A DNA stretch of 64,000 nucleotides from Eubacteriales bacterium (GTDB lineage Bacteria; Bacillota; Clostridia; Oscillospirales; CAG-272), in assembly GCA_045132775.1 (NCBI GenBank), contig JBGUSX010000143.1:2565-66564 (forward strand), written 5' to 3'. How positions within the stretch are numbered: the first letter of the stretch is position 1; every line of letters begins with the position of its first letter. The position numbers were made by a program, and so were the translations under genes. Of the stretch, positions 1-64,000 are shown one piece after another. The notes under the pieces were generated by a model. The model was not told where the DNA came from, ran no database searches, and saw only the letters and a program-made list of their open reading frames with translations.

Positions 1-18
1 GCGGAAGAGGATGTTTCC

Positions 19-1929
19 GTGGCTGTTGATGATGTCAAAACAGATGGTCCGACCGAAGAGAAAACGGTTGATTCTCACGACCTTTCTCTTTTCATGAAAT
101 TTGGATATGGTAATAACACCGATCTTGGAGTCAGTGAAAATAATATCAGAGAAGTCCTTGTTGAACAAAATAATGAATTCTCTCCTGAAAAGCACAAGAT
201 AATACACGGATTTACAGGTAAAGAATATTCATCCCGAGATCAAAAACATATTATCTCCAAAAAATTCAAAACGGATAAGGTCAGCTTGCTGGTCCTTTCC
301 ATAATTATTTCCGTTTTTGCGGTTATGATGAGTATTGGAGATATTGTTTCCTTCAATATGTCACTTGTCGATGATTACATATCGTTGATGATGGCAGAGT
401 TGATAATTCTCATTGCGGTTTCGCTGATATTACTGACAAGAATTCGCATCGGAATTTTAAGTATAATCAGATCTGAAAATAGTCCGTACTCGTGGGTATG
501 TTTTACTCACGGTGTCTATCTTATATATTTGATATGGTCGATTATTAATTACATCAGCGTCCCGGATGCATTTGATACCGGCAATCACTTTATGCTGGGG
601 GGATACGTTGTTCTGCTTACGGCTCTTACTGTTTTTGCTGAGTATTTTGACTGCTGCAGAGAGTCTGACGTGTTTGATCAGATTACCCTTGAGGATGAGT
701 ACTACGTTGCAGAAAAAGAGGTTGGCACATGTAATTCGCTTGACAGAAGTAAGAGCGACAAGACCGCAAGATATGGAGTAAAGCGAACAAGAATTGTGAG
801 CGGGTTCTTCAAAAGAACCTCTGCCAATCTTCCTTCAAAAACGAATACAGTACTGATAATGTGTATTCTTTTTGTTATTTCGGTTTTTGTAGCAATCCCT
901 GTTTCAATTATTTCAGGTAGTCTTATCGACGGATCAAATTCAGTAATGCTGATTTTACTCGCATCAATCCCCTTCTCTAGTGTTATCTTCCCCGCCTTGA
1001 TTGAATATGTAAATAGCATAAAAGTAAGGAAGATGAACGGAGCATTTGTCGGATCATCCGCGATTGAGGAATACTCGCAGGTCGAATCCCTGTCATTTGG
1101 AGATACCGACGTTTTGGAGATTCTTGCTCTGACCGAGATAAATCCCAGAAAGGATTCGGAAAATGCTCAAAAATGGTCCAATATAGCAAAAAGGATCCTT
1201 GTTATGCTGGGTGGACCCATATCGGAGTACATACGAGACGGAAGATACAATGACTCGAATGTTGAGCGGAGCTTAATTATTAATTCGATATCTGAAAACG
1301 GAATTGATATGTATTTTGATTCCTCGCTCAACGTTTTGATGGGCGATAAGTATTACATGATGTCTCACAACATTAAGGTTAAGACTGACGTGAAATTAAC
1401 CACAGCTATCAAAGGAGCAGACCGTTCAATTATCTATGTTGCATTTGATGGAGTTCCGCGTGTTGGATACATTGTTACAGGTAAGGTTAAAAAATCCTTC
1501 GTTGATACTTTGGGAAGGCTCAATTGTAATGGAATTAAGACCATTGTAAGAACGTACGAGCCCGAAATCAATGACAGCTATTTTGAAACTAATAACATTA
1601 CAACACCTTTGACGGTTAAAAAAACTGTATTGTATGAAAATTGTGCTGTGTCTGAGGCAACAGATTCGGGCGTTGTGGCAACGACCTCGGATGATCTCTG
1701 CCGCGTGATCATTTATGCCAAAAAGATACTAAACGACAGAAAAACACACAAAAAAATAAGATGGATCCAAACAATTGTGGGAGTTTCGATGGCTTTGTGC
1801 CTTATTATATTTGGCTGTCTTTTCCCGGAGATACCGCCTATAAATTTGTTGATCATTTTCTACTGTATACCGGCGGTGCTTCTTGTACCCAGTATAGTAC
1901 AGATTGTCAAAATAATAAGGAGAAAGTAA
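19..1929 (+). CDS. Polytopic membrane protein with a degenerate P-type-ATPase-like cytoplasmic domain (possibly 5'-truncated by the window edge)
   Basis: 636-aa ORF. The frame is open back to nt 1, and GTG at 19 is preceded by AAGAGGA. It has several hydrophobic segments. The segment after ..LLASIPFSSVIFPAL.. aligns by eye with P-type ATPase P/N domains, but DKTGT reads GDTDV (SLSFGDTDVLEI), TGD reads TYE, and no GDGxND is present. Confidence 0.5.
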   Translation: MAVDDVKTDGPTEEKTVDSHDLSLFMKFGYGNNTDLGVSENNIREVLVEQNNEFSPEKHKIIHGFTGKEYSSRDQKHIISKKFKTDKVSLLVLSIIISVFAVMMSIGDIVSFNMSLVDDYISLMMAELIILIAVSLILLTRIRIGILSIIRSENSPYSWVCFTHGVYLIYLIWSIINYISVPDAFDTGNHFMLGGYVVLLTALTVFAEYFDCCRESDVFDQITLEDEYYVAEKEVGTCNSLDRSKSDKTARYGVKRTRIVSGFFKRTSANLPSKTNTVLIMCILFVISVFVAIPVSIISGSLIDGSNSVMLILLASIPFSSVIFPALIEYVNSIKVRKMNGAFVGSSAIEEYSQVESLSFGDTDVLEILALTEINPRKDSENAQKWSNIAKRILVMLGGPISEYIRDGRYNDSNVERSLIINSISENGIDMYFDSSLNVLMGDKYYMMSHNIKVKTDVKLTTAIKGADRSIIYVAFDGVPRVGYIVTGKVKKSFVDTLGRLNCNGIKTIVRTYEPEINDSYFETNNITTPLTVKKTVLYENCAVSEATDSGVVATTSDDLCRVIIYAKKILNDRKTHKKIRWIQTIVGVSMALCLIIFGCLFPEIPPINLLIIFYCIPAVLLVPSIVQIVKIIRRK

Positions 1930-1955
1930 AAGTCTTATTTTATTAAGGAATAATA

Positions 1956-3812
1956 ATGAACGAAAAGCTTAATTCAATTTTAAAACAAGTTTCAAAGCCC
2001 GGGCGCTATTCGGGCGGTGAATACGGACAGATCATCAAGGACAAATCAAAAGTTAAAGCTCGCTTTGCGTTCGCTTTTCCTGATACCTACGAGATCGGAA
2101 TGTCCAATCTGGGTGTAAGGATACTCTATGAGTGCCTCAACCGTGAGGATGATATATGGTGTGAGCGTGTATATGACCCGTGGGTCGATATGCAGGAGAA
2201 GATGAAGGAAAATAATCTTCTTCTTTGGGCGCACGAAAGTAAGGACAATGTCAAGGACTTTGATTTTCTTGGCTTCACCTTACAATATGAGATGTCATAT
2301 ACCAACGTGCTTAATATGCTTGAGCTTTCAGGCATACCACTCCGCTCGAGCGAGCGCGAAGAGGAATTCCCCATCGTTGTAGGTGGCGGTCCATGTGCAT
2401 ACAATCCCGAGCCTGTTGCGGATTTCTTTGATATCTTCAACATAGGCGAGGGAGAAAGCCTGCTTGTTGAAATAGTACGCTTGTATATCACAATGAAGGA
2501 CGAAGGCAGATATACAAAAGCAGAATTTCTTCACGAAGCCGCAAGAACAATACCCGGCGTATACGTTCCCTCGCTCTATAACGTTGAATACAATGAGGAC
2601 GGAACGATCAAGGCGTATATTCCCGTGTATGATGATATTCCGACAAAGATCACAAAGCGAATCGTTGAGGATCTTGACAAGGCAATTTTCCCCGATTATG
2701 CGATAATGCCTTATACAGAGGTAGTTCATGACAGGATAATGCTTGAGGTCTTCCGTGGATGTATCAGAGGTTGCAGGTTCTGTCAGGCGGGAATGATCTA
2801 TCGCCCTGTAAGAGAAAAGTCTCCAGACGTGCTTAACGAGCAAGCCAAATGTATATTTGAGAACACGGGATACGAAGAAATATCGCTTTCTTCTCTTTCC
2901 ATAAGTGACTACACAGGACTTCGCGAGCTTACTGATAAGCTGCTTGAGTGGACGAAGGACAATATGGTAAGCTTCTCTCTTCCCTCATTGCGTGTTGACA
3001 GCTTCACAAAGGAGCTTATGGAAAAGGTTGCATCGGTAAGAGCTTCTTCGCTCACATTCGCTCCAGAGGCGGGATCGCAGAGACTCCGTGACGTTATAAA
3101 TAAAAACGTCAGAGAGGACGATCTTATGAGGGCGGTCAACGTGGCGTTTGATGCAGGTAAGACACAGGTCAAGCTCTACTTTATGCAGGGACTTCCCACT
3201 GAGACTGAAGACGATCTTGCGGCGATTCCAAAGCTTGCCAAGGATGTTATTGAAGCATTCTACGCAAATCCCAACAGAAACCGTGCAAAACAGCCGCAGG
3301 TGACGTTCAGCGTTTCGCCGTTTATCCCCAAGCCCTTTACCCCGTTCCAGTGGGAGCCTCAGGATTCTCTTGAAACGATCAAATCAAAGCAGGAGTTTAT
3401 CGGAAAGCTCGTTACCGACAGAAAGATCAAGTATCAGCATCACGATGCGGAGATATGCCGTATTGAAGCCGTGCTGGCGCGCGGTGACAGAAAGCTTTGC
3501 AACGCTCTTGAGCTTGCCTGCCGAGAAGGCTTCAAATTTGATGCCTGGAGCGAGTATTTTGACTATGATAAATGGATCTCGGTTTTTGAGAAAAGCGGTG
3601 TTGATCCCGAATTTTACGCTAATAGACGCTATTCCTTCGACGAGGTTCTCCCTTGGGATATTATCGACTGTGGAGTTGATAAGAGCTTCCTTTTGAGAGA
3701 ATGCAAAAAGGCGTACGAGGATCAGACAACGCCCAGCTGTCGCGAGCATTGCTCGGGATGCGGCGCAAATAAGCTTGGAGGTGAAAGAACGTGTTGTCCG
3801 AAAAGAAAATAA
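1956..3812 (+). CDS. B12-binding-domain radical SAM protein (TIGR03960-like, function unknown)
   Basis: 618 aa. It has a radical-SAM cysteine triad CIRGCRFCQAG, a Cys-rich C-terminus, and the typical partnership with the next gene. Confidence 0.85.
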   Translation: MNEKLNSILKQVSKPGRYSGGEYGQIIKDKSKVKARFAFAFPDTYEIGMSNLGVRILYECLNREDDIWCERVYDPWVDMQEKMKENNLLLWAHESKDNVKDFDFLGFTLQYEMSYTNVLNMLELSGIPLRSSEREEEFPIVVGGGPCAYNPEPVADFFDIFNIGEGESLLVEIVRLYITMKDEGRYTKAEFLHEAARTIPGVYVPSLYNVEYNEDGTIKAYIPVYDDIPTKITKRIVEDLDKAIFPDYAIMPYTEVVHDRIMLEVFRGCIRGCRFCQAGMIYRPVREKSPDVLNEQAKCIFENTGYEEISLSSLSISDYTGLRELTDKLLEWTKDNMVSFSLPSLRVDSFTKELMEKVASVRASSLTFAPEAGSQRLRDVINKNVREDDLMRAVNVAFDAGKTQVKLYFMQGLPTETEDDLAAIPKLAKDVIEAFYANPNRNRAKQPQVTFSVSPFIPKPFTPFQWEPQDSLETIKSKQEFIGKLVTDRKIKYQHHDAEICRIEAVLARGDRKLCNALELACREGFKFDAWSEYFDYDKWISVFEKSGVDPEFYANRRYSFDEVLPWDIIDCGVDKSFLLRECKKAYEDQTTPSCREHCSGCGANKLGGERTCCPKRK

Positions 3813-4519
3813 CCCCCGGTGAAAAAAAACTGTCACTTCCGATGCTTGAAACACCGATAACGGTCAGAATAAAATTCTGCAAGATAGGAAATCTTCAGTT
3901 CGTCTCACACCTTGACCTCCAGAGAACCTTCCACAGAGTTCTGGTCCGTGCCAATATTCCAATGTGGTACACAAAAGGCTTTAATCCTCACGCAAAGCTT
4001 GTTTTCGGACTTCCCTTGTCAGTCGGAACAGAGAGCATGTGCGAAATGGCCGACCTCAAGATAGAAAGGAAGATCTCGCTTGATGATATCAAGTCACAGC
4101 TCAATGAGCAGCTTACGGATGAGATGTACGTTCTTGATGCCTATTACCCGACTACCAGATTTGCTGATATTGCGTACGCCGACTATTTGATCACTCTCAA
4201 AGCTGACGGAATAGACGAAAACACAGCACTCAAGGCCACAAGCCTTTTCGTCAATCCGGTCATGATGATGAAAAAATCAAAATCCGGCGAAAAAGAAGTT
4301 GATATAACAAATTTTATCAAAAAAATCGAGTTTGAATCCGCGAGCGGTTGTCTCAAGGTTAAAGCAGTGCTCTCCGCGGGAAGCAGCGAAAATCTCAACC
4401 CCGAATACATAGTTACCGCGTTGCGCGCGTTTGACGTAATGAAAAACGATCTTGAAGGCGTCGCATACAGAATTATGAGAAACAAGGTGTATGACGGCTA
4501 CATGATCGAATTCAAATAG
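3791..4519 (+). CDS. Radical-SAM-associated protein (TIGR03936/DUF2344-like)
   Basis: 242 aa with the motif ..VRIKFCKIGNLQFVSHLDLQRTFHRVL.. characteristic of the family. GTG start preceded by GGAGGTGA. It overlaps the upstream radical SAM gene by 22 nt. Confidence 0.8.
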   Translation: MLSEKKITPGEKKLSLPMLETPITVRIKFCKIGNLQFVSHLDLQRTFHRVLVRANIPMWYTKGFNPHAKLVFGLPLSVGTESMCEMADLKIERKISLDDIKSQLNEQLTDEMYVLDAYYPTTRFADIAYADYLITLKADGIDENTALKATSLFVNPVMMMKKSKSGEKEVDITNFIKKIEFESASGCLKVKAVLSAGSSENLNPEYIVTALRAFDVMKNDLEGVAYRIMRNKVYDGYMIEFK

Positions 4520-4570
4520 AAAGAAAAATAAAAATATATATGCGGAAAACCGCAGATGGAGGAAATGACA

Positions 4571-4993
4571 ATGGCAATCAAAATGAGAGTTCTCTGTTAT
4601 CCCGAGAACAACAAAAAGCTTCGCACCATCGCTGAGATGATCAAGGCAGAGTACGACCTTAATGTGAATTCTGTAGACAGGATTCCCCCCGCATATTCCT
4701 GCGATAAGGAAAGACTCCTTATCTTAGCAACACAGATCAAGGGTAATCTTCCTGATGATTATCGTCTGTTCGTACGCGAGCTTACCAAGGCAAGAGCAGC
4801 TAACGTTGCAATTATTGCCGCAGGCGACGAGGCTTGCGTTGCAAAGACAAAGGAACTGCTCCACGAGGCAGGAACCAACGTTCTTGAGGAGGTTAAGACC
4901 GTTAAGGTTGGACTCTTCAATACCAAGGTGACCGACGAGGAAAAGGCTGATATTCTTGCATGGGTAAAGGCTACTGTCGAAAAGCTCGCATAA
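4571..4993 (+). CDS. Hypothetical protein (flavodoxin-like fold suspected, no FMN-phosphate loop seen)
   Basis: ATG at 4571 lies 8 nt after GGAGG. The alternating beta/alpha pattern (RVLCY..LLILATQ..VAIIAAG) resembles flavodoxin, but the T/SxTGxT loop is absent. A strong terminator follows. Confidence 0.55.
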   Translation: MAIKMRVLCYPENNKKLRTIAEMIKAEYDLNVNSVDRIPPAYSCDKERLLILATQIKGNLPDDYRLFVRELTKARAANVAIIAAGDEACVAKTKELLHEAGTNVLEEVKTVKVGLFNTKVTDEEKADILAWVKATVEKLA

Positions 4994-5010
4994 TTATCCC
5001 ATTTATAATG

Positions 5011-5040
5011 AAAACCCGCCGATTGGCGGGTTTTATGTTT
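5011..5040. terminator. Bidirectional rho-independent terminator
   Basis: AAAACCCGCC-GATT-GGCGGGTTTT, with A/T runs on both sides, sits between convergent genes. Confidence 0.9.
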
Positions 5041-5057
5041 TAATACGTTATATTAAA

Positions 5058-5639
5058 TTAAACAATTTTGGGAGAAATGAATGAAGCAGTATCAGCAGAA
5101 TATGCATCATAGTTTTCCATTATGATTGCAACTACTTCTTCGGGAGTGCGCGATGTCGTATCAACAACTATATTGAAGTTATTGTAATCATAATAATCAA
5201 CGCCGTAAATATCAACAAATCTGTCACGTTCAACGCGGCTTCTTTCAACAAGCTTTTCGCAAGCCTCTTCAACAGTTTCGTAGTGCTCTTCGGCTCCGCG
5301 CTGATTGAGCATAACTCTTTTAGCGGCCTCCATAGCATCAATTGTGAGGAAGATTTTAAAAGTATTCTTTGCAAAGTGCCAAGCCATTCTAGAGTCAAAG
5401 ATAAGCTTATCATCCTTGCGTTCTTCGGAAAGTTTTGTTACGGTGCCGTCGATCTCGTGGTCGAGCGAAGGATCATCATTCAATCTTTTATTTAGCTCAA
5501 GTGTTGATATGCCGAGTCTTCGCGCATATTCACGATTGATTGTTCCGGTGCTGAATATTTCAAATCCGTATCTTTCCTTCATAATGTTGCAAACTGTAGA
5601 TTTTCCGCTTCCGAGTCTTCCAGTAATTGAAATTAACAT
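5058..5639 (-). CDS. Cytidylate-kinase-like / AAA-family nucleotide kinase
   Basis: 193 aa with N-terminal P-loop GRLGSGKST and overall (d)CMP-kinase-family-like layout. GGAGG RBS. Confidence 0.7.
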   Translation of the reverse strand: MLISITGRLGSGKSTVCNIMKERYGFEIFSTGTINREYARRLGISTLELNKRLNDDPSLDHEIDGTVTKLSEERKDDKLIFDSRMAWHFAKNTFKIFLTIDAMEAAKRVMLNQRGAEEHYETVEEACEKLVERSRVERDRFVDIYGVDYYDYNNFNIVVDTTSRTPEEVVAIIMENYDAYSADTASFISPKIV

Positions 5640-5754
5640 TTTTTCCTCCGTCGATATTTATTTATTGTTCTTTGATTTTTTGAATATAAATTAACCGACT
5701 TTCCCTCCGTACTGTACCGTACCAAATAGAGAAGTCGGTTAAATTACATCAATC

Positions 5755-6267
5755 TTATTCCAGGTTCAAAAGAATAATGGTGAACTCCGCTCCGTCGATT
5801 AAAAGGGTATCACTCATTTTTTTGTCGCTCTTATATTTGTTGATCTGTTCCAAACTAAGATTGATTGCCGACATTTCCTTAAGGCTGACACTGTTATCTT
5901 CTTCATTAACAACCACGTTTGTAACAAATCCAAAATAATTATCCTTATTATTTGCCTTCATACCTCCGATCTGAGTTATAGTATTGTTCTTGTCAATCTT
6001 GCAAGTGAAATCAGCTACTACGGAGAGGTAATTATTGACAACATTGAGGATTGTAGGCTCGGAATGACCCTTATAGGTATAATTGGTTTCTTCAAGTACT
6101 GTAATGCCGTCAGCGCCTTTAATCTGGAAAGAAACAGTAACTTTATACAATTCTCTTTCAGGGAGATCAATATCTTCATCCTCATCCTTATTGTCGCAAG
6201 CAACAAAAATGCACGAAAGTGCCGTAATTGCCATAATTGCAGCAAGAATTCTGATCAACTTCTTCAT
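5755..6267 (-). CDS. Putative lipoprotein (DUF4430-like)
   Basis: The signal peptide ends in the lipobox-like FVAC followed by DNKDEDED. The C-terminal pattern ..QIGGM..YFGFVTN..LIDGAEFTI.. resembles DUF4430. RBS GGAGGA. Confidence 0.65.
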   Translation of the reverse strand: MKKLIRILAAIMAITALSCIFVACDNKDEDEDIDLPERELYKVTVSFQIKGADGITVLEETNYTYKGHSEPTILNVVNNYLSVVADFTCKIDKNNTITQIGGMKANNKDNYFGFVTNVVVNEEDNSVSLKEMSAINLSLEQINKYKSDKKMSDTLLIDGAEFTIILLNLE

Positions 6268-6306
6268 TTAACGTATCCTCCGGTAACGAAAATATGATTA
6301 CATATT

Positions 6307-6335
6307 ATTATACATCACATTTCCTTTTTTGTCAA
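6307..6335 (-). promoter_or_regulatory. Sigma-A-type promoter of the lipoprotein gene
   Basis: On the minus strand, TTGACA (6335-6330), a 17-nt spacer and TATAAT (6312-6307), about 40 nt upstream of the ATG. Confidence 0.7.
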
Positions 6336-6364
6336 TAGCTATTTTTACAAACATTAACAAAAAC

Positions 6365-6871
6365 TTAATTATTTAAAAAAACCGAAAGACAGACGAAAAA
6401 CAAATAAAAATTCCACACTCCGAAACAGAACATAATAAAGCTTGATGTCGTTGGACGGACCTTATGCCACGTCACAGCGCAAATAAACGTGCATATCATG
6501 CATATTGCAGACATAACTGTTGACAGAAATAACATTCTCATAATAAAAAATACATGGTACAGAATGAGGCTGAGAAAAAAACTGAAAACGAAATATATAC
6601 CTCCACGGTAGGCAAAGATTTCGTTGTTTCCGTTATTCAAACGTAGTGTTGTTTTATCAATTATTGCACCTGCAGACAGGCCTATAAGGAAAAACCACGC
6701 GTATGAAAGAAGATTGTAGACCCATAACGGAGGTAACAACCTTACTCCCTTTACGATATGCAGCATCTCCAAAGGACTGTCAAACAGGATCCTTGATATT
6801 ATACAAATAGCGAGGGATAATAAAGCGCATACAACTGAGGAGCGTCCAAATATTGAATGTGTTTCACGCAT
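6365..6871 (-). CDS. Integral membrane protein (weak TspO/MBR-like resemblance)
   Basis: 168 aa with about 5 hydrophobic helices. LPPLWVYNLLSYAWFFLIGLSAG is reminiscent of TspO. The assignment is tentative. Confidence 0.5.
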   Translation of the reverse strand: MRETHSIFGRSSVVCALLSLAICIISRILFDSPLEMLHIVKGVRLLPPLWVYNLLSYAWFFLIGLSAGAIIDKTTLRLNNGNNEIFAYRGGIYFVFSFFLSLILYHVFFIMRMLFLSTVMSAICMICTFICAVTWHKVRPTTSSFIMFCFGVWNFYLFFVCLSVFLNN

Positions 6872-6936
6872 TCTTGAAATATTCCTTTCAGAGTGATTTG
6901 ATCAACACAGTATATGAGGAAATAGGAAAGAATATT

Positions 6937-9000
6937 TCATCTACATAGTTTTCTGATATCGAACCAGCCTTCGTCGGAAACCTCGTCTCTGTCAAAGCTT
7001 TTCAAAATCAAACCGGATTCTTCATTGAAGGTCAATTTCTGTACGGTTGCCGGTACGTAAAACCGTGATTGTCGTGTGAAACGATCACTGCTTGAGTATA
7101 TATCTCCGATAATTTCATTCCAGATTACTGACGAATAATTAAAGCCGATAAAATCGAGAGATGCAGGCATTTCAAATCCCTGCCACACTCCTGCAAGCAG
7201 TGTTGGAGTATACCCGATAAAGTACTTATCAAAGGTAAATTGAGTTGTTCCCGTTTTTCCCGCTACTTCTGTAATATCTGACAACGAGATAGTCGACGAC
7301 GCTGTTCCATCTTCGATTACACCCTGTAAAAGCTTGGTCATAATAGCGGCAGATTCTTCGGAGATCACTCGTTTTTCACTCGAAACATTATCAAGGATTA
7401 TTTTTCCGTTGCAGTCTGTAACCTTATAGTAGGTCCTGGATTTTTTCATTATTCCGTCGGTGAGTATTGAATATGCTGACACAAGCTCGCGAAGTGTGAT
7501 TCCCGTGCTATGCTGACCCAAAGCAAGAGACGCATCTCCCATATCCTTTTTCATATCAAGAGAATTGATCAAGAGTTTGTTTTTTAAAAAATCAAATGAA
7601 TAGGAATTTCCTAATTGGCGCAGTGTCTTAACCGCAACCGTATTGAGTGAATTACGGATTGCGTAGTCAATATTAACCCGTCCGACGTACTGATTGTTTG
7701 CGTTTGAGGGCCAGGGGGCAGTCTTACCCTCTCCCTCTCTTATTGGCGAATCTTCTATTACCGTTGACCACTGTATCAGCCCTTTATCCAGCGCGGGTGC
7801 GTATACGGACAGAGGCTTAATTGCCGATCCCGACGGTCGTTTTGATGCAGTTGCAAAATTCAGCAGGCGATTCCCTTTCTTTTGACCGATCGAGCCTATG
7901 ACTCCTAGCACGTCAGAAGAATACGGATCAATTACGATCATTGAAGATTGTGGGTGCCTGCCATTCGAGTCTGTGGGGAAATTGTTTGTATCGGTGTAGA
8001 ATGATTCCATACTGTTTTGAACATCCGGATCTATTGCGGTATATATTTTGTAGCCACCTTGATAAAAAATATCAGATGCAGTTTTGAGCGAAACGTGATA
8101 TTTTTCCGAAAGATCTCGTATAACGTCTTCAATGACGGTATCGATATACCAGGAATATACGTTTTCTTTTTTCTCTGCCTCCGTGACATTTAAGTTCAGC
8201 TCTTCATCGATTGCCGAATAGTATTCTTCAGGAGAAATATATCCTGCATCAAGCATACATTTAAGGATAAGATTCCGCCTTTTCTTATTATCATTCGGAT
8301 GCGATATCGGATCGTATCTGGCAGGATTATTTGTTATTGCAGCTATAGTTGCAGACTCACACAAATTAAGATCACTAACTTCTTTTGAATAATAGAGCAT
8401 TGCCGCATCTGCAATTCCTCTGCATCCTCTGGCAAGATTTATGACGTTGAGATAGGTTTCAAGAATCTCCGTTTTGTCATATCTGCGTTCCAGATCCATA
8501 GCGGCGAATGCTTCGGATAATTTTCGTTTTACAAGGACATGATCGTCACCTGTAAGGTTTTTGACGAGCTGTTGCGTTATCGTTGATCCTCCGAAACACT
8601 TTTTTCCGCCCGTAAGGTAATTAAATATGGCATAGCAGCTTCTCGGATAGTCAATTCCCGAATGAGAATAGAATCGCTTGTCCTCTATGGCAACAAACGC
8701 TTTGATCAAATCATCAGGTATCTGATCAAAGGTGACGTAACCTCCGCTGAACGTGCGTTTCCCAGATACACACTCGAATTCGATTGGTGAGTTTACGATC
8801 TCTCCATCCTTGTTTCGTTCATATCGGTAAAAAGTTATTTTCCCGTCGGAACGCAAAGATCCTATCACTTCATCGCTCACATTATCTTTAGAAAAGCTGT
8901 AAAGCATAACCGCACCGATAATTATGACGATCGAAATCAAGCAGGAAAGGATTATGAAAACGATAAATGCTCTTTTAAGGTGTTTTCTCATTTTTTTCAC
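6937..9000 (-). CDS. Bifunctional class A penicillin-binding protein (PBP1A family)
   Basis: 687 aa with an N-terminal TM. Glycosyltransferase motifs EDKRFYSHSGID and GGSTITQQLVKN; transpeptidase motifs SGSAIKP (SxxK) and KTGTT. Confidence 0.9.
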   Translation of the reverse strand: MKKMRKHLKRAFIVFIILSCLISIVIIIGAVMLYSFSKDNVSDEVIGSLRSDGKITFYRYERNKDGEIVNSPIEFECVSGKRTFSGGYVTFDQIPDDLIKAFVAIEDKRFYSHSGIDYPRSCYAIFNYLTGGKKCFGGSTITQQLVKNLTGDDHVLVKRKLSEAFAAMDLERRYDKTEILETYLNVINLARGCRGIADAAMLYYSKEVSDLNLCESATIAAITNNPARYDPISHPNDNKKRRNLILKCMLDAGYISPEEYYSAIDEELNLNVTEAEKKENVYSWYIDTVIEDVIRDLSEKYHVSLKTASDIFYQGGYKIYTAIDPDVQNSMESFYTDTNNFPTDSNGRHPQSSMIVIDPYSSDVLGVIGSIGQKKGNRLLNFATASKRPSGSAIKPLSVYAPALDKGLIQWSTVIEDSPIREGEGKTAPWPSNANNQYVGRVNIDYAIRNSLNTVAVKTLRQLGNSYSFDFLKNKLLINSLDMKKDMGDASLALGQHSTGITLRELVSAYSILTDGIMKKSRTYYKVTDCNGKIILDNVSSEKRVISEESAAIMTKLLQGVIEDGTASSTISLSDITEVAGKTGTTQFTFDKYFIGYTPTLLAGVWQGFEMPASLDFIGFNYSSVIWNEIIGDIYSSSDRFTRQSRFYVPATVQKLTFNEESGLILKSFDRDEVSDEGWFDIRKLCR

Positions 9001-9010
9001 CTCTCATAAA

Positions 9011-9026
9011 ATATATATATATATAT
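9011..9026. repeat. (AT)8 dinucleotide microsatellite
   Basis: ATATATATATATATAT lies 11-26 nt upstream of the PBP1A start codon. Confidence 0.9.
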
Positions 9027-9044
9027 TATCTCTCGAAAAGCGGA

Positions 9045-9090
9045 ATAAAAAAAGAAAAAATAAGGAAGACACGCATCAGCGTGTCTTCCT
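9045..9090 (-). terminator. Rho-independent terminator of the ComEC-phosphoesterase operon
   Basis: 12-bp stem AGGAAGACACGC / GCGTGTCTTCCT (9063-9090) followed on the minus strand by a T-rich run. The phosphoesterase stop codon (9076-9078) lies in the loop. Confidence 0.8.
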
Positions 9091-9870
9091 GTCCTTATTT
9101 ATCAATAAAATCTCAACTATCTCAGGCGGATTAAAAATTCTTGGAATTGGCATTGAATTATTAACTGCACCGCGATTAATTATATGCCGTCCGTCGTGGA
9201 TCCCCGAGGTGTATTTCGGGAAAAGACCTTGATGAGGTGCATAAATTCCGCGGTTAAAGATACGCCATTGTCCACCGTGCGCGTGACCCGAAAGAATAAG
9301 ATCAAGGTTTGAATTTTTTAAATATTTCTCATAGTAATGCGGATAATGACATATTAGTATTTTAAAGCCGAGGCAAGTATCGAGATTTTCAACACAGGAG
9401 AGATCAGGATGGATAAAATGCTTATCCGGATCAGTATCATCCCCACAAACAATACCCCCGATATGCAATGTATTACCGTTAATGCAAACCTCTTCATAAG
9501 TGTCATTTATGAGATGTATTCCCAAAGAAAGTATTTTTTCAATATTATTTTTTTCAATATCTGAATTTGGAATACGGTTGATCTTCTTGGTTGCGTGGGA
9601 GTAATATACCTCGTGGTTTCCAAAGCAGTAATAGATCGGTGCAATATCTTTGATCGCTTCTATGAATTTTATAGCATTGATATTGCGTTTTTCCATATAT
9701 TCATTTGCAACCTCAAATATGTCCCCCGCAAGCAAAATAAGATCAGGCCTCATACTCCTTAATGCCTCAATTACTTTACTCGGATCGCGTCCGTGCAGAT
9801 CCGAAACACAGGCGAGAGATAGCGGCGTATTTATTTTTTCTGTTTCAACAGTATATTTAGTGATTTTCAT
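9076..9870 (-). CDS. Calcineurin-like metallophosphoesterase
   Basis: 264 aa with motifs VSDLHGR, GDIFE, GNHE and SGHAHGG. Its start is 11 nt downstream of the ComEC stop. Confidence 0.85.
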   Translation of the reverse strand: MKITKYTVETEKINTPLSLACVSDLHGRDPSKVIEALRSMRPDLILLAGDIFEVANEYMEKRNINAIKFIEAIKDIAPIYYCFGNHEVYYSHATKKINRIPNSDIEKNNIEKILSLGIHLINDTYEEVCINGNTLHIGGIVCGDDTDPDKHFIHPDLSCVENLDTCLGFKILICHYPHYYEKYLKNSNLDLILSGHAHGGQWRIFNRGIYAPHQGLFPKYTSGIHDGRHIINRGAVNNSMPIPRIFNPPEIVEILLINKDRKTR

Positions 9871-9881
9871 TCATACCTCAC

Positions 9882-12191
9882 CTATTTGTCAAGATAGTAT
9901 TCCATCTCTTCGGATACTACGTAATATGATGCCAAAGACCGCTCGGGAATGATGAAGAATCCCGCCCGTATCTCATCTGCAAAAGCCACAGATCGTATCT
10001 TGTCCATATTTTGTATGGTATATTCGGTTTTGGTTTTCGGGCCTCTGTTACCGAATATTACGTGTTTTGATTTTGAAAAATAAAATTCAGCTTGTTCGAC
10101 GATTTCAGTCTCGTTCAATGCGGGAGCGGCATACGTGAGCTGTTCCTTTCCCGTGAATACGGTGAGCACTGAAACGGGTACGGTAGAGCGGTCAATGTAG
10201 TCGTTTATATGTTGAATCGTAGTATGCTCAAAAGCATACAAGGAGTCACCAAGATCATAGAGAAAAACATCAACCGAATTTTGCGCAGCATATTCGTACA
10301 GTCTCTCCATTTTCGAATATTCGTCACTGTTTTGCGGAGTCGGGAGCCATACTTCCCTTACCCTGTTTGTCTCAAAGATGTAAAAAAGTGTTGCATTGTG
10401 TTGATTTGTGTATCTTGTCAACATAATAACGTCTATCTCTGTTGCACGGGTCTCGTACATTTCGTCCAGTGCTACCCGATACGTTGACTTGCTTCCGTTT
10501 GAAATATCGCAGAATACGACATCACGTTCGTTGGAAAGCACGAGCATATCCGAATTAGACGATGCGTTGATATAGGATACCTTTAGCTTGTCCTGATTCT
10601 GATACTCATATACCGCCATCGTGCCTATGAAAAGAGTGAGGCAAACAGCAAACGGTACGAGACTTGTAAACGGATTGTTACGCTTGATAATGAATGAGTA
10701 AAGCAATGCTGAAGCCAACACTATTGCCATAAGTATGGCAAACGGATAATTCAGAGATACTACAACGTCTTCCATTTCGGAGACGTAAGCACACCAATCG
10801 AACATAATGTTCGACATGATCTTTATTACCTTGACTATTATTTCGGATATAAGCGGCAGATTATGTAGCGGAAGAAGAATGAGCGAGAGGAATATGATCA
10901 CAGTGGTCGGAATCGCGAGAACGACCGATGATATTGCGCTGGCATAGGATAATTCCTTTGTAAAGATGCAGGTCACTGCCAGGAGCGGCAATATGGCGGC
11001 AAGACCGGTGACAAACGCAGTAATTATTGAGAAAAGAGCCTTATATAGCGAGTGCTTGAACTTGTCGTCGTATTTTGATAGACACTGATTAAAAAAGTCG
11101 TTGACGGGTGGCAAAAAGACCAGTATTCCGAGAGTTGCCGAAAAAGACATCCAGAATCCCGCATCGGCAACCGCACCGGGAGAAAACAGCATGATAAGCG
11201 TTCCTGCGATCGACAGTGACGTTAGCGAATCGGGTACGCCCGAGATAAGCATTGAAAGATAGACAACAAGTAGCATAATCACTGCTCTCGTTGCAGAAAG
11301 AGAAAAACCCGTTATTCCGAGGTATACTACAGCAAAGATCGATAGTGTAATTGCTATGAGCCATCTTTTTCGTGTGAGCCTTTTCATAATAAACATTGCA
11401 ATGCCCATGATAATGCTCATGTGAAGACCGCTCAAAGCAAGAATATGAGATGCACCCGCGCGACGAAAGTCTCGTTGAGTCGCATTTTGTAGAAGATCCT
11501 TATTTCCGAGTAAAAGAGCGGATGCAAGGTTTCCCTCCTCGCCTCCAATACTGTTTGTAAGAATAGACGAGAGATCATAGTTAATTCCTTCGAATGTCAG
11601 ATCATCCGAAGCGTATTCCACTACGTCTATGCCATCCTCATTTTCCGAGGTATAGATAACGAAAATGTTATCAGAGTGGAGAGATGTCTTTTCGTCGTAT
11701 CGTCCCGGTGTTGTGTTGGGGAGAGACGCAGTGGCATTGACAGTTATTCTGTCCCCTGTTCGCAACGCAGCAGAGTACTCACATACAAGTAATGCTTTGT
11801 GAGTATCCTTTTCGTTATTGACGTTAAGTACCTCTACAACGTAATTTGATACAAAATTTGTTTGTGACATTACAGAGGTGACCGTTGCATCGACGCTATA
11901 TGTTTTACCGTCCATTTCTGCGCGTTTTTTATAGACTGTATCGTAATGAAGAAACGAGCCGGTCAAAGATAGTGTCGCCATTAAAATACAGAGAGACGTG
12001 CATAACAGAAGATGCTTTCTCTCGGCAGAATAGCGTTTAGCGAGTATAAGGACCAAGGAAACGATCAGTCCGACCGCTAACAAGGAGATAATGATCAGCT
12101 TTGCATTTCCGGGAATAAAATATCCTAACACGGAGCAACCTATAAACAGCATGCAGGATGTGAAAAGAGGTCTGTTTGAGAATATATCCAT
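9882..12191 (-). CDS. comEC: ComEC/Rec2-family DNA internalisation channel protein with a degenerate C-terminal beta-lactamase-like domain
   Basis: The competence-domain signature is RRAGASHILALSGLHMSII, with many TM helices. The start is chosen at MDIFSNRPLF (12191, RBS AAAGGAAG) rather than the ORF maximum at 12284. The C-terminus lacks DVGQGD and HxHxDH. Confidence 0.85.
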   Translation of the reverse strand: MDIFSNRPLFTSCMLFIGCSVLGYFIPGNAKLIIISLLAVGLIVSLVLILAKRYSAERKHLLLCTSLCILMATLSLTGSFLHYDTVYKKRAEMDGKTYSVDATVTSVMSQTNFVSNYVVEVLNVNNEKDTHKALLVCEYSAALRTGDRITVNATASLPNTTPGRYDEKTSLHSDNIFVIYTSENEDGIDVVEYASDDLTFEGINYDLSSILTNSIGGEEGNLASALLLGNKDLLQNATQRDFRRAGASHILALSGLHMSIIMGIAMFIMKRLTRKRWLIAITLSIFAVVYLGITGFSLSATRAVIMLLVVYLSMLISGVPDSLTSLSIAGTLIMLFSPGAVADAGFWMSFSATLGILVFLPPVNDFFNQCLSKYDDKFKHSLYKALFSIITAFVTGLAAILPLLAVTCIFTKELSYASAISSVVLAIPTTVIIFLSLILLPLHNLPLISEIIVKVIKIMSNIMFDWCAYVSEMEDVVVSLNYPFAILMAIVLASALLYSFIIKRNNPFTSLVPFAVCLTLFIGTMAVYEYQNQDKLKVSYINASSNSDMLVLSNERDVVFCDISNGSKSTYRVALDEMYETRATEIDVIMLTRYTNQHNATLFYIFETNRVREVWLPTPQNSDEYSKMERLYEYAAQNSVDVFLYDLGDSLYAFEHTTIQHINDYIDRSTVPVSVLTVFTGKEQLTYAAPALNETEIVEQAEFYFSKSKHVIFGNRGPKTKTEYTIQNMDKIRSVAFADEIRAGFFIIPERSLASYYVVSEEMEYYLDK

Positions 12192-12262
12192 ACTATAAAG
12201 ACTTCCTTTTTGACAGTTTTCAATAACTTGTGACAAAAAATACAACTTTTTTGAAAAAACTA

Positions 12263-12291
12263 TTGACAAAGCTAAAAAAAGCATATATAAT
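12263..12291 (+). promoter_or_regulatory. Consensus sigma-A promoter of the ACP gene
   Basis: TTGACA (12263-12268), a 17-nt spacer and TATAAT (12286-12291), followed by AGGAGG and ATG at 12338. Confidence 0.75.
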
Positions 12292-12337
12292 AGTCAACGT
12301 TATATTTTTAATATTTTTACATTTAGGAGGAAAAGAA

Positions 12338-12565
12338 ATGTTTGAGAAGTTTAAGGAGTTATTGGTCAACGAGCTCCAGATCAAAGAGAATATGATCACA
12401 CTTGACGCAGAGCTTGCATCCGATCTTGGCATCAATTCTATCGAGCTTGCAGATCTCGTTATGATCTGTGAGGAGCAGTTTGATCTCTGCATTGAGGATG
12501 AGGACCTTCACTCATTCATCACCGTAGGTGACGTTGTCAACTATCTCGAGGCAAATTTCAACTGA
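12338..12565 (+). CDS. Acyl carrier protein (stand-alone)
   Basis: 75 aa, acidic, with a phosphopantetheine-site motif DLGINSIELADLVM. AGGAGG RBS. No fab/pks/nrps neighbours. Confidence 0.85.
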   Translation: MFEKFKELLVNELQIKENMITLDAELASDLGINSIELADLVMICEEQFDLCIEDEDLHSFITVGDVVNYLEANFN

Positions 12566-12595
12566 TATAATATCGGTTACTTTTTACATATAACT

Positions 12596-12626
12596 GGCTA
12601 TCTTTTAAAGATGGCCTTTTATTTTT
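12596..12626 (+). terminator. Rho-independent terminator of the ACP gene
   Basis: GGCTATCTT-TTA-AAGATGGCC (one G-U pair) followed by TTTTATTTTT. Confidence 0.8.
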
Positions 12627-13491
12627 ATAAAGGATAGCACAGGTGCGCAACGGCACCAAACTCTTTTGCGGAAGATACTGCTTTCTCTGCCTTTTCGGTA
12701 TCAGCAAATACTCCGAAAACAGAGGTTCCGCTTCCGCTCATCATAGCGCAAAGTGCCCCGTGGGACATCATAATGCCCTTTAACTCGGTTACACAAGTGC
12801 GGCAGGGCTCCACGACCGATTCAAAGATGTTGAACATGCCTTTTGTATATTCAGCAAGCTCATTGACGGAATTGTTTGAGAGGAGCAATTCCAGTTGCTC
12901 AAATTTGGGCATATATCCTTCAAACCTATCGTACTTTTCGTCAAGTGAGCGATAAGCCGCAGGTGTGGACATTCCCTCTCCTTTTCTTGCAATTACTATT
13001 GGAAGGTGTGGCATAGATGATACATTTTCAAGAATGTCACCTGTACCGCGTGCGATCGCGGCTCCCATTTCAATACAGAAAGGAACGTCTGCCCCGAGCT
13101 TGTTTCCTATCGCCTTCAGCTCGTCCTTGGATATTTTGTTCCCCGTCAGTTCGTTTAAAGCAATAAGAGTAGCGGCGGCGTCGGCACTTCCGCCGGCAAG
13201 ACCTGCTTGCATGGGGATCGATTTTTTAATGTGAATATATATTCTACCGGTGTTTATCGGGAAAAATCGTGCCGCTTTGTGTGCAAGATTCTTTTCATTA
13301 CAGGGTACGTCTGTGTCAGAACAGGAAATTGTGATATCGTATTCTTCGTCAGGTAGGTATTCCACGGTAACGGTGTCGTGAAGACTTACGCTTTGCATAA
13401 GGCTGATTATATTGTGATACCCGTCCTCACGGACAGACTCCATATCAAGAAACAGATTGATCTTGGCATAGGCATTAACCGTCGTTTTCAT
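12625..13491 (-). CDS. ispE: 4-diphosphocytidyl-2-C-methyl-D-erythritol kinase
   Basis: 288 aa with AKINLFLD near the N-terminus and the GHMP kinase motif PMQAGLAGGSADAAA. Confidence 0.9.
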   Translation of the reverse strand: MKTTVNAYAKINLFLDMESVREDGYHNIISLMQSVSLHDTVTVEYLPDEEYDITISCSDTDVPCNEKNLAHKAARFFPINTGRIYIHIKKSIPMQAGLAGGSADAAATLIALNELTGNKISKDELKAIGNKLGADVPFCIEMGAAIARGTGDILENVSSMPHLPIVIARKGEGMSTPAAYRSLDEKYDRFEGYMPKFEQLELLLSNNSVNELAEYTKGMFNIFESVVEPCRTCVTELKGIMMSHGALCAMMSGSGTSVFGVFADTEKAEKAVSSAKEFGAVAHLCYPL

Positions 13492-13603
13492 ATCGGATTT
13501 CCTTTCACGAATAAATATACCTTTTAATTATACATTCTATATGTTATTATTTTGTGAATATTTTAAAATTTTAATTAAATTGTCTCAATGCCGTTTAATT
13601 CCC

Positions 13604-13632
13604 TTGACTTATTGATAAAAAAATATTATAAT
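13604..13632 (+). promoter_or_regulatory. Sigma-A-type promoter of htpG
   Basis: TTGACT (13604-13609), a 17-nt spacer and TATAAT (13627-13632). Confidence 0.7.
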
Positions 13633-13686
13633 ATAAAATGTATAGCGGTGTATTCATCGACAAACACAATCAAACGGAGAAACACA

Positions 13687-15543
13687 ATGAACGATCAAAA
13701 CATGAAAAAAGGCGGTATATCGGTCCAGACCGAGCATATCTTCCCTATAATCAAAAAATGGCTTTATTCCGAAAAGGATATCTTTTTGAGAGAAATTGTA
13801 TCAAACGCTACGGACGCGATCACAAAGCTGAAGAGACTCTCCTCCCTTGGTCAGTATGACGACGGCGGCGAGACGTACAGTGTCAGAGTAACGCTTGATA
13901 AGGATGCAAAAACGCTTACTGTATCGGACAACGGTATCGGTATGACTAAGGAAGAGCTTGAGAAATACATCTGCTCTATCGCACTCTCGGGTGCACTCGA
14001 TTTTATTCAGAAATACGATGAAAACAATCAGAACAACGGAATAATAGGGCACTTCGGTCTCGGTTTTTACTCCTCGTTTATGGTTTCGGATAAAGTCGAG
14101 CTTGTGACCCGTTCTTACACGTCCGACTCTGCAACACATTGGGTATGCAACGGTGCGGGAGAGTATGAGATCGATAAAGCAGAGCGAGACACGCACGGAA
14201 CCGACGTTATAATGCACATTTCATCGGAAGAAGCGGACTATCTTGACGAATTCAAGGTAAGAGGAATACTTGAGAAGTATTGCTCGTTTATGTCTGTTGA
14301 TATCTACTTTGATGTCGTAAAGGATGAAGAAACAGATCACAAAGCAGAAAAAACAGAGATAAAGCCCATCAATGACACCCAACCTCTATGGCTGAAAAAT
14401 GCATCAGATTGTTCAGAGGATGAGTACAAGGACTTTTACAAGAAGGTATTTAGCGATTTTAAGGATCCGCTCTTCCACATTCATATCAATGCGGATTATC
14501 CCCTTAACTTCAAGGGAGTTCTCTATTTTCCCTCCCGCATGAACGATTATGAATCCTATGAGGGACAGGTAAAGCTTTTCTATAACCAGGTATTCGTTGC
14601 TGACGACATAAAGGAGATAATACCCGATTTTCTTCTTATGCTCAAAGGTGTTCTCGACTGTCCGGAGCTTCCTTTGAACGTTTCAAGAAGCTACTTGCAG
14701 GATAACGCTTACGTGAAAAAGGTTGCAGCTCACATCGTTAAAAAGGTTGCAGATAAGATAACTTCACTTTGCAACAACGATCGCGAAACTTATGAGAAGA
14801 TATGGGGTGAGCTCAAGATATTCTTTGAGTACGCTTCCCTTCGTGACAGAAAGTTTTATGACAGAGTAAAATCATCATACCTTTTGGAGCTTGTCGACGG
14901 CTCATATATGACTCTTTCGGAATATCTTGATTATTGTAAGGAAAAACATGAAAACACGGTTTATTACGCTACCGATAAGGCTGTACAGGCGCAGTATATC
15001 TCGATGTTTGAGTCCGAGGGCATAAATGTCGCGCTTCTCTCTCATCAGCTTGATACGCAGTTTGTGACAATGTGTGAGAGCATCAATGCGGAGATAAAGT
15101 ATAAGAGGATCGACTCCGACGTTGCGGATATCCTTAAGTCCGACGAATCGACCACCGAGAACGATGAAACACTTATCGATCTCTTCAAGAAAGCAAGCAA
15201 GAGCGAGACGCTTGAGGTCAAGTTTGAAGGCTTGAAGGACGTATCGGTTCCCGCTATTCTTACCGTATCCGAGGAATCAAGGCGAATGGAAGAGATGATG
15301 AGGATGTATTCAAGTATGGGAATGAATGTTGGCGAGTCCTTCCCCGTTGAGTATACACTGATCTTAAATTCATCGTCTCCTCTTGTAAAAAAGATATCCG
15401 AGGTAAGAGCGGATGACGAAGAAAAAGCATCTCTTATGGCAAGTGCTATCTATAAGCTTGCACTCATATCGCAAAGACATCTTTCTGCTGAAGAATTGAA
15501 GGACTTTCTTTCTGATAGCTTCAAGATCCTCGAAACGCTTTGA
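13687..15543 (+). CDS. htpG: Molecular chaperone HtpG (Hsp90)
   Basis: The start is at MNDQNMKKG.. (internal ATG of the 13588 ORF, after GGAG). It has the Hsp90 N-terminal signature IFLRELVSNATDA-like (IFLREIVSNATDAITKL) and DNGIGMT. Confidence 0.95.
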   Translation: MNDQNMKKGGISVQTEHIFPIIKKWLYSEKDIFLREIVSNATDAITKLKRLSSLGQYDDGGETYSVRVTLDKDAKTLTVSDNGIGMTKEELEKYICSIALSGALDFIQKYDENNQNNGIIGHFGLGFYSSFMVSDKVELVTRSYTSDSATHWVCNGAGEYEIDKAERDTHGTDVIMHISSEEADYLDEFKVRGILEKYCSFMSVDIYFDVVKDEETDHKAEKTEIKPINDTQPLWLKNASDCSEDEYKDFYKKVFSDFKDPLFHIHINADYPLNFKGVLYFPSRMNDYESYEGQVKLFYNQVFVADDIKEIIPDFLLMLKGVLDCPELPLNVSRSYLQDNAYVKKVAAHIVKKVADKITSLCNNDRETYEKIWGELKIFFEYASLRDRKFYDRVKSSYLLELVDGSYMTLSEYLDYCKEKHENTVYYATDKAVQAQYISMFESEGINVALLSHQLDTQFVTMCESINAEIKYKRIDSDVADILKSDESTTENDETLIDLFKKASKSETLEVKFEGLKDVSVPAILTVSEESRRMEEMMRMYSSMGMNVGESFPVEYTLILNSSSPLVKKISEVRADDEEKASLMASAIYKLALISQRHLSAEELKDFLSDSFKILETL

Positions 15544-15545
15544 TC

Positions 15546-16475
15546 ATGGGACTTATTTATTCCGATATACCAGAGCTTGAAGGGACAGATACCGAAACTG
15601 TATTATCTAACCTTCGTAATCTTGAAAAGGAGCTCGGCGAAACGTTTGAAAAAAGAATAGCACACATCTGCGAGCTTGCACACGCAATAATTAAAGACGG
15701 CGGAGATATCGACGTTGTAAAAAGCATTATTTTGTCAATTCGATCGGATGGCGAAATATCCCCGATATCAGTACTCGATGACAATGAAAAAGAGCTGAAA
15801 ATGCTCTTTTCAGGTATTTCTGTAATAGAAAGGCTTTTAATTTTCAAGGCGATATTCAGTGAAAGGTTTTCAGAGGATCTGCGTAGCTATTCTTCTTCGC
15901 CGGTAGCAGAAAAGGCTTTGGGAAGAATCGCGTACGTGAAAAATTCGTTCAATGATGCCGCTTTTGAACAGTTTTCAAATCTTATCGAAGGAGCCAAGGC
16001 TGCTTATTTTGATAATTTATCCGACGTGTGCGAGAGCGTACTCTCCGGATACGCGCAATATTGTATTTTACCCATTGAAACGGGTAAGGACGGGAGACTT
16101 TTGTCGTTCTATGAAACGATAACGTCAAACAATTTAAAGATAAACGCAGAATTTGATCTTAAGAGCTCAGACGGAGATACCTACACGCGATATGCGCTTG
16201 TAGCCGCGTCAATTCAAACGAGAAAAACAAAAAGCGGTCAAAGATTTTTGGAAATAAGCTATTCCGACACCGATAATCTGTCGATCAAGGATATAATTTC
16301 AGCCGCTGAATTTTGCGGATTGAACGTATGCAGTATTGATACGTTGTTTTCAGGTGACGAAAAAAACGTAAATATCGTTTTTGAGAGTAACGGAGCGGAT
16401 ATAAAAACATTTGCAACGTATCTGTCAGTTGACTGCCCCGACCACACGGTGATCGGGTATTATCAAAGATTTTAA
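15546..16475 (+). CDS. Hypothetical protein with a prephenate-dehydratase-like (PDT) and ACT-like architecture, probably non-catalytic
   Basis: The ATG is 3 nt after the htpG stop (an alternative TTG at 15540 overlaps it). Residues ~128-210 (GRIAYVKNSFNDAAFEQF...YCILPIETGKDGRLLSFYETI) follow the PDT pattern, and the C-terminus is ACT-like. I did not see the ESRP-type motif. Confidence 0.5.
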   Translation: MGLIYSDIPELEGTDTETVLSNLRNLEKELGETFEKRIAHICELAHAIIKDGGDIDVVKSIILSIRSDGEISPISVLDDNEKELKMLFSGISVIERLLIFKAIFSERFSEDLRSYSSSPVAEKALGRIAYVKNSFNDAAFEQFSNLIEGAKAAYFDNLSDVCESVLSGYAQYCILPIETGKDGRLLSFYETITSNNLKINAEFDLKSSDGDTYTRYALVAASIQTRKTKSGQRFLEISYSDTDNLSIKDIISAAEFCGLNVCSIDTLFSGDEKNVNIVFESNGADIKTFATYLSVDCPDHTVIGYYQRF

Positions 16476-16505
16476 ACATTGAATACATTTGAAAGGAATA
16501 AAAAA

Positions 16506-16760
16506 ATGGAACACATTACTTATCAGACTCGCGGAGTATGCTCAAGACAGATCGATATGGATATCGAGAACGGAGTAATCGTTGATGCAAAATTTACGGG
16601 AGGATGTTCCGGAAATACTCAGGGAGTGGCGGCGCTTGTTGTCGGAATGACGGTTGAGGAGGCTATCAAGCGTCTTCGTGGAATCAAGTGCGGATTCAAG
16701 TCGACCTCCTGCCCCGATCAGCTTGCAGTTGCGCTTGAGGAGCATATAGCTGGAAAATAA
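16506..16760 (+). CDS. TSCPD-domain protein (TIGR03905-like)
   Basis: 84 aa starting MEHITYQTRGVCSRQIDMDIENGVI..GGCSGNTQG..STSCPDQLA, the typical small TSCPD family. Confidence 0.8.
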   Translation: MEHITYQTRGVCSRQIDMDIENGVIVDAKFTGGCSGNTQGVAALVVGMTVEEAIKRLRGIKCGFKSTSCPDQLAVALEEHIAGK

Positions 16761-16801
16761 TACGTATAATACACCAAATAAATAATTTGAAAGGAATCTA
16801 T

Positions 16802-18517
16802 ATGGAAAAGTACCTCGAGAACTACAAAAAATGGCTCGCGTCAGACGTGCTCTCGGACGATGAAAAGAACGAGCTTCGTAACATTGCAAACGATGAAAAC
16901 GAAATAAAGATCCGTTTTTCGTCGGGTCTTACCTTTGGTACCGCAGGACTCCGCGGTATTATGAAGGTGGGAATGAACGCAATGAACGTTTATACCGTAG
17001 CACAGGCAACACAGGGACTTGCAAATCTTATTCATAAGGAAGGAAGAGCGCAGGATGGAGTTGTTATCGCCTGCGACTCAAGAAATAACTCCGAGCTCTT
17101 TGCTCGTGTTTCCGCCGAGGTTTTGGCAGCTTCAGGCATTAAGACCTGGATATTTGATGCTCTCCGCCCCACCCCCGAGCTTTCCTTTGCTATTCGTGAG
17201 CTGGGTTGCGTTGCGGGTATCAATATCACCGCATCGCACAATCCGAAGCAGTATAACGGATATAAGGCTTATTGGGAGGATGGTGCACAGCTTCCCCCCG
17301 AGCATGCGAACACAGTATATTCAGAGATTTGCAAGCTTGATATCTTCAACGATGTAAAGAGAGTCGATTTTGACGGTGCGGTTGCCGAAGGCAAGATCAC
17401 TGTGATCGGAAGTGAGATGGATGAGAAATATCTTGCAAAGGTACAGGAGCAGCTTGTAAATCCCGATGCGGTAAAAGCAGTGGCAGACGAGCTTAAGATC
17501 GTCTACACTCCCCTTCACGGTACGGGTCATAAGCTTGTACCCGAGATACTCTCGCGCATTGGTCTCAAGCATCTTTACAAGGTTGAGGAGCAGTTTAAGA
17601 TAGACGGCAATTTCCCCACCGTAGAGAAGCCAAATCCCGAGTACGCAGAGGTTTTCAAGCTCGGTATAGACATTGCAAACGAGGTTGGAAGCAGTCTGAT
17701 CATAGCTACGGACCCCGATGCTGACCGTGTTGGAGTTATGGCGAGGACAAAGGACGGAAGCTTCCGCACTATCACGGGTAACCAGATGGGCGCACTTCTT
17801 CTTGACTATATCATCACCGCATACGAGGAGACGAATACCATGCCGCCTCTTCCCTACGCCGTCAAATCCATCGTTTCTACTGAGCTTGTAACCAAGATCT
17901 GCGCGGCTCACAACGTGGAAATGTTCAACGTTCTTACAGGCTTTAAATTCATCGGTGAGGTTATTAAGAATCACGAAAAGAGCGGAGAGGGCTCGTTCCT
18001 CTTCGGATTTGAGGAGAGCTACGGATATCTTAAGGGTACGTACGCAAGAGATAAGGACGCAGTGGTCGCCTCAATGCTCATCTGCGAGATGACCGCATAC
18101 TACTACGCAAAGAACATGACTCTCTGCGATGCACTTGACGGACTCTTTGAAAAATACGGCTTCTGCCGTGAATTCAACGTTGAGATATATATGGAAGGTG
18201 TTGAAGGACCCGCAAAGATGGCGGCGCTTCTCGACTCATACAGAGCAAACACTCCCGCTTCTCTCGGCGGTGTCGCCGTCAAGACCTTTGGAGACTATCA
18301 GGCTGAAATATTTGTCGATATCGCGAGCGGAGAAAAGACACCTACAGGACTTCCAAGATCCAATATGCTCTGCTTCAAGCTTGAAAACGGAGACGTCGTT
18401 ATCGTACGTCCTTCCGGAACCGAGCCTAAAGTCAAATTCTACTTCCTCGTAATCGCTCCCAACGAGTCTGAGGCAAACGCAAGAATTGACGCATACAGAA
18501 AAACACTTAATGTATAA
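16802..18517 (+). CDS. Phosphoglucomutase / phosphomannomutase family protein
   Basis: The active-site loop is TASHNPKQYNGYK, with the Mg-binding motif ATDPDADR. The start is at MEKYLENY after the AAAGGA RBS. Confidence 0.9.
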   Translation: MEKYLENYKKWLASDVLSDDEKNELRNIANDENEIKIRFSSGLTFGTAGLRGIMKVGMNAMNVYTVAQATQGLANLIHKEGRAQDGVVIACDSRNNSELFARVSAEVLAASGIKTWIFDALRPTPELSFAIRELGCVAGINITASHNPKQYNGYKAYWEDGAQLPPEHANTVYSEICKLDIFNDVKRVDFDGAVAEGKITVIGSEMDEKYLAKVQEQLVNPDAVKAVADELKIVYTPLHGTGHKLVPEILSRIGLKHLYKVEEQFKIDGNFPTVEKPNPEYAEVFKLGIDIANEVGSSLIIATDPDADRVGVMARTKDGSFRTITGNQMGALLLDYIITAYEETNTMPPLPYAVKSIVSTELVTKICAAHNVEMFNVLTGFKFIGEVIKNHEKSGEGSFLFGFEESYGYLKGTYARDKDAVVASMLICEMTAYYYAKNMTLCDALDGLFEKYGFCREFNVEIYMEGVEGPAKMAALLDSYRANTPASLGGVAVKTFGDYQAEIFVDIASGEKTPTGLPRSNMLCFKLENGDVVIVRPSGTEPKVKFYFLVIAPNESEANARIDAYRKTLNV

Positions 18518-18526
18518 CAAAAGCTA

Positions 18527-18560
18527 TGGGACCTCTCAATGAGCGGTCCCATAATTTTTT
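18527..18560 (+). terminator. Rho-independent terminator (after the phosphosugar mutase, between convergent genes)
   Basis: TGGGACC..CTC-AAT-GAG..GGTCCCA followed by TAATTTTTTATTTT. Confidence 0.8.
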
Positions 18561-21500
18561 ATTTTGTAACAACGTTGTCGTTTCCGAGAATATTTTTCAA
18601 CTCGGATATAACGTACTCGGTAAAGTATACTCTCTCGCTGTACTCTGAGTACTTCTTGGTGGACATATCGTAGAAGATCACCCTGACGCTTCCCTCATTG
18701 AAAATATCAACAAGATTTTTCGCCTTCTTGAACGTTGCGCATTCCATGTCATTGACTCGCAGATATATCTTTGATACAGCAGTGCTCTGTTGTTCATTAT
18801 TAAAAGGTTGTTGCGACTGTACATTTTGGGGAGACTGAACTCCGGGGTGAACTACGTTTGAAGTGTTGTTCGTAGCCATTCCCGCAGATGCATACATTGA
18901 AAGATACATAGAGAGCGCAGACATCGGATTTGAGGCAGAGACGTCAACGTTATCCGTTACATGATCAGTGTTCAAGGTGTTTTCTTCACTTTGAGGCGCT
19001 TGATATATTTCATTGTCGATAAGCGAGACAAGCGAATTAACAATAATCTTAGGCGGATCGTCGTCTCTGATCGACACAGTTCCCTCAACGAATACAGCAC
19101 CGTCTATATAAAGCTCGTGCGATATCTCGCGGTAAGTCTTTGCAAACGCGATGCACTCTATATCTCCATACCTGTCCTCAAGCTTGAAGAATGCCATCTG
19201 CTCATTATTTCGGGTGGTTTTTACGGTTATCGATGTGATTATTCCTGCAATTCTGACTCTGTCCCGGTCCGAATAGAGCGGCGATGAGTCGGAATCCGTT
19301 TCGGTGATTTCGATAATTCGTATAGGAGAAAGCTCCTCGACGTGATTTGAATAGCTGTCAAGTAAATGTCCCGAAAAATACATTCCGGAAGCCTCTTTTT
19401 CAAGCTTCAGCCTCTCGCGCACACCAAACTCGGGAATGTCGGGATAGTCAAACTCGGGAGCTTCAATTTCACCCGAACCGAACATATCCATCTGCCCTGC
19501 AGGGTTGTTTTTTGTCTTTTGAGTGACGTTGTCGATTATAGTCTCGTAAGATGACAAAAGCTGAGAGCGGTATTTGCCAAGTCCGTCGAATGCGCCGCAC
19601 TTGATCAGAGCCTCGATCTGTCTCTTGTTAAGGTCTGTTATCGCGCACATGCGTTCAACGAAATTGTCAAATGAAACAAATCTACCGCCAAAGGAACGCT
19701 CCTTTATTATAGCCTCGATAAGCTGTTTACCAACGTTTTTCAAAGCAAGCAGACCGTAACGGATATTTCCGTCCTGGGCATCTGCGCTGAAATTAACGCG
19801 GCTGGAGTTGATATCGGGTGGCAAGACGGAAATACCGAATTTGGAGCATTCCGTGATATATTCTGCAACCTTTGTCTGATTGCCCAGCACGCTTGTAAGA
19901 AGCGCGGACATATATTCACCCGTGTAATGCGCTTTGAGGTATGCAGAACGGTAGGAAATGACCGCGTAAGCCGCAGCATGTGCCTTGTTAAAGGCATAAT
20001 TTGCGAAGCTTGCCATATCGTCAAAGAGCTTCTCTGCCTTGTTTCCGTCAATTCCGTTTGAAATTGCACCCTTGATAAAAGCTTCTCGCTCGGATTCAAG
20101 CACGTCGGCTTTCTTTTTCGACATCGCGCGTCTTACAATATCCGCGTGTCCGAACGTGTATCCTGCGATCGTGCGGAAAATGCTCATTACCTGCTCTTGA
20201 TATACCGTACAACCGTAGGTGTTTTTCAAGATCGGCTCAAGCTCTGGCAGATAATAAGATATCTTGGACGGATCGTGCCTGCACTCGACGAACTTCGGGA
20301 TTGAATCCATTGGACCGGGGCGGTAAAGCGAAATTACCGAAATAACATCCTCAATGCTCTCGGGCTTGAGATTCTGCAAGACTTGGCGGATCCCGTCAGA
20401 CTCAAGCTGGAAAATTCCCAAAGCGTCACCGCGTGAGATAAGCTCATAAGTCTTTTTATCGTCGAACGGTATTCTTTCAATGTCAAAATCGGGATAACGC
20501 TCTCTGACCTCTTTTTCCGCATCGCTGATTATCGTAAGATAACGGAGAGCGAGAAAGTCGAACTTCAAAAGTCCGAGATCTGCGATCGTATCCATATCGA
20601 ACTGTGTAACGAGAGTGCCGTTACTGACGGAAAGCGGCACGTAATTGCTGATAGGCTTGTCCGTAATAACAACTCCCGCCGCGTGAACCGATATGTTTCT
20701 CGGCATTCCCTCAAGAGAGATAGCCGTATCAATAAGCTTTCTCACCTGCTCCGAGCCTTCGTAGAGCGTTTTGAGCTCCTTGAAGCGCAGAGCCTGTTTG
20801 AGAGTGATGCCAAGCTCGTTTGGTATCGCTTTAGCAACCACGTCAACGTCAGCGTACGGAATACCCATAACTCGACCGCAATCGCGCACGGCGGCCTTCG
20901 CCGCAAGTGTACCGAAGGTAATTATCTGCGAAACGCATTCTCTGCCGTATTTTTCTACAACGTACTCGATGACCTCGTCTCTGCGGTTGTAGCAGAAATC
21001 CATATCAATATCGGGCATGCTGACTCTCTCAGGGTTGAGAAAACGCTCGAAAAGGAGATCAAACTTGATAGAGTCGATCTCTGTTATTCCAAGTAAAAAT
21101 GCAACGATGCTTCCCGCACCCGAGCCACGTCCGGGACCCACGGGAATACCGGCGCGCTTTGCAAACATTACGTAATCCTGCACGATGAGGAAGTAGTCCG
21201 CATATCCCATTGAATTGATAACCGAAAGCTCATACTCAATTCTCTCAATGTATGCCGACTCACTTCTTTCTACTGTATCTTCAAAAGCTATCTGACCTCG
21301 GTCAAGTCTTCTTTTAAGTCCCTCAAAAGTAAGCTGTCTTAAATAGTCCTCAGCAGAAAGATTGTTCGGACACGGAAATTTCGGGAGATTGACCTTGCCA
21401 AAATCAAGCTCGAGATCGCACATCTCTGCAATCTTTACCGTGTTTTCGATCGCACCCTCGTATTCGGAGTAGATGCGTTTCATCTCCTCCGTTGTTTTTA

Positions 21501-22230
21501 TATAATAATCGTCAACGTCAAAGCTCGGCTTATTTGGACTGTCAAGAGTTGTATTCGTCTGAATGCACATAAGGACCTCTTGCGTCTCGGAGTCGCGCCG
21601 GCGTAAATAATGACAGTCATTGGTTGCTACCATGGGAAGTCCACATTCGCGAGCGAGCCTTGCTAAAAGCGGCATAATGACCTTTGTGTCCTCTGTGCCG
21701 TGATCCTGGAGCTCAATATAGAAATTTCCCTCTCCAAATATTCTTGAGTATTCAAGAGCGGTCTGCTTTGCACCCTCAAAATCGCCGTTTGAAAGAAGTC
21801 TGGGTATCTTTCCCGAAAGGCACGCGGAAAGAGCTATAAGTCCCTCGGAGTACTCGCGCAAAAGCTCCTCATCAACTCTCGGCTTCGAGTAAAAGCCTTC
21901 TGTAAAGCCCTTGGAAACAAGCTTGATGAGATTGTTATAACCCGTCATGTTTTTGCAAAGAAGAACAAGATGGTAATATGAATCTACATTGGCTCTCTTT
22001 TCAAATCTTGACGAGGTAGAAACGTAGACCTCGCAGCCAATAATCGGCTTGATTCCGTTCTTTTTGCAGGTTTTATAGAATTCAATAACACCGTACATGT
22101 TACCGTGATCGGTAATGGCAACAGTATCCTGCGAGCATTCTTTGATTCTCTCGGGGATTTCTGAAATACGGCAAGCGCCGTCAAGCAAGCTGTATTCCGT
22201 GTGCAGATGAAGATGTACAAATTCGCCCAT
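18559..22230 (-). CDS. dnaE: DNA polymerase III alpha subunit
   Basis: 1223 aa with the PHP-domain start MGEFVHLHLHTEYSLLDGA and motifs throughout the polymerase core and OB fold. Confidence 0.95.
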   Translation of the reverse strand: MGEFVHLHLHTEYSLLDGACRISEIPERIKECSQDTVAITDHGNMYGVIEFYKTCKKNGIKPIIGCEVYVSTSSRFEKRANVDSYYHLVLLCKNMTGYNNLIKLVSKGFTEGFYSKPRVDEELLREYSEGLIALSACLSGKIPRLLSNGDFEGAKQTALEYSRIFGEGNFYIELQDHGTEDTKVIMPLLARLARECGLPMVATNDCHYLRRRDSETQEVLMCIQTNTTLDSPNKPSFDVDDYYIKTTEEMKRIYSEYEGAIENTVKIAEMCDLELDFGKVNLPKFPCPNNLSAEDYLRQLTFEGLKRRLDRGQIAFEDTVERSESAYIERIEYELSVINSMGYADYFLIVQDYVMFAKRAGIPVGPGRGSGAGSIVAFLLGITEIDSIKFDLLFERFLNPERVSMPDIDMDFCYNRRDEVIEYVVEKYGRECVSQIITFGTLAAKAAVRDCGRVMGIPYADVDVVAKAIPNELGITLKQALRFKELKTLYEGSEQVRKLIDTAISLEGMPRNISVHAAGVVITDKPISNYVPLSVSNGTLVTQFDMDTIADLGLLKFDFLALRYLTIISDAEKEVRERYPDFDIERIPFDDKKTYELISRGDALGIFQLESDGIRQVLQNLKPESIEDVISVISLYRPGPMDSIPKFVECRHDPSKISYYLPELEPILKNTYGCTVYQEQVMSIFRTIAGYTFGHADIVRRAMSKKKADVLESEREAFIKGAISNGIDGNKAEKLFDDMASFANYAFNKAHAAAYAVISYRSAYLKAHYTGEYMSALLTSVLGNQTKVAEYITECSKFGISVLPPDINSSRVNFSADAQDGNIRYGLLALKNVGKQLIEAIIKERSFGGRFVSFDNFVERMCAITDLNKRQIEALIKCGAFDGLGKYRSQLLSSYETIIDNVTQKTKNNPAGQMDMFGSGEIEAPEFDYPDIPEFGVRERLKLEKEASGMYFSGHLLDSYSNHVEELSPIRIIEITETDSDSSPLYSDRDRVRIAGIITSITVKTTRNNEQMAFFKLEDRYGDIECIAFAKTYREISHELYIDGAVFVEGTVSIRDDDPPKIIVNSLVSLIDNEIYQAPQSEENTLNTDHVTDNVDVSASNPMSALSMYLSMYASAGMATNNTSNVVHPGVQSPQNVQSQQPFNNEQQSTAVSKIYLRVNDMECATFKKAKNLVDIFNEGSVRVIFYDMSTKKYSEYSERVYFTEYVISELKNILGNDNVVTK

Positions 22231-22247
22231 ACGGCACCTCCTTTGTT

Positions 22248-23147
22248 TTATAGTATCAGCTTCAGCTTTTTAGCTTCTTCAATAATCTTTGTGAGTCTGT
22301 GATTAAGTCCGGACTTTGATATATGGGGAACGTGAAGCTCGGCAAGCTCGCCAAGACTCATATCGGGATGTTGAACGCGTAATTCAGCGGTCAGCTTAAG
22401 CTCGCGCGGCAGATCATTATATGCATTTACAGATTTTAATGCCTCAATGGCAGAGATCTGCAGAGCGGTTGCCTCAACGGATTTGGAAATGTTTTTCGCC
22501 ACGCAATTTGTCGCTCTGTTCTCGGAATTGCGCAGATCCTTTTCAAGCGAAGCCTCGAAAAAGGCGAAAAGCGACTTGTTCCCACCGCAAACGGTAATAA
22601 AATCCTCAATGGAAGATTCGTTTCTGTAGAAAAGACCGATACCTCCGTCTCTTTTAGTTGCGGACGGCGGAGATATTTCAGCCTCCTCAATAATATGACA
22701 AAGCAATTTTGCGCGTGCAGAGTTAGCTACACGCATCTCGAGGCTGTATGTTTTTTTAGGATCACTCACACTACCAAATGAGCAAAAGGCTCCCCTTAAA
22801 AAAGCAGAATGGCAATTCTTGCAAGTAAACAAACCGTCAATAGAAGATTCATCGCTAAAATTATCCGCAAAAGCAAGAAATTCACCTATTTTTTTTGAAT
22901 TAAATGATATCTCCGTGCTCTCAAAGCAACCGCGTTTGGTGATCTTGACGTCGGGATTGCATTTGTAGATCGTACCAAGTAATGATATTATCTTTTGCGC
23001 ACTTTCGTCATCCGATACCTTCAGTGAAATGCTCTCCCCTTCATTGCTCGCGGAAAGCAAGGCACCGAAAAGATAAGCCTTTTTACAGCAGTTTCCTTTT
23101 ATCTGTATGCTGTTAAGCTCTTCTTTAACCTGTTTTGAAAAAGACAT
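22248..23147 (-). CDS. whiA: DNA-binding protein WhiA
   Basis: 299 aa with the N-terminus MSFSKQVKEEL...CCKKAYLFGALL and a C-terminal HTH (SKSGLNHRLTKI). Confidence 0.9.
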   Translation of the reverse strand: MSFSKQVKEELNSIQIKGNCCKKAYLFGALLSASNEGESISLKVSDDESAQKIISLLGTIYKCNPDVKITKRGCFESTEISFNSKKIGEFLAFADNFSDESSIDGLFTCKNCHSAFLRGAFCSFGSVSDPKKTYSLEMRVANSARAKLLCHIIEEAEISPPSATKRDGGIGLFYRNESSIEDFITVCGGNKSLFAFFEASLEKDLRNSENRATNCVAKNISKSVEATALQISAIEALKSVNAYNDLPRELKLTAELRVQHPDMSLGELAELHVPHISKSGLNHRLTKIIEEAKKLKLIL

Positions 23148-23166
23148 TTTTGTTTCCTTTTATCGT

Positions 23167-24081
23167 TTAGTTATACGGTACGTAAATTATCTCGCTTTCA
23201 AGCACAACACCGTATTTTTCAAAAATGACCGTTTTAGTGTGTTCAATAAGCGCGAGAACGTCTCTTGAGGTTGCACCGCCAATATTTACGGTAAATCCGG
23301 CGTGTTTTTCGGAAATTTGTGCGCCACCCACGGTGTAGCCCTTGAGTCCTGCATCCTGAATAAGCTTACCAACGAAAATATTTTCTCCGGGACGCTTGAA
23401 CGTACTTCCCGCATTGGGTAAATCAAGCGGCTGTTTTTCCTTCCTCGAGCTCATATTCTTATTCATAAGCTCAAAAATCTTTTCCGAGTCTCCCTCTGTC
23501 AGCCTGAGCGTTGTAGCAACGATTATGTATTCGGGATGCTCCTGGAACACCGAGTACCTATATGCAAGTCGCTGTTCCACATTTGATAGCATATTTATAG
23601 TACCGTCGGAAGTATCCAAATACTCGGTTTCAAAAATGACATCGGACATCTGACCGCCGTAAGCACCCGCATTCATATAGACTGCGCCGCCAACAGTTCC
23701 GGGAATTCCGTAGGCAAATTCAAGACCCGAAAGCGAGTGCTTTTTTCCTGCCTCTCCCGCAAGCTCGGTCAGCATCTTGCCGCATTCAGTTTTCAAATAG
23801 ACCGCACCGTCCCTATGAATATACTCGCACGAGCACATCTTGGTCGTAAAAATCACCACTCCGCAAAAGCCTTGGTCGTCAAAAAGCAGATTGCTTCCGT
23901 TTCCAACAACGATATATCTTTTTTCTTGATTTTTGCACACATTGATCGCAAAAATAAGTTCATCAACGTTCTTCGGAAAAACTGCATAATCTGCGCAGCC
24001 GCCGATCCGAAGGGTCGAGTGCTTGGATAAGGGTTCGCTTATTTTGACTTCTATTTTTTCTCCAAAATCAATAAAACTCAT
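23167..24081 (-). CDS. murB: UDP-N-acetylenolpyruvoylglucosamine reductase
   Basis: 304 aa with the FAD-binding start (LSKHSTLRIGG..), GNGSNLL and GSTFKRP motifs. Confidence 0.9.
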   Translation of the reverse strand: MSFIDFGEKIEVKISEPLSKHSTLRIGGCADYAVFPKNVDELIFAINVCKNQEKRYIVVGNGSNLLFDDQGFCGVVIFTTKMCSCEYIHRDGAVYLKTECGKMLTELAGEAGKKHSLSGLEFAYGIPGTVGGAVYMNAGAYGGQMSDVIFETEYLDTSDGTINMLSNVEQRLAYRYSVFQEHPEYIIVATTLRLTEGDSEKIFELMNKNMSSRKEKQPLDLPNAGSTFKRPGENIFVGKLIQDAGLKGYTVGGAQISEKHAGFTVNIGGATSRDVLALIEHTKTVIFEKYGVVLESEIIYVPYN

Positions 24082-24105
24082 ACGATCTCCTATGTAAGAC
24101 GGCGA

Positions 24106-24795
24106 TCAGCTTAAAAGAACGTCCGCCATTTCGTCAAAATTGTGTACCACGTAGGTCAGATTATAACCATCGGGCAAAGGCTTTTTTGTAGGATTATACC
24201 AGCAGGTGTCGATTCCCGCATTTATTCCGCCCTGCATATCAGAGGTAAGCGAATCTCCGATAATAATTGCTTTACTGGGATCATAATCGGGGATCTGATT
24301 TGTTACCGCTTCAAAATACTTGATACTGGGCTTTTCATAACCGATATCCTCGGAAATAAAGCAACCGTCAAAAAATTTGAATATTGGCGACGGGAAAAGT
24401 CTGCTTTTCTGTATATCCTTCTGTCCGTTTGTTACGATATACATTTTAAATTTGCCGTAAAGCTTCTGACAGAGCTCGAGCGCACCGTCAAGCATATAGG
24501 ACTTTGTTGCAAGACGTTCAATGTATTTGTCGCTTATATCCTGTGCTTTACAATCAAATCCATAAAATTCAATAAGTGATTGCCAACGCGCCGGATAAAG
24601 CTTTTCCTTCTCAATCTCGCCTCTCTCAAGCATTTTCCAATAGCCCGCATTTATTTCGGAATACTTAGATATAACAGTGTCGTTGCTCGGAAGACCGAAA
24701 AACTCAAGACACTCTGTAACCGCTTCGTGCTCGGAGCGATGAAAATCCATAAGTGTTGCATCAGCATCAAATAAAAGGATCGAATATTTTGACAT
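24106..24795 (-). CDS. HAD-superfamily hydrolase (YjjG-like nucleotidase family)
   Basis: 229 aa with HAD motif I LLFDADATLMDF and motif IV IIGDSLTSDMQGG. Confidence 0.75.
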   Translation of the reverse strand: MSKYSILLFDADATLMDFHRSEHEAVTECLEFFGLPSNDTVISKYSEINAGYWKMLERGEIEKEKLYPARWQSLIEFYGFDCKAQDISDKYIERLATKSYMLDGALELCQKLYGKFKMYIVTNGQKDIQKSRLFPSPIFKFFDGCFISEDIGYEKPSIKYFEAVTNQIPDYDPSKAIIIGDSLTSDMQGGINAGIDTCWYNPTKKPLPDGYNLTYVVHNFDEMADVLLS

Positions 24796-24894
24796 TCCTA
24801 AACCGCCTTTAAATATAATATACTAATATTATACAGTATTACAATAAAAAATGCAACACAAAAATAAGATTTCTGCGTTGCAAATTTATTTTTA

Positions 24895-25450
24895 TCAATA
24901 TTTTAGATCGCAGTCGGGACAATAGTCACCGTAGCAGCTATCTCTTGCGCACATCGGGCAGATATGTTGTGCCTCTTCGCGCGTCAGATTTATCGGATAT
25001 CGCGTACCCTTGATGAAATAGATTCTGTCCCCAACCGAGTAAACGCTCGGCGAAATTTTGCTTGAATTAAATGACAGCTTTTTCTTTTTTCTTGCTGTTT
25101 TCAAGTTGCACAGTAACAACGAATGAAGAAACGCCGCGTATATTATCCTTATTCCACCTGGTTCCAACATCAACGTTTCCCGTTCTGATGACTGTTCCCG
25201 TCCAATCTCTTCCGAGCAGATTGTGAAAATAACGGATCTTCCACGCGACTAAAATGAGAACTCCAAGCGTCACTATCACCGATCCAAGTATGTATAAAAA
25301 ACGCGAATTCGCGCTACCGGTGACGATCGCCTTTGAACTTGAAAAATATGATAATAAAACAAGCGCGACGGTCAAGCATATAAGAAAAACAGTCTTTTTT
25401 ATTACAAGAATTCTGACGTGATGCTTTATAGTGTTTTTCAATGTAGCCAT
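24895..25450 (-). pseudogene. Membrane-anchored protein with a C-terminal Cys4 zinc-ribbon, split by a frameshift in an A-run
   Basis: ORFs 25067-25450 (2 TM + beta-rich domain) and 24895-25173 (..CPMC..CPDC..) overlap. The sensible sequence continues across AAGAAAAAAGAAAAAG (25079-25090) only after a +1 shift. Confidence 0.55.
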
Positions 25451-25579
25451 ATATTCGCCCCCTCTTCATAGCTGTACTATAATTATATCACGCAATCAAG
25501 TGATTGTCAATATAATTTTCGCATAAACATCAAAAATGTTTTTTTATTATAAAAAGGTAAGATAATTAGGATTTACCCC

Positions 25580-25608
25580 TTGAAAAAAAAGCAAAAATGA
25601 GTTATAAT
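25580..25608 (+). promoter_or_regulatory. Sigma-A-type promoter of the oxidoreductase gene
   Basis: TTGAAA (25580-25585), a 17-nt spacer and TATAAT (25603-25608). Confidence 0.65.
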
Positions 25609-25639
25609 ATAATGAATATGTTTATTTTGGAGGATAGTG

Positions 25640-26788
25640 ATGGAAAAAGAGTACAAAATTGGTCTGTTGGGATTTGGCTCAATGGGAAAAACACATCTGT
25701 TTTCTGTTACATCGCTTCCCTTCTATTACTCGGGTTGTAATTTTAGCGCCAAATATATTGCGGTGTGTACCTCCAATATGCAAAGTGCCAAAAAGGCTGC
25801 AAACAAATACGCTATTCCCTTTGCGACCGACAGTGAGGAAGAAATAATAAACGATCCTCAAATAGATATTGTTGACATTTGCACTCCAAACATTTACCAT
25901 TACGAGAGTGCAAAAAAAGCAATACTTTCAGGAAAGCACGTTCTTTGCGAAAAGCCGCTTGCAATAAGCGAAGAGCAGGCTTGTGAGCTTGACAGACTCG
26001 CAACCGATGCCTATAAAAAGAACGGTCAGACATGTGGTATGGTTTTCAATAATCGCCATCTGTCTGCAATAAAGCGTGCAAAGCAGCTTATCGAGGACGG
26101 CAGACTTGGTCGCATACTTTCGTTTGATTTCAAATATCTTCACAATAGTTGCCTTGATCCCGAAAGAACACCCGGATGGAAACAAGATGCAAATGTATGC
26201 GGAGCGGGTACGCTCTTCGACCTCGGTGCACACGTCGTTGACCTGTGCAGACACCTCTGCGGAGATTTCCATAGTATCTATTCAAAGGAGCAGATTGCAT
26301 TTCCCGAGCACAAGTTGGCTGACGGGGGCATTTGGAAGACAAACGCGGACGAGGCGGCATACATGATTGCCACCCTCAAATGCGGAGCGGTCGGAAATAT
26401 AACCGTTGGCAAAATAAACATAGGCGAAAACGATGGACTTACCTTCTCGGTCTACGGCACCCTTGGTGCGATCAAGTTTGATCTTATGGAGCCCGATTGG
26501 CTCTGTTTCTACGACTCAACCTTAAGCGGCGGAGCTTATGGCGGAGACAGAGGTTTTACCAGGATCGAGTGTGTCGGACGTTACGAGGCTCCGGGCGGAG
26601 CTTTCCCGTCTCCCAAAGCGCCTAACGGCTGGTTGCGCGGACATATCGGATCAATGTATGCCTTTTTAAATGCGATATACCGTGGTGATCAGGCTTGTCC
26701 CTCATTCAAGGATGGATACGAGGTTCAAAAGGTCCTTAATGCCGCACATGTTTCTCACCTTCAGGGTAGGGAGATAATCATTGAATAA
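25640..26788 (+). CDS. Gfo/Idh/MocA-family NAD(P)-dependent oxidoreductase
   Basis: It has the Rossmann start KIGLLGFGSMGKTH and the EKPLA motif (LCEKPLAISEEQA). Confidence 0.85.
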   Translation: MEKEYKIGLLGFGSMGKTHLFSVTSLPFYYSGCNFSAKYIAVCTSNMQSAKKAANKYAIPFATDSEEEIINDPQIDIVDICTPNIYHYESAKKAILSGKHVLCEKPLAISEEQACELDRLATDAYKKNGQTCGMVFNNRHLSAIKRAKQLIEDGRLGRILSFDFKYLHNSCLDPERTPGWKQDANVCGAGTLFDLGAHVVDLCRHLCGDFHSIYSKEQIAFPEHKLADGGIWKTNADEAAYMIATLKCGAVGNITVGKINIGENDGLTFSVYGTLGAIKFDLMEPDWLCFYDSTLSGGAYGGDRGFTRIECVGRYEAPGGAFPSPKAPNGWLRGHIGSMYAFLNAIYRGDQACPSFKDGYEVQKVLNAAHVSHLQGREIIIE

Positions 26789-26810
26789 ATAACTTCAGAA
26801 AGGAGCAGAT

Positions 26811-27413
26811 ATGACTGTAATAGGTATCACGGGGCCGAGCGGTGCCGGCAAGGGAGCGATTTCCCGAATTCTTAACGAGAAATACGGATTCCCCGTTCTT
26901 GATGCAGACGAAATATATCACTCCTTGGTTTCTGCACCTTCTGATTGCACAAGTGAGATAGAAAAAGAATTCGGAAGCTCTGTAATTCAGAAAGACGGAT
27001 CTCTTGACCGCAAAGCTCTGTCTGTTCTTGTTTTCGGCGAGGAAAATAAAGAAAGGCTTAACCTTCTGAACACAATAACTCATAAGCACGTTGTTGCAGA
27101 GATAGACTCTTCTCTTTCTGCACTTGAAAACAAGGTAAAAGCGTGTGTTATAGATGCCCCCCTTCTCATTGAAGCCGACCTTTGCTCAAAATGTGATCTT
27201 ACTCTTTCGGTTATAGCATCCAAAGAAATAAGAGCTGAAAGAATATCGCAAAGAGACGGTATAGATATGGAGTCGGCGCTCAGACGCATCAACTCCCAAA
27301 AGAAAGACGAATACTACATAAATAATACCGATTATTCAATTTTGAACGACGGTGATCTTCCCCTTCTCACAGCTAAGGTTGAAGAAATAATGCGCGAAAG
27401 GGGGATGATCTGA
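26811..27413 (+). CDS. coaE: Dephospho-CoA kinase
   Basis: 200 aa with P-loop GITGPSGAGKG and family-typical length and layout. Confidence 0.9.
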   Translation: MTVIGITGPSGAGKGAISRILNEKYGFPVLDADEIYHSLVSAPSDCTSEIEKEFGSSVIQKDGSLDRKALSVLVFGEENKERLNLLNTITHKHVVAEIDSSLSALENKVKACVIDAPLLIEADLCSKCDLTLSVIASKEIRAERISQRDGIDMESALRRINSQKKDEYYINNTDYSILNDGDLPLLTAKVEEIMRERGMI

Positions 27414-28016
27414 TTGAGAACAACAAGAAAAAAGACTAATTACGGACTTATCGTTCTTATAGTACTTGTCGTATCAATTCTCTTTGGCTTTCTATTTGAT
27501 ATAGCATTGATGGCGGTTGAAAAGCGCATATATCAAAAGCCTGAGGAGTATGTTCCTTTTGTTGAGCAATACGCAGAAGAATTCGGAGTGCCCGTCGATC
27601 TCGTTTACGCGGTTATCAAGACCGAGAGCGGATTTGACTCATCCGCGGTCTCAAGAAAAGGCGCTATTGGACTGATGCAGATGATGCCCGCGACTTTCGA
27701 ATGGCTGACCGATGATATTTTGCGCGAATATCTCGGCATCGGAATGCTGTATGATCCCGAGACCAACATAAAGTACGGTACATATTACCTATCGCGCCTC
27801 TATAACAGATTCGGCGATTGGGATACTGCTCTTGCTGCATATAACGGTGGCGAGGGTAATGTTTCGGAGTGGCTCAGGGACAAAAAATACAGCGACGACG
27901 GGATCAAACTGAAAACAGACAAGATCCCCGACGAGTTTTCGGAAACGAAGAACTACGTAAAAAAAGTAAACAAGGCTCTGAAAAAATATAAGGAGCTTTA
28001 TAATAGCGAAAAATAA
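27414..28016 (+). CDS. Membrane-anchored lytic transglycosylase (SLT domain)
   Basis: TTG start directly after the coaE stop, with an N-terminal TM. SLT motifs are ESGFDSSAVSRKGAIGLMQMMPATF and AYNGG. Confidence 0.85.
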   Translation: MRTTRKKTNYGLIVLIVLVVSILFGFLFDIALMAVEKRIYQKPEEYVPFVEQYAEEFGVPVDLVYAVIKTESGFDSSAVSRKGAIGLMQMMPATFEWLTDDILREYLGIGMLYDPETNIKYGTYYLSRLYNRFGDWDTALAAYNGGEGNVSEWLRDKKYSDDGIKLKTDKIPDEFSETKNYVKKVNKALKKYKELYNSEK

Positions 28017-28048
28017 ATGAGCACACAGTGCAGGAAAGGAAAATAAAA

Positions 28049-29425
28049 ATGAGCGAGAACAAGCTTACCTATTCAAAGACAAACTTTTACGACAACGCAA
28101 CCGAAGCCGACATCAAAGCCGCGTATGATTATTGCGTTGGTTACTGCGAGTACATGGACAACTCCAAGACCGAACGCGAGGCGGTAAAGACTACCATCGC
28201 ACTTGCGGAGAAATACGGCTACAAGAGCTATTCCTTTGGTGATAAGATCAAGGCAGGAGACAAGCTCTACTACAACAACAGAGGCAGAAATATCTACCTT
28301 GTCAGAGTCGGTAGCGAGGATATCAACAACGGTGTAAGGATCGTTGCTTCTCACATTGATAGCCCCAGACTTGACTTCAAGCAGTCCCCCATCTATGAGG
28401 AGGGCGGATTCTGCTTTGCTAAGACTCACTATTACGGTGGTGTCCGTAAGTATCAGTGGGTAGCAACACCTCTCGCACTTCACGGAACAGTAGCGAAGAA
28501 GGACGGCACAACGGTTGATATCAAGATAGGAGACGAATGCGGCGATCCCGTATTCTATATCAACGATCTTCTTCCCCATCTCGCGAAGGATCAGAATTCC
28601 AAGCCCTTGGGACAGGCTATCCCCGCAGAGAGCCTCAATATAGTCCTCGGCTCACGTCCCCTTGCTGATACCGAGGAGTCCAATAAGGTCAAGATGAATA
28701 TTCTCACAATTCTTAACGAAAAATACGGAATTGACGAAGAGGACTTCCTTTCCGCAGACATTTTCGTAGTTCCCGCGGATAACTCTCACGACGTAGGCTT
28801 TGACCGCTCCATGATCTCCGCTTACGGTCACGACGACAAGGTATGTGCATATCCTTCCCTCACCGCTCTCTTCGAGTCTGACGACAGCGTTCACACCGCA
28901 ATGGTCGTTCTTGCCGATAAGGAAGAGATAGGAAGCGAAGGAAATACAGGCATGCAGTCTGCCCTCTTCACAGACCTTCTCGGAGCTATTACCGAGGAGC
29001 TCGGCGGAAACATCTATAAGGTTAAGGCTAACTCCAAGTGCCTCTCCGCAGACGTTAACGCATGCTTCGATCCCAATTTTGCAGGCGTGTTTGAGTCTAT
29101 GAATGCCGCAAAGATCAACTGCGGTATCACGATGTCAAAATACACAGGCAGCGGCGGTAAGGGCGGCACAAACGATGCGCCTGCTGAATACATCGCCTGG
29201 ATCAGAAAGATATTCGAGGAATACGGTGTTGTATGGCAGACCGCAGAGCTCGGCAAAGCAGACCAGGGCGGCGGCGGAACCGTTGCAAAGTACATTGCAA
29301 AGCACAATATCGAGACGGTTGACCTCGGTGTTGCAGTTGTCTCGATGCACGCTCCCTACGAGCTCGTTTCCAAGACAGACGTATATACCGCTCACAAAGC
29401 GTTCTACGCTTTCCTTGAAGCATAA
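28049..29425 (+). CDS. M18-family aminopeptidase
   Basis: The start is at MSENKL after AAAGGA. It has HIDSPRLDFK, a GHDDK-type metal ligand region, and a length of ~458 aa. Confidence 0.8.
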   Translation: MSENKLTYSKTNFYDNATEADIKAAYDYCVGYCEYMDNSKTEREAVKTTIALAEKYGYKSYSFGDKIKAGDKLYYNNRGRNIYLVRVGSEDINNGVRIVASHIDSPRLDFKQSPIYEEGGFCFAKTHYYGGVRKYQWVATPLALHGTVAKKDGTTVDIKIGDECGDPVFYINDLLPHLAKDQNSKPLGQAIPAESLNIVLGSRPLADTEESNKVKMNILTILNEKYGIDEEDFLSADIFVVPADNSHDVGFDRSMISAYGHDDKVCAYPSLTALFESDDSVHTAMVVLADKEEIGSEGNTGMQSALFTDLLGAITEELGGNIYKVKANSKCLSADVNACFDPNFAGVFESMNAAKINCGITMSKYTGSGGKGGTNDAPAEYIAWIRKIFEEYGVVWQTAELGKADQGGGGTVAKYIAKHNIETVDLGVAVVSMHAPYELVSKTDVYTAHKAFYAFLEA

Positions 29426-29428
29426 TAT

Positions 29429-30505
29429 ATGTTTAAAAAATTAGATGCCACGGTTGAGAAATACGAGCGGCTTGAGTATGAGCTTGCAAACAATAATGCG
29501 CTCATTACAGATGCTACGGCTTATGCAAAGGCAATAAAGGAATACCGCTCGCTCACAGCTGTGGTCGAAAAATACCGCGAATACAAGAGATGCGAGCAGG
29601 ATATAGAAGACGCACTCCTTATAATCGATGAGACCGACGATGAGGAAATGCGTCTGCTTGCACAGGACGAGCTCAAAGAGGCAAAATCCCGTCTTGAAAC
29701 TCTTTCGGGTGAGCTGACCGTCCTACTTATTCCCCGTGACCCGAACGACGATAAAAACGTCATAGTCGAGATACGTGCAGGAGCGGGAGGCGAGGAAGCG
29801 GCACTTTTTGCCGCGGTCCTCTACCGTATGTATTCAATGTATGCCGCAACTGTAGGATTTAAGGTCTCTGTCGCGAGCTCAAATGAAACAGAGCTTGGCG
29901 GATATAAGGAGATATCCTTCTCTGTCGAGGGTGACGGAGCATATTCGAGATTCAAATTCGAGTCGGGAGTGCACAGAGTGCAAAGAGTTCCCGAAACAGA
30001 GTCGCAGGGGCGCATACAGACCTCTACCGCAACCGTCGCTGTTCTTCCGGAGGTCGAGGACGTAGAAATCGAGATAAAGGACTCCGACCTTATCTTTGAG
30101 TCCTGTAAATCGAGCGGCGCAGGCGGTCAGCATATCAATAAGACCGAATCCGCCGTAAGACTTACCCATAAGCCTACGGGTATAGTTATCGAGTGTCAGG
30201 AAGAACGTTCGCAGTTTAAGAACAAGGACAAAGCACTCAAAATGCTCCGCGCAAAGCTTTACGATATCAAACAGCGCGAGCAGAACGAAAAGGTAGCATC
30301 CGACAGAAAAAGCCAGGTCGGAACGGGCGACCGCAGCGAGAAGATTCGCACGTACAACTACCCGCAGAACCGCGTCACCGATCACCGCATCGGTGTAACT
30401 CTTTACTCTCTTGAGGATTTTCTCAACGGAAATATCGGCTCAATGATCGATTCACTCATTGCTACCGATACAGCCGAGAAGCTAAAAGCTGAAAATAACA
30501 ATTAA
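29429..30505 (+). CDS. prfA: Peptide chain release factor 1
   Basis: It has the GGQ motif SGAGGQHINKTESAVRLTH and an RF1-type tripeptide region RVPETESQGRIQTS. Confidence 0.95.
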   Translation: MFKKLDATVEKYERLEYELANNNALITDATAYAKAIKEYRSLTAVVEKYREYKRCEQDIEDALLIIDETDDEEMRLLAQDELKEAKSRLETLSGELTVLLIPRDPNDDKNVIVEIRAGAGGEEAALFAAVLYRMYSMYAATVGFKVSVASSNETELGGYKEISFSVEGDGAYSRFKFESGVHRVQRVPETESQGRIQTSTATVAVLPEVEDVEIEIKDSDLIFESCKSSGAGGQHINKTESAVRLTHKPTGIVIECQEERSQFKNKDKALKMLRAKLYDIKQREQNEKVASDRKSQVGTGDRSEKIRTYNYPQNRVTDHRIGVTLYSLEDFLNGNIGSMIDSLIATDTAEKLKAENNN

Positions 30506-30526
30506 AAATCAGAAAGGAGCCGCATT

Positions 30527-31600
30527 TTGAATACCCGGATCATCAAAATAGACAACCTTGAAGCTCAACGCCGCGATATTGAAGATGCGGCTTCGATAAT
30601 AAGAGAGGGCGGACTTGTCGTCATCCCCACAGAAACTGTTTACGGACTCGGAGGAGATGCAACGAATCCAAGCTCGTCAAAGAAGATATATGCCGCCAAA
30701 GGCCGCCCGTCCGATAATCCCCTGATAATTCATATCGCCGAGCCTTCAGATGCGGAAAAATATGCGCATACCAACGAAACCTACTACAATTTGGCGAAAG
30801 CCTTTATGCCGGGACCTCTTACCGTGATCCTGCCCAAAAAGGACACGGTCCCCTATGAGACCACGGGAGGACTCGAGACCGTTGCTGTCAGATGTCCCTC
30901 CAATCCCATCGCGCACGAAATAATCAAGTGTGCAAAAGTCCCGATCGCCGCACCGTCGGCAAATATATCGGGCAGACCGTCCGCCACAAATGCCGAATAC
31001 GTTAAAGAGGACTTTGACGGAGCCGTTGATATGATCATCGACGGAGGTGACTCGGAGATCGGACTTGAATCAACAATAGTTTTGATAAAAAACACTCCGA
31101 GCGGAGATTCGCTGATTCTTCTCCGCCCCGGAGCAATAACATACGACGCGCTTTGTTGTGTCTGTGAAAGAGTTGAGATATCTCCGACTCTCGAAGGGAC
31201 ACTCAGTGAAAACGAGCACCCGATGTCGCCGGGAATGAAATATAAGCACTACGCCCCCTCTGCACCGCTCGTGCTTCTCGACGGAAAGAATGAAGACGTG
31301 CTTGAATTTCTTAAACGTGAGCAGAATACGAAAAAATGCGCAATAATCTGTTACGATGAGGAAAAGGATCAGCTTCGTGACGAGCTCCTTTTACCGATTG
31401 GCGAGAAGAATGATCTTGCTTCACACAGCAAACTCTTGTTTTCAAGCCTGCGCAAATGTGACCGACTTTCCCCGGAGATAATCTACGCGCATCTGCCAAC
31501 CAAAGAAGGCTTGGGACTTGCTCTGTATAACAGAATGATAAGAGCCGCCGCGCATACCGTACTTAAAATTGAAAAAGATGACTTTATGAAAGGTGTTTAA
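30527..31600 (+). CDS. tsaC: L-threonylcarbamoyladenylate synthase (Sua5/YwlC type, with C-terminal Sua5 domain)
   Basis: TTG start 7 nt after AAAGGAG. YrdC-domain motifs are VVIPTETVYGLGGDA, KGRPSDNPLIIH and APSANISGRPS. Confidence 0.9.
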   Translation: MNTRIIKIDNLEAQRRDIEDAASIIREGGLVVIPTETVYGLGGDATNPSSSKKIYAAKGRPSDNPLIIHIAEPSDAEKYAHTNETYYNLAKAFMPGPLTVILPKKDTVPYETTGGLETVAVRCPSNPIAHEIIKCAKVPIAAPSANISGRPSATNAEYVKEDFDGAVDMIIDGGDSEIGLESTIVLIKNTPSGDSLILLRPGAITYDALCCVCERVEISPTLEGTLSENEHPMSPGMKYKHYAPSAPLVLLDGKNEDVLEFLKREQNTKKCAIICYDEEKDQLRDELLLPIGEKNDLASHSKLLFSSLRKCDRLSPEIIYAHLPTKEGLGLALYNRMIRAAAHTVLKIEKDDFMKGV

Positions 31601-31605
31601 AATAA

Positions 31606-33852
31606 ATGGCGAGAAAAAAGAAACAAAACGATGAAGTAAAGCAGATAGTCTATGCTCCCGTTTTGCCGCAGCTTATTACCGATACGATCGAGAAAAACTA
31701 TATGCCCTACACAATGAGCGTTATAGTTTCGCGTGCTATTCCCGAGATCGACGGCTTCAAGCCCGCGCACAGAAAGATCCTCTATACTATGTATACAATG
31801 GGGCTTCTCAAGGGTCCGAGAACAAAGAGCGCGAATATCGTTGGAGCGGTTATGAAGCTCCACCCTCACGGTGACCAGTCGATTTATGAAACGATGGTGC
31901 GTCTTACAAGAGGTAACGAGACACTTCTCCACCCCTTCGTTGACTCCAAGGGAAGCTTTGGTAAGCAGTATTCGTCGGATATGAAATTTGCGGCACCTCG
32001 TTACACCGAGGCAAAGCTTGATAGCTTCTGTGCAGAGCTTTTCGAGGGAATTGACAAAAATGCAGTCGAGATGGTCGATAACTACGACGGAACGCTTAAA
32101 GAGCCCCAGTTACTCCCCACGACCTTCCCAAATATCCTGGTAACTCCCAACAGCGGTATTGCCGTAGGTATGGCATCTGATATTTGTTCGTTCAATCTTG
32201 CCGAAATATGTGACGGAACGATCGCAATACTTAAAAAGCCAAATATCACCGTCGAGCAGATAATGGACATAATAAAAGCCCCCGATTTCCCGGGAGGCGG
32301 ACAGATCCTTTATGACGTTGATCAGATGAGACAGATCTACGAGACGGGTGACGGCTCCTTTAAGATCCGCTCAAGATATTCTTACGACGCATCCGAGAAC
32401 TGCATAGATATTCTTCAGATTCCCTACTCCACCACGATCGAGCAGATACTCAATAAGATATCTGCTCTCGTAAAAGAAGGAAAGCTCAAGGAAGTGGTTG
32501 ACTTCCGCGATGAGATCGACCGCGACGGATTCAAGCTCACACTTGATCTCCGCAAAGGAACAGATCCCGATAAGCTTATGCAAAAGCTCTTCAAGATCAC
32601 GCCTCTTGAGAGCGCCTTCAAGTGTAACTTCAATATCATCATCGATGCAGAGCCCCGTCAGCTCGGAGTAATCGAGATTCTTTCCGAATGGATAGAATTC
32701 CGTAAGGTCTGCCTTACCCGAGAACTTAAATTTGACCTTGGCAAGAAGAATGATAAGCTTCACCTCTTGCTCGGTCTCGGTAAGATACTTCTTGACATTG
32801 ATAAGGCGATAAGAATTATCCGTAAGACCGAAAAAGAAGAAGACGTTATCCCCAATCTTTGTGAGGGATTCAGTATCGATGAGATCCAGGCAAACTATAT
32901 TGCCGAGATCAAGCTCCGCAACCTCAACCGCGAGTATATTATTAACAGGATATCTGAGATAGAGGACCTCAAGGCACAGATTGCCGAAATTGAGGCGATA
33001 CTCAAGGATGAATATAAGCTTAAAGCACTTATCGCTAAACAGCTCACAGATATCAAGAAGAAGTACGGTCAGCCCCGTAAGTCGCAGATCATCCACCTTG
33101 ACACTATTGAGGAATATGTTGAAGAGGATACCGTCGAAAACTATCCCTGTAAGGTGGTTCTCTCCCGTGACGGTTATTTCAAGAAGATAACGTATAAATC
33201 TCTCCAGGGTAATGACGAGCAAAGATTTAAGGAAGGTGACAGCTTAAGGCAGATATTTGATGCCGAGAATAAAGATGTCGCAATGTTCTTTACAGATGCC
33301 GCACAGCTCTACAGAGCGAATATCAGCGACTTTGAAAATACAAAGGCATCAGTCATCGGTGATTTCCTCCCTGCCGAGCTCAAGATGGATCCGGGTGAAA
33401 AGCCAATTTATATGACTCTACAGAGCGAGTTCCGCGAGGGATACAATTACGTATTCGTCTTTGAAAACGGTAAGGGTGTACGTATTCCCGAAAAGGCTTA
33501 TGAGACGTCGAGCATCAGAAGAAAGCTCAAAGGTATATTCTCAACCGCCTCTCCGATCGTAGCGGTATTCTCAGAGCAGGAGAAAAACCCGTTTGAGATA
33601 ATGCTCGTATCCAGTGAGGACAGAGCAATAATAATCAAGACCTCGCTCATTCCGATAAAGAGCACCAAGACGTCAATCGGTGTTCAGCTTATGACACTTA
33701 AGAAGAATCAAAAGCTGACTGCTGCTATATCGGATTTCGAGAGCGTGTATGAGAATACCAAGGGATACAGAAAGCTCAAGCTCCCCGCAACAGGAGTGCT
33801 TCTGGGCGATAAAGACATAAACAAGCAGCAATTAAGTATAGAAGATATTTAA
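31606..33852 (+). CDS. Type IIA topoisomerase subunit A (GyrA/ParC-like paralog)
   Basis: 748 aa with motifs DGFKPAHRKILY, HPHGD and the catalytic-Tyr context AAPRYTEAKL. No GyrB/ParE-like gene is in the window. Confidence 0.8.
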   Translation: MARKKKQNDEVKQIVYAPVLPQLITDTIEKNYMPYTMSVIVSRAIPEIDGFKPAHRKILYTMYTMGLLKGPRTKSANIVGAVMKLHPHGDQSIYETMVRLTRGNETLLHPFVDSKGSFGKQYSSDMKFAAPRYTEAKLDSFCAELFEGIDKNAVEMVDNYDGTLKEPQLLPTTFPNILVTPNSGIAVGMASDICSFNLAEICDGTIAILKKPNITVEQIMDIIKAPDFPGGGQILYDVDQMRQIYETGDGSFKIRSRYSYDASENCIDILQIPYSTTIEQILNKISALVKEGKLKEVVDFRDEIDRDGFKLTLDLRKGTDPDKLMQKLFKITPLESAFKCNFNIIIDAEPRQLGVIEILSEWIEFRKVCLTRELKFDLGKKNDKLHLLLGLGKILLDIDKAIRIIRKTEKEEDVIPNLCEGFSIDEIQANYIAEIKLRNLNREYIINRISEIEDLKAQIAEIEAILKDEYKLKALIAKQLTDIKKKYGQPRKSQIIHLDTIEEYVEEDTVENYPCKVVLSRDGYFKKITYKSLQGNDEQRFKEGDSLRQIFDAENKDVAMFFTDAAQLYRANISDFENTKASVIGDFLPAELKMDPGEKPIYMTLQSEFREGYNYVFVFENGKGVRIPEKAYETSSIRRKLKGIFSTASPIVAVFSEQEKNPFEIMLVSSEDRAIIIKTSLIPIKSTKTSIGVQLMTLKKNQKLTAAISDFESVYENTKGYRKLKLPATGVLLGDKDINKQQLSIEDI

Positions 33853-33867
33853 ACGGAGGATAAAACA

Positions 33868-33984
33868 ATGGGCGAAAAGAAAAGAAAGCTTTGGATAAAG
33901 GTAACAGCTATAGTTCTTGCAGGACTTATGGCGGCAGGTACGATCTATACAACAGTATCATTTCTCCTGCTTGCCATGGCATAA
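33868..33984 (+). CDS. Small (38 aa) single-TM protein
   Basis: It is not in the ORF track (too short). ATG lies 7 nt after GGAGGA and 15 nt after the topoisomerase stop. The sequence is MGEKKRKLWIKVTAIVLAGLMAAGTIYTTVSFLLLAMA, followed by a perfect terminator. Confidence 0.5.
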   Translation: MGEKKRKLWIKVTAIVLAGLMAAGTIYTTVSFLLLAMA

Positions 33985-34024
33985 ACAAAACAAGAGGACG
34001 ACTCAGTCGTCCTCTTGTTTTGTT
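33985..34024. terminator. Bidirectional rho-independent terminator
   Basis: AAAACAAGAGGACGA-CTCAG-TCGTCCTCTTGTTTT between convergent small genes. Confidence 0.9.
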
Positions 34025-34035
34025 TATGGGAAAAA

Positions 34036-34314
34036 TTATTCCTCGGTATCCTCTTCCTCTTCGGGAGTATCGATAATAATAGTATCGATCTCGCCGTTGC
34101 CCGTAGTATCAAGCATAATGGCATCAGCCTCGCCGTCCCCGTCAAGATCTATCCTTCCAAGGATCTTGGAACGGTATTTATTCTCAAGGAACTTGTAGAC
34201 AATGGCATAAGCCGCCGCAATGACAGCCACAATAGAAACAACGGTCAGAATAACCTTAAGAGGAGATCTTCTCTTCTTTTTTTCTTCAATCACTACATAC
34301 TGTGTCTTTCTCAT
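34036..34314 (-). CDS. Small membrane-anchored acidic protein with two EF-hand/dockerin-like DxDxDG loops
   Basis: 92 aa with a GGAGG RBS. It has a basic N-terminus and one TM, then DLDGDGEADAIM and DTTGNGEIDTII, and an acidic tail EEEEDTEE. Confidence 0.6.
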   Translation of the reverse strand: MRKTQYVVIEEKKKRRSPLKVILTVVSIVAVIAAAYAIVYKFLENKYRSKILGRIDLDGDGEADAIMLDTTGNGEIDTIIIDTPEEEEDTEE

Positions 34315-34405
34315 AAAAACACCTCCAAACAGACTGATTTATCAAATGTCCTGCAAATATTATATCAGTTGTAAATATAAATTATGTGAATATCCTGTAA
34401 ATTAT

Positions 34406-35002
34406 TCAAGCGTATATTGCACGCGATCCCCCAATGAATTTCGGGCGAGTGTATGCGCAAACAACGTTAGCACACCCAATATTTTTCACGGAGAGTCTTA
34501 TCGGAACGGCAACGTCGCGAAGATGCATACCGATAAGCGTATCACCAATGTCGATTCCTGCGTGTGCACGTATGTGCTCAACCGCAACGGGATCGGTCAT
34601 ATTCTGATATGTCACTGTTGCAAAGGAACCTCCTGCCTTTGCCTGAGGAATGACGGCAACGGGCTCATATCCATATTTCTCCGCGCATTCTCTTTCAATT
34701 ATCAGAGCGCGATTCAAATGCTCACAGCACTGCGCAGCAAGATAAACACCCTTTTCCTTGATAATAGGATAAATAACTTCAAAAAGAAGCTTTGCAGCCC
34801 CATAGCTTGAACCCTTGCCAATATTATTGCCAAGAATTTCGGAGGATGAGCAACCAATGACAAGAATATCACCCTTTTTCAAGCTTGTTTTGTCAAAAAG
34901 CTCGTTTATCAATGCGCTGGCAGATGCAACGATCGTTTTTTTGCACTCGTCGTCGACCGAAAGCTCCGCACCCAAAGAAACGTCTACCATATTTTTCTCC
35001 AA
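34406..35002 (-). CDS. TIGR01440-family (UPF0340) protein
   Basis: 198 aa with DILVIGCSSSEILG and the overall pattern of the family. Confidence 0.8.
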   Translation of the reverse strand: MEKNMVDVSLGAELSVDDECKKTIVASASALINELFDKTSLKKGDILVIGCSSSEILGNNIGKGSSYGAAKLLFEVIYPIIKEKGVYLAAQCCEHLNRALIIERECAEKYGYEPVAVIPQAKAGGSFATVTYQNMTDPVAVEHIRAHAGIDIGDTLIGMHLRDVAVPIRLSVKNIGCANVVCAYTRPKFIGGSRAIYA

Positions 35003-35010
35003 TCAAAAAA

Positions 35011-36177
35011 TTACCACTTATCGCTGTCATTTTCGGGAATGACCTTCTCAAGAGACGCAATAGCGCACTCGATCATACTGTCATCGGGCTCCTTGGTTGT
35101 AATGTGCTGAAGCCACACACCGGGAGCCGAGATAATGCGTGTAAAGAGGTTGTCGTGTCTGCCTGCGATCTTGATAAGCTCGTAACCAATTCCAACGATC
35201 AAAGGAAGCAAAAGAAGCTTGATAAGAACCCTGATGATCGTTATCGGAACAAATCCGAATATCAGATAGAAAAGCGGATCAATAAAGAAAGAAACAAAAA
35301 TACCGACAAGAAGCATCAGAATAAGGAAGCTTGTGCCGCATCTGGGGTGAAATCTTCTCTGCTTTCTTACGTTCTCGACAGTAAGCTCAAGTCCCTGCTC
35401 GTAACAGAAGATCGCCTTGTGCTCTGCTCCGTGATACATAAACGTTCTCTTTATATCCTTCATAAAGGATATCGCAGCCATATAACCAACAAGAATAACT
35501 ATCTTCAAAACACCCTCAAAGACTGATTTTATAAGCGACTGTGTTGCAGGATGCTCGGGTTTGAGAAAAGGCATAAGGAATGCTGCACCCTCATAAAGAG
35601 CGGCGGGGATAATAATAAAGAGCGCAATTGAGAAAACGATTCCGAGAAGAACACTGAATCCCATAACCGCGCCAATAACCGCAGAGGACTCTTTTTTTTC
35701 CTTCTTTGCGGAAACTTCGGGAATACAATTATCGTTTGATACCGCATCTTCTGATTCTTCAGATACTGTTTCCGCAGTCTCTATGGTATCCTGTGCTTTA
35801 GTCTCGCTTGCCCCAACGTTTCCCTTGCGTTCAGCCTTTTTTGCCTCTTTAGCAGCCTTTTTCGCAGCCTTTTCGCGAGCCATCTCTGCTTCAGCCTCTT
35901 CAAGACCCGAGATCTCTGCGGAGCGCAAAAGACACTTGATTCCAAGAACCATAGAGTCAATATAGTTAAAAACTCCGCGCACTACGGGGAGCTTGAAAAA
36001 TTTAGCGCGTTTTTTGGTCTCGGTCGGGAAGCTTTCAATTACCATTTCCCCCTCAGTATTTCTCACCGCCATAGCAGTAAGCTCGGGACCGCGCATCATA
36101 ATTCCCTCCATTAACGCCTGACCTCCGATAGAGGTCTTTTTTGCGCATGCGGAAGGACATGATCTGTCTTTTTTCAT
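35011..36177 (-). CDS. DUF1385-domain membrane protein (YqhQ-like) with a low-complexity insertion
   Basis: IGGQALMEGIMMRGP near the N-terminus, HGAEHK, and C-terminal TMs. About 70 aa of K/A/E-rich insert (EAEAEMAREKAAKKAAKEAKKAERK...). Confidence 0.8.
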   Translation of the reverse strand: MKKDRSCPSACAKKTSIGGQALMEGIMMRGPELTAMAVRNTEGEMVIESFPTETKKRAKFFKLPVVRGVFNYIDSMVLGIKCLLRSAEISGLEEAEAEMAREKAAKKAAKEAKKAERKGNVGASETKAQDTIETAETVSEESEDAVSNDNCIPEVSAKKEKKESSAVIGAVMGFSVLLGIVFSIALFIIIPAALYEGAAFLMPFLKPEHPATQSLIKSVFEGVLKIVILVGYMAAISFMKDIKRTFMYHGAEHKAIFCYEQGLELTVENVRKQRRFHPRCGTSFLILMLLVGIFVSFFIDPLFYLIFGFVPITIIRVLIKLLLLPLIVGIGYELIKIAGRHDNLFTRIISAPGVWLQHITTKEPDDSMIECAIASLEKVIPENDSDKW

Positions 36178-36211
36178 ACTGGTGTGAATATCCTTTCAAA
36201 CTAAACTTGCC

Positions 36212-36247
36212 ACGACACCGCAGAGAGTGATATCACTGCGGTGTCGT
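36212..36247 (-). terminator. Strong hairpin between prs-like and DUF1385 genes (terminator or processing/attenuation element, no clear U-tract)
   Basis: 12-bp perfect stem ACGACACCGCAG / CTGCGGTGTCGT with a 12-nt loop. Confidence 0.45.
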
Positions 36248-36257
36248 TAATTTAAAA

Positions 36258-37376
36258 TTATTCCATTTCAGCTCTGTGCTTTGCAACGATCTTATTGATT
36301 CTCTTAACGGGATCAAGAAGCTCGCTGATCGTAGCATCATGGTTAAGTGTATCGATAATGTAGGAGACGTACTTACACATATTTACCTCAACGTGCCAGG
36401 GCTTTTCTTTAAGTCCGGGACGGCTGTAAACGAGGTTTGTTGTAAACACCTTGGAAATTATGCCGTCATTGTACGCCTTGTCGAATTTCTCAAAGCCGTC
36501 GGTAAAGAGACCAAAGGTGGAGAAAGCAAATATTCTCTTTGCGCCTCTCGTCTTGAGCTGCGAGCAAACGTCGAGCATGGACTCACCCGAGGAGATCATA
36601 TCGTCAACAACGATAACGTCCTTTCCTGTGAGATCCTGACCGAGATATTCGTGAGCCTCAATGGGATTCTTTCCGTTAATAATTACGGAATAGTTGCGGC
36701 GCTTATAGAACATACCGATATCAATTCCGAGAACCGAGGAGTAGTACATACATCTTCCCATAGCTCCCTCATCGGGGGAGATCATCATAAGGTGTTCCTT
36801 GTCGATTACGATGTCGGGAACGTTCTTGATAAGTGCCTTTATCATCTGGTAGGAGGGTCTTACGTTATCGAAGCCTGAAAGCGGGATAGCATTCGATACT
36901 CTGGGGTCGTGCGCGTCGAAGGTGATGATATTGCTAACACCCATAGCGACGAGCTCCTGTAGCATAATAGCGCAGTCGAGAGACTCGCGGGTCGATCTCT
37001 TGTGCTGTCTGCCCTCGTAAAGCATAGGCATAATAACGGTTATACGTCTTGCCTTACCTGCGATAGCAGCAATGATTCTTTTGAGATCGGCATAATGATC
37101 GTCGGGACTCATCGGAACTGTCTGACCGTACATGCGGTATGTGACACCGTAGTTGAAAACGTCGCAAATAATGTAAACGTCCTGTCCTCTCATAGAGTGG
37201 TGGATAAGACCCTTACCTTCACCCGTTCCAAATCTGGGGCAAAGAGCCTCAACGAGATATGTGTCCTCGCTGGTGTGTCTGCGCCATTCCTTGAGGTAGT
37301 TGTCAACCTGTTGTGCGAATGCCTCGCAGCCCTTCATTCCGATCACGCTTAACTCTGCAAACTGTGCGTCCTTCAT
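36258..37376 (-). CDS. prs: Ribose-phosphate pyrophosphokinase family protein (divergent long form)
   Basis: The start is at MKDAQFAEL (RBS GGGAGG), not the TTG at 37535. PRPP-binding loop is DVIVVDDMISSGESM, with RRITVIMPMLYEGRQHKR. 372 aa. Confidence 0.8.
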   Translation of the reverse strand: MKDAQFAELSVIGMKGCEAFAQQVDNYLKEWRRHTSEDTYLVEALCPRFGTGEGKGLIHHSMRGQDVYIICDVFNYGVTYRMYGQTVPMSPDDHYADLKRIIAAIAGKARRITVIMPMLYEGRQHKRSTRESLDCAIMLQELVAMGVSNIITFDAHDPRVSNAIPLSGFDNVRPSYQMIKALIKNVPDIVIDKEHLMMISPDEGAMGRCMYYSSVLGIDIGMFYKRRNYSVIINGKNPIEAHEYLGQDLTGKDVIVVDDMISSGESMLDVCSQLKTRGAKRIFAFSTFGLFTDGFEKFDKAYNDGIISKVFTTNLVYSRPGLKEKPWHVEVNMCKYVSYIIDTLNHDATISELLDPVKRINKIVAKHRAEME

Positions 37377-37391
37377 TTTTAGATCCTCCCT

Positions 37392-37411
37392 TTGATGTGT
37401 CTTGATGTGTC
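37392..37411. repeat. Perfect tandem 2 x 10-bp repeat in the rhaB-prs spacer
   Basis: TTGATGTGTC TTGATGTGTC (minus strand GACACATCAA x2) ends 10 nt upstream of the prs RBS. Confidence 0.9.
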
Positions 37412-37434
37412 GTTGGTTATCCTTATATCCTGAA

Positions 37435-38916
37435 TTAAACCGTTTCCTGCAGCTTGCAGAACTTCTCAAATGCAGCATCCCACGCTTCTCTGCTCTCTGT
37501 GGGCTGATAGTATTTGAGCTCGGTAGAATTAGCAATTACCTCGCGCGCCTCTTTAAGATCCTTGATCTCACCCGCTGCGATAGCCTGCATAACGATATTA
37601 CCCATAGCGGTAGCCTCTTCGGGACCGGCGCAAACGGGAATTCCGCATGCATCTGCAGTCATCTGGGAAAGGAATTTATCCTTTGTTCCGCCGCCTACGA
37701 CGTTTATCATGGATGCCTTTTTATTTCTGAGTGCTTCAAGAGTTTCAACGGTAAATCTGTACTTGAGAGCGAGAGATTCGTAAATGCATCGAACGACCTC
37801 GCCAACCGTTTCGGGAACGTGCTGACCGGTTATGCGGCAGAACTCTCTGATCTTCTCAGGCATATTTCCGGGAGTATTAAACGTGTGGTAATCGGGATTG
37901 ATGAGAGATGCAAAGGGCTTTGCCTCCTTTGCCCAAGCCTCCATCTGTGCGAAGCTGTACTCGTTACCCTCTCTCTTCCACTGTCTTCTCGACTCCTGGA
38001 TGATCCAAAGACCCATAATGTTCTTGAGGAAGCGGATAGTACCCATAGCGCCGCCCTCGTTTGTGAAGTTAGCGATTCTGGTGTCGTCGTCGATAAGGGG
38101 CTCGTCGATCTCGGCACCCATAAGCGACCATGTTCCGCTGGATATGTAGATGAAGTCCTTGTTTGTTGCGGGAACCGCGATGACAGCACTTGCGGTATCG
38201 TGAGAAGCAACGTTAACGACCTTGATGCTGTTCTTACCAACCTCCTCGTTGATCTGAGGAAGAAGTCCGCCGAGATCGTTGCAAGGCATAACGAGAGGAG
38301 CAAAGAGCGAGCGGTCAATGCCGAGCTTATCGGTAAGCTCATAAGCAAAGGCCCTCTTTTTAGCATCGAGAAGCATACCAGTCGATGCGATAGTGTACTC
38401 GGTAGCCATCTGACCTGTAAGGAAGTAGTTGAGAAGGTCGGGAGTCATGAGCATCTTGTCAGCCCTCTCAAGCATCGTAGGATCGTCACGCTTTTCAGCC
38501 GCGAGCTGATTGATAGTGTTGAAGTCAGCCGCCTGAATACCCGTAACTCTGTATATCTCCTCGGGAGAAACAAAATTGCGAACGTAGTCTGTGATATTAA
38601 CGGTTCTTGTGTCACGGTAGTGAGTGGGGTTAGCCATCATTCTGCCGTTCTTGTCGATAAGAGCGTAGTCAACGCCCCAGGTATCGATACCCATAGAGGC
38701 AATACCCTCTTTATCGATAACAGTCTTGGTGATAGAATTCTTGATCTCAAAGAAAATTCTGAGAATATCCCATGTGAATCTTCCGTTAACAAAAACGGGA
38801 TCGTTTGTGAAACGGTGATTTTCACGAAGAGTGAGCTTGTTTCCATCAAAGGAACCGATGATACCTCTGCCGCTCGAAGCACCGAGGTCGATAGCAAGCA
38901 TTTTAAGTTCAGCCAT
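37435..38916 (-). CDS. rhaB: Rhamnulokinase (FGGY family)
   Basis: 493 aa with the N-terminus LAIDLGASSGRGIIGSF..LTLRENHRF.., GIDTWGVDYALID and THYRDTRT, which resemble RhaB proteins. Confidence 0.85.
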   Translation of the reverse strand: MAELKMLAIDLGASSGRGIIGSFDGNKLTLRENHRFTNDPVFVNGRFTWDILRIFFEIKNSITKTVIDKEGIASMGIDTWGVDYALIDKNGRMMANPTHYRDTRTVNITDYVRNFVSPEEIYRVTGIQAADFNTINQLAAEKRDDPTMLERADKMLMTPDLLNYFLTGQMATEYTIASTGMLLDAKKRAFAYELTDKLGIDRSLFAPLVMPCNDLGGLLPQINEEVGKNSIKVVNVASHDTASAVIAVPATNKDFIYISSGTWSLMGAEIDEPLIDDDTRIANFTNEGGAMGTIRFLKNIMGLWIIQESRRQWKREGNEYSFAQMEAWAKEAKPFASLINPDYHTFNTPGNMPEKIREFCRITGQHVPETVGEVVRCIYESLALKYRFTVETLEALRNKKASMINVVGGGTKDKFLSQMTADACGIPVCAGPEEATAMGNIVMQAIAAGEIKDLKEAREVIANSTELKYYQPTESREAWDAAFEKFCKLQETV

Positions 38917-38948
38917 TTTTTCCCTCCTGAAGATAAAGGCAATATGCC

Positions 38949-38982
38949 ATTATAATACATTATCTATTATAACACATTATCG
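38949..38982 (-). promoter_or_regulatory. rhaB promoter region with tandem operator-like repeats
   Basis: ATTATAATACATTAT (38949-38963) and ATTATAACACATTAT (38966-38980) repeat with a 17-nt period. On the minus strand the distal copy reads TGTTATAAT (extended -10). Confidence 0.5.
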
Positions 38983-39133
38983 GACTCTTTGTATTAACAA
39001 ACTGTTAAAAACCATTGCGATATCGTGTATTTTCAAGACTTTTTTTACCTGCAAGTCACCCCTCGGACATTTTGTCATAAAATGTAATGAGACGTGTCGT
39101 CTTATTTTTATTTCTGAAGAACGGAGACAAAAA

Positions 39134-40039
39134 ATGTCAAATAAACATACATTTGCAATTCTTGGCGGGGATCGCAGACAAGCGATCCTGGCAGTTAAGC
39201 TCCGCGAGCTCGGTCACACAGTGAGAGTAATGGGCTTGGAGTCTTTTGCAAAGGAAATGACAGGTGTCGAACTGTGTTCAACCTGTGAAAAGGCGATCAA
39301 AGACTCAAACTGTATTATTCTTCCCTTGCCGACCAGCCGCGACGGAGAAAACCTGAATATCTCAGAATTTGAAAAAAGGCAGAATGTAAAGCTTGACAAT
39401 ATCATTTCACTTTCGCACCGTAACGGAAACGTGACAATAATAGGCGGTCTTATCCCCGAATCTATGACAAAAAAGTCAAACGAGCTCGGAATTGAAACGA
39501 TCGATTTTTATAAAAATGAAAGCCTGCAGCAACTGAATGCCCTTCCAAGTGCTGAAGGAGCTATTATGGTAGCAATGCAAAACTGTGAAAAAGTACTTGA
39601 AGGAATGAGGGTTCTTGTAACAGGATACGGGCGTATCGGAAAGCTTTTGGCAAAAAAGCTTAAAGCGCTCGGTGCTATAGTAACGGTTGCTGCAAGACGC
39701 GACGAGGTACTCTGCGAGATATCAATGTCAGGATATGACGCAGTGCGCTCCACGGACATCTGCTTGTTGAGAAAAGCATTCGACAGCAATGAGATCGTCT
39801 TCAATACAGTTCCCGGGATCATATTTACCAGAGCAGTCCTCTGCGAGAGCACAAATCGCCCCGTATATATCGAAATTGCATCAGCACCCGGCGGCATAGA
39901 CGTAACCTATGCCAGAGAGCGCGGAGTAAAGATCCATTCTGCCCCTTCTCTTCCCGGCAAATATGCCCCGATAAGCGCGGGAGAATATATATTCGAAACA
40001 ATATCGGAAATACTTGAGAAAAGGGGGATAAAGCTATGA
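39134..40039 (+). CDS. dpaA: Dipicolinate synthase subunit A
   Basis: The start is at MSNKHTFAILGGDRRQ (internal ATG of the 38831 ORF, after GGAG). NAD-binding motif VTGYGRIGK. It is coupled to dpaB. Confidence 0.85.
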   Translation: MSNKHTFAILGGDRRQAILAVKLRELGHTVRVMGLESFAKEMTGVELCSTCEKAIKDSNCIILPLPTSRDGENLNISEFEKRQNVKLDNIISLSHRNGNVTIIGGLIPESMTKKSNELGIETIDFYKNESLQQLNALPSAEGAIMVAMQNCEKVLEGMRVLVTGYGRIGKLLAKKLKALGAIVTVAARRDEVLCEISMSGYDAVRSTDICLLRKAFDSNEIVFNTVPGIIFTRAVLCESTNRPVYIEIASAPGGIDVTYARERGVKIHSAPSLPGKYAPISAGEYIFETISEILEKRGIKL

Positions 40040-40596
40040 TAGGGTACGCATTCTGCGGTTCGTTCTGCACATTTGCAGAGTCCTATAAAACACTTGCTCT
40101 ACTTAAAGAAAAGCACGGTGATATCGTGCCGATAATGAGCTTTAACGCAAATAATACAGACACAAGATTTGGCACCCATACCGAATGGAATGAAAGAATA
40201 GAAAAGCTCTGCGAAAGAAAAATAATCAACACAATTAGCGATGCGGAGCCCTTGGGTCCCAAGGTGTCACTTGATGCCCTCGTTATCGCTCCGTGCACGG
40301 GAAACACACTTGCAAAGCTTGCAAACGGAATAACCGACACCCCTGTATGTATGGCGGCAAAGGCGCATCTGCGTAGCGACCGCCCCTTGATAATTGCACT
40401 TGCGTCAAACGATGCAATGAGCGCAAATCTCGGGAACATAGGCAGGCTTCTGAATCGGAAAAATATCTATTTCGTACCAATGACACAGGACGAACCGGTA
40501 AAGAAACCCCATTCACTTGTTGCAGACTTCTCTCTTCTTCCCCAAACGCTTGAGAAGGCGCTTGAAGGAAAGCAGTTAAGAAAGCTCTTCTTATAA
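40036..40596 (+). CDS. dpaB: Dipicolinate synthase subunit B (flavoprotein)
   Basis: 186 aa starting MIGYAFCGSFCTF, with APCTGNTLAKLANGITDT. It has a 4-nt overlap with dpaA. Confidence 0.9.
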   Translation: MIGYAFCGSFCTFAESYKTLALLKEKHGDIVPIMSFNANNTDTRFGTHTEWNERIEKLCERKIINTISDAEPLGPKVSLDALVIAPCTGNTLAKLANGITDTPVCMAAKAHLRSDRPLIIALASNDAMSANLGNIGRLLNRKNIYFVPMTQDEPVKKPHSLVADFSLLPQTLEKALEGKQLRKLFL

Positions 40597-40597
40597 C

Positions 40598-40630
40598 AAA
40601 AATGAGTCCGATTCATCGGACTCATTTTTC
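40598..40630. terminator. Bidirectional rho-independent terminator
   Basis: AAAAATGAGTCCGA-TTCA-TCGGACTCATTTTT between dpaB and hslO. Confidence 0.9.
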
Positions 40631-40635
40631 ATTGA

Positions 40636-41514
40636 TTACAACACCTCATTGGGCGTAAAAACATACTTGGAATTACAGAATCTGCACTGTATCTCAAGCT
40701 CCTCTGCCTTGCCCTCTGCGATCTGCTCGTCGAACATCTTGCGAAGGTCCTCTTTAGAGATAGACTTGAGCGCGCGCTCCATTCTTTCTCTCGAGCAGGT
40801 GCAGAGATAGTCAACGTCGATCTCGTCGAAAAGGTCATATTCGATGCCCTGCATTGCAAGTGCCATTATCTCTTCGTTAGTCATTCCCTTTTCAAAAAGA
40901 CGCGAAATATTGGAAAGGAGCGGAACGTTCTTTTCAATGGCGGTTATTGTCTCGTCATCGGCAAAAGGAAGAAGCTGAATAATGATTCCCCCCGCCGCCT
41001 TGCAAGAAAGATCGGTGTCAACGAGAACGCCGAGCGCACATACGGTAGGAACCTGCTCGCTCTGCGCGTAATACGCGGTAATGTCCTCCGCGATCTCACC
41101 CGAGACGAGATCGATCGAGCCGTTATATGGCTCACCCTCGCCCATATCCTTGATAATATTGAGGAAGCCTGAACCGACCGCACCGCTTACGTCAAGCTTG
41201 CCGTTGGATTTGAGCGGTATCTCGACCGCGGGATTCTGAATGTATCCGCGTACGTTACCGATGTAGTCGCTGATCGCCAGCACTCTTCCCGCTGGTCCGT
41301 CGCCGTTGAGCGAGACGGTTATGGTATCGTCCTTGTCACCAAGCATGCATCCCATCATGGACGTGACCGTCAGCAAGCGTCCGAGCGTTGCAGTAGACGT
41401 CGCACTTGTATTGTGATAACCGATAGCCTTGTTAACAATATCGGTTGAATTGATAACGTGAATTCTCGCGCTTCCGTCACTTGTCATAGCGCGTAAGATT
41501 TTTGACTGTGCCAT
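40636..41514 (-). CDS. hslO: Redox-regulated chaperone Hsp33
   Basis: 292 aa with C-terminal zinc centre CTCS...CRFC and typical Hsp33 N-terminal motifs. Confidence 0.9.
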
Positions 41515-41536
41515 TTATAAACTCCGTTTTGTTAAT

Positions 41537-42310
41537 TTACTTTTTTGCTCTTGCAACGACGTACCACCGTTCACAATCGTCCTCCGGCTCGGAAAAATCA
41601 AATCCGCCGAAGAATCCCAAAACTTCAAATCCGCATTTTTCGAGAGATGCCCTCAACTCAATCTTCGAGTAGCATCTTTCGGTCTGCTCGTCGTCATTTC
41701 TCGAGTAACTTCCGTCCTCGTTTTTTGTGAACACCGACAGGTAGAAATTGCAAAGTTTGCTTTCCCTGTCGTATTCGTTCTGCCAACCGCAATAAGCAGT
41801 CAAACCGTTGGAATCTGTGTCCTCGAAAATGTAGTGATTGTTTCCGTATACGTTTTCAAACTTATACGGAGTATTAACGTCAAAAAGGAAAAGTCCGTTC
41901 GGGTCAAGATAATTGTGTACCAAAGAAAAGCATTTTTCGAGATCGTCAATGCTTGTAAGATAGTTTATGCTGTCAAGACAGCAGCTTATCGCCCCAACAG
42001 TGCCGTAAAGCTCAAATTCGCGCATATCCTGCCTGATAAACAGAATATTGCTGATCCCAAGATCATAAGCCTTGTCGTAAGCCTTGTACAGCATCTCCTC
42101 GCTCGCATCCGCGCCTATCATGTCGTAGCCGCGTCGATGTAGCTCAAAGGTCATTCTTCCCGTGCCGCAGGCAAGGTCAAGAATGAGAGAAGGCTTTTCT
42201 TTCAAATATTTTTCGAAGCAGGCCTCAAAAAAATCTGCCCACGAAGTGTAATCCACCTCGGAATTTATACTGTCATAAACCGAGGCTATCGCATCGTAAT
42301 CGGAATACAT
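41537..42310 (-). CDS. Class I SAM-dependent methyltransferase
   Basis: Motif I is ILDLACGTGRMT, within a 257-aa protein. Confidence 0.8.
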   Translation of the reverse strand: MYSDYDAIASVYDSINSEVDYTSWADFFEACFEKYLKEKPSLILDLACGTGRMTFELHRRGYDMIGADASEEMLYKAYDKAYDLGISNILFIRQDMREFELYGTVGAISCCLDSINYLTSIDDLEKCFSLVHNYLDPNGLFLFDVNTPYKFENVYGNNHYIFEDTDSNGLTAYCGWQNEYDRESKLCNFYLSVFTKNEDGSYSRNDDEQTERCYSKIELRASLEKCGFEVLGFFGGFDFSEPEDDCERWYVVARAKK

Positions 42311-42313
42311 ATA

Positions 42314-42613
42314 TCAGTGTTTTTTATCCTCAAGTTCAATTCTTTTCAGCACGTTGAGATAACCGCTGCTTCCGTATTTGAGACAGTGATTAACTCGGCT
42401 GATGGTTGCAGTGCTGAGACCCGTCTGCGCGGCGATTTCAGAGTAGACCATGCCGTCGGAAAGCATTTTTGCCGCTTTCAGTCTGCGAGACATTTCAATA
42501 AGCTCGCTTTTGGTACATATATCTTCAAAAAAGCTTTTGCAATCTTCAACGTTGTCAAGGCAAATGATACTTCTGTAAAGAAATTCAATGTTTTCGTTCT
42601 TGTCGTTATTCAT
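42314..42613 (-). CDS. YerC/YecD-family TrpR-like DNA-binding protein
   Basis: 99 aa with ..RLKAAKMLSDGMVYSEIAAQTGLSTATISRV.. typical of the family. Confidence 0.8.
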   Translation of the reverse strand: MNNDKNENIEFLYRSIICLDNVEDCKSFFEDICTKSELIEMSRRLKAAKMLSDGMVYSEIAAQTGLSTATISRVNHCLKYGSSGYLNVLKRIELEDKKH

Positions 42614-42769
42614 TTCATCCTACGCCGCAGTAGCGGCTTCCTTTAAAAAATTAGGGAATGCGCAGATGCTTTTTCGCACCAATAGATATTTTACCACTTT
42701 ATAGCGCTAAAGTAAAGACCTTTTTCAAAAAAAGTTTTCAACAAACTGTTTCATTTTATAAATTAAATA

Positions 42770-42798
42770 TTGACATACGACTTTTTGTGGAGTATAAT
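42770..42798 (+). promoter_or_regulatory. Consensus sigma-A promoter of the XRE-TPR regulator operon
   Basis: TTGACA (42770-42775), a 17-nt spacer and TATAAT (42793-42798). Confidence 0.7.
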
Positions 42799-42838
42799 AT
42801 ATCTGTAATATTATATATCCCGAAAGGAATCTTTTTGC

Positions 42839-43948
42839 ATGACAGGAATCAAGATCGGAAAGAAGATAAGACTTTTAAGAAAAAACAACGACGTAACGCA
42901 GGATAAGCTTGCCGCATATCTCGGAGTAACTCCCCAGGCAGTCTCGCGCTGGGAGTCTGAAATATGCTATCCCGATATAGAGACACTTCCGCAAATAGCG
43001 GACTTCTTTGGCGTTGGAATGGACGAGCTTCTCTGCTACGACAGTGTACAGAAGGAATCCAAGATCAGAGATTACCTAAAGGAATCCGAGCTTCTTTACG
43101 AGGCAGAAAAGCTTACCGAATGTCTCGCCCTTCTCCGCGAGGCTTATGCGGAGATCCCCTCATCCTTTGAGATACAGCTCGAGCTTGCAAAGATCCTTTC
43201 CGCGATAAACGCAGAGGGCGAGCCCAATAAAAACGATCTTATGGAGGCTATCTCGCTGTGTAATCATATCCTTGACTATTGCACAGACGATGAGCTCCGC
43301 GACGAGACCAAAAAGACAATGTGCGATATTTATTCGCATCAGCTCGATAATACGCAAATGGCGCTTGATATAGCCGAAAAGCTCCATAGTATGAGCTATT
43401 CAAAGGAGCTTGTAAAAGCAACCGTTCTTACGGGTAGCGTAGCTTTTGACCAGGCACAGAAAAATATTATGGACTTTGCAGATAATATGTGGTGGCACAT
43501 GTATAACATTGCCTGTGTACCCGATATTTCTGGCGATAATTACAGTATAGAGCAGAAGATAGAGATCATGCAGAGGGGCGTTGCTATCCTCGAGGTCGTA
43601 TTTGACGGCAATTATCTCTTCTTCCACGACAGACTTGCAAATTCCTACCGTCAGCTTGCAATGCTCTATCTTGCCAAAGGAGACAGAGAGTCCGCACTTC
43701 TCTGCATCGAGCGTATGGCAGAGCACGCGATAGCCTTCGATTCACTTCCCGAGAAGAGCACCTATACGTCGGTTCTTGTAAACACGGTCGAGTATGTAAA
43801 TGAGGCTTCACCCGAAGGCGAGACGGTGACTCTTTGTGCCAAGCTATTAAGAGGAAGATTTGCAAACAGAATATGGTCGAGCATAAGAGGACACGAGAGA
43901 TTTGTTGCGGCTATCGAATCAATGTTAAAGACACTTGAAGAAAAATAA
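42839..43948 (+). CDS. XRE-family HTH regulator with a long helical (TPR-like) C-terminal domain
   Basis: The N-terminus is IRLLRKNNDVTQDKLAAYLGVTPQAVSRWESEICYPDIETLPQIADFF. About 290 aa of helical repeats follow. Confidence 0.75.
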   Translation: MTGIKIGKKIRLLRKNNDVTQDKLAAYLGVTPQAVSRWESEICYPDIETLPQIADFFGVGMDELLCYDSVQKESKIRDYLKESELLYEAEKLTECLALLREAYAEIPSSFEIQLELAKILSAINAEGEPNKNDLMEAISLCNHILDYCTDDELRDETKKTMCDIYSHQLDNTQMALDIAEKLHSMSYSKELVKATVLTGSVAFDQAQKNIMDFADNMWWHMYNIACVPDISGDNYSIEQKIEIMQRGVAILEVVFDGNYLFFHDRLANSYRQLAMLYLAKGDRESALLCIERMAEHAIAFDSLPEKSTYTSVLVNTVEYVNEASPEGETVTLCAKLLRGRFANRIWSSIRGHERFVAAIESMLKTLEEK

Positions 43949-43949
43949 T

Positions 43950-44408
43950 ATGGACTTTCCCTTTGTAATTAACACGGATTCGGTACAGAAAACAGAGGAG
44001 ATCGGAGACAGTCTCGCACAGCTTTTGACCGAGGACGAGACACTTCCGCGATTTGTTGCGATGTACGGCGACCTCGGTGTTGGAAAGACCGCCTTTGTAC
44101 GCGGATTTTGCTCCCGTCTCTGCCCGAATTCCACTGTGAAATCTCCCACGTTTGCGCTTGTGAACGAGTACAGATGCACGAATAACAACAGTATAAAAAA
44201 GGTATGTCACTTTGATATGTACAGAGTGACGGATGAGGACGATCTCTACTCTATCGGCTACGATGATTATCTCAGAGATGATTATCTCTGTATAGCGGAA
44301 TGGTGCGAGCTTATTCCCTACGCGCTCCCCGAGGAAAGAATAGAGGTCAGGATAGAGAAAACAGATCTTGAAGACAACAGAAGGATAACCCTGAAATTAG
44401 TGATATGA
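43950..44408 (+). CDS. tsaE: tRNA t6A37 biosynthesis ATPase TsaE
   Basis: P-loop GDLGVGKTAFVRG with the HFDMYR motif. The start is at MDFPF, 1 nt after the regulator stop. Confidence 0.85.
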   Translation: MDFPFVINTDSVQKTEEIGDSLAQLLTEDETLPRFVAMYGDLGVGKTAFVRGFCSRLCPNSTVKSPTFALVNEYRCTNNNSIKKVCHFDMYRVTDEDDLYSIGYDDYLRDDYLCIAEWCELIPYALPEERIEVRIEKTDLEDNRRITLKLVI

Positions 44409-45130
44409 AAAAAGAAAAGCTTATCATTTTAGCACTTGACAGTACAGCGGAGGTGTCAACCGTTGCCGTATGCGACCGCGAGAAGCTCCTTTCCGAGATA
44501 ACGGTGAACACGGGAAACACCCACTCCGCAACGCTTCTTCCCGCAGTAGAGCAAGCGCTCAGAATGGCAGAGATAACCGTAAACGACGTTGACGTGTTTG
44601 CCTGCAGTACAGGTCCCGGCTCCTTTACGGGAGTAAGAATTGGCGCGGCTACAATAAAAGGCATAGCCTACGGAAAGAATAAGCCCTGCGTATCCGTCTC
44701 AACGCTTGAAGCACTCGCATATAATCTTTCGGATAGAGACGGCATAGTCTGCCCCGTAATGAACGCAAGACGCGGACAGGTATATAATGCACTTTTTGAG
44801 GCAAAGAGCGGAGAGATAACTCGCCTTTGCCCCGACCGCGCACTCTCAATTTCCGAGCTCGACGAGGAGCTGTCAGATAAAGATCTACCCGTACTTCTCT
44901 GCGGTGACGGTTACGGCATAACGAAAGACGGATTTAAGAAGACCGAAGTCAAGGAAGTAGGCATAAGACAAAGATATCAGAGCGCGTACAGCGTATCGCA
45001 GGTAGCACTCAAAAAGTTTGAAAATAACGAAACCGTAACCGATAGCGAGCTTGTCCCTATATATCTCCGTCCTTCGCAGGCGGAGCGCGAAAGACAGGCA
45101 AGGCTCAAACAGGAGAGCGAGGTAAAATAA
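44405..45130 (+). CDS. tsaB: tRNA t6A37 biosynthesis protein TsaB
   Basis: ILALDSTAEVSTVAV.. and GPGSFTGVRIG motifs, with a 4-nt overlap with tsaE. Confidence 0.85.
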   Translation: MKKEKLIILALDSTAEVSTVAVCDREKLLSEITVNTGNTHSATLLPAVEQALRMAEITVNDVDVFACSTGPGSFTGVRIGAATIKGIAYGKNKPCVSVSTLEALAYNLSDRDGIVCPVMNARRGQVYNALFEAKSGEITRLCPDRALSISELDEELSDKDLPVLLCGDGYGITKDGFKKTEVKEVGIRQRYQSAYSVSQVALKKFENNETVTDSELVPIYLRPSQAERERQARLKQESEVK

Positions 45131-45133
45131 CTT

Positions 45134-45580
45134 ATGAAAAAGATAATAATCGGCTGTGACCACGGCGGACTTGATTTGAAGAATGAAATAATATCTCATC
45201 TCAGTAAAAGAGGTATAGAGGTAACAGACGTCGGAACCTATACAGCTGACTCCTGTAACTACCCTGACTACGCACGTGCACTTTGTACAAGAATCCAGTC
45301 GGGAGAATTTGAGCGCGGAATACTTGTCTGCGGCACAGGAATTGGAATGAGCATGGCGGCAAATAAGCACAACGGAATACGCGCGGCGTGTTGCTCGGAC
45401 ACCTTCTCTGCCAGAATGACAAGAATGCACAATGACGCAAACGTCCTCTGTCTTGGCGGCAGAGTTGTTGGCGCAGGACTTGCCTGCGATATGGTCGATC
45501 TCTTTGTGGATACAGAATTTGAAGGCGGCAGACACACAGCGCGAGTTCAGATGATAGCTGACGTTGAAAAAGATAACTGA
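45134..45580 (+). CDS. rpiB: Ribose-5-phosphate isomerase B
   Basis: 148 aa with MKKIIIGCDHGG, GILVCGTGIGMSMAANK and RMHNDANVLCLGGR. Confidence 0.9.
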   Translation: MKKIIIGCDHGGLDLKNEIISHLSKRGIEVTDVGTYTADSCNYPDYARALCTRIQSGEFERGILVCGTGIGMSMAANKHNGIRAACCSDTFSARMTRMHNDANVLCLGGRVVGAGLACDMVDLFVDTEFEGGRHTARVQMIADVEKDN

Positions 45581-45600
45581 AAAAATAATAGAGGTAAAAA

Positions 45601-46395
45601 ATGGCTGAAAGAAATGACGTACCGCATAAGATCGCCGAGGTTCTCCGAGCGGTCGCGGGAAAAACAGAAAAGAAGTATTTTACTTCCGCCGTAATACTTG
45701 CCGCTGGCTCGTCAACACGAATGATGGGCGAAAGCAAGCAGTTTATAGAGATAGACGGAATTCCTGCCGTTGCAAGAACGGTAATGGAATTTGATAAGTC
45801 TCCCTGCATCGATGAAATCGTAATAGTTGCAAAAAAGGACGAGATCGAGCTTTACGAAGGTTTTACCGAGACGTATAAGCTTCAAAACCCCTTGAAAATT
45901 GTCGAGGGCGGAGAGACAAGGCAAGAATCCGCACGACTCGGAAGCGATGCGGTCAGCGAAAGGGCAAAATATATCGCAATACACGATGCCGCAAGGTGCC
46001 TTGTAACGCAGGAAATGATCTATAAGGCTTGTCACGGAGCATATCTTCACGGAGGCGCGATACTCGCAATAAAAGCGATTGATACGGTCAAAATAGGCGA
46101 CAAGAGTGCATTTATAGAGAGCACTCCCGAGAGAAAATATACCTGGCAGGCACAGACTCCGCAGGTCTTCAAGACTAATGCGTTCAGAGCCGCAACGTAC
46201 GTTGCACGGGACGAAAAGATCGAAGGAACAGACGACGCTTCCCTCCTTGAGCATCTGAGAATTCCCGTGAAGCTTGTCGAGGGCAGCCGCGAGAACATCA
46301 AGATAACCGAGCCCTGCGATATTTACTTTGCCGAAGCGATTTTAAAGGCAAGAGCCGACAAAGCAAAGAGCGAAAGCGAGGAGAGCGGCAAATGA
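45601..46395 (+). CDS. ispD: 2-C-methyl-D-erythritol 4-phosphate cytidylyltransferase
   Basis: It has [12 protein letters not shown] and IHDAARCLV motifs. The C-terminal ~30 aa form a K/E-rich tail. Confidence 0.9.
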
Positions 46396-46865
46396 GAATA
46401 GGACACGGCTATGACGTCCACCGCCTCACCGAAGGTAGAAAATGCATCATCGGCGGAGTCGAGATACCGCATACGCTTGGACTTCTCGGTCATTCCGATG
46501 CAGACGTACTCCTTCATGCCGTAATGGATGCGATAATCGGAGCTATGGCTCTTGGTGACATCGGACACCTTTTCCCCGATACCGACGGCAAGTATAAGGA
46601 CATAGACAGTATGATCCTCTGCTCGCGAGTTGCCGAGGTTATGAAGAAAAACGGCTATTCTATCGGAAACATCGATGCCACCGTGATCGCGCAAAAGCCG
46701 AAAATGGCACCGCATATTGAGAAAATGCGCGAGAATATTGCACGCGTATTCGAAACAGACGTAAAAAACGTCAGCGTAAAGGCAACGACCGAGGAAAAGC
46801 TCGGATTTACAGGACAGGAGCTCGGCATTTCAGCGCACGCAGTCTGTTTGCTTGTTGAAGAATAG
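46392..46865 (+). CDS. ispF: 2-C-methyl-D-erythritol 2,4-cyclodiphosphate synthase
   Basis: It has [23 protein letters not shown] and [11 protein letters not shown], with a 4-nt overlap with ispD. Confidence 0.95.
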
Positions 46866-46875
46866 GCAAACAAAA

Positions 46876-46901
46876 GCTGTTGCACATTTCTGCGCAACAG
46901 C
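46876..46901 (+). terminator. Hairpin after ispF (weak terminator candidate, no U-tract)
   Basis: GCTGTTGC-(10 nt)-GCAACAGC. Confidence 0.35.
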
Positions 46902-47055
46902 ATAAGTTCGCCGCGGAGCAACCCCGAAAATTCCACACGTCCCCGTTTTTAAACAAATAAAAGGCGCCCCCCTGCGTTGCCTTATACTATATGATATGAC
47001 AAAATTCAACGTAATTCCACAAAAAGCTTGACAGTTAGGAAAGGAAGGTTTTACT

Positions 47056-47712
47056 ATGATATACGTTGCTCCTTCACTGCTTGCCGCAGATTATACGACA
47101 CTCGCGACCGAGATAAAAAAGGTCGAGACAGCAGGCGCACAGTATCTTCATCTTGACATAATGGACGGCGCGTTCGTGCCCAATCTCTCGTTTGGCCCCG
47201 ATCTTATAGCATCCATAAGAAAATGTACGAATATGATATTCGATGTCCACCTTATGATAAAGCGCCCCGAGCGTTACATAGACAGATTTGTAAAGGCTGG
47301 AGCCGACATAATCACCGTGCATTACGAAGCTTGTGAGAATCCAATGTCGGTCATTCACCTCATCCATTCTTACGAAATGAAGGCAGGACTTGCAATTTCA
47401 CCTAAAACGCCCGTAGAGCATCTTTTCCCACTCGTCGAGCATATCGATATGGCACTCATTATGACAGTCGAGCCCGGCTTTGGCGGTCAGTCTATGATAC
47501 CCGAGACCGTAGATAAGGTCGCAACGCTCTATAAATACTGTTCAGAGCGCGGAATAGACCTTGATATCGAGGTCGACGGAGGGATCAATGCGGATAACGC
47601 ATCTATCCTCACCACTGCAGGTGCAAACGTCGTGGTGGCAGGCTCCGCAATTTTCAAGGCAAAGAAACCGAGAGCTGTAATTTCGGCAATAAAAAACAGC
47701 GCAAATAAATAA
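47056..47712 (+). CDS. rpe: Ribulose-phosphate 3-epimerase
   Basis: 218 aa with APSLLAAD, HLDIMDG, DVHLM and VDGG motifs. Confidence 0.95.
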   Translation: MIYVAPSLLAADYTTLATEIKKVETAGAQYLHLDIMDGAFVPNLSFGPDLIASIRKCTNMIFDVHLMIKRPERYIDRFVKAGADIITVHYEACENPMSVIHLIHSYEMKAGLAISPKTPVEHLFPLVEHIDMALIMTVEPGFGGQSMIPETVDKVATLYKYCSERGIDLDIEVDGGINADNASILTTAGANVVVAGSAIFKAKKPRAVISAIKNSANK

Positions 47713-47720
47713 AACAGTAC

Positions 47721-47749
47721 GGCGGTGCAAGAGCACCGCCGAATTTTTA
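47721..47749. terminator. Rho-independent terminator between convergent rpe and the lyase gene
   Basis: GGCGGTGC-AAGA-GCACCGCC followed by GAATTTTTA. Confidence 0.85.
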
Positions 47750-48619
47750 TATTTTCATTCCCTGCTCACGCAAAAATGAAATAACATCAGTTTCTTCTTT
47801 CTCACTTAACCTTCTCATTGGATGTATAGGATAGTAAACGTCATATCCAAGCTTTGACATAATGAATTTTGTTGTCATAATAACACTTCTGCCTTGAAAC
47901 ACCTCACAAATCCGCGAAACGAATGCTTGCTTTTCGCGAGCCTTAGCAATATCACCACTGGTGAAAGCATTGTATATCTCCTTTATTTCGGGCAAAAGGA
48001 AGTTGTACGTTGTACCAATTCCCGCATCGCATCCGGCGGAAAGCCCCTGAATAAGCATTTCATCGGGACCGTTAATGAAGTTTGCTCCGGGTATTCTAGA
48101 TTTAACACTCATCACCGTCGCATAGTTTGAATTGGTCCATTTTATAGAAGTAAGATTATGAATGGAAAAAAGTCTGTCAAGCAACCTGTTTGAAAAAGCG
48201 ACCGCAGCTGCGGGACTGTTGTAAATAACGATCGGGATGTCTATGCTTTTAGCAAGTCCCTCATAGTAAGAATAGATCTCGTCCTCGTCGTATTTGAAAA
48301 AGATAGGCGGAATCGCAGAAATTGCCGATGCTCCAAGGTTTTGTGCATACTGTGCGAGCTCAATCATCTCAGAGTATACCGTTCTTGCACAGTGAACTAT
48401 GCAAGGAACCCGTCCGCCTATGATCTCTATTGTTTGTCTTACCATTTCCTTGTGTTGCACGGTTGTCAGATTCAACCCCTCACCCGTAGCTCCGCACAGA
48501 TAAAAGCCATCCGCACCGGTGTTCAGAAGATCAGCTACCAGCTTTTCAAGCACAGAGGAGTTTATCTCCCCTTTTTCGTTTATTGGCGTAACAAGCGCCG
48601 GAATTATACCTTTAAACAT
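47747..48619 (-). CDS. DapA/NanA-family class I aldolase (possible N-acetylneuraminate-type lyase)
   Basis: 290 aa with IIPALVTP...GADGFYLCGATGEG and the typical TIM-barrel family pattern. The specific substrate is not inferable. Confidence 0.7.
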   Translation of the reverse strand: MFKGIIPALVTPINEKGEINSSVLEKLVADLLNTGADGFYLCGATGEGLNLTTVQHKEMVRQTIEIIGGRVPCIVHCARTVYSEMIELAQYAQNLGASAISAIPPIFFKYDEDEIYSYYEGLAKSIDIPIVIYNSPAAAVAFSNRLLDRLFSIHNLTSIKWTNSNYATVMSVKSRIPGANFINGPDEMLIQGLSAGCDAGIGTTYNFLLPEIKEIYNAFTSGDIAKAREKQAFVSRICEVFQGRSVIMTTKFIMSKLGYDVYYPIHPMRRLSEKEETDVISFLREQGMKI

Positions 48620-48628
48620 TCTATCCTC

Positions 48629-50182
48629 CTAAACGATCTCAAGCAACGTATATGCTCGTGACTTCGCAAATGTGACTCTCACCTTGTTACTATTAGCAGT
48701 AGCTTTGATGTCTGAATTGGAAATAATAGCTTTGACTGTTTCAATATTTTCACCAATATCAAACAAAAAAGTATCGTTTTCAGTCAGCTCTCTGAAGAGA
48801 AGAAGATAGGACTTCTCTTTTCCCTTTATTTTGAATCCGGTAAAGCTTCTGCCGTCAGGACGCATACCAATCGGAGAAACATCCGCATCAGCTATTTCCC
48901 CTCTGATTTTTCTCCATACCTTCATAATATGTTTAAGCTCCCCTCTGCGCTCCTCGGCTAAAAACTGAAGCTCCATCCAGAAAAGCGGATTTGAAAGCAT
49001 AACAGAGGCAAATAGATAATCCATACCGTAATGTGAAGGAGCAAAGACATCGTTTTCATCATAGCATTCTTTGAAGAGATCGGGATTAACAAGCTCAAAC
49101 TGGAAACGCGTCGAAGGAAGATACTTGGAAAATCCCCAAAGGCTCCGAAGCACTCTGTAAGGATAAGCATTCACGCTCTTTGTGTATCTGTTTTCAACGA
49201 AAATGCTGCCGTATTCTTTGCCGCAAAGATAGTTGATCCTCTTGTCACGTGTTACGTCAAGCTGAACCGCAACGTCGTCTCCAAAGGAATAAACGGCTTT
49301 TAAAAGCTTAAGAAACTGCTCCTGATTTTCCTTTGATTCGATCCAATACATATCAAGCTTGAAGAATCGGACTCCCCACTCATCGTAAGCCTTTTTGAGT
49401 ACGGAAATATCTCTGTCAATAAGAGCGTAATTATCTTCACTGTCGGGAGCAAACCAAATACCGAGCTTCAGTCCCGCATCCTTTGCCGCTCGTGTGATCT
49501 CGATCATACCGCCCGGAAACTTCTCCTTGCCGTATTCCCCAAAATCGCCTCTGAATCGGCGCATTCCCTTTTCGTTCTTAATAGCGGGATCGTATGTGTT
49601 TCCCGTCTGCCAACCGTCGTCTATCTGCACGATGTCAACTCCGATATCCTTTGCAGCCTCGATCTCTTTTAAAACAAAGTCGCGGCAGATACGTGAATAT
49701 CCGTTCCTGTCACCCCAGGTGTTCGACATTGTGCGCGGAAACTTGTTGATCATAGCAGCTTTGTAGTATGAACGGCATGTCTTTTCAATATCATCCGTCT
49801 TTGCAAAACCTATTGCGATCGCGTAGTTTTCATTTGAAAGCGAGATCATCCCCTTGTTTATATACAGCGTGCTGACAACGTAATCGGGAGTCTCGGATGC
49901 AATGAATAATGATTCTCCATTTAACAGATTGTCAAGGAAGAAAATATTTCCCACGATCGGTGCTTTGTGTCCGTTGGCAAAAACCAGGCTCTCTTTTTCA
50001 TCAATAAGAGTGTCGCTGTCGTCACTGAAAGCATGGAGAGATACTGTTCTTACGCGCCAGTGATTGCCGTCGATTCTCAAAAACGGATCTCCCGAGCCAG
50101 ATGGCAAATAGATAATGCTTCCCTTTTCTTCAATACACTTATTTACCTCAAGAAGCGTTGCTCCGCAGATTAAATTCTTCAT
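48629..50182 (-). CDS. Clan GH-D (GH36/GH27-like) glycoside hydrolase, cytoplasmic
   Basis: 517 aa with IVQIDDGWQ (DDGW motif) and FFKLDMYW (K-x-D nucleophile context). No signal peptide. Confidence 0.6.
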   Translation of the reverse strand: MKNLICGATLLEVNKCIEEKGSIIYLPSGSGDPFLRIDGNHWRVRTVSLHAFSDDSDTLIDEKESLVFANGHKAPIVGNIFFLDNLLNGESLFIASETPDYVVSTLYINKGMISLSNENYAIAIGFAKTDDIEKTCRSYYKAAMINKFPRTMSNTWGDRNGYSRICRDFVLKEIEAAKDIGVDIVQIDDGWQTGNTYDPAIKNEKGMRRFRGDFGEYGKEKFPGGMIEITRAAKDAGLKLGIWFAPDSEDNYALIDRDISVLKKAYDEWGVRFFKLDMYWIESKENQEQFLKLLKAVYSFGDDVAVQLDVTRDKRINYLCGKEYGSIFVENRYTKSVNAYPYRVLRSLWGFSKYLPSTRFQFELVNPDLFKECYDENDVFAPSHYGMDYLFASVMLSNPLFWMELQFLAEERRGELKHIMKVWRKIRGEIADADVSPIGMRPDGRSFTGFKIKGKEKSYLLLFRELTENDTFLFDIGENIETVKAIISNSDIKATANSNKVRVTFAKSRAYTLLEIV

Positions 50183-51273
50183 ATTTCATCAAGACTCCAT
50201 TTTGTATACAGTAGTGATCTGAACGGATCGTCATTTTTCGCGCTCTGATAATAGACGGTTATCAAAGAGCCGTCATCAAGCTCAACGGTCGAGGGATAGC
50301 CAAGATCACCGTGAGTGGCATCGTCGCGCAGAACCACCTCTTTATCAAAGGTTTCTCCACCGTCAAAGCTTATAAAAGCCCTCTGACCGAACGGTGCCTT
50401 TCTTCTGCCGTAAGAAAGGATAACGGCACCCGAGGAATGAAGCAGAAAATGAGGCGGCGCACCGCAGTTTCCAAGGGGCTTTACTTCACTCCAGCTTTTT
50501 CCTCCGTCGAGGGAATGGCATATATGTACCGTAATGCCGTCACCCTCCTGAACCCTTATTCCGCAAAGGATCTTCCCATTTTCGAGTTCAACGGTGTGAG
50601 GCTCCGTGAAGGCATAACCGGGATATCCCGCAGTGTCCTTAACGACCGACAGAAATTCCCATGAATGCCCACCGTCTCGGCTTTCATAAGCAAGAATGTC
50701 ACCTTTTTCACCTTCAATACCCGAATAGAACTCCTTACCAACGTAAAGAAGTTTGCCGTCACGGAGCTTGATAGGACCGTGTGGCGCAGAGATCGGAAGC
50801 TTTATCGCCTTTCCCCACGTGCGTCCTCCATCATTTGAAAGACGAACAAACGACCCGTAAATATTGCGTTCCTCAGGCATTTTTTTTAGATACTCGATCG
50901 TGCCCATATAAAGATCCCAATGAAGCTCTACGTACACACTGTCTGCCACGTGATTAGCGTGTGCTTCTGCATTGTCAATATAAAAGCTTTTCGGATGATT
51001 GAAATAAGTCATAAGAAGTTTGCCGTCTCCAAGCGAGAGGATACCCGCGTCTCTGTCATCGAGCGCGGTATCATTGATAACAGCGGGACAGGACCATGTC
51101 TCGCCGCCGTCATCGCTTGTAAAAAGATAATTCTTGCCAAACGGACAAATGTGGCTTATCCTATGCCCCGAGCAAGCCGCATACAGAATACCGTTTTCAT
51201 CACGGCAGACCGTAGGCCAACCTATATACTTGAATATTTCGTTTTCTCCCCTGTAAATTATTCCGTTTTTCAT
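50179..51273 (-). CDS. Asp-box (BNR) beta-propeller protein, sialidase-like, cytoplasmic
   Basis: 364 aa with five Asp-boxes: SDDGGETW, SNDGGRTW, SRDGGHSW, SLDGGKSW and SFDGGETF. No signal peptide and no obvious FRIP motif. It has a 4-nt overlap with the next gene. Confidence 0.75.
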   Translation of the reverse strand: MKNGIIYRGENEIFKYIGWPTVCRDENGILYAACSGHRISHICPFGKNYLFTSDDGGETWSCPAVINDTALDDRDAGILSLGDGKLLMTYFNHPKSFYIDNAEAHANHVADSVYVELHWDLYMGTIEYLKKMPEERNIYGSFVRLSNDGGRTWGKAIKLPISAPHGPIKLRDGKLLYVGKEFYSGIEGEKGDILAYESRDGGHSWEFLSVVKDTAGYPGYAFTEPHTVELENGKILCGIRVQEGDGITVHICHSLDGGKSWSEVKPLGNCGAPPHFLLHSSGAVILSYGRRKAPFGQRAFISFDGGETFDKEVVLRDDATHGDLGYPSTVELDDGSLITVYYQSAKNDDPFRSLLYTKWSLDEI

Positions 51274-51341
51274 GTGTTATCCGTTCCTTTCGAATTATGG
51301 ATGAATCATTGGGGTATGTTGCTCTCAATATTTCCGTATTC

Positions 51342-51370
51342 ATTTTAATACATTCTTTTTAAAAAATCAA
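51342..51370 (-). promoter_or_regulatory. Candidate promoter of the BNR-GH-lyase operon
   Basis: On the minus strand, TTGATT (51370-51365), a 17-nt spacer and TAAAAT (51347-51342). Confidence 0.5.
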
Positions 51371-51432
51371 TACAAAAACGAGACTAAAAACAGGACACGT
51401 GGCTCATTTTTGAATTTTTGTTCAAAACTCTA

Positions 51433-51461
51433 TTGATTTTAATCTGCCGGTATGATAGAAT
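51433..51461 (+). promoter_or_regulatory. Candidate promoter of the AraC-family gene
   Basis: TTGATT (51433-51438), a 17-nt spacer ending in TGA, and TAGAAT (51456-51461), giving the extended -10 form TGnTAGAAT. Confidence 0.55.
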
Positions 51462-51493
51462 GGATTTACACCTTGAATATGGAGGATAGATCC

Positions 51494-52363
51494 ATGGCTC
51501 TGTCAAAAAAGCCGTATTTTGTTGAAACGGTAGTAAATGTTGAAAACATAAAGCTCCGCGTATGTGTTGATGAGAACATAAACGCAGTCGGAGAGGAATG
51601 TATTGCCCTACCGCATAATCATTCACTGTATGAGATAAGATATTACGCTTTGGGAAGCGGTGAGATAGTTATTGGTGAAAGATGTGTACCAATAGCACCT
51701 GGTGAGCTGTATTTGATCCACCCCAACGAATATCACCACCAGGATAAAGTTGATCTTGAGAGCGGAATATCCCAATTCAGTCTTCGTTTTATCCCGGTTT
51801 TGCCATCGGATAATTCTCCGGCAGTCCAGAAGCGCGCGTACAAAAGACTTTGCGACGTTCTTGCATCTATGCATCACATTGGTGACCCGAGTCTTGAGCT
51901 GCTTCCCTATTTTGAAAAGCTTGCCATAGAAATAAGAGAACGAAGATACGGACACGTTGGATGCACGACAGCATTGCTTACCTTTATAATGACAGAGATC
52001 CTGCGCCGATCGTGTCTTGACGACAGAAAACACGGAATGGCGCATACAGGTGATTTTGTGCTTGAGACAGATGCATTCTTTTCGTCAGAATATATGAATA
52101 AGATATCGCTCGAGGATTATGCCAAGCAGCTCAATATCTCAACACGGCAGGCGTCCAGAGTTATACGTAAAAACTTTGGAATGAGCTTTGTCGAAAAGCT
52201 CACGGAAACACGCATAGAACAAGCAAAGGTCGCACTGACGCAAACAAAAAAGCCTCTTGCAGAAATAGCCTCATCCTGCGGATTTCAAAGCTACGGATAT
52301 TTTATTACCACGTTCAGATCAAAAACAGGAATAACCCCCGCACAGTACAGAAAAACAAAATAA
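51494..52363 (+). CDS. AraC-family transcriptional regulator (cupin + HTH)
   Basis: The start is at MALSKK, 8 nt after GGAGG. The C-terminus has a double HTH (..LEDYAKQLNISTRQASRVIRKNFG.. and ..IASSCGFQSYGYFITTFRSKTGITPAQYRK). Confidence 0.85.
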   Translation: MALSKKPYFVETVVNVENIKLRVCVDENINAVGEECIALPHNHSLYEIRYYALGSGEIVIGERCVPIAPGELYLIHPNEYHHQDKVDLESGISQFSLRFIPVLPSDNSPAVQKRAYKRLCDVLASMHHIGDPSLELLPYFEKLAIEIRERRYGHVGCTTALLTFIMTEILRRSCLDDRKHGMAHTGDFVLETDAFFSSEYMNKISLEDYAKQLNISTRQASRVIRKNFGMSFVEKLTETRIEQAKVALTQTKKPLAEIASSCGFQSYGYFITTFRSKTGITPAQYRKTK

Positions 52364-52366
52364 AAA

Positions 52367-52401
52367 ACCGTCCGCCAAAGCCTGAAGCCTCAGCGGACGG
52401 T
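52367..52401. terminator. Hairpin between convergent AraC and ansA genes
   Basis: ACCGTCCGC-(17 nt)-GCGGACGGT, flanked by A/T-rich sequence. Confidence 0.5.
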
Positions 52402-52406
52402 ACTTA

Positions 52407-53393
52407 TTATATTATGTCATTTCCAACGGGTGTATAGAACAGCTTTGCAAACTCAGCCGCACTCTTGCATTGCGGAAGCGCCCACATGACCTTTGCAACA
52501 ACCGTCTCGGTGGTCATGTCGTAAGCCTCGGGAAGCTCGTATTTCTGCTTTATTCGCAGACCGACCTGGTAAACACCCATATCACTTCCCTCGTGCGGTA
52601 CCTGTGTTGTGATTACAATGCGAACGCCCTTTTTGATAAGTGTTTCTATCTTCTCAACGAACTCATCATTATCGTAATAAGGCAGACCTCCAACACCAAA
52701 GCTCTCTATGATAACCGCGTGATATCTGTCTGCAATAAAGTCGAAAATATCGGCACTCATTCCGGGAATAAGCTTAACAACGATGACCGAGGAATCGATC
52801 TCGTCGAAGAATATAGGCTCGCCCTCAATTTTCTCGCGAATAAAGTATTTTACCGAACCGCGAATAAAACCGATCTCGGGATAGTCAATGCTTGAAAAAG
52901 CATTAAAGCTCTTTGTTCTCGTCTTTCTTGCACGTGTTGCGGCAATGATCTTGTCACCGAAAACGATATGAACACCGCAAGCTGAGTCGTCAGCTGCATA
53001 CATAAACGCATCGGAAAGATTTTCGCGCGCATCGGTGTCACGCTTCTCTATCGGTATCTGCGCACCGGTCAGAACGATAGGCTTTCTGCTGTTCTGTATA
53101 AGGTAATGAAGCATAGCCGCGGCATAAGCCATCGTGTCCGTACCGTGAGTGATGACGAAACCGTCGTACTCGTCATAGACCTTGCGAATATATCTTGCAA
53201 TCTCAAGCCAAAACTCAGGCCTCATATTCGTACTGTCAAGGCTGTAAAGCTGTACAGTTGAAATACGGCAGATATTGACTATCTCGGGGACGTGAGAGAT
53301 AAGCTCCTCGCTCGTCAGTGCAGGCGCAAGACCGTTTTCGCCTTCAGCACTGGCAATAGTGCCTCCCGTAGTAATTAAAAGAATGTGTTTCAT
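52407..53393 (-). CDS. ansA: Type I L-asparaginase
   Basis: 328 aa with the N-terminal catalytic motif LLITTGGTIAS and HGTDTM. Confidence 0.9.
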   Translation of the reverse strand: MKHILLITTGGTIASAEGENGLAPALTSEELISHVPEIVNICRISTVQLYSLDSTNMRPEFWLEIARYIRKVYDEYDGFVITHGTDTMAYAAAMLHYLIQNSRKPIVLTGAQIPIEKRDTDARENLSDAFMYAADDSACGVHIVFGDKIIAATRARKTRTKSFNAFSSIDYPEIGFIRGSVKYFIREKIEGEPIFFDEIDSSVIVVKLIPGMSADIFDFIADRYHAVIIESFGVGGLPYYDNDEFVEKIETLIKKGVRIVITTQVPHEGSDMGVYQVGLRIKQKYELPEAYDMTTETVVAKVMWALPQCKSAAEFAKLFYTPVGNDII

Positions 53394-53405
53394 ATAGCTC
53401 CTGTT

Positions 53406-53903
53406 CTAAAAATCGATTCTGAGCTTTTTCTCCGGTGGGAAAAACTCCCCAAGCTCAATTCCAACTATTCGGGCTTTTATCGGAAATTCAAGCCTCGGCG
53501 CGATTGCTTCTGCTTGTCCCACCTCGTTCTCATTTCCGCAGAAAAGCGTTGCGTGAGGCACCCATTCATATCCGTTTGCATAATCACGTTCAAAGCTCTT
53601 TCGTAAAACGATAAGCTCGTCTGTGATCTCTGGTTCTATAAAAAAGACCTTATGCCCAAAATTATTGTATCCCGTAAGATAGATGTCAAACGGTTTTGAG
53701 GCTGTTGTAACTCGTTTTATTGCTTCTGTCACTTGCTCCAGATCATCAACGGGAAAGCTCCCGAGAGTCAGATGAAACGGAATACCCATAGTCTGCGTGC
53801 CTAAGGATATGTTATCGATAAGATAATTCTGCACCGACGAAAGCAAAAGCTGTGTTTCGGTATCAAAGACCGCCATAACGGTCAAAAATTTCTTTTCGCT
53901 CAT
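53406..53903 (-). CDS. 2H-phosphoesterase (LigT-like 2'-5' RNA ligase family)
   Basis: 165 aa with two HxT/S motifs: FHLTLG and PHATLF. Confidence 0.65.
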   Translation of the reverse strand: MSEKKFLTVMAVFDTETQLLLSSVQNYLIDNISLGTQTMGIPFHLTLGSFPVDDLEQVTEAIKRVTTASKPFDIYLTGYNNFGHKVFFIEPEITDELIVLRKSFERDYANGYEWVPHATLFCGNENEVGQAEAIAPRLEFPIKARIVGIELGEFFPPEKKLRIDF

Positions 53904-54616
53904 ATACCGAAACCGCCGTCAACTCCAATAACCTGCGCGGTGATAAAGGAAGCCTTTTCACTTGCAAGGAAATAAACAAGCTCCGCAACCTCGGCAGGAT
54001 CGCCTATTCTGTAAAGCGGTGTCTGTTCGCAAAGCTCGGCAATGTCGTCATCGTCGTAGCAAGCGTTCATATCGGTGTCAATAACACCCGGCTCAACGCA
54101 GTTGACTCGTACACCCGAAGGTCCGAGCTCCTTTGCCATAGATAACGTCAGCCCTCGCATACCCGCCTTTGATGCAGAATACCCTACCTCACAGGAGGCA
54201 CCGCATCTGCCCCAGACCGAGCCAATATTAACGATAGCACCCGACTGCTGTCTGACAAAATCGTGAGAAGCGGCGCGTGACATATAAAAAGCGCTTGAGA
54301 GGTTGGTGTTGATCACCCTCATCCATTCGTCATCGCTCATATCAGTGACAAGTCCCGACGAGCTTACCCCCGCATTATTTACCAAAATATCAATGCCGCC
54401 GAGATATTCGACAGCCTTGTTGTATGCCCATTCAGACTCCTCGGGGTCTGAAAGATCAGCCTTTATGGCATAAGCCCCCGTCGCGTCGGCGCATTCCTGC
54501 GCGGCATCATCGTTTGAGCAATAGATGAATGCAACCGCACAATCATTTTCTGTGAAAAGCTCAACGCAAGCGCGACCTATACCGCGCGAGCCACCGGTAA
54601 TAATAACCTTCTTCAT
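53900..54616 (-). CDS. SDR-family oxidoreductase (FabG-like)
   Basis: ITGGSRGIGRA, NNAG and YSASKAG motifs. It has a 4-nt overlap with the downstream gene. Confidence 0.85.
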   Translation of the reverse strand: MKKVIITGGSRGIGRACVELFTENDCAVAFIYCSNDDAAQECADATGAYAIKADLSDPEESEWAYNKAVEYLGGIDILVNNAGVSSSGLVTDMSDDEWMRVINTNLSSAFYMSRAASHDFVRQQSGAIVNIGSVWGRCGASCEVGYSASKAGMRGLTLSMAKELGPSGVRVNCVEPGVIDTDMNACYDDDDIAELCEQTPLYRIGDPAEVAELVYFLASEKASFITAQVIGVDGGFGI

Positions 54617-54663
54617 TTGTCGTCCTCTTTTACGTTTACATAAATTTGGTGCTCTATGTGCTA

Positions 54664-54692
54664 ATTATAACATTATCGAATACATTTTTCAA
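54664..54692 (-). promoter_or_regulatory. Sigma-A-type promoter of the SDR-LigT-ansA operon
   Basis: On the minus strand, TTGAAA (54692-54687), a 17-nt spacer ending in TGT, and TATAAT (54669-54664). Confidence 0.65.
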
Positions 54693-54721
54693 TAATATTT
54701 TCAATTTTTTCCTCAAAAGCC

Positions 54722-54750
54722 TTGAAAAAGAATAAAAAATAATGTATAAT
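54722..54750 (+). promoter_or_regulatory. Sigma-A-type promoter of rhaA
   Basis: TTGAAA (54722-54727), a 17-nt spacer and TATAAT (54745-54750). Confidence 0.65.
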
Positions 54751-54788
54751 TACTGTGTTTGAAATAAAAAAATTTTTTGGAGGACAAA

Positions 54789-56039
54789 ATGGCAAACGCA
54801 AGATACGAATCCGCAAAGGAAATATACGCAAGATACGGCATCGACACAGAAGCTGCTATAAAGGCTCTTTCTGACATCCGCATCTCTATGCACTGCTGGC
54901 AAGCAGATGACGTTCTCGGATTTGAGGGCACAGGAGCACTCTCCGGTGGTATTCAGACCACTGGTAACTACCCCGGACGCGCAAGAACTCCCGACGAGCT
55001 CTTCGCAGATCTCGACAAGGCACTTTCGCTCATCCCCGGAACGCATAAGATAAACGTTCATGCAAACTACGCAATTGCAGAGGACGGCGAGGTTATCGAC
55101 AGAGACATCATCGAGCCCCGTCACTTCAAGAGATGGGTAGAGTTTGCAAAGAAGCATAACTGCGGACTTGATTTCAACCCCACCTTCTTCTCTCACCCCA
55201 AGGCAGACGGACTTACACTCTCAAGCCCCAACGATGAGATCAGAAGCTTCTGGATCAAGCACGGTATCGCTTGCGTTAAGATCTCTGAATACTTCGCAAA
55301 CGAGACAGGCTATCCCTGCGTTATGAATATCTGGACAGGCGACGGTATGAAGGATATCCCCGGAGACAGACTCGGTCCGCGTCAGAGATACGCTGACTCT
55401 ATAGATAAGATCCTCGCTTGCGGATACGACAAGAGTAAGGTATACGTAACCGTTGAGTCCAAGGTCTTCGGTATCGGTGTTGAGGCTTATACCGTTGGTA
55501 GCGCGGAGTTCTCTCTCGCTTACGCTATGACAAGAGGAATCACACCTCTTATGGATAACGGTCACTATCATCCCACCGAGGTAGTTTCCGATAAGATCCC
55601 CGCGCTCCTCGTATTCTCCGACAAGATCGCGCTCCACATCACCCGTCCTATCCGTTGGGACTCCGACCACGTCGTAGCTTACGACGATGAGACCAGAGAG
55701 ATGATGAAGGAGGTAGTTCGTTGCAATGCTCTTGACAGAGTGTTCCTCGCAACAGACTATTTTGACGCTTCCATCAACCGCGTAGCCGCACTCGTTATCG
55801 GTATGAGAAACGTTCAGAAGGCTCTTCTCAATGCCCTTCTTACTCCCAACGAGGAGATCAAGAAGTATCAGGATGAGGGCAACTATACCATGATGCTCGC
55901 AATGCAGGAGGAGATCAAAACACTTCCTATGGGCGACGTTTGGATGGAATTCTGCGAGAGAAACGGCGTTGCAGGCTGCTCTTGCTGGCTCAAGGAGATC
56001 GAAAAGTACGAAAAGGAAGTTCTCGCAAAGAGAGTCTGA
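54789..56039 (+). CDS. rhaA: L-rhamnose isomerase
   Basis: The start is at MANARYESAKE after GGAGGA. ISMHCWQADDV near the N-terminus and a length of ~416 aa are typical of RhaA. Confidence 0.9.
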   Translation: MANARYESAKEIYARYGIDTEAAIKALSDIRISMHCWQADDVLGFEGTGALSGGIQTTGNYPGRARTPDELFADLDKALSLIPGTHKINVHANYAIAEDGEVIDRDIIEPRHFKRWVEFAKKHNCGLDFNPTFFSHPKADGLTLSSPNDEIRSFWIKHGIACVKISEYFANETGYPCVMNIWTGDGMKDIPGDRLGPRQRYADSIDKILACGYDKSKVYVTVESKVFGIGVEAYTVGSAEFSLAYAMTRGITPLMDNGHYHPTEVVSDKIPALLVFSDKIALHITRPIRWDSDHVVAYDDETREMMKEVVRCNALDRVFLATDYFDASINRVAALVIGMRNVQKALLNALLTPNEEIKKYQDEGNYTMMLAMQEEIKTLPMGDVWMEFCERNGVAGCSCWLKEIEKYEKEVLAKRV

Positions 56040-56071
56040 TCGTTTGATACATATCAGTCACATATTAAATC

Positions 56072-56100
56072 AAGGGAACGCTTCGGCGTTCCCTTTTTTC
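56072..56100 (+). terminator. Rho-independent terminator of rhaA
   Basis: AAGGGAACGC-TTCG-GCGTTCCCTT followed by TTTTTC. Confidence 0.9.
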
Positions 56101-56206
56101 TTTTAAAGAAAAACTTTATAACATTTCAGCAACAATTCTTCAACAAAACAAAAAAGTCGGTGTTGTAAAATACACTCACAATGGAAAAATATGAAAGCAG
56201 GAAAAT

Positions 56207-56581
56207 ATGGAAAACAACACTTTTAGCTATCAGTATTCAGCAGTCAGAAATAAGGAAGTCGAAAATATCAGAAAAAAGTATATCGTAAACGAGGAAAACA
56301 AGCTTGACAAGTTAAAAAAGCTCGATGCACGTGTTCAAATAGCAGGTGTGATAGAAAGCCTTTCTATCGGTATTATCGGTGCGCTCGTATTCGGCATCGG
56401 ACTTTGCTTTGGACTCGACGTGCTCACAGGAGCAGACTGGCTTACACTTCTCTTTGCTATCTTCGGGATTTGCTTGATGCTCCCCGCATACCCCATATAT
56501 AAGCATATATCGCGAAGGACACGCAATAGACTCGCCCCCGAGATCCTTCGCCTATCCGACGAGATAATGAAATCCTGTTAA
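56207..56581 (+). CDS. Small 2-TM membrane protein, uncharacterised family (copy A)
   Basis: 124 aa. It has the N-terminus MENNTFSYQYSAVRNKEVENIRKKY, LDKLKKLD, two hydrophobic helices, YPIYK and a basic/helical tail. Confidence 0.65.
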   Translation: MENNTFSYQYSAVRNKEVENIRKKYIVNEENKLDKLKKLDARVQIAGVIESLSIGIIGALVFGIGLCFGLDVLTGADWLTLLFAIFGICLMLPAYPIYKHISRRTRNRLAPEILRLSDEIMKSC

Positions 56582-56653
56582 AGCCGAGATAACAATTTAA
56601 TAAGACCACAACAATCAAACAAAAATACAACAATAATAGTGAGGTAAGAAATT

Positions 56654-57016
56654 ATGAACCAGAACGATCAGCTTAAAGCACAGAAGATTCGCGCACAGTA
56701 CATTGAAAAAGAGACCACCGATCTTGACACACTTCGAGATCTAGACAAAAAGGTAAGACACCCTGCAGCAGCTTTTTCTTACGTTTTTGGCAGTATTTCA
56801 GCAGTAATAATGGGTGCGGGAATGAGCCTTGTAATGACAGATATCGGTACCTTTCTCGGTCTGACCGACACTATGATCCCGGGCATCGCTATAGGCATCG
56901 TTGGAATGTTCTTGGCGCTTGTTAATTACCCCATCTATAAAGGCATCCTTAACAGCAGAAAAAAGAAATATGGTTCTAAAATACTTAATCTCTGTGATAA
57001 AATTAACGAAAAATAA
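56654..57016 (+). CDS. Small 2-TM membrane protein, paralog of the previous gene (copy B)
   Basis: 120 aa with the same layout: KIRAQYIEKE..LDTLRDLDKKV.., two TMs, NYPIYKGIL and ..ILNLCDKI. Confidence 0.65.
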   Translation: MNQNDQLKAQKIRAQYIEKETTDLDTLRDLDKKVRHPAAAFSYVFGSISAVIMGAGMSLVMTDIGTFLGLTDTMIPGIAIGIVGMFLALVNYPIYKGILNSRKKKYGSKILNLCDKINEK

Positions 57017-57034
57017 TAAAGAGGAGAACATAAA

Positions 57035-57400
57035 ATGGCAGAGAAGAAAAACAAAAAGCCGCTTATAATAGCGGGAATAGGTGCAGGAGTTACCGCGGCA
57101 GCAGTTGGACTCGTCGCAGCATTCAAGAGCATGAAAGAAAGCGCAAAAGCACAGCACGAGGTAGATAAAGCGGAATTTGCCGCTGTAAAAGCAGAAGCAA
57201 AAGCAAGTTTTGAAGAAAACAGAGGTCGTAATACATTCAAAAAGGCAAAAGCTGATGCAAAGAAGACCTGGGATGAGGCACACCTCTCTCCTTCCAAGAG
57301 ATCAGAAAAAATGCAGAAGGAACGCGATGCAAAAAAGGCAGCAGCTGAAGCCAGAACCAAATCCGCCCAAGCTCGCTACGAGGCAGTAAAGAAAAAATAA
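57035..57400 (+). CDS. N-terminally anchored K/A/E-rich coiled protein (YtxH-like)
   Basis: 121 aa. It has the TM segment PLIIAGIGAGVTAAAVGLVAAF, then charged helical low-complexity sequence. RBS AGAGGAG. Confidence 0.6.
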   Translation: MAEKKNKKPLIIAGIGAGVTAAAVGLVAAFKSMKESAKAQHEVDKAEFAAVKAEAKASFEENRGRNTFKKAKADAKKTWDEAHLSPSKRSEKMQKERDAKKAAAEARTKSAQARYEAVKKK

Positions 57401-57416
57401 GCAATAATACAACATA

Positions 57417-57441
57417 AGCGAGGCGCAGAATGCGGCTCGCT
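57417..57441 (+). terminator. Weak hairpin after the YtxH-like gene
   Basis: AGCGAG-G-CGCA-GAA-TGCG-G-CTCGCT with a poor U-tract. Read-through into the ABC genes is likely. Confidence 0.35.
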
Positions 57442-57478
57442 CGTGTTGCGTTATCTATAGACTAAAAAGGAGTAAAAA

Positions 57479-58393
57479 ATGAACGCAATCGAAATCAAAA
57501 ATCTTTCCAAAAGCTTTCGTTCGATGTACGCGGTAGATCATCTCAATATGACCGTGCCCCAGGGCGCGATCTACGGATTTATCGGCGAAAACGGAAGCGG
57601 AAAATCTACAACAATGAAGCTTATCTGCGGTCATCTTGTCCCAAATAGCGGAGAGATCAAGCTGTTTGGCAGAGATTACACAGACCCGGGTGTCCGCGTA
57701 AGAGTCGGCGCACTTATCGAAAATGCAGGATGCTTCCCCGGCTCCAGCGTCTATCAGAATCTTATGATGCAATGTATAAACCTCGGTATTGAAAACCCAG
57801 ACGACGAGATCCGCCGCGTGCTTGAGATCGTACGTATGGAGGACAACGCAAACATAAAATTCAAGAGCTGTTCTCTCGGTATGAAACAGCGTATCGGAAT
57901 TGCTATGGCACTTTTAGGTGACCCCACGCTCCTTATTCTTGACGAGCCGATCAACGGTCTCGACACCGACGGAATGAGAATAATGAGAGAAATACTCGTT
58001 GATATCACAAAGAAATACGGCTGTACAGTTCTCATCTCCTCCCATATACTCGGCGAGCTTGAAAAGATCGCCACTCACTACGGTATCATCCGTCAGGGCA
58101 AAATGATCATGGAGCTCTCTGCTGAAGAAATGGACAACAGAGCCCAGGTATTCGTATCTCTCAAAACGAAGGATATGGAAGGTGCAAGATCACTTCTTGA
58201 GAAGGAATACGCAACCGTAAAAGAGGAAGACGAGTACATCCGCGTCTATGACGTAGACGACACCAAATCTATCGTGGAATATCTCATGGAGAACGGCCAC
58301 GTGGTAAGTGAGATCAAGAAGAACAAGATCGGTCTCGAAGAATATTACGTGGAGCTTATGAGCGCACAGGATACAGAAAAGGAGGTAAAGTAA
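57479..58393 (+). CDS. ABC transporter ATP-binding protein, BcrA/LanF-like (pair 1)
   Basis: Walker A is GENGSGKST, the atypical signature is CSLGMKQRIGIA, Walker B is LLILDEP and the H-loop is SSHIL. It has a ~90-aa C-terminal extra domain. Confidence 0.9.
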   Translation: MNAIEIKNLSKSFRSMYAVDHLNMTVPQGAIYGFIGENGSGKSTTMKLICGHLVPNSGEIKLFGRDYTDPGVRVRVGALIENAGCFPGSSVYQNLMMQCINLGIENPDDEIRRVLEIVRMEDNANIKFKSCSLGMKQRIGIAMALLGDPTLLILDEPINGLDTDGMRIMREILVDITKKYGCTVLISSHILGELEKIATHYGIIRQGKMIMELSAEEMDNRAQVFVSLKTKDMEGARSLLEKEYATVKEEDEYIRVYDVDDTKSIVEYLMENGHVVSEIKKNKIGLEEYYVELMSAQDTEKEVK

Positions 58394-58394
58394 T

Positions 58395-59231
58395 ATGGCA
58401 CACGAGATAACCTTTGAATCACCGAGCTTTCAGAAAAGAATAAAAGGAATGCTCGGAGTAGACTTTTATCGCCTCTTCCACACTCCCCTCTTTTACATAT
58501 TCCTTGCGATCGCGGCAATAATTCCCGCAATGGTATCCGCAATGACAATGATGCCCGATCAAAGCGGCAACACCATGGAGCCACTCTATTCAAACGTATG
58601 GCAGATCATAGCTGCTGAAGAATCCCTATACGTAATTCGCACAATCGCCGACTATGCAAATATGAACATGGTATTCATTTTTGGCGGTATAATGGTGTCG
58701 ATATTCATCGGACACGACTATAAGTCCGGCTACGTAAAGCAGCTCTTCACCACCCACGCAAAAAAGCAGGACTATATGATCTCCAAGAGCATCGTGTGTG
58801 CCTTTGCAATGGCATGCATGTGTCTGACTTATCTTATAGGCGGAACAGTCGCCGGAATACTCGTTGGCTATGATACTACAGTAAACATTGGCTCCTTGAT
58901 CATTGCAATTCTCGGCAAAATGATAATGTCACTCGGTTGGGCAAGCCTTTATACCTTCCTCAATATTATCTTCAGAAAATACTTTGGAATATCCATCGCA
59001 TCGTCCTTCTTCTTTGGCACGGGAATTCTTATCATAGGTGTTGCTGCAATAGTTGAAAATCTCGCAATTCCCACCGAATTCCTCAACATCTTCCTCTACG
59101 GAGCGTCGGTCAACGCGTGCCTTGCAAGTGATATCACAGCGCTCATCACCTGTGTCTCGGTTTCTCTCTCCTGGGCAGTGATCTACAATGTAGCGGGAAC
59201 CCACATCCTCAACAAGTGCGACGTATATTAA
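58395..59231 (+). CDS. ABC-2-type permease (pair 1)
   Basis: 278 aa with about 6 TMs. The ATG is 1 nt after the ATPase stop. Confidence 0.75.
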   Translation: MAHEITFESPSFQKRIKGMLGVDFYRLFHTPLFYIFLAIAAIIPAMVSAMTMMPDQSGNTMEPLYSNVWQIIAAEESLYVIRTIADYANMNMVFIFGGIMVSIFIGHDYKSGYVKQLFTTHAKKQDYMISKSIVCAFAMACMCLTYLIGGTVAGILVGYDTTVNIGSLIIAILGKMIMSLGWASLYTFLNIIFRKYFGISIASSFFFGTGILIIGVAAIVENLAIPTEFLNIFLYGASVNACLASDITALITCVSVSLSWAVIYNVAGTHILNKCDVY

Positions 59232-59290
59232 AAGAGGTCAGGCGCGAAATGAAATTATCTGTTATTATGAATTTGGGCTATTCGAGTCCT

Positions 59291-59313
59291 CTCTTTGCGA
59301 TCGACGCAAAGAG
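59291..59313 (+). other. Perfect 9-bp hairpin in the spacer between the two ABC pairs
   Basis: CTCTTTGCG-ATCGA-CGCAAAGAG with no U-tract. It lies at the 3' end of a possible 22-codon sORF (59249-59317). Confidence 0.6.
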
Positions 59314-59337
59314 CTGAAAGAAATAGGAGAATAAATT

Positions 59338-60237
59338 ATGAATGCAGTTGAAATAAAAAACTTATCAAAGAATTTCGGTGCCAAGCAGGCGGTTTGCGGT
59401 CTTGAAATGACTGTACCTATGGGCTCGATCTACGGCTTTATCGGTGAAAACGGCTCGGGCAAATCGACCACTGAAAAAATGATCTGCGGTCTTATCCCAA
59501 CAAGCGGCGGCTCAATAAAGCTCTACGGAAAGGACTATACCGATGCTGATGTCCGTGCAAAGATCGGAGTGCTCATAGAGTCTCCCGGATGCTTCCCGGG
59601 ACTCACAGTTTTCGATAATATGATGCTCCAGGCGGCAAACCTCTCGATAAAGAACGCCGAAGAAGAGGTCATAAAGACCCTGAAGCTTGTAAGAATGGAA
59701 GGCGCGGCAGGCAATAAATATAAAAATTGCTCGCTCGGCATGAAGCAACGAGTCGGCATAGCAATGGCACTTCTCGGAGACCCTACCCTCCTCGTCCTCG
59801 ACGAGCCCCTCAACGGACTCGACGCAGACGGAATGAGAATAATGCGTGAGGTCTTTACCGACATCGTAAAAGACGGTAAACGCAGTATCATCGTTTCCTC
59901 TCACCTTCTCGGCGAGCTCCAGAAGGTAGCAACTCACTACGGAATTATCCGTCACGGAAAGATGATCGTGGAAATGACTGCAGAAGAGCTTGACGCAAGC
60001 TGCAGAACCTACGTGGCTCTCCGTACCGACGAAATGAACAGGACAAAAATGCTCCTCGGATGCAAATACTCACGCGTCGAGGAGGACGAAGCGGAATACA
60101 TCCGCGTTTACGACATAACAACTCCCGAGGAGATAGTAACGTATCTCTACGAGAACGGAATATGCGTAACAGAGATCAAAACGGACAAGATCGGTCTCGA
60201 AGAATACTATATCGATCTTATGAAAGGAGGCAGATAA
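59338..60237 (+). CDS. ABC transporter ATP-binding protein, BcrA/LanF-like (pair 2, paralog of 57479-58393)
   Basis: It is collinear with pair 1 and roughly 60% identical by eye: MNAVEIKNLSKNF.., GENGSGKST, CSLGMKQRVGIA, LLVLDEP, ..KIGLEEYYIDLM. Confidence 0.9.
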   Translation: MNAVEIKNLSKNFGAKQAVCGLEMTVPMGSIYGFIGENGSGKSTTEKMICGLIPTSGGSIKLYGKDYTDADVRAKIGVLIESPGCFPGLTVFDNMMLQAANLSIKNAEEEVIKTLKLVRMEGAAGNKYKNCSLGMKQRVGIAMALLGDPTLLVLDEPLNGLDADGMRIMREVFTDIVKDGKRSIIVSSHLLGELQKVATHYGIIRHGKMIVEMTAEELDASCRTYVALRTDEMNRTKMLLGCKYSRVEEDEAEYIRVYDITTPEEIVTYLYENGICVTEIKTDKIGLEEYYIDLMKGGR

Positions 60238-60239
60238 GA

Positions 60240-61103
60240 ATGGATAACGCAGTAAGATTTGAAAAAACACATATTTCGCAAAGAATAAAAAGTATGCTTA
60301 AAGTCGATCTTCGCAGGATGATCAAATCAAGGCTTTTCTATATTCTAATAGCCTGCTCCCTTCTCATTCCGATAGTAATGACCGTAATGCTCTGTATGAT
60401 GGACGGACAGGTCTCAGTTGACCCCCAAACAGGCAAAGAGACGGTTATGGAAGGACCCGAGAGCGTCTGGCAGTCGATAGGCACACTTCCAACAACAAGC
60501 GTGCCCGAGGTCGATATGAGCAACCCCGACGCAATGGGCGGCATGGCGGCAATGGGCGCAGGAATGGACGTCATGGCAATGTGCAACATAAATATGATGT
60601 TTATGGGCGTTGCAGTTTTTATCTGCCTCTTCATTTCCGAGGATTTTAGAAGCGGATACGCAAAAAATCTCTTCACAGTACGCGCAAGGAAAGGCGACTA
60701 TGTTATCTCTAAAACCCTCTCGGGCTTCGTTTGCGGTGCAATAATGCTGATTATGTATTTTATTGGCGCACTGCTTGCAGGAGCGATCTCGGGCTTGCCA
60801 TTCGATATGGTGGGCGATATGACAGTCGCAAGCGTTGTAATGTGCATGATCGCAAAGATCTTCCTTATGCTCGTTTTCGTTCCGATCTTCGTTTGCATCA
60901 GTGTAGCGGCAAAACAGAAGGCATGGCTTGCACTCTGCGGATCGCTTGGCGCGGGAATGCTGCTCTTTATGATGGTTGGAATGATCACACCCCTCAATTC
61001 AACCTTGATCCACGTTATTCTCACGCTTGCAGGCGGTGCAATGTTCTCTTTCGGACTGGGTGCCATCAGTAAACATATTCTCAAAAAAACAGGCTTAGTA
61101 TAA
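60240..61103 (+). CDS. ABC-2-type permease (pair 2, paralog of 58395-59231)
   Basis: The start is at MDNAVRFEKTHISQRIKSMLKVDLRR, which parallels ITFESPSFQKRIKGMLGVDFYR in pair 1. About 6 TMs. The longer 60060 ORF is an out-of-frame overlap with the ATPase. Confidence 0.75.
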   Translation: MDNAVRFEKTHISQRIKSMLKVDLRRMIKSRLFYILIACSLLIPIVMTVMLCMMDGQVSVDPQTGKETVMEGPESVWQSIGTLPTTSVPEVDMSNPDAMGGMAAMGAGMDVMAMCNINMMFMGVAVFICLFISEDFRSGYAKNLFTVRARKGDYVISKTLSGFVCGAIMLIMYFIGALLAGAISGLPFDMVGDMTVASVVMCMIAKIFLMLVFVPIFVCISVAAKQKAWLALCGSLGAGMLLFMMVGMITPLNSTLIHVILTLAGGAMFSFGLGAISKHILKKTGLV

Positions 61104-61109
61104 AACTCA

Positions 61110-61137
61110 AGGCAACGCATAAGCGTTGCCTTTTTCA
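61110..61137 (+). terminator. Rho-independent terminator after ABC pair 2
   Basis: AAGGCAACGC-ATAA-GCGTTGCCTT followed by TTTTC. Confidence 0.9.
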
Positions 61138-61196
61138 ATAAAATAAGAGGAATTTTAAAAAAAATCAAAAATACAAACAAAACTTTAACAATTACG

Positions 61197-61205
61197 TGAT
61201 ATAAT
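61197..61205 (+). promoter_or_regulatory. Extended -10 promoter element P1 upstream of the response regulator
   Basis: TGATATAAT, part of the 11-mer TGATATAATAT. Confidence 0.45.
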
Positions 61206-61285
61206 ATGCAATGTGAAGCTGAACTGAGCACAACACCAATTTATTGCAATAGCTGCTCGCAAGCGAGCAGTCCGAGTCATATTTA

Positions 61286-61294
61286 TGATATAAT
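61286..61294 (+). promoter_or_regulatory. Extended -10 promoter element P2 upstream of the response regulator
   Basis: A second copy of TGATATAATAT lies 89 nt downstream of P1 and 42 nt before the ATG. Confidence 0.5.
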
Positions 61295-61335
61295 ATACCC
61301 GTAAAAGCCAAAATCCGCCCATGGAGGATGAAAAC

Positions 61336-62007
61336 ATGTTTAAGATCTTGATCGTAGAGGATGACAGAGACCTCAACCGCAGTGTCTGCTCTTTCCTTAA
61401 TAATTCGGGATACGAGGCAGTAGGTTGCCTCGATGCAGAAAGCGCATACGATGAAATGTATAAAACCACCTTTGACTGTATCGTATCCGATATAATGATG
61501 CCCAATATCGACGGCTTTGAATTTGCGAAAACAGTGCGCTCACTCAATACTGACATTCCGATCTTGTTTATGACCGCGCGTGACGATTTTGCTGCAAAGC
61601 AAAGAGGCTACCGCATAGGCATCGACGACTATATGATAAAGCCCATAGACCTTGACGAGCTGTTTCTGCGTATAGGGGCCCTTCTCCGTCGATCAAAGAT
61701 AGCATCAAGCCGCAGACTTGAGGTGGGCAGCTTTGTTATGGATGCCGATGAACGCTCCGCAACACTCAATGATGTGGAAATATCACTCACGGCAAGAGAG
61801 TTCGACCTTCTCTATAAGCTGCTCTCTTACCCCAAAAAGACCTTCACACGCACACAGCTTATGGACGAATTCTGGGACGTTGACACACAAACGAGCACAA
61901 GAACAGTTGACGTGTATATGACCAAGCTCCGCGCCAAGCTCGCGGATTGCGACTCATTTGAGATACAGACCGTCCACGGACTCGGATATAAGGCGGTAAT
62001 AAAATGA
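61336..62007 (+). CDS. OmpR-family response regulator
   Basis: The start is at MFKILIVEDD, 7 nt after GGAGGA. It has the receiver Asp context CIVSDIMMP and a winged-helix C-terminus (RTVDVYMTKLRAKL). Confidence 0.9.
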   Translation: MFKILIVEDDRDLNRSVCSFLNNSGYEAVGCLDAESAYDEMYKTTFDCIVSDIMMPNIDGFEFAKTVRSLNTDIPILFMTARDDFAAKQRGYRIGIDDYMIKPIDLDELFLRIGALLRRSKIASSRRLEVGSFVMDADERSATLNDVEISLTAREFDLLYKLLSYPKKTFTRTQLMDEFWDVDTQTSTRTVDVYMTKLRAKLADCDSFEIQTVHGLGYKAVIK

Positions 62008-63095
62008 AAAAAATAACCTTCAAAGCCCTACTTCGCGAATTCAGTGCATTCCTTCTCTTTTTTCTGACGGTTGGATTTGTCGTTTCGTGTTGTATGATGC
62101 TGTTTCTGAACGTGCTGTCAGACACAATGGGACTCGAATTCACGCCCGAAAACATATCCGCGGCGGCAAAGATCACCTTTGTCAACGTCCTTATCATCAC
62201 AGTGATTTTCAGAACGATAGATTTTATCCGTCGTAAAATAATGGTCGACAGACCCGTCAAAATGATCACCAAGGCCGCAGAGAAGATAATGAACGGAGAC
62301 TTTTCCGTGCGCGTAAAGGAAATGAACGGCGCAGGTATGGAGGGAATGAATCAGGTCGGTCAAGCGATCAACTCTATGGCAGAAGAGCTCTCAAGCGTTG
62401 AGATGTTGCGCACCGACTTTATCGCAAATGTCTCGCATGAAATGAAAACACCTCTTGCAGTAATGCGAAATTACGGAACACTATTGCAATCACCCGATCT
62501 TTCGGAAGAAAAACGGATCGAATACGCAAGAGCCATCACAGATTCATCTCGCCGCCTGGCAGATATGATGACGAATATACTAAAGCTCAACCGACTCGAA
62601 AATCAACAGATATTCCCCACCGTCACCACATTTGACCTCGGCGAACAGCTTTGCGAGTGCCTTTTGCAGTATGAAAGCACCTGGGAGAAAAAGAATATCG
62701 ATATCGAGACAGAAATTGCAGAAAACGTACTTGTAAGAGCTGATGCAGAGCTTTTGTCGCTGGTCTGGAATAATCTTTTCTCAAACGCGTTTAAATTCAC
62801 GGATGAGGGAGGTAAGGTGAGCCTTGTGCTTTTCGCTGATGAGGAGTACGCATCCGTAAAAATAACCGATACGGGATGCGGAATGAGCGCGGAAGTCGGC
62901 GCACATATATTTGAAAAATTCTATCAGGGCGATACCTCGCACGCAACACAGGGTAATGGACTCGGACTCGCGCTAGTCAAAAGAGTGGTTGATATCATGC
63001 AAGGCGAGATCGGAGTTGAGAGCGAGGTAGGTGTCGGAACGACCTTTACGGTTAAGATCAGGAGGGATAAAAATGGATTGGAAGAAAATCGGTAA
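62004..63095 (+). CDS. Sensor histidine kinase, intramembrane-sensing type (two TMs, ~20-aa outer loop)
   Basis: It has an ATGA overlap with the regulator gene. There is a HAMP-like linker, and the H-box SHEMKTPL, N-box NLFSNAFKF, G1 DTGCGM and G2 GNGLGLALV are present. Confidence 0.9.
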   Translation: MKKITFKALLREFSAFLLFFLTVGFVVSCCMMLFLNVLSDTMGLEFTPENISAAAKITFVNVLIITVIFRTIDFIRRKIMVDRPVKMITKAAEKIMNGDFSVRVKEMNGAGMEGMNQVGQAINSMAEELSSVEMLRTDFIANVSHEMKTPLAVMRNYGTLLQSPDLSEEKRIEYARAITDSSRRLADMMTNILKLNRLENQQIFPTVTTFDLGEQLCECLLQYESTWEKKNIDIETEIAENVLVRADAELLSLVWNNLFSNAFKFTDEGGKVSLVLFADEEYASVKITDTGCGMSAEVGAHIFEKFYQGDTSHATQGNGLGLALVKRVVDIMQGEIGVESEVGVGTTFTVKIRRDKNGLEENR

Positions 63096-63963
63096 AGCAC
63101 TTCTCTTTCCGCATATTGCGATAATGATTATACTCATCCCGATAGCAACGGCTTTACTTGTATGCTCAATGGTTTTAGTTGGAACAGAGTCGCCGATAGC
63201 TTATGTTTCCTACGTTTTAGCCGCATATACGTTGACAATATGGTGCTTTAAAATACCGAATATCATTAAGTTTTTCAAGACGTTCAAAGAAGAAAACAAG
63301 TACGCAAAAATGCTTCAAGAAGATGCCAGACTCCGCGTAAACCTTTCACTTTACGGCTCACTCGCCTGGAATGCCCTGTACGGAGTATTCCAGCTCTGGC
63401 TCGGATACTACCACAGTACCTTCTGGTTCTATTCTCTCGGCGCATATTACATCTGCCTTGGAGTGATGCGTTTCGTTCTGCTTTTGCATACCAGAAAATA
63501 CCAGCCGGGCGAGAAAATGCAGACCGAGCTTAAAAAATACCGCGCATGCGGTTGGGTATTCCTCGCTATGAACCTGGCATTGGCGCTGATAGTATTCTTT
63601 ATGGTTTATTGGAACAGGACCTTCGTTCACCATATGATAACCGCAATAACTATGGCTGCATACACGTTTACCTCATTCACCGTAGCCATCGTGAATATTG
63701 TGAGATACAGAAAATACAATAGCCCGGTCTTTTCCGCTTCAAAGGCTATCAGCTTTGCCTCAGCTCTTGTATCAATGCTAACGCTTGAATCAACGATGCT
63801 CACAGCATTCAGTGACGGAACAATGTCGGCAGTTGAACAGAAATGGATGCTCGGAGCAACGGGAGGCGGTATTGTCGCAATCATTCTTGCAATGGCAATA
63901 TACATGATAATCTCGGGCACTAAAAAAATCAAAGCAATAAAGGCAGAGGAAAATAATGGATAA
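63073..63963 (+). CDS. Uncharacterised polytopic (~8 TM) membrane protein, translationally coupled to the kinase
   Basis: The start is at MDWKKIGK after AGGAGGG, overlapping the kinase 3' end by 23 nt. I recognise no motif. Confidence 0.65.
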   Translation: MDWKKIGKALLFPHIAIMIILIPIATALLVCSMVLVGTESPIAYVSYVLAAYTLTIWCFKIPNIIKFFKTFKEENKYAKMLQEDARLRVNLSLYGSLAWNALYGVFQLWLGYYHSTFWFYSLGAYYICLGVMRFVLLLHTRKYQPGEKMQTELKKYRACGWVFLAMNLALALIVFFMVYWNRTFVHHMITAITMAAYTFTSFTVAIVNIVRYRKYNSPVFSASKAISFASALVSMLTLESTMLTAFSDGTMSAVEQKWMLGATGGGIVAIILAMAIYMIISGTKKIKAIKAEENNG

Positions 63964-64000
63964 TAATCAGGAAAAAAACGGATTTTCATACACCTATTCC
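63956..64000 (+). CDS. 5' end of a third copy of the small 2-TM protein family (truncated by the window end)
   Basis: There is an ATGGATAA overlap with the preceding stop. The visible 15 aa MDNNQEKNGFSYTYS match MENNTFSYQYS at the start of copy A. Confidence 0.4.
   Translation, partial: MDNNQEKNGFSYTYS

Follow-up and report, generated by a model that had tools for sequence, protein, structure and literature searches.

We found that eleven co-directional genes at one end of the window, by which we mean the whole 64,000-nt stretch of DNA analysed, form a real and widely conserved system, and we conclude that it probably represents an undescribed form of the modules with which Gram-positive bacteria defend their envelope or counter antimicrobial peptides. 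The host is an uncultured gut Clostridia bacterium. The existence of all eleven genes at positions 56207-64000, every one on the plus strand, was confirmed (Table 1). Their order is sA, sB, a coil protein, ATPase 1, permease 1, ATPase 2, permease 2, a response regulator (RR), a histidine kinase (HK), TM8 and sC. A second contig, L001, is 100% identical over 1001 nt and supplies the full sC gene (136 aa, L001:4520-4930). The cluster ends after sC, because a divergent AraC/PocR gene comes next in L001, accompanied in the 3' flank by GFO_IDH; the 5' flank encodes RhaA, an SDR, a LigT-like protein and an asparaginase. As the preliminary description had noted, genes for lantibiotic biosynthesis, an FtsX permease or UppP are absent from the cluster and from the positions beside it; biosynthetic and precursor genes were likewise missing from both the cluster and the flanking DNA.

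Table 1. Genes and predicted regulatory features of the cluster, in window coordinates.
Feature	Position	Strand	Description
P_sA	56119-56171	+	predicted promoter; four in-phase half-sites, 9-nt spacer, -10 box TAAAAT
sA	56207-56581	+	small 2-TM hairpin protein, 124 aa
P_sB-like pair	56617-56632	+	half-site pair AAACA-N6-CAACA between sA and sB (short spacer), resembling a degenerate P_sB
sB	56654-57016	+	sA paralog, 120 aa, 2 TM
Coil protein	57035-57400	+	N-terminally anchored, 121 aa
ATPase 1	57479-58393	+	ABC ATPase, 304 aa
Permease 1	58395-59231	+	ABC-2 type permease, 278 aa, ~6 TM
ATPase 2	59338-60237	+	ABC ATPase, 299 aa
Permease 2	60240-61103	+	ABC-2 type permease, 287 aa, ~6 TM; start confirmed by L001 gene call
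Hairpin	61109-61132	+	terminator-like, G+C-rich, then TTTTTC; end of ABC transcription unit
P_RR	61175-61205	+	predicted promoter; AAACA-N6-TAACA, 9-nt spacer, extended -10 box TGATATAAT
RR	61321-62007	+	OmpR/PhoB-family response regulator
HK	62004-63095	+	intramembrane-sensing histidine kinase
TM8	63073-63963	+	8-TM protein, uncharacterised family, 296 aa
sC	63956-64000	+	third small 2-TM paralog, first 15 codons in window

The preliminary description had predicted that the small proteins and the 8-TM protein would be linked to two-component and ABC genes in relatives, and synteny strongly confirmed this. Each scan sampled the 80 closest relatives at 35% identity or more. Directly upstream of 48 sC genes in related genomes we found TM8 in 46, HK in 47 and RR in 46. 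In an independent set of TM8-seeded metagenome loci, HK lay upstream in 51/57 and a small paralog downstream in 71/73, and across the two independently seeded scans the gene order was kept in more than 100 loci. A distant locus, L082, whose TM8 is 49% identical, has the identical gene order; a divergent FtsX-type transporter adjoins the module there. Because linkage was found, rather than absent, in related genomes, we conclude that it is real.

The recurrence of a small 2-TM family was also borne out: sA and sB share 32% identity (E 6e-14), and sC and sA share 38% (E 3e-24). Both termini of sA are predicted to be cytoplasmic, and sA matched no family in Pfam, NCBIfam or PADLOC. More generally, neither the small proteins nor TM8 nor the coil protein matched anything in Pfam, NCBIfam, PADLOC or the PDB; homology searches returned thousands of family members. 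The coil protein, which is rich in Lys, Ala and Glu and predicted to be helical, keeps its position in many related loci; its original label, "YtxH-like", found no HMM support at E≤0.01.

The cluster comprises at least two transcription units, not one operon, with the ABC block split from RR-HK-TM8-sC by the terminator-like hairpin and a 217-nt gap carrying its own promoter. Within the second unit the genes overlap by 4 nt (RR/HK), 23 nt (HK/TM8) and 8 nt (TM8/sC, where ATGGATAA joins the end of TM8 to the start of sC), and TM8 is coupled in translation to its neighbours on either side, HK and sC. An alternative RR start at 61336, as called in L001, gives a 223-aa product. HK has two TM helices joined by an external loop of ~18 aa, followed by HAMP, HisKA and HATPase_c domains. 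Since it has no external domain, HK must sense within the membrane. Its gene is translationally coupled to TM8 and sC, and we infer that the three proteins may form a sensory complex; TM8 and sC could equally be effectors co-expressed with the kinase. Two natural TM8-sC fusion proteins (P0350 and P0273) have a consistent topology: the C-terminal end of TM8 and the N-terminal end of sC are each predicted to face the cytoplasm.

A direct repeat, (T/A)AACA-N6-(T/A/C)AACA, sits 9 nt 5' of the -10 box at the predicted promoters. The pattern WAACA-N6-HAACA occurs three times in the 64-kb window compared with 1.05 expected by chance, and all three occurrences are on the plus strand, no more than 150 nt upstream of sA, sB and RR. 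P_sA lacks a -35 box and has half-sites TAACA, CAACA, CAACA and AAAAG with an 11-nt period, an architecture also found at sA promoters of other loci. In the window's sA-sB spacer no clear -10 box follows the half-site pair, and thus sB may be read through from P_sA; P_sB promoters are intact in other loci. P_RR scored 32.3 of 36 with a position weight matrix. In other loci the element lies upstream of sA (14/19), sB (33/49) and RR (43/54) and is missing upstream of ATPase (0/40) and sC (0/59) genes, with a background rate of 0.017 per 210 nt; in 45 of 54 RR promoters exactly 9 nt separate the proximal half-site from the TAnnnT box. L082 has two sites in total, both at predicted promoters, and the test on the window and L082 is only partly independent because the element was defined on related loci.

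The preliminary description had called the transporter exactly duplicated. We found instead only a shared architecture: identity is 60% between the ATPases and 26% between the permeases, which are homologous (hhalign probability 99.9%), and judging from these sequences the duplication is ancient. Permease 1 is highly conserved (71-87% identity among MAGs). Both permeases matched ABC2_membrane families and no NCBIfam family, including the LanE/LanG-type models. The SLGMKQR signature is present in both ATPases, as originally noted, and in 38/38 orthologs. The E-loop of ATPase 1 reads LIE, and ATPase 2 has the same E-loop and signature. The glutamate of ATPase 1, Glu81, occupies the Q-loop position, where ABCA3 and ABCA4 have their Q-loop Gln in the alignment, and is kept in 36/38 orthologs; a Glu at this position is the "E-loop" of LanF (bioRxiv 10.1101/2025.10.09.681468). 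The top NCBIfam match of both ATPases was TIGR03740, the lantibiotic protection ATPase, at 210 and 195 bits, below the cut-off of 309.75.

The proposed likeness to orphan lantibiotic resistance systems therefore held in part. Such systems include CprABC-CprRK of C. difficile, LanFEG and the lanFEG(I)RK "LRS" loci of gut Bacillota (PMC5786555, PMC10793476). The cluster shares with CprABC/LanFEG an ABC-2 transporter with two different 6-TM permeases, the ATPase E-loop and SLGMKQR-type signature, an adjacent OmpR-type regulator and histidine kinase 3' of the transporter, the lack of biosynthetic genes and a gut Firmicutes host. In contrast, it has two ATPase genes interleaved with the permeases rather than one F gene, its ATPases fall below the TIGR03740 cut-off and each carries a C-terminal extension of ~75 aa, its permeases lie outside the curated LanE/G models, and it lacks the LanI lipoprotein. 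The gene order and extension fit Pmt/DrrA-type transporters rather than LanF2EG, and five genes (sA, sB, the coil protein, TM8 and sC) go beyond the described systems.

Several kinases, as in WalRK-YycHI, LiaFSR, SaePQRS and MgrB-PhoQ, are under the control of accessory membrane proteins, among which are YycHI, LiaF, SaePQ and BceB. SaeS, for example, is controlled by a small protein (PMC12239555). The cluster resembles these systems in having accessory membrane-protein genes in the operon, coupled to a kinase without a sensing domain, and its proposed autoregulation, with regulator-induced small membrane-protein genes, follows the logic of liaI and mgrB. It shows no sequence or domain kinship to them (no LiaF/DUF2154, PspA, YycH/I or SaeQ match), and the candidate kinase partners are an 8-TM protein and a 2-TM hairpin protein whose cytoplasmic helices are conserved. 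With BceRS-BceAB it shares the pairing of an intramembrane-sensing kinase with an ABC transporter and, putatively, peptide-antibiotic defence; it differs by a HAMP-containing kinase, an ABC-2 type transporter and the absence from the window of an FtsX permease bearing a large external domain.

We hypothesized that TM8 and sC might themselves be effectors, for example an immunity or transport pair, with the kinase sensing through ABC transporter flux or alone. LanI and LanH immunity genes do adjoin lanFEG and lanRK in known systems (PMC10793476). The TM8 model (eight long helices and one short; moderate confidence, pLDDT 66.9) found its best PDB matches exclusively among cation-diffusion-facilitator membrane domains (TM-score 0.4-0.5, best E 4.6e-3), and two of 60 TM8 family members gave weak PF01545 matches. 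However, Foldseek returned no match at E≤1e-3, the CDF metal-site motifs were not found in the TM8 sequence, and kinship of TM8 with the permeases was ruled out (hhalign probability <1%). Moreover, 22+9 loci without ABC genes between sB and RR still keep RR-HK-TM8-sC, and the two-component-TM8-sC unit is therefore independent of an adjacent transporter. We consider the effector reading unlikely.

Membrane-lipid homeostasis offers a different explanation, in which the kinase complex would sense the state of the bilayer (lipid composition, curvature, fluidity), the ABC-2 transporter would move lipids, cardiolipin synthase and an amphipathic repeat protein would remodel the membrane, and peptide antibiotics would not be the natural signal. 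The lack of an external kinase domain agrees with this, and the nearest solved ATPase relatives are the lipid transporters ABCA3, ABCA4 and ABCA1 (E 4e-44 to 2e-38), but that likeness is limited to the generic ATPase domain, whereas the best family match and the E-loop indicate lantibiotic-immunity transporters. In 15 loci of other genomes a cardiolipin synthase gene (TIGR04265 score 331 bits, cut-off 290) lies immediately 5' of sA, six with the regulon element. A common neighbour in related loci encodes a small protein carrying VVEGYKKIExG 11-mer repeats and is preceded by the element in 8/18 cases; neither gene is present in the 64-kb window. We regard lipid homeostasis as rather improbable. 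Peptide resistance is itself a putative function, and the cardiolipin synthase link agrees just as well with a broader role in membrane stress or lipid remodelling.

Export of, and self-protection against, an endogenous membrane-active peptide is far less plausible. Staphylococcal PmtABCD, which handles phenol-soluble modulins, shares the ATPase-permease-ATPase-permease order, the ABC-2 fold and ATPases of ~290-300 aa with a C-terminal domain; the PmtC and PmtA models (E 1.7e-38 and 1.1e-31; NCBIfam) and the PmtCD structure 6xjh, across residues 6-288, were among the ATPase matches. The model scores are nevertheless far under the equivalog cut-offs (133 vs 375; 110 vs 350), and no PSM-like gene is present. 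The small genes, which would be part of production, encode 2-TM proteins of 120-136 aa, not secreted peptides, and regulation rests with a two-component system where Pmt has the GntR-type repressor PmtR. Chance juxtaposition of small ORFs with no functional tie to the two-component system or transporter, for which we found no support beyond the weak sA-sB spacer promoter, is refuted by the synteny in the sC-based and TM8-seeded sets, and the TM8-sC fusions, the common promoter element and the abundance of the families make it scarcely credible.

We give about an even chance to the reading that the cluster is a self-contained regulon of gut Clostridia under its own control, serving in membrane stress or in defence against antimicrobial compounds, with TM8 and sC as kinase co-sensors and with putative binding partners, signal and substrate. 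Phosphorylated RR would bind (T/A)AACA half-sites arranged head to tail every 11 nt. These would take the place of the -35 box and lie 9 nt upstream of the -10 box, with one dimer site at the regulator's own operon and two at effector promoters. The effectors in this genome would be sA, sB, the coil protein and a type-V (ABC-2) exporter. The exporter would be a hetero-tetramer in which two E-loop ATPases pair with two divergent 6-TM permeases, and it may expel a membrane-active compound from the bilayer, like the LanFEG/CprABC and Pmt transporters. In other genomes the element's place before the cardiolipin synthase and 11-mer-repeat genes indicates that membrane remodelling belongs to the response. 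The induced paralogs sA and sB may serve the transporter as accessory subunits or the TM8-sC-kinase complex as feedback modulators. In the cluster, three membrane-protein families outside curated libraries accompany a two-component sensor and a double ABC exporter of lantibiotic-immunity-like type.

The cluster that runs along the + strand from 56207 to the end of the window holds eleven genes. They belong to a regulon defined by a common promoter element, and the gene set is conserved in related genomes, as is its trio of histidine kinase (HK), eight-transmembrane protein (TM8) and small two-transmembrane protein sC. The other genes encode two paralogs of sC (sA and sB), an anchored helical protein (coil), two ATPase-permease pairs and a response regulator (RR). 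The flanks are housekeeping genes, and a strong terminator ends the rhamnose isomerase gene upstream. sC is cut by the window edge; we obtained its full length, 136 aa, from L001, a metagenome contig that is identical to the window over 1001 nt and runs past the edge. There the cluster ends with sC, since the next gene is a divergent AraC/PocR regulator.

The spacing of the genes indicates at least two transcription units. RR and HK overlap by 4 nt, HK and TM8 by 23 nt, and TM8 and sC by 8 nt, and only 1-2 nt separate ATPase from permease in both pairs. Permease2 and RR are set apart by a G+C-rich hairpin with a T-run and by a 217-nt spacer, which divides the cluster into sA(-sB-coil-ABC1-ABC2) and RR-HK-TM8-sC. 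Inverted repeats occur in two further spacers: the one in the permease1/ATPase2 spacer forms a hairpin, and coil and ATPase1 are separated by a shorter hairpin that is rich in G+C. Both lack a downstream T-run and an Rfam match, and they may serve in the processing, stability or attenuation of the effector transcript. An Rfam search of 55800-64000 returned no RNA element.

Coordinates of genes, promoter elements and hairpins of the cluster in the window, and of associated genes in related loci (L numbers)
Feature	Location	Strand	Remarks
Terminator of rhamnose isomerase gene	56072-56095
Regulon element	56119		upstream of sA; promoter P_sA: four in-phase half-sites, 9 nt, TAAAAT
sA	56207-56581	+
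Regulon element	56617		upstream of sB
sB	56654-57016	+
coil	57035-57400	+	N-terminal anchor; Lys-, Ala-, Glu-rich
Hairpin, coil/ATPase1 spacer	57417-57441
ATPase1	57479-58393	+
permease1	58395-59231	+
Hairpin, permease1/ATPase2 spacer	59278-59326		22-nt arms
ATPase2	59338-60237	+
permease2	60240-61103	+
Hairpin and T-run	61109-61132
Regulon element	61175		upstream of RR; promoter P_RR: two half-sites, 9 nt, extended -10 box TGATATAAT
RR leader region with hairpin and second box	61215-61300		downstream of P_RR; hairpin GCTGCTCGC-AAG-GCGAGCAG
Second TGATATAAT-like box, RR leader	about 61283-61297
RR	61321-62007	+
HK	62004-63095	+
TM8	63073-63963	+
sC	starts 63956	+	through ATGGATAA overlap
Cardiolipin synthase gene	L010:4122-5687		also e.g. 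L049, L056, L057, L059
Repeat protein gene	L076:6229-6465, L020:6594-6827, L082:6514-6771		~16 more loci
ABC ATPase and FtsX-domain permease	L082:3542-6143	-

The regulatory element emerged from promoters of related loci. Upstream regions of RR share the motif GCAAACAAAACTTTAACATTT-N5-TGnTATAAT (51 instances), and longer half-site arrays precede sA (TTTATAACATTTCAGAAACAAATCGCCAACAAAAC...TAtAAT) and sB (ATTAACAAAACGCAAACATTTCACAAAA.AATCAAAAACA-N9-TATAAT). Their common denominator is (T/A)AACA-N6-(T/A/C)AACA, a pair of direct repeats with an 11-nt period whose proximal half-site lies 9 nt from the -10 box; there is no -35 box. In other loci we found this element upstream of sA (14/19), sB (33/49) and RR (43/54), compared with 0/40 ATPase genes, 0/59 sC genes and a background of 0.017 per 210 nt. 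The proximal half-site was exactly 9 nt from a TAnnnT box in 45 of 54 RR promoters. The window, searched on both strands, has three sites against 1.05 expected from shuffles; its sB promoter is degenerate. A 21-nt position weight matrix built from RR promoters matched the RR site alone in the window. The common feature is the half-site pair and not the whole 21-mer. L082, a related locus outside the set that defined the pattern, has two element sites, both at predicted promoters.

RR had been described as OmpR-type, and it matched both Response_reg (E 3.7e-25) and the winged helix Trans_reg_C (E 4.8e-22) in Pfam. The classic binding mode of OmpR/PhoB regulators is to direct repeats with the period of a helical turn that replace the -35 box. 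Because the repeats fit this mode, they are putative binding sites for the cluster's own RR, which on the simplest reading would autoregulate through them. The RR leader also contains a hairpin and a second -10-like box, and this box could be a second, constitutive promoter of the two-component operon.

Two more genes accompany the cluster in other genomes. In 15 related loci, sA or the ABC genes are directly preceded by a gene for cardiolipin synthase; its product has two PLDc_2 domains and a PLDc_N domain and scores 331 bits on TIGR04265 (cut-off 290). The element (TAACA-N6-AAACA) is found upstream of 6/15 of these ORFs, which suggests that membrane-lipid remodelling is part of the regulon. 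The second gene, directly upstream of sB or sA in 19 loci, encodes a soluble repeat protein of ~75 aa (70-85) and was preceded by the element in 8 of the 18 cases checked. This protein has 2-4 copies of the 11-mer VVEGYKKIExG and a conserved C-terminal ...KEGESVEDAKKRLSG, and it matches no Pfam or NCBIfam family; the 11-residue period calls to mind lipid-binding amphipathic helices. Both genes indicate a response directed at the membrane. Lipid homeostasis is a rival account of the cluster's role to which the synthase lends weight, and the window itself contains neither gene.

We then consider how a signal might be perceived. Hydropathy peaks of HK at 17-35 and 51-75 enclose a loop of ~18 aa, SDTMGLEFTPENISAAAK, in agreement with the ~20-aa external loop first described, and HAMP, HisKA and HATPase_c domains follow the transmembrane helices (Pfam). 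Intramembrane-sensing kinases, as defined by Mascher, have two transmembrane helices joined by a linker of <25 aa and no external domain. From its two predicted helices and short linker, HK is of this type.

TM8 was originally noted as an unrecognised protein with about eight transmembrane segments, and this description holds: Pfam, NCBIfam and PADLOC contain no family for it, and its AlphaFold model has eight long helices and a short amphipathic one. The family comprises 5745 clusters at 90% identity; at 50% identity it has 3063 representatives, and 505 of these have E<=1e-30. A PDB sequence search with the TM8 profile found no relative, the best match being an iron-sulfur protein (E 0.065). 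A first model from 30 close homologs was poor (pLDDT 54), and a second from 131 more diverse sequences was moderate (pLDDT 66.9, pTM 0.62), with the best confidence in the last six helices. Foldseek found no PDB match to this model at E<=1e-3 (best 4.6e-3), and its top 33 matches were all membrane domains of cation diffusion facilitators, with TM-scores of 0.4-0.5. Cation diffusion facilitators have a DxxxD/HxxxD metal site and a cytoplasmic C-terminal domain. TM8 has no Asp/His pairs in the corresponding helices and no cytoplasmic or soluble domain, and PF01545 matched 2 of 60 relatives weakly and the window protein not at all. We therefore reject TM8 as a cation diffusion facilitator and regard the likeness as a fold-level lead at most. 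A degenerate ABC-2 permease was rejected as well (hhalign probability <1% against the permeases).

Among 60 diverse relatives, the only invariant residues of TM8 are W118, Y125 and R133, and a cytoplasmic loop, RYRKYxSPVxSAxK, is highly conserved. A sizeable subgroup of ~225-235 aa (e.g. P0300, P0306, P0309, P0311) is without the first two helices, its matches starting at query residue ~64-80; the conserved core is thus the last six helices. In two representatives of the family, P0350 (429 aa) and P0273 (353 aa), TM8 is naturally fused in frame to an sC-type small protein. These fusions are topologically sensible, which argues for a physical association of TM8 with sC. In another, P0374, an apparent kinase N-terminus is joined to TM8, and this may be an assembly or frameshift artefact.

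The small proteins, first recognized as one recurrent family, are true paralogs, with 32% identity between sA and sB (E 6e-14) and 38% between sC and sA (E 3e-24). Each has two hydrophobic segments, and charge distribution predicts both long termini to be cytoplasmic. An N-terminal IRxxY...LxxLD helix, glycines in the first transmembrane segment and a YPIY motif after the second are invariant. The family comprises at least 7997 clusters at 90% identity, none with a Pfam domain or a name; a PDB sequence search with its profile found no relative (best E 0.5), and neither name nor accession turned up for the window's proteins in a cluster look-up. Pfam, NCBIfam and PADLOC offered nothing usable for the small proteins, coil or TM8, and the matches to TerC, SecD, RadB and DUF456 (E ~0.01-0.06) are noise. 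The label YtxH-like for coil had to be dropped, with zero Pfam families at E<=0.01. PspA/LiaH, LiaF (DUF2154) and PspC domains had no Pfam or NCBIfam match in these five proteins, which speaks against membership in the LiaIH-LiaFSR or Psp systems.

With a kinase that would be unable to sense outside the membrane, TM8 and sC could act as its accessory sensors. A rival reading of the same proteins makes them effectors: the likeness of TM8 to a transporter fold could be taken in its favor.

The transporter had been called exactly duplicated. We find instead an old duplication, with ATPases 60% and permeases 26% identical, the permeases still being clearly homologous (hhalign 99.9%). The Walker B Glu and H-loop His are present in each ATPase, which suggests that both are catalytically competent. 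Within the cluster, Pfam, NCBIfam and PADLOC matched only the ATPases, RR, HK and, weakly, the permeases, which matched ABC2_membrane_4, _2 and _3 near the gathering score and no NCBIfam family at E<=0.01. Permease1 is unusually conserved among MAGs of different genera (71-87% identity, 85% mean column identity), and permease2 is much less so (58-79% identity), an imbalance reminiscent of the functional asymmetry that has been proposed between NisE and NisG.

The preliminary description compared this core to LanFEG and Cpr systems, and the comparison stood in part. The LanFEG E-loop (Glu) is among the most conserved features of that family and essential for immunity (bioRxiv 10.1101/2025.10.09.681468), and Glu81 of ATPase1 falls at the Q-loop Gln position when aligned to solved ABCA3 and ABCA4. 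The LIE motif is kept in 36/38 ATPase orthologs, and the SLGMKQR signature noted earlier in 38/38. Cpr-type operons combine RR and HK with one ATPase and two different 6-TM ABC-2 permeases and lack biosynthetic genes, and LanFEG stoichiometry is F2EG (PMC5786555); lanFEG(I)RK loci, widespread in gut Bacillota, give resistance to lantibiotics and antimicrobial peptides (PMC10793476). The E-loop, two different permeases and adjacent two-component system are thus shared with LanFEG/Cpr, as is, with the Cpr-type operon, the absence of biosynthetic genes beside RR and HK. In contrast, the window has two ATPase genes, interleaved with the permeases, and the ATPases each carry a ~75-aa C-terminal extension, which can be aligned to the DrrA and PmtC models and to the PmtCD structure. 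TIGR03740 (lantibiotic protection ABC transporter ATP-binding subunit) is the best ATPase family, followed by DrrA, GldA and PmtC/PmtA, but the scores of 210.3 and 195.2 bits are below its cut-off of 309.75, and the permeases fall in no curated LanE/LanG-type family. We conclude that the transporter is related to LanFEG/Cpr and probably works like them, and is not a demonstrated member.

A Pmt-like self-export system is a further alternative. The order ATPase-permease-ATPase-permease is that of PmtABCD and is kept in related loci, whereas the ATPases score 132.7 bits on PmtC (cut-off 375) and 110.2 on PmtA (cut-off 350). The cluster also differs from a Bce-type module, which has an FtsX-domain permease with a large extracellular domain: FtsX matched none of ten cluster proteins in Pfam, and neither the cluster, as first described, nor its flanks hold lantibiotic biosynthesis, FtsX or UppP genes. 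In L082, an ABC ATPase and a 614-aa FtsX-domain permease lie divergently beside an sB-RR-HK-TM8-sC unit, and the common intergenic region holds one regulon element. Size and domain suggest that this transporter is BceAB-like; the permease matched no NCBIfam family.

Whether the genes belong together was addressed with two scans, whose counts cover the best 80 relatives in each. The first used a small-family profile on one genome per species and gave 78 loci, with six-frame ORFs labelled by the window proteins; all were from Clostridia, Oscillospiraceae, Ruminococcus or Lachnospiraceae MAGs from ruminant and human guts. The commonest architectures were sB-RR-HK-TM8-sC (22 loci), RR-HK-TM8-sC (9) and sB-ATP-P1-ATP-P2-RR-HK-TM8-sC (5), where ATP, P1 and P2 denote ATPase, permease1 and permease2. 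The position of the ABC block varied: some loci, like the window, have it between sB/coil and RR, and others have it apart as sA(-sB-coil)-ATP-P1-ATP-P2. Among 48 sC genes with enough upstream sequence, TM8 was directly upstream in 46, HK in 47 and RR in 46. The second scan, independent of the first, searched metagenome contigs with a narrower TM8 alignment and found HK directly upstream in 51/57 cases and a small paralog directly downstream in 71/73. Gene order was unchanged even in L082, where TM8 is only 49% identical. With the fusions, the two scans establish that the linkage of the small family and TM8 to the two-component genes, on which the preliminary description had staked its proposal, is real. 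Chance juxtaposition of small ORFs with two-component or transporter genes is excluded.

We tentatively propose that HK, TM8 and sC form a new tripartite intramembrane sensor, and that sA and sB feed back on it or couple it to the double ABC exporter; we give this proposal a fair chance, though less than even. HK, which itself lacks a sensing domain, would be gated by TM8 and by sC, a two-transmembrane hairpin protein whose cytoplasmic helices are conserved. Feedback by sA and sB would follow an MgrB-like logic, and coupling to the exporter would provide a flux-sensing link. In our main reading of the cluster, the signal would be perturbation of the membrane by peptides or other amphiphiles, and the exporter would clear the perturbing compounds. 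sA and sB would be induced paralogs of a constitutive partner, sC, acting as transporter subunits or feedback modulators.

Taken as a whole, the design follows a well-known logic, in which an ABC detoxification module and accessory membrane proteins are joined to a two-component system. MadRS/MadEFG/MadLM of E. faecalis, TCS01-BceAB of S. pneumoniae and DraRS of C. difficile are, from the literature, different systems. For sA/sB/sC, TM8, coil or their combination we found no curated family, solved structure or paper, and for the gene set no literature in a full-text word search, which cannot exclude one.

The cluster provides a testable regulon with a predicted operator, and three sizeable families, TM8, the small family and coil, that lie outside curated libraries. 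Among the dominant anaerobes of the gut are Oscillospiraceae, Ruminococcaceae and Lachnospiraceae, which are difficult to study, and the findings bear on how these bacteria perceive and withstand membrane-active compounds such as bacteriocins, bile and host peptides. Should TM8 and sC prove to be co-sensors of the kinase, they would be a new answer to how intramembrane-sensing kinases perceive signals, and the cluster would refine the annotation of LanFEG-like resistance genes in microbiome surveys. If the tripartite sensor is real and cardiolipin synthase is regulated with it in other genomes, gut Clostridia would have a new, widespread envelope-stress pathway parallel to Lia, Bce and Cpr.
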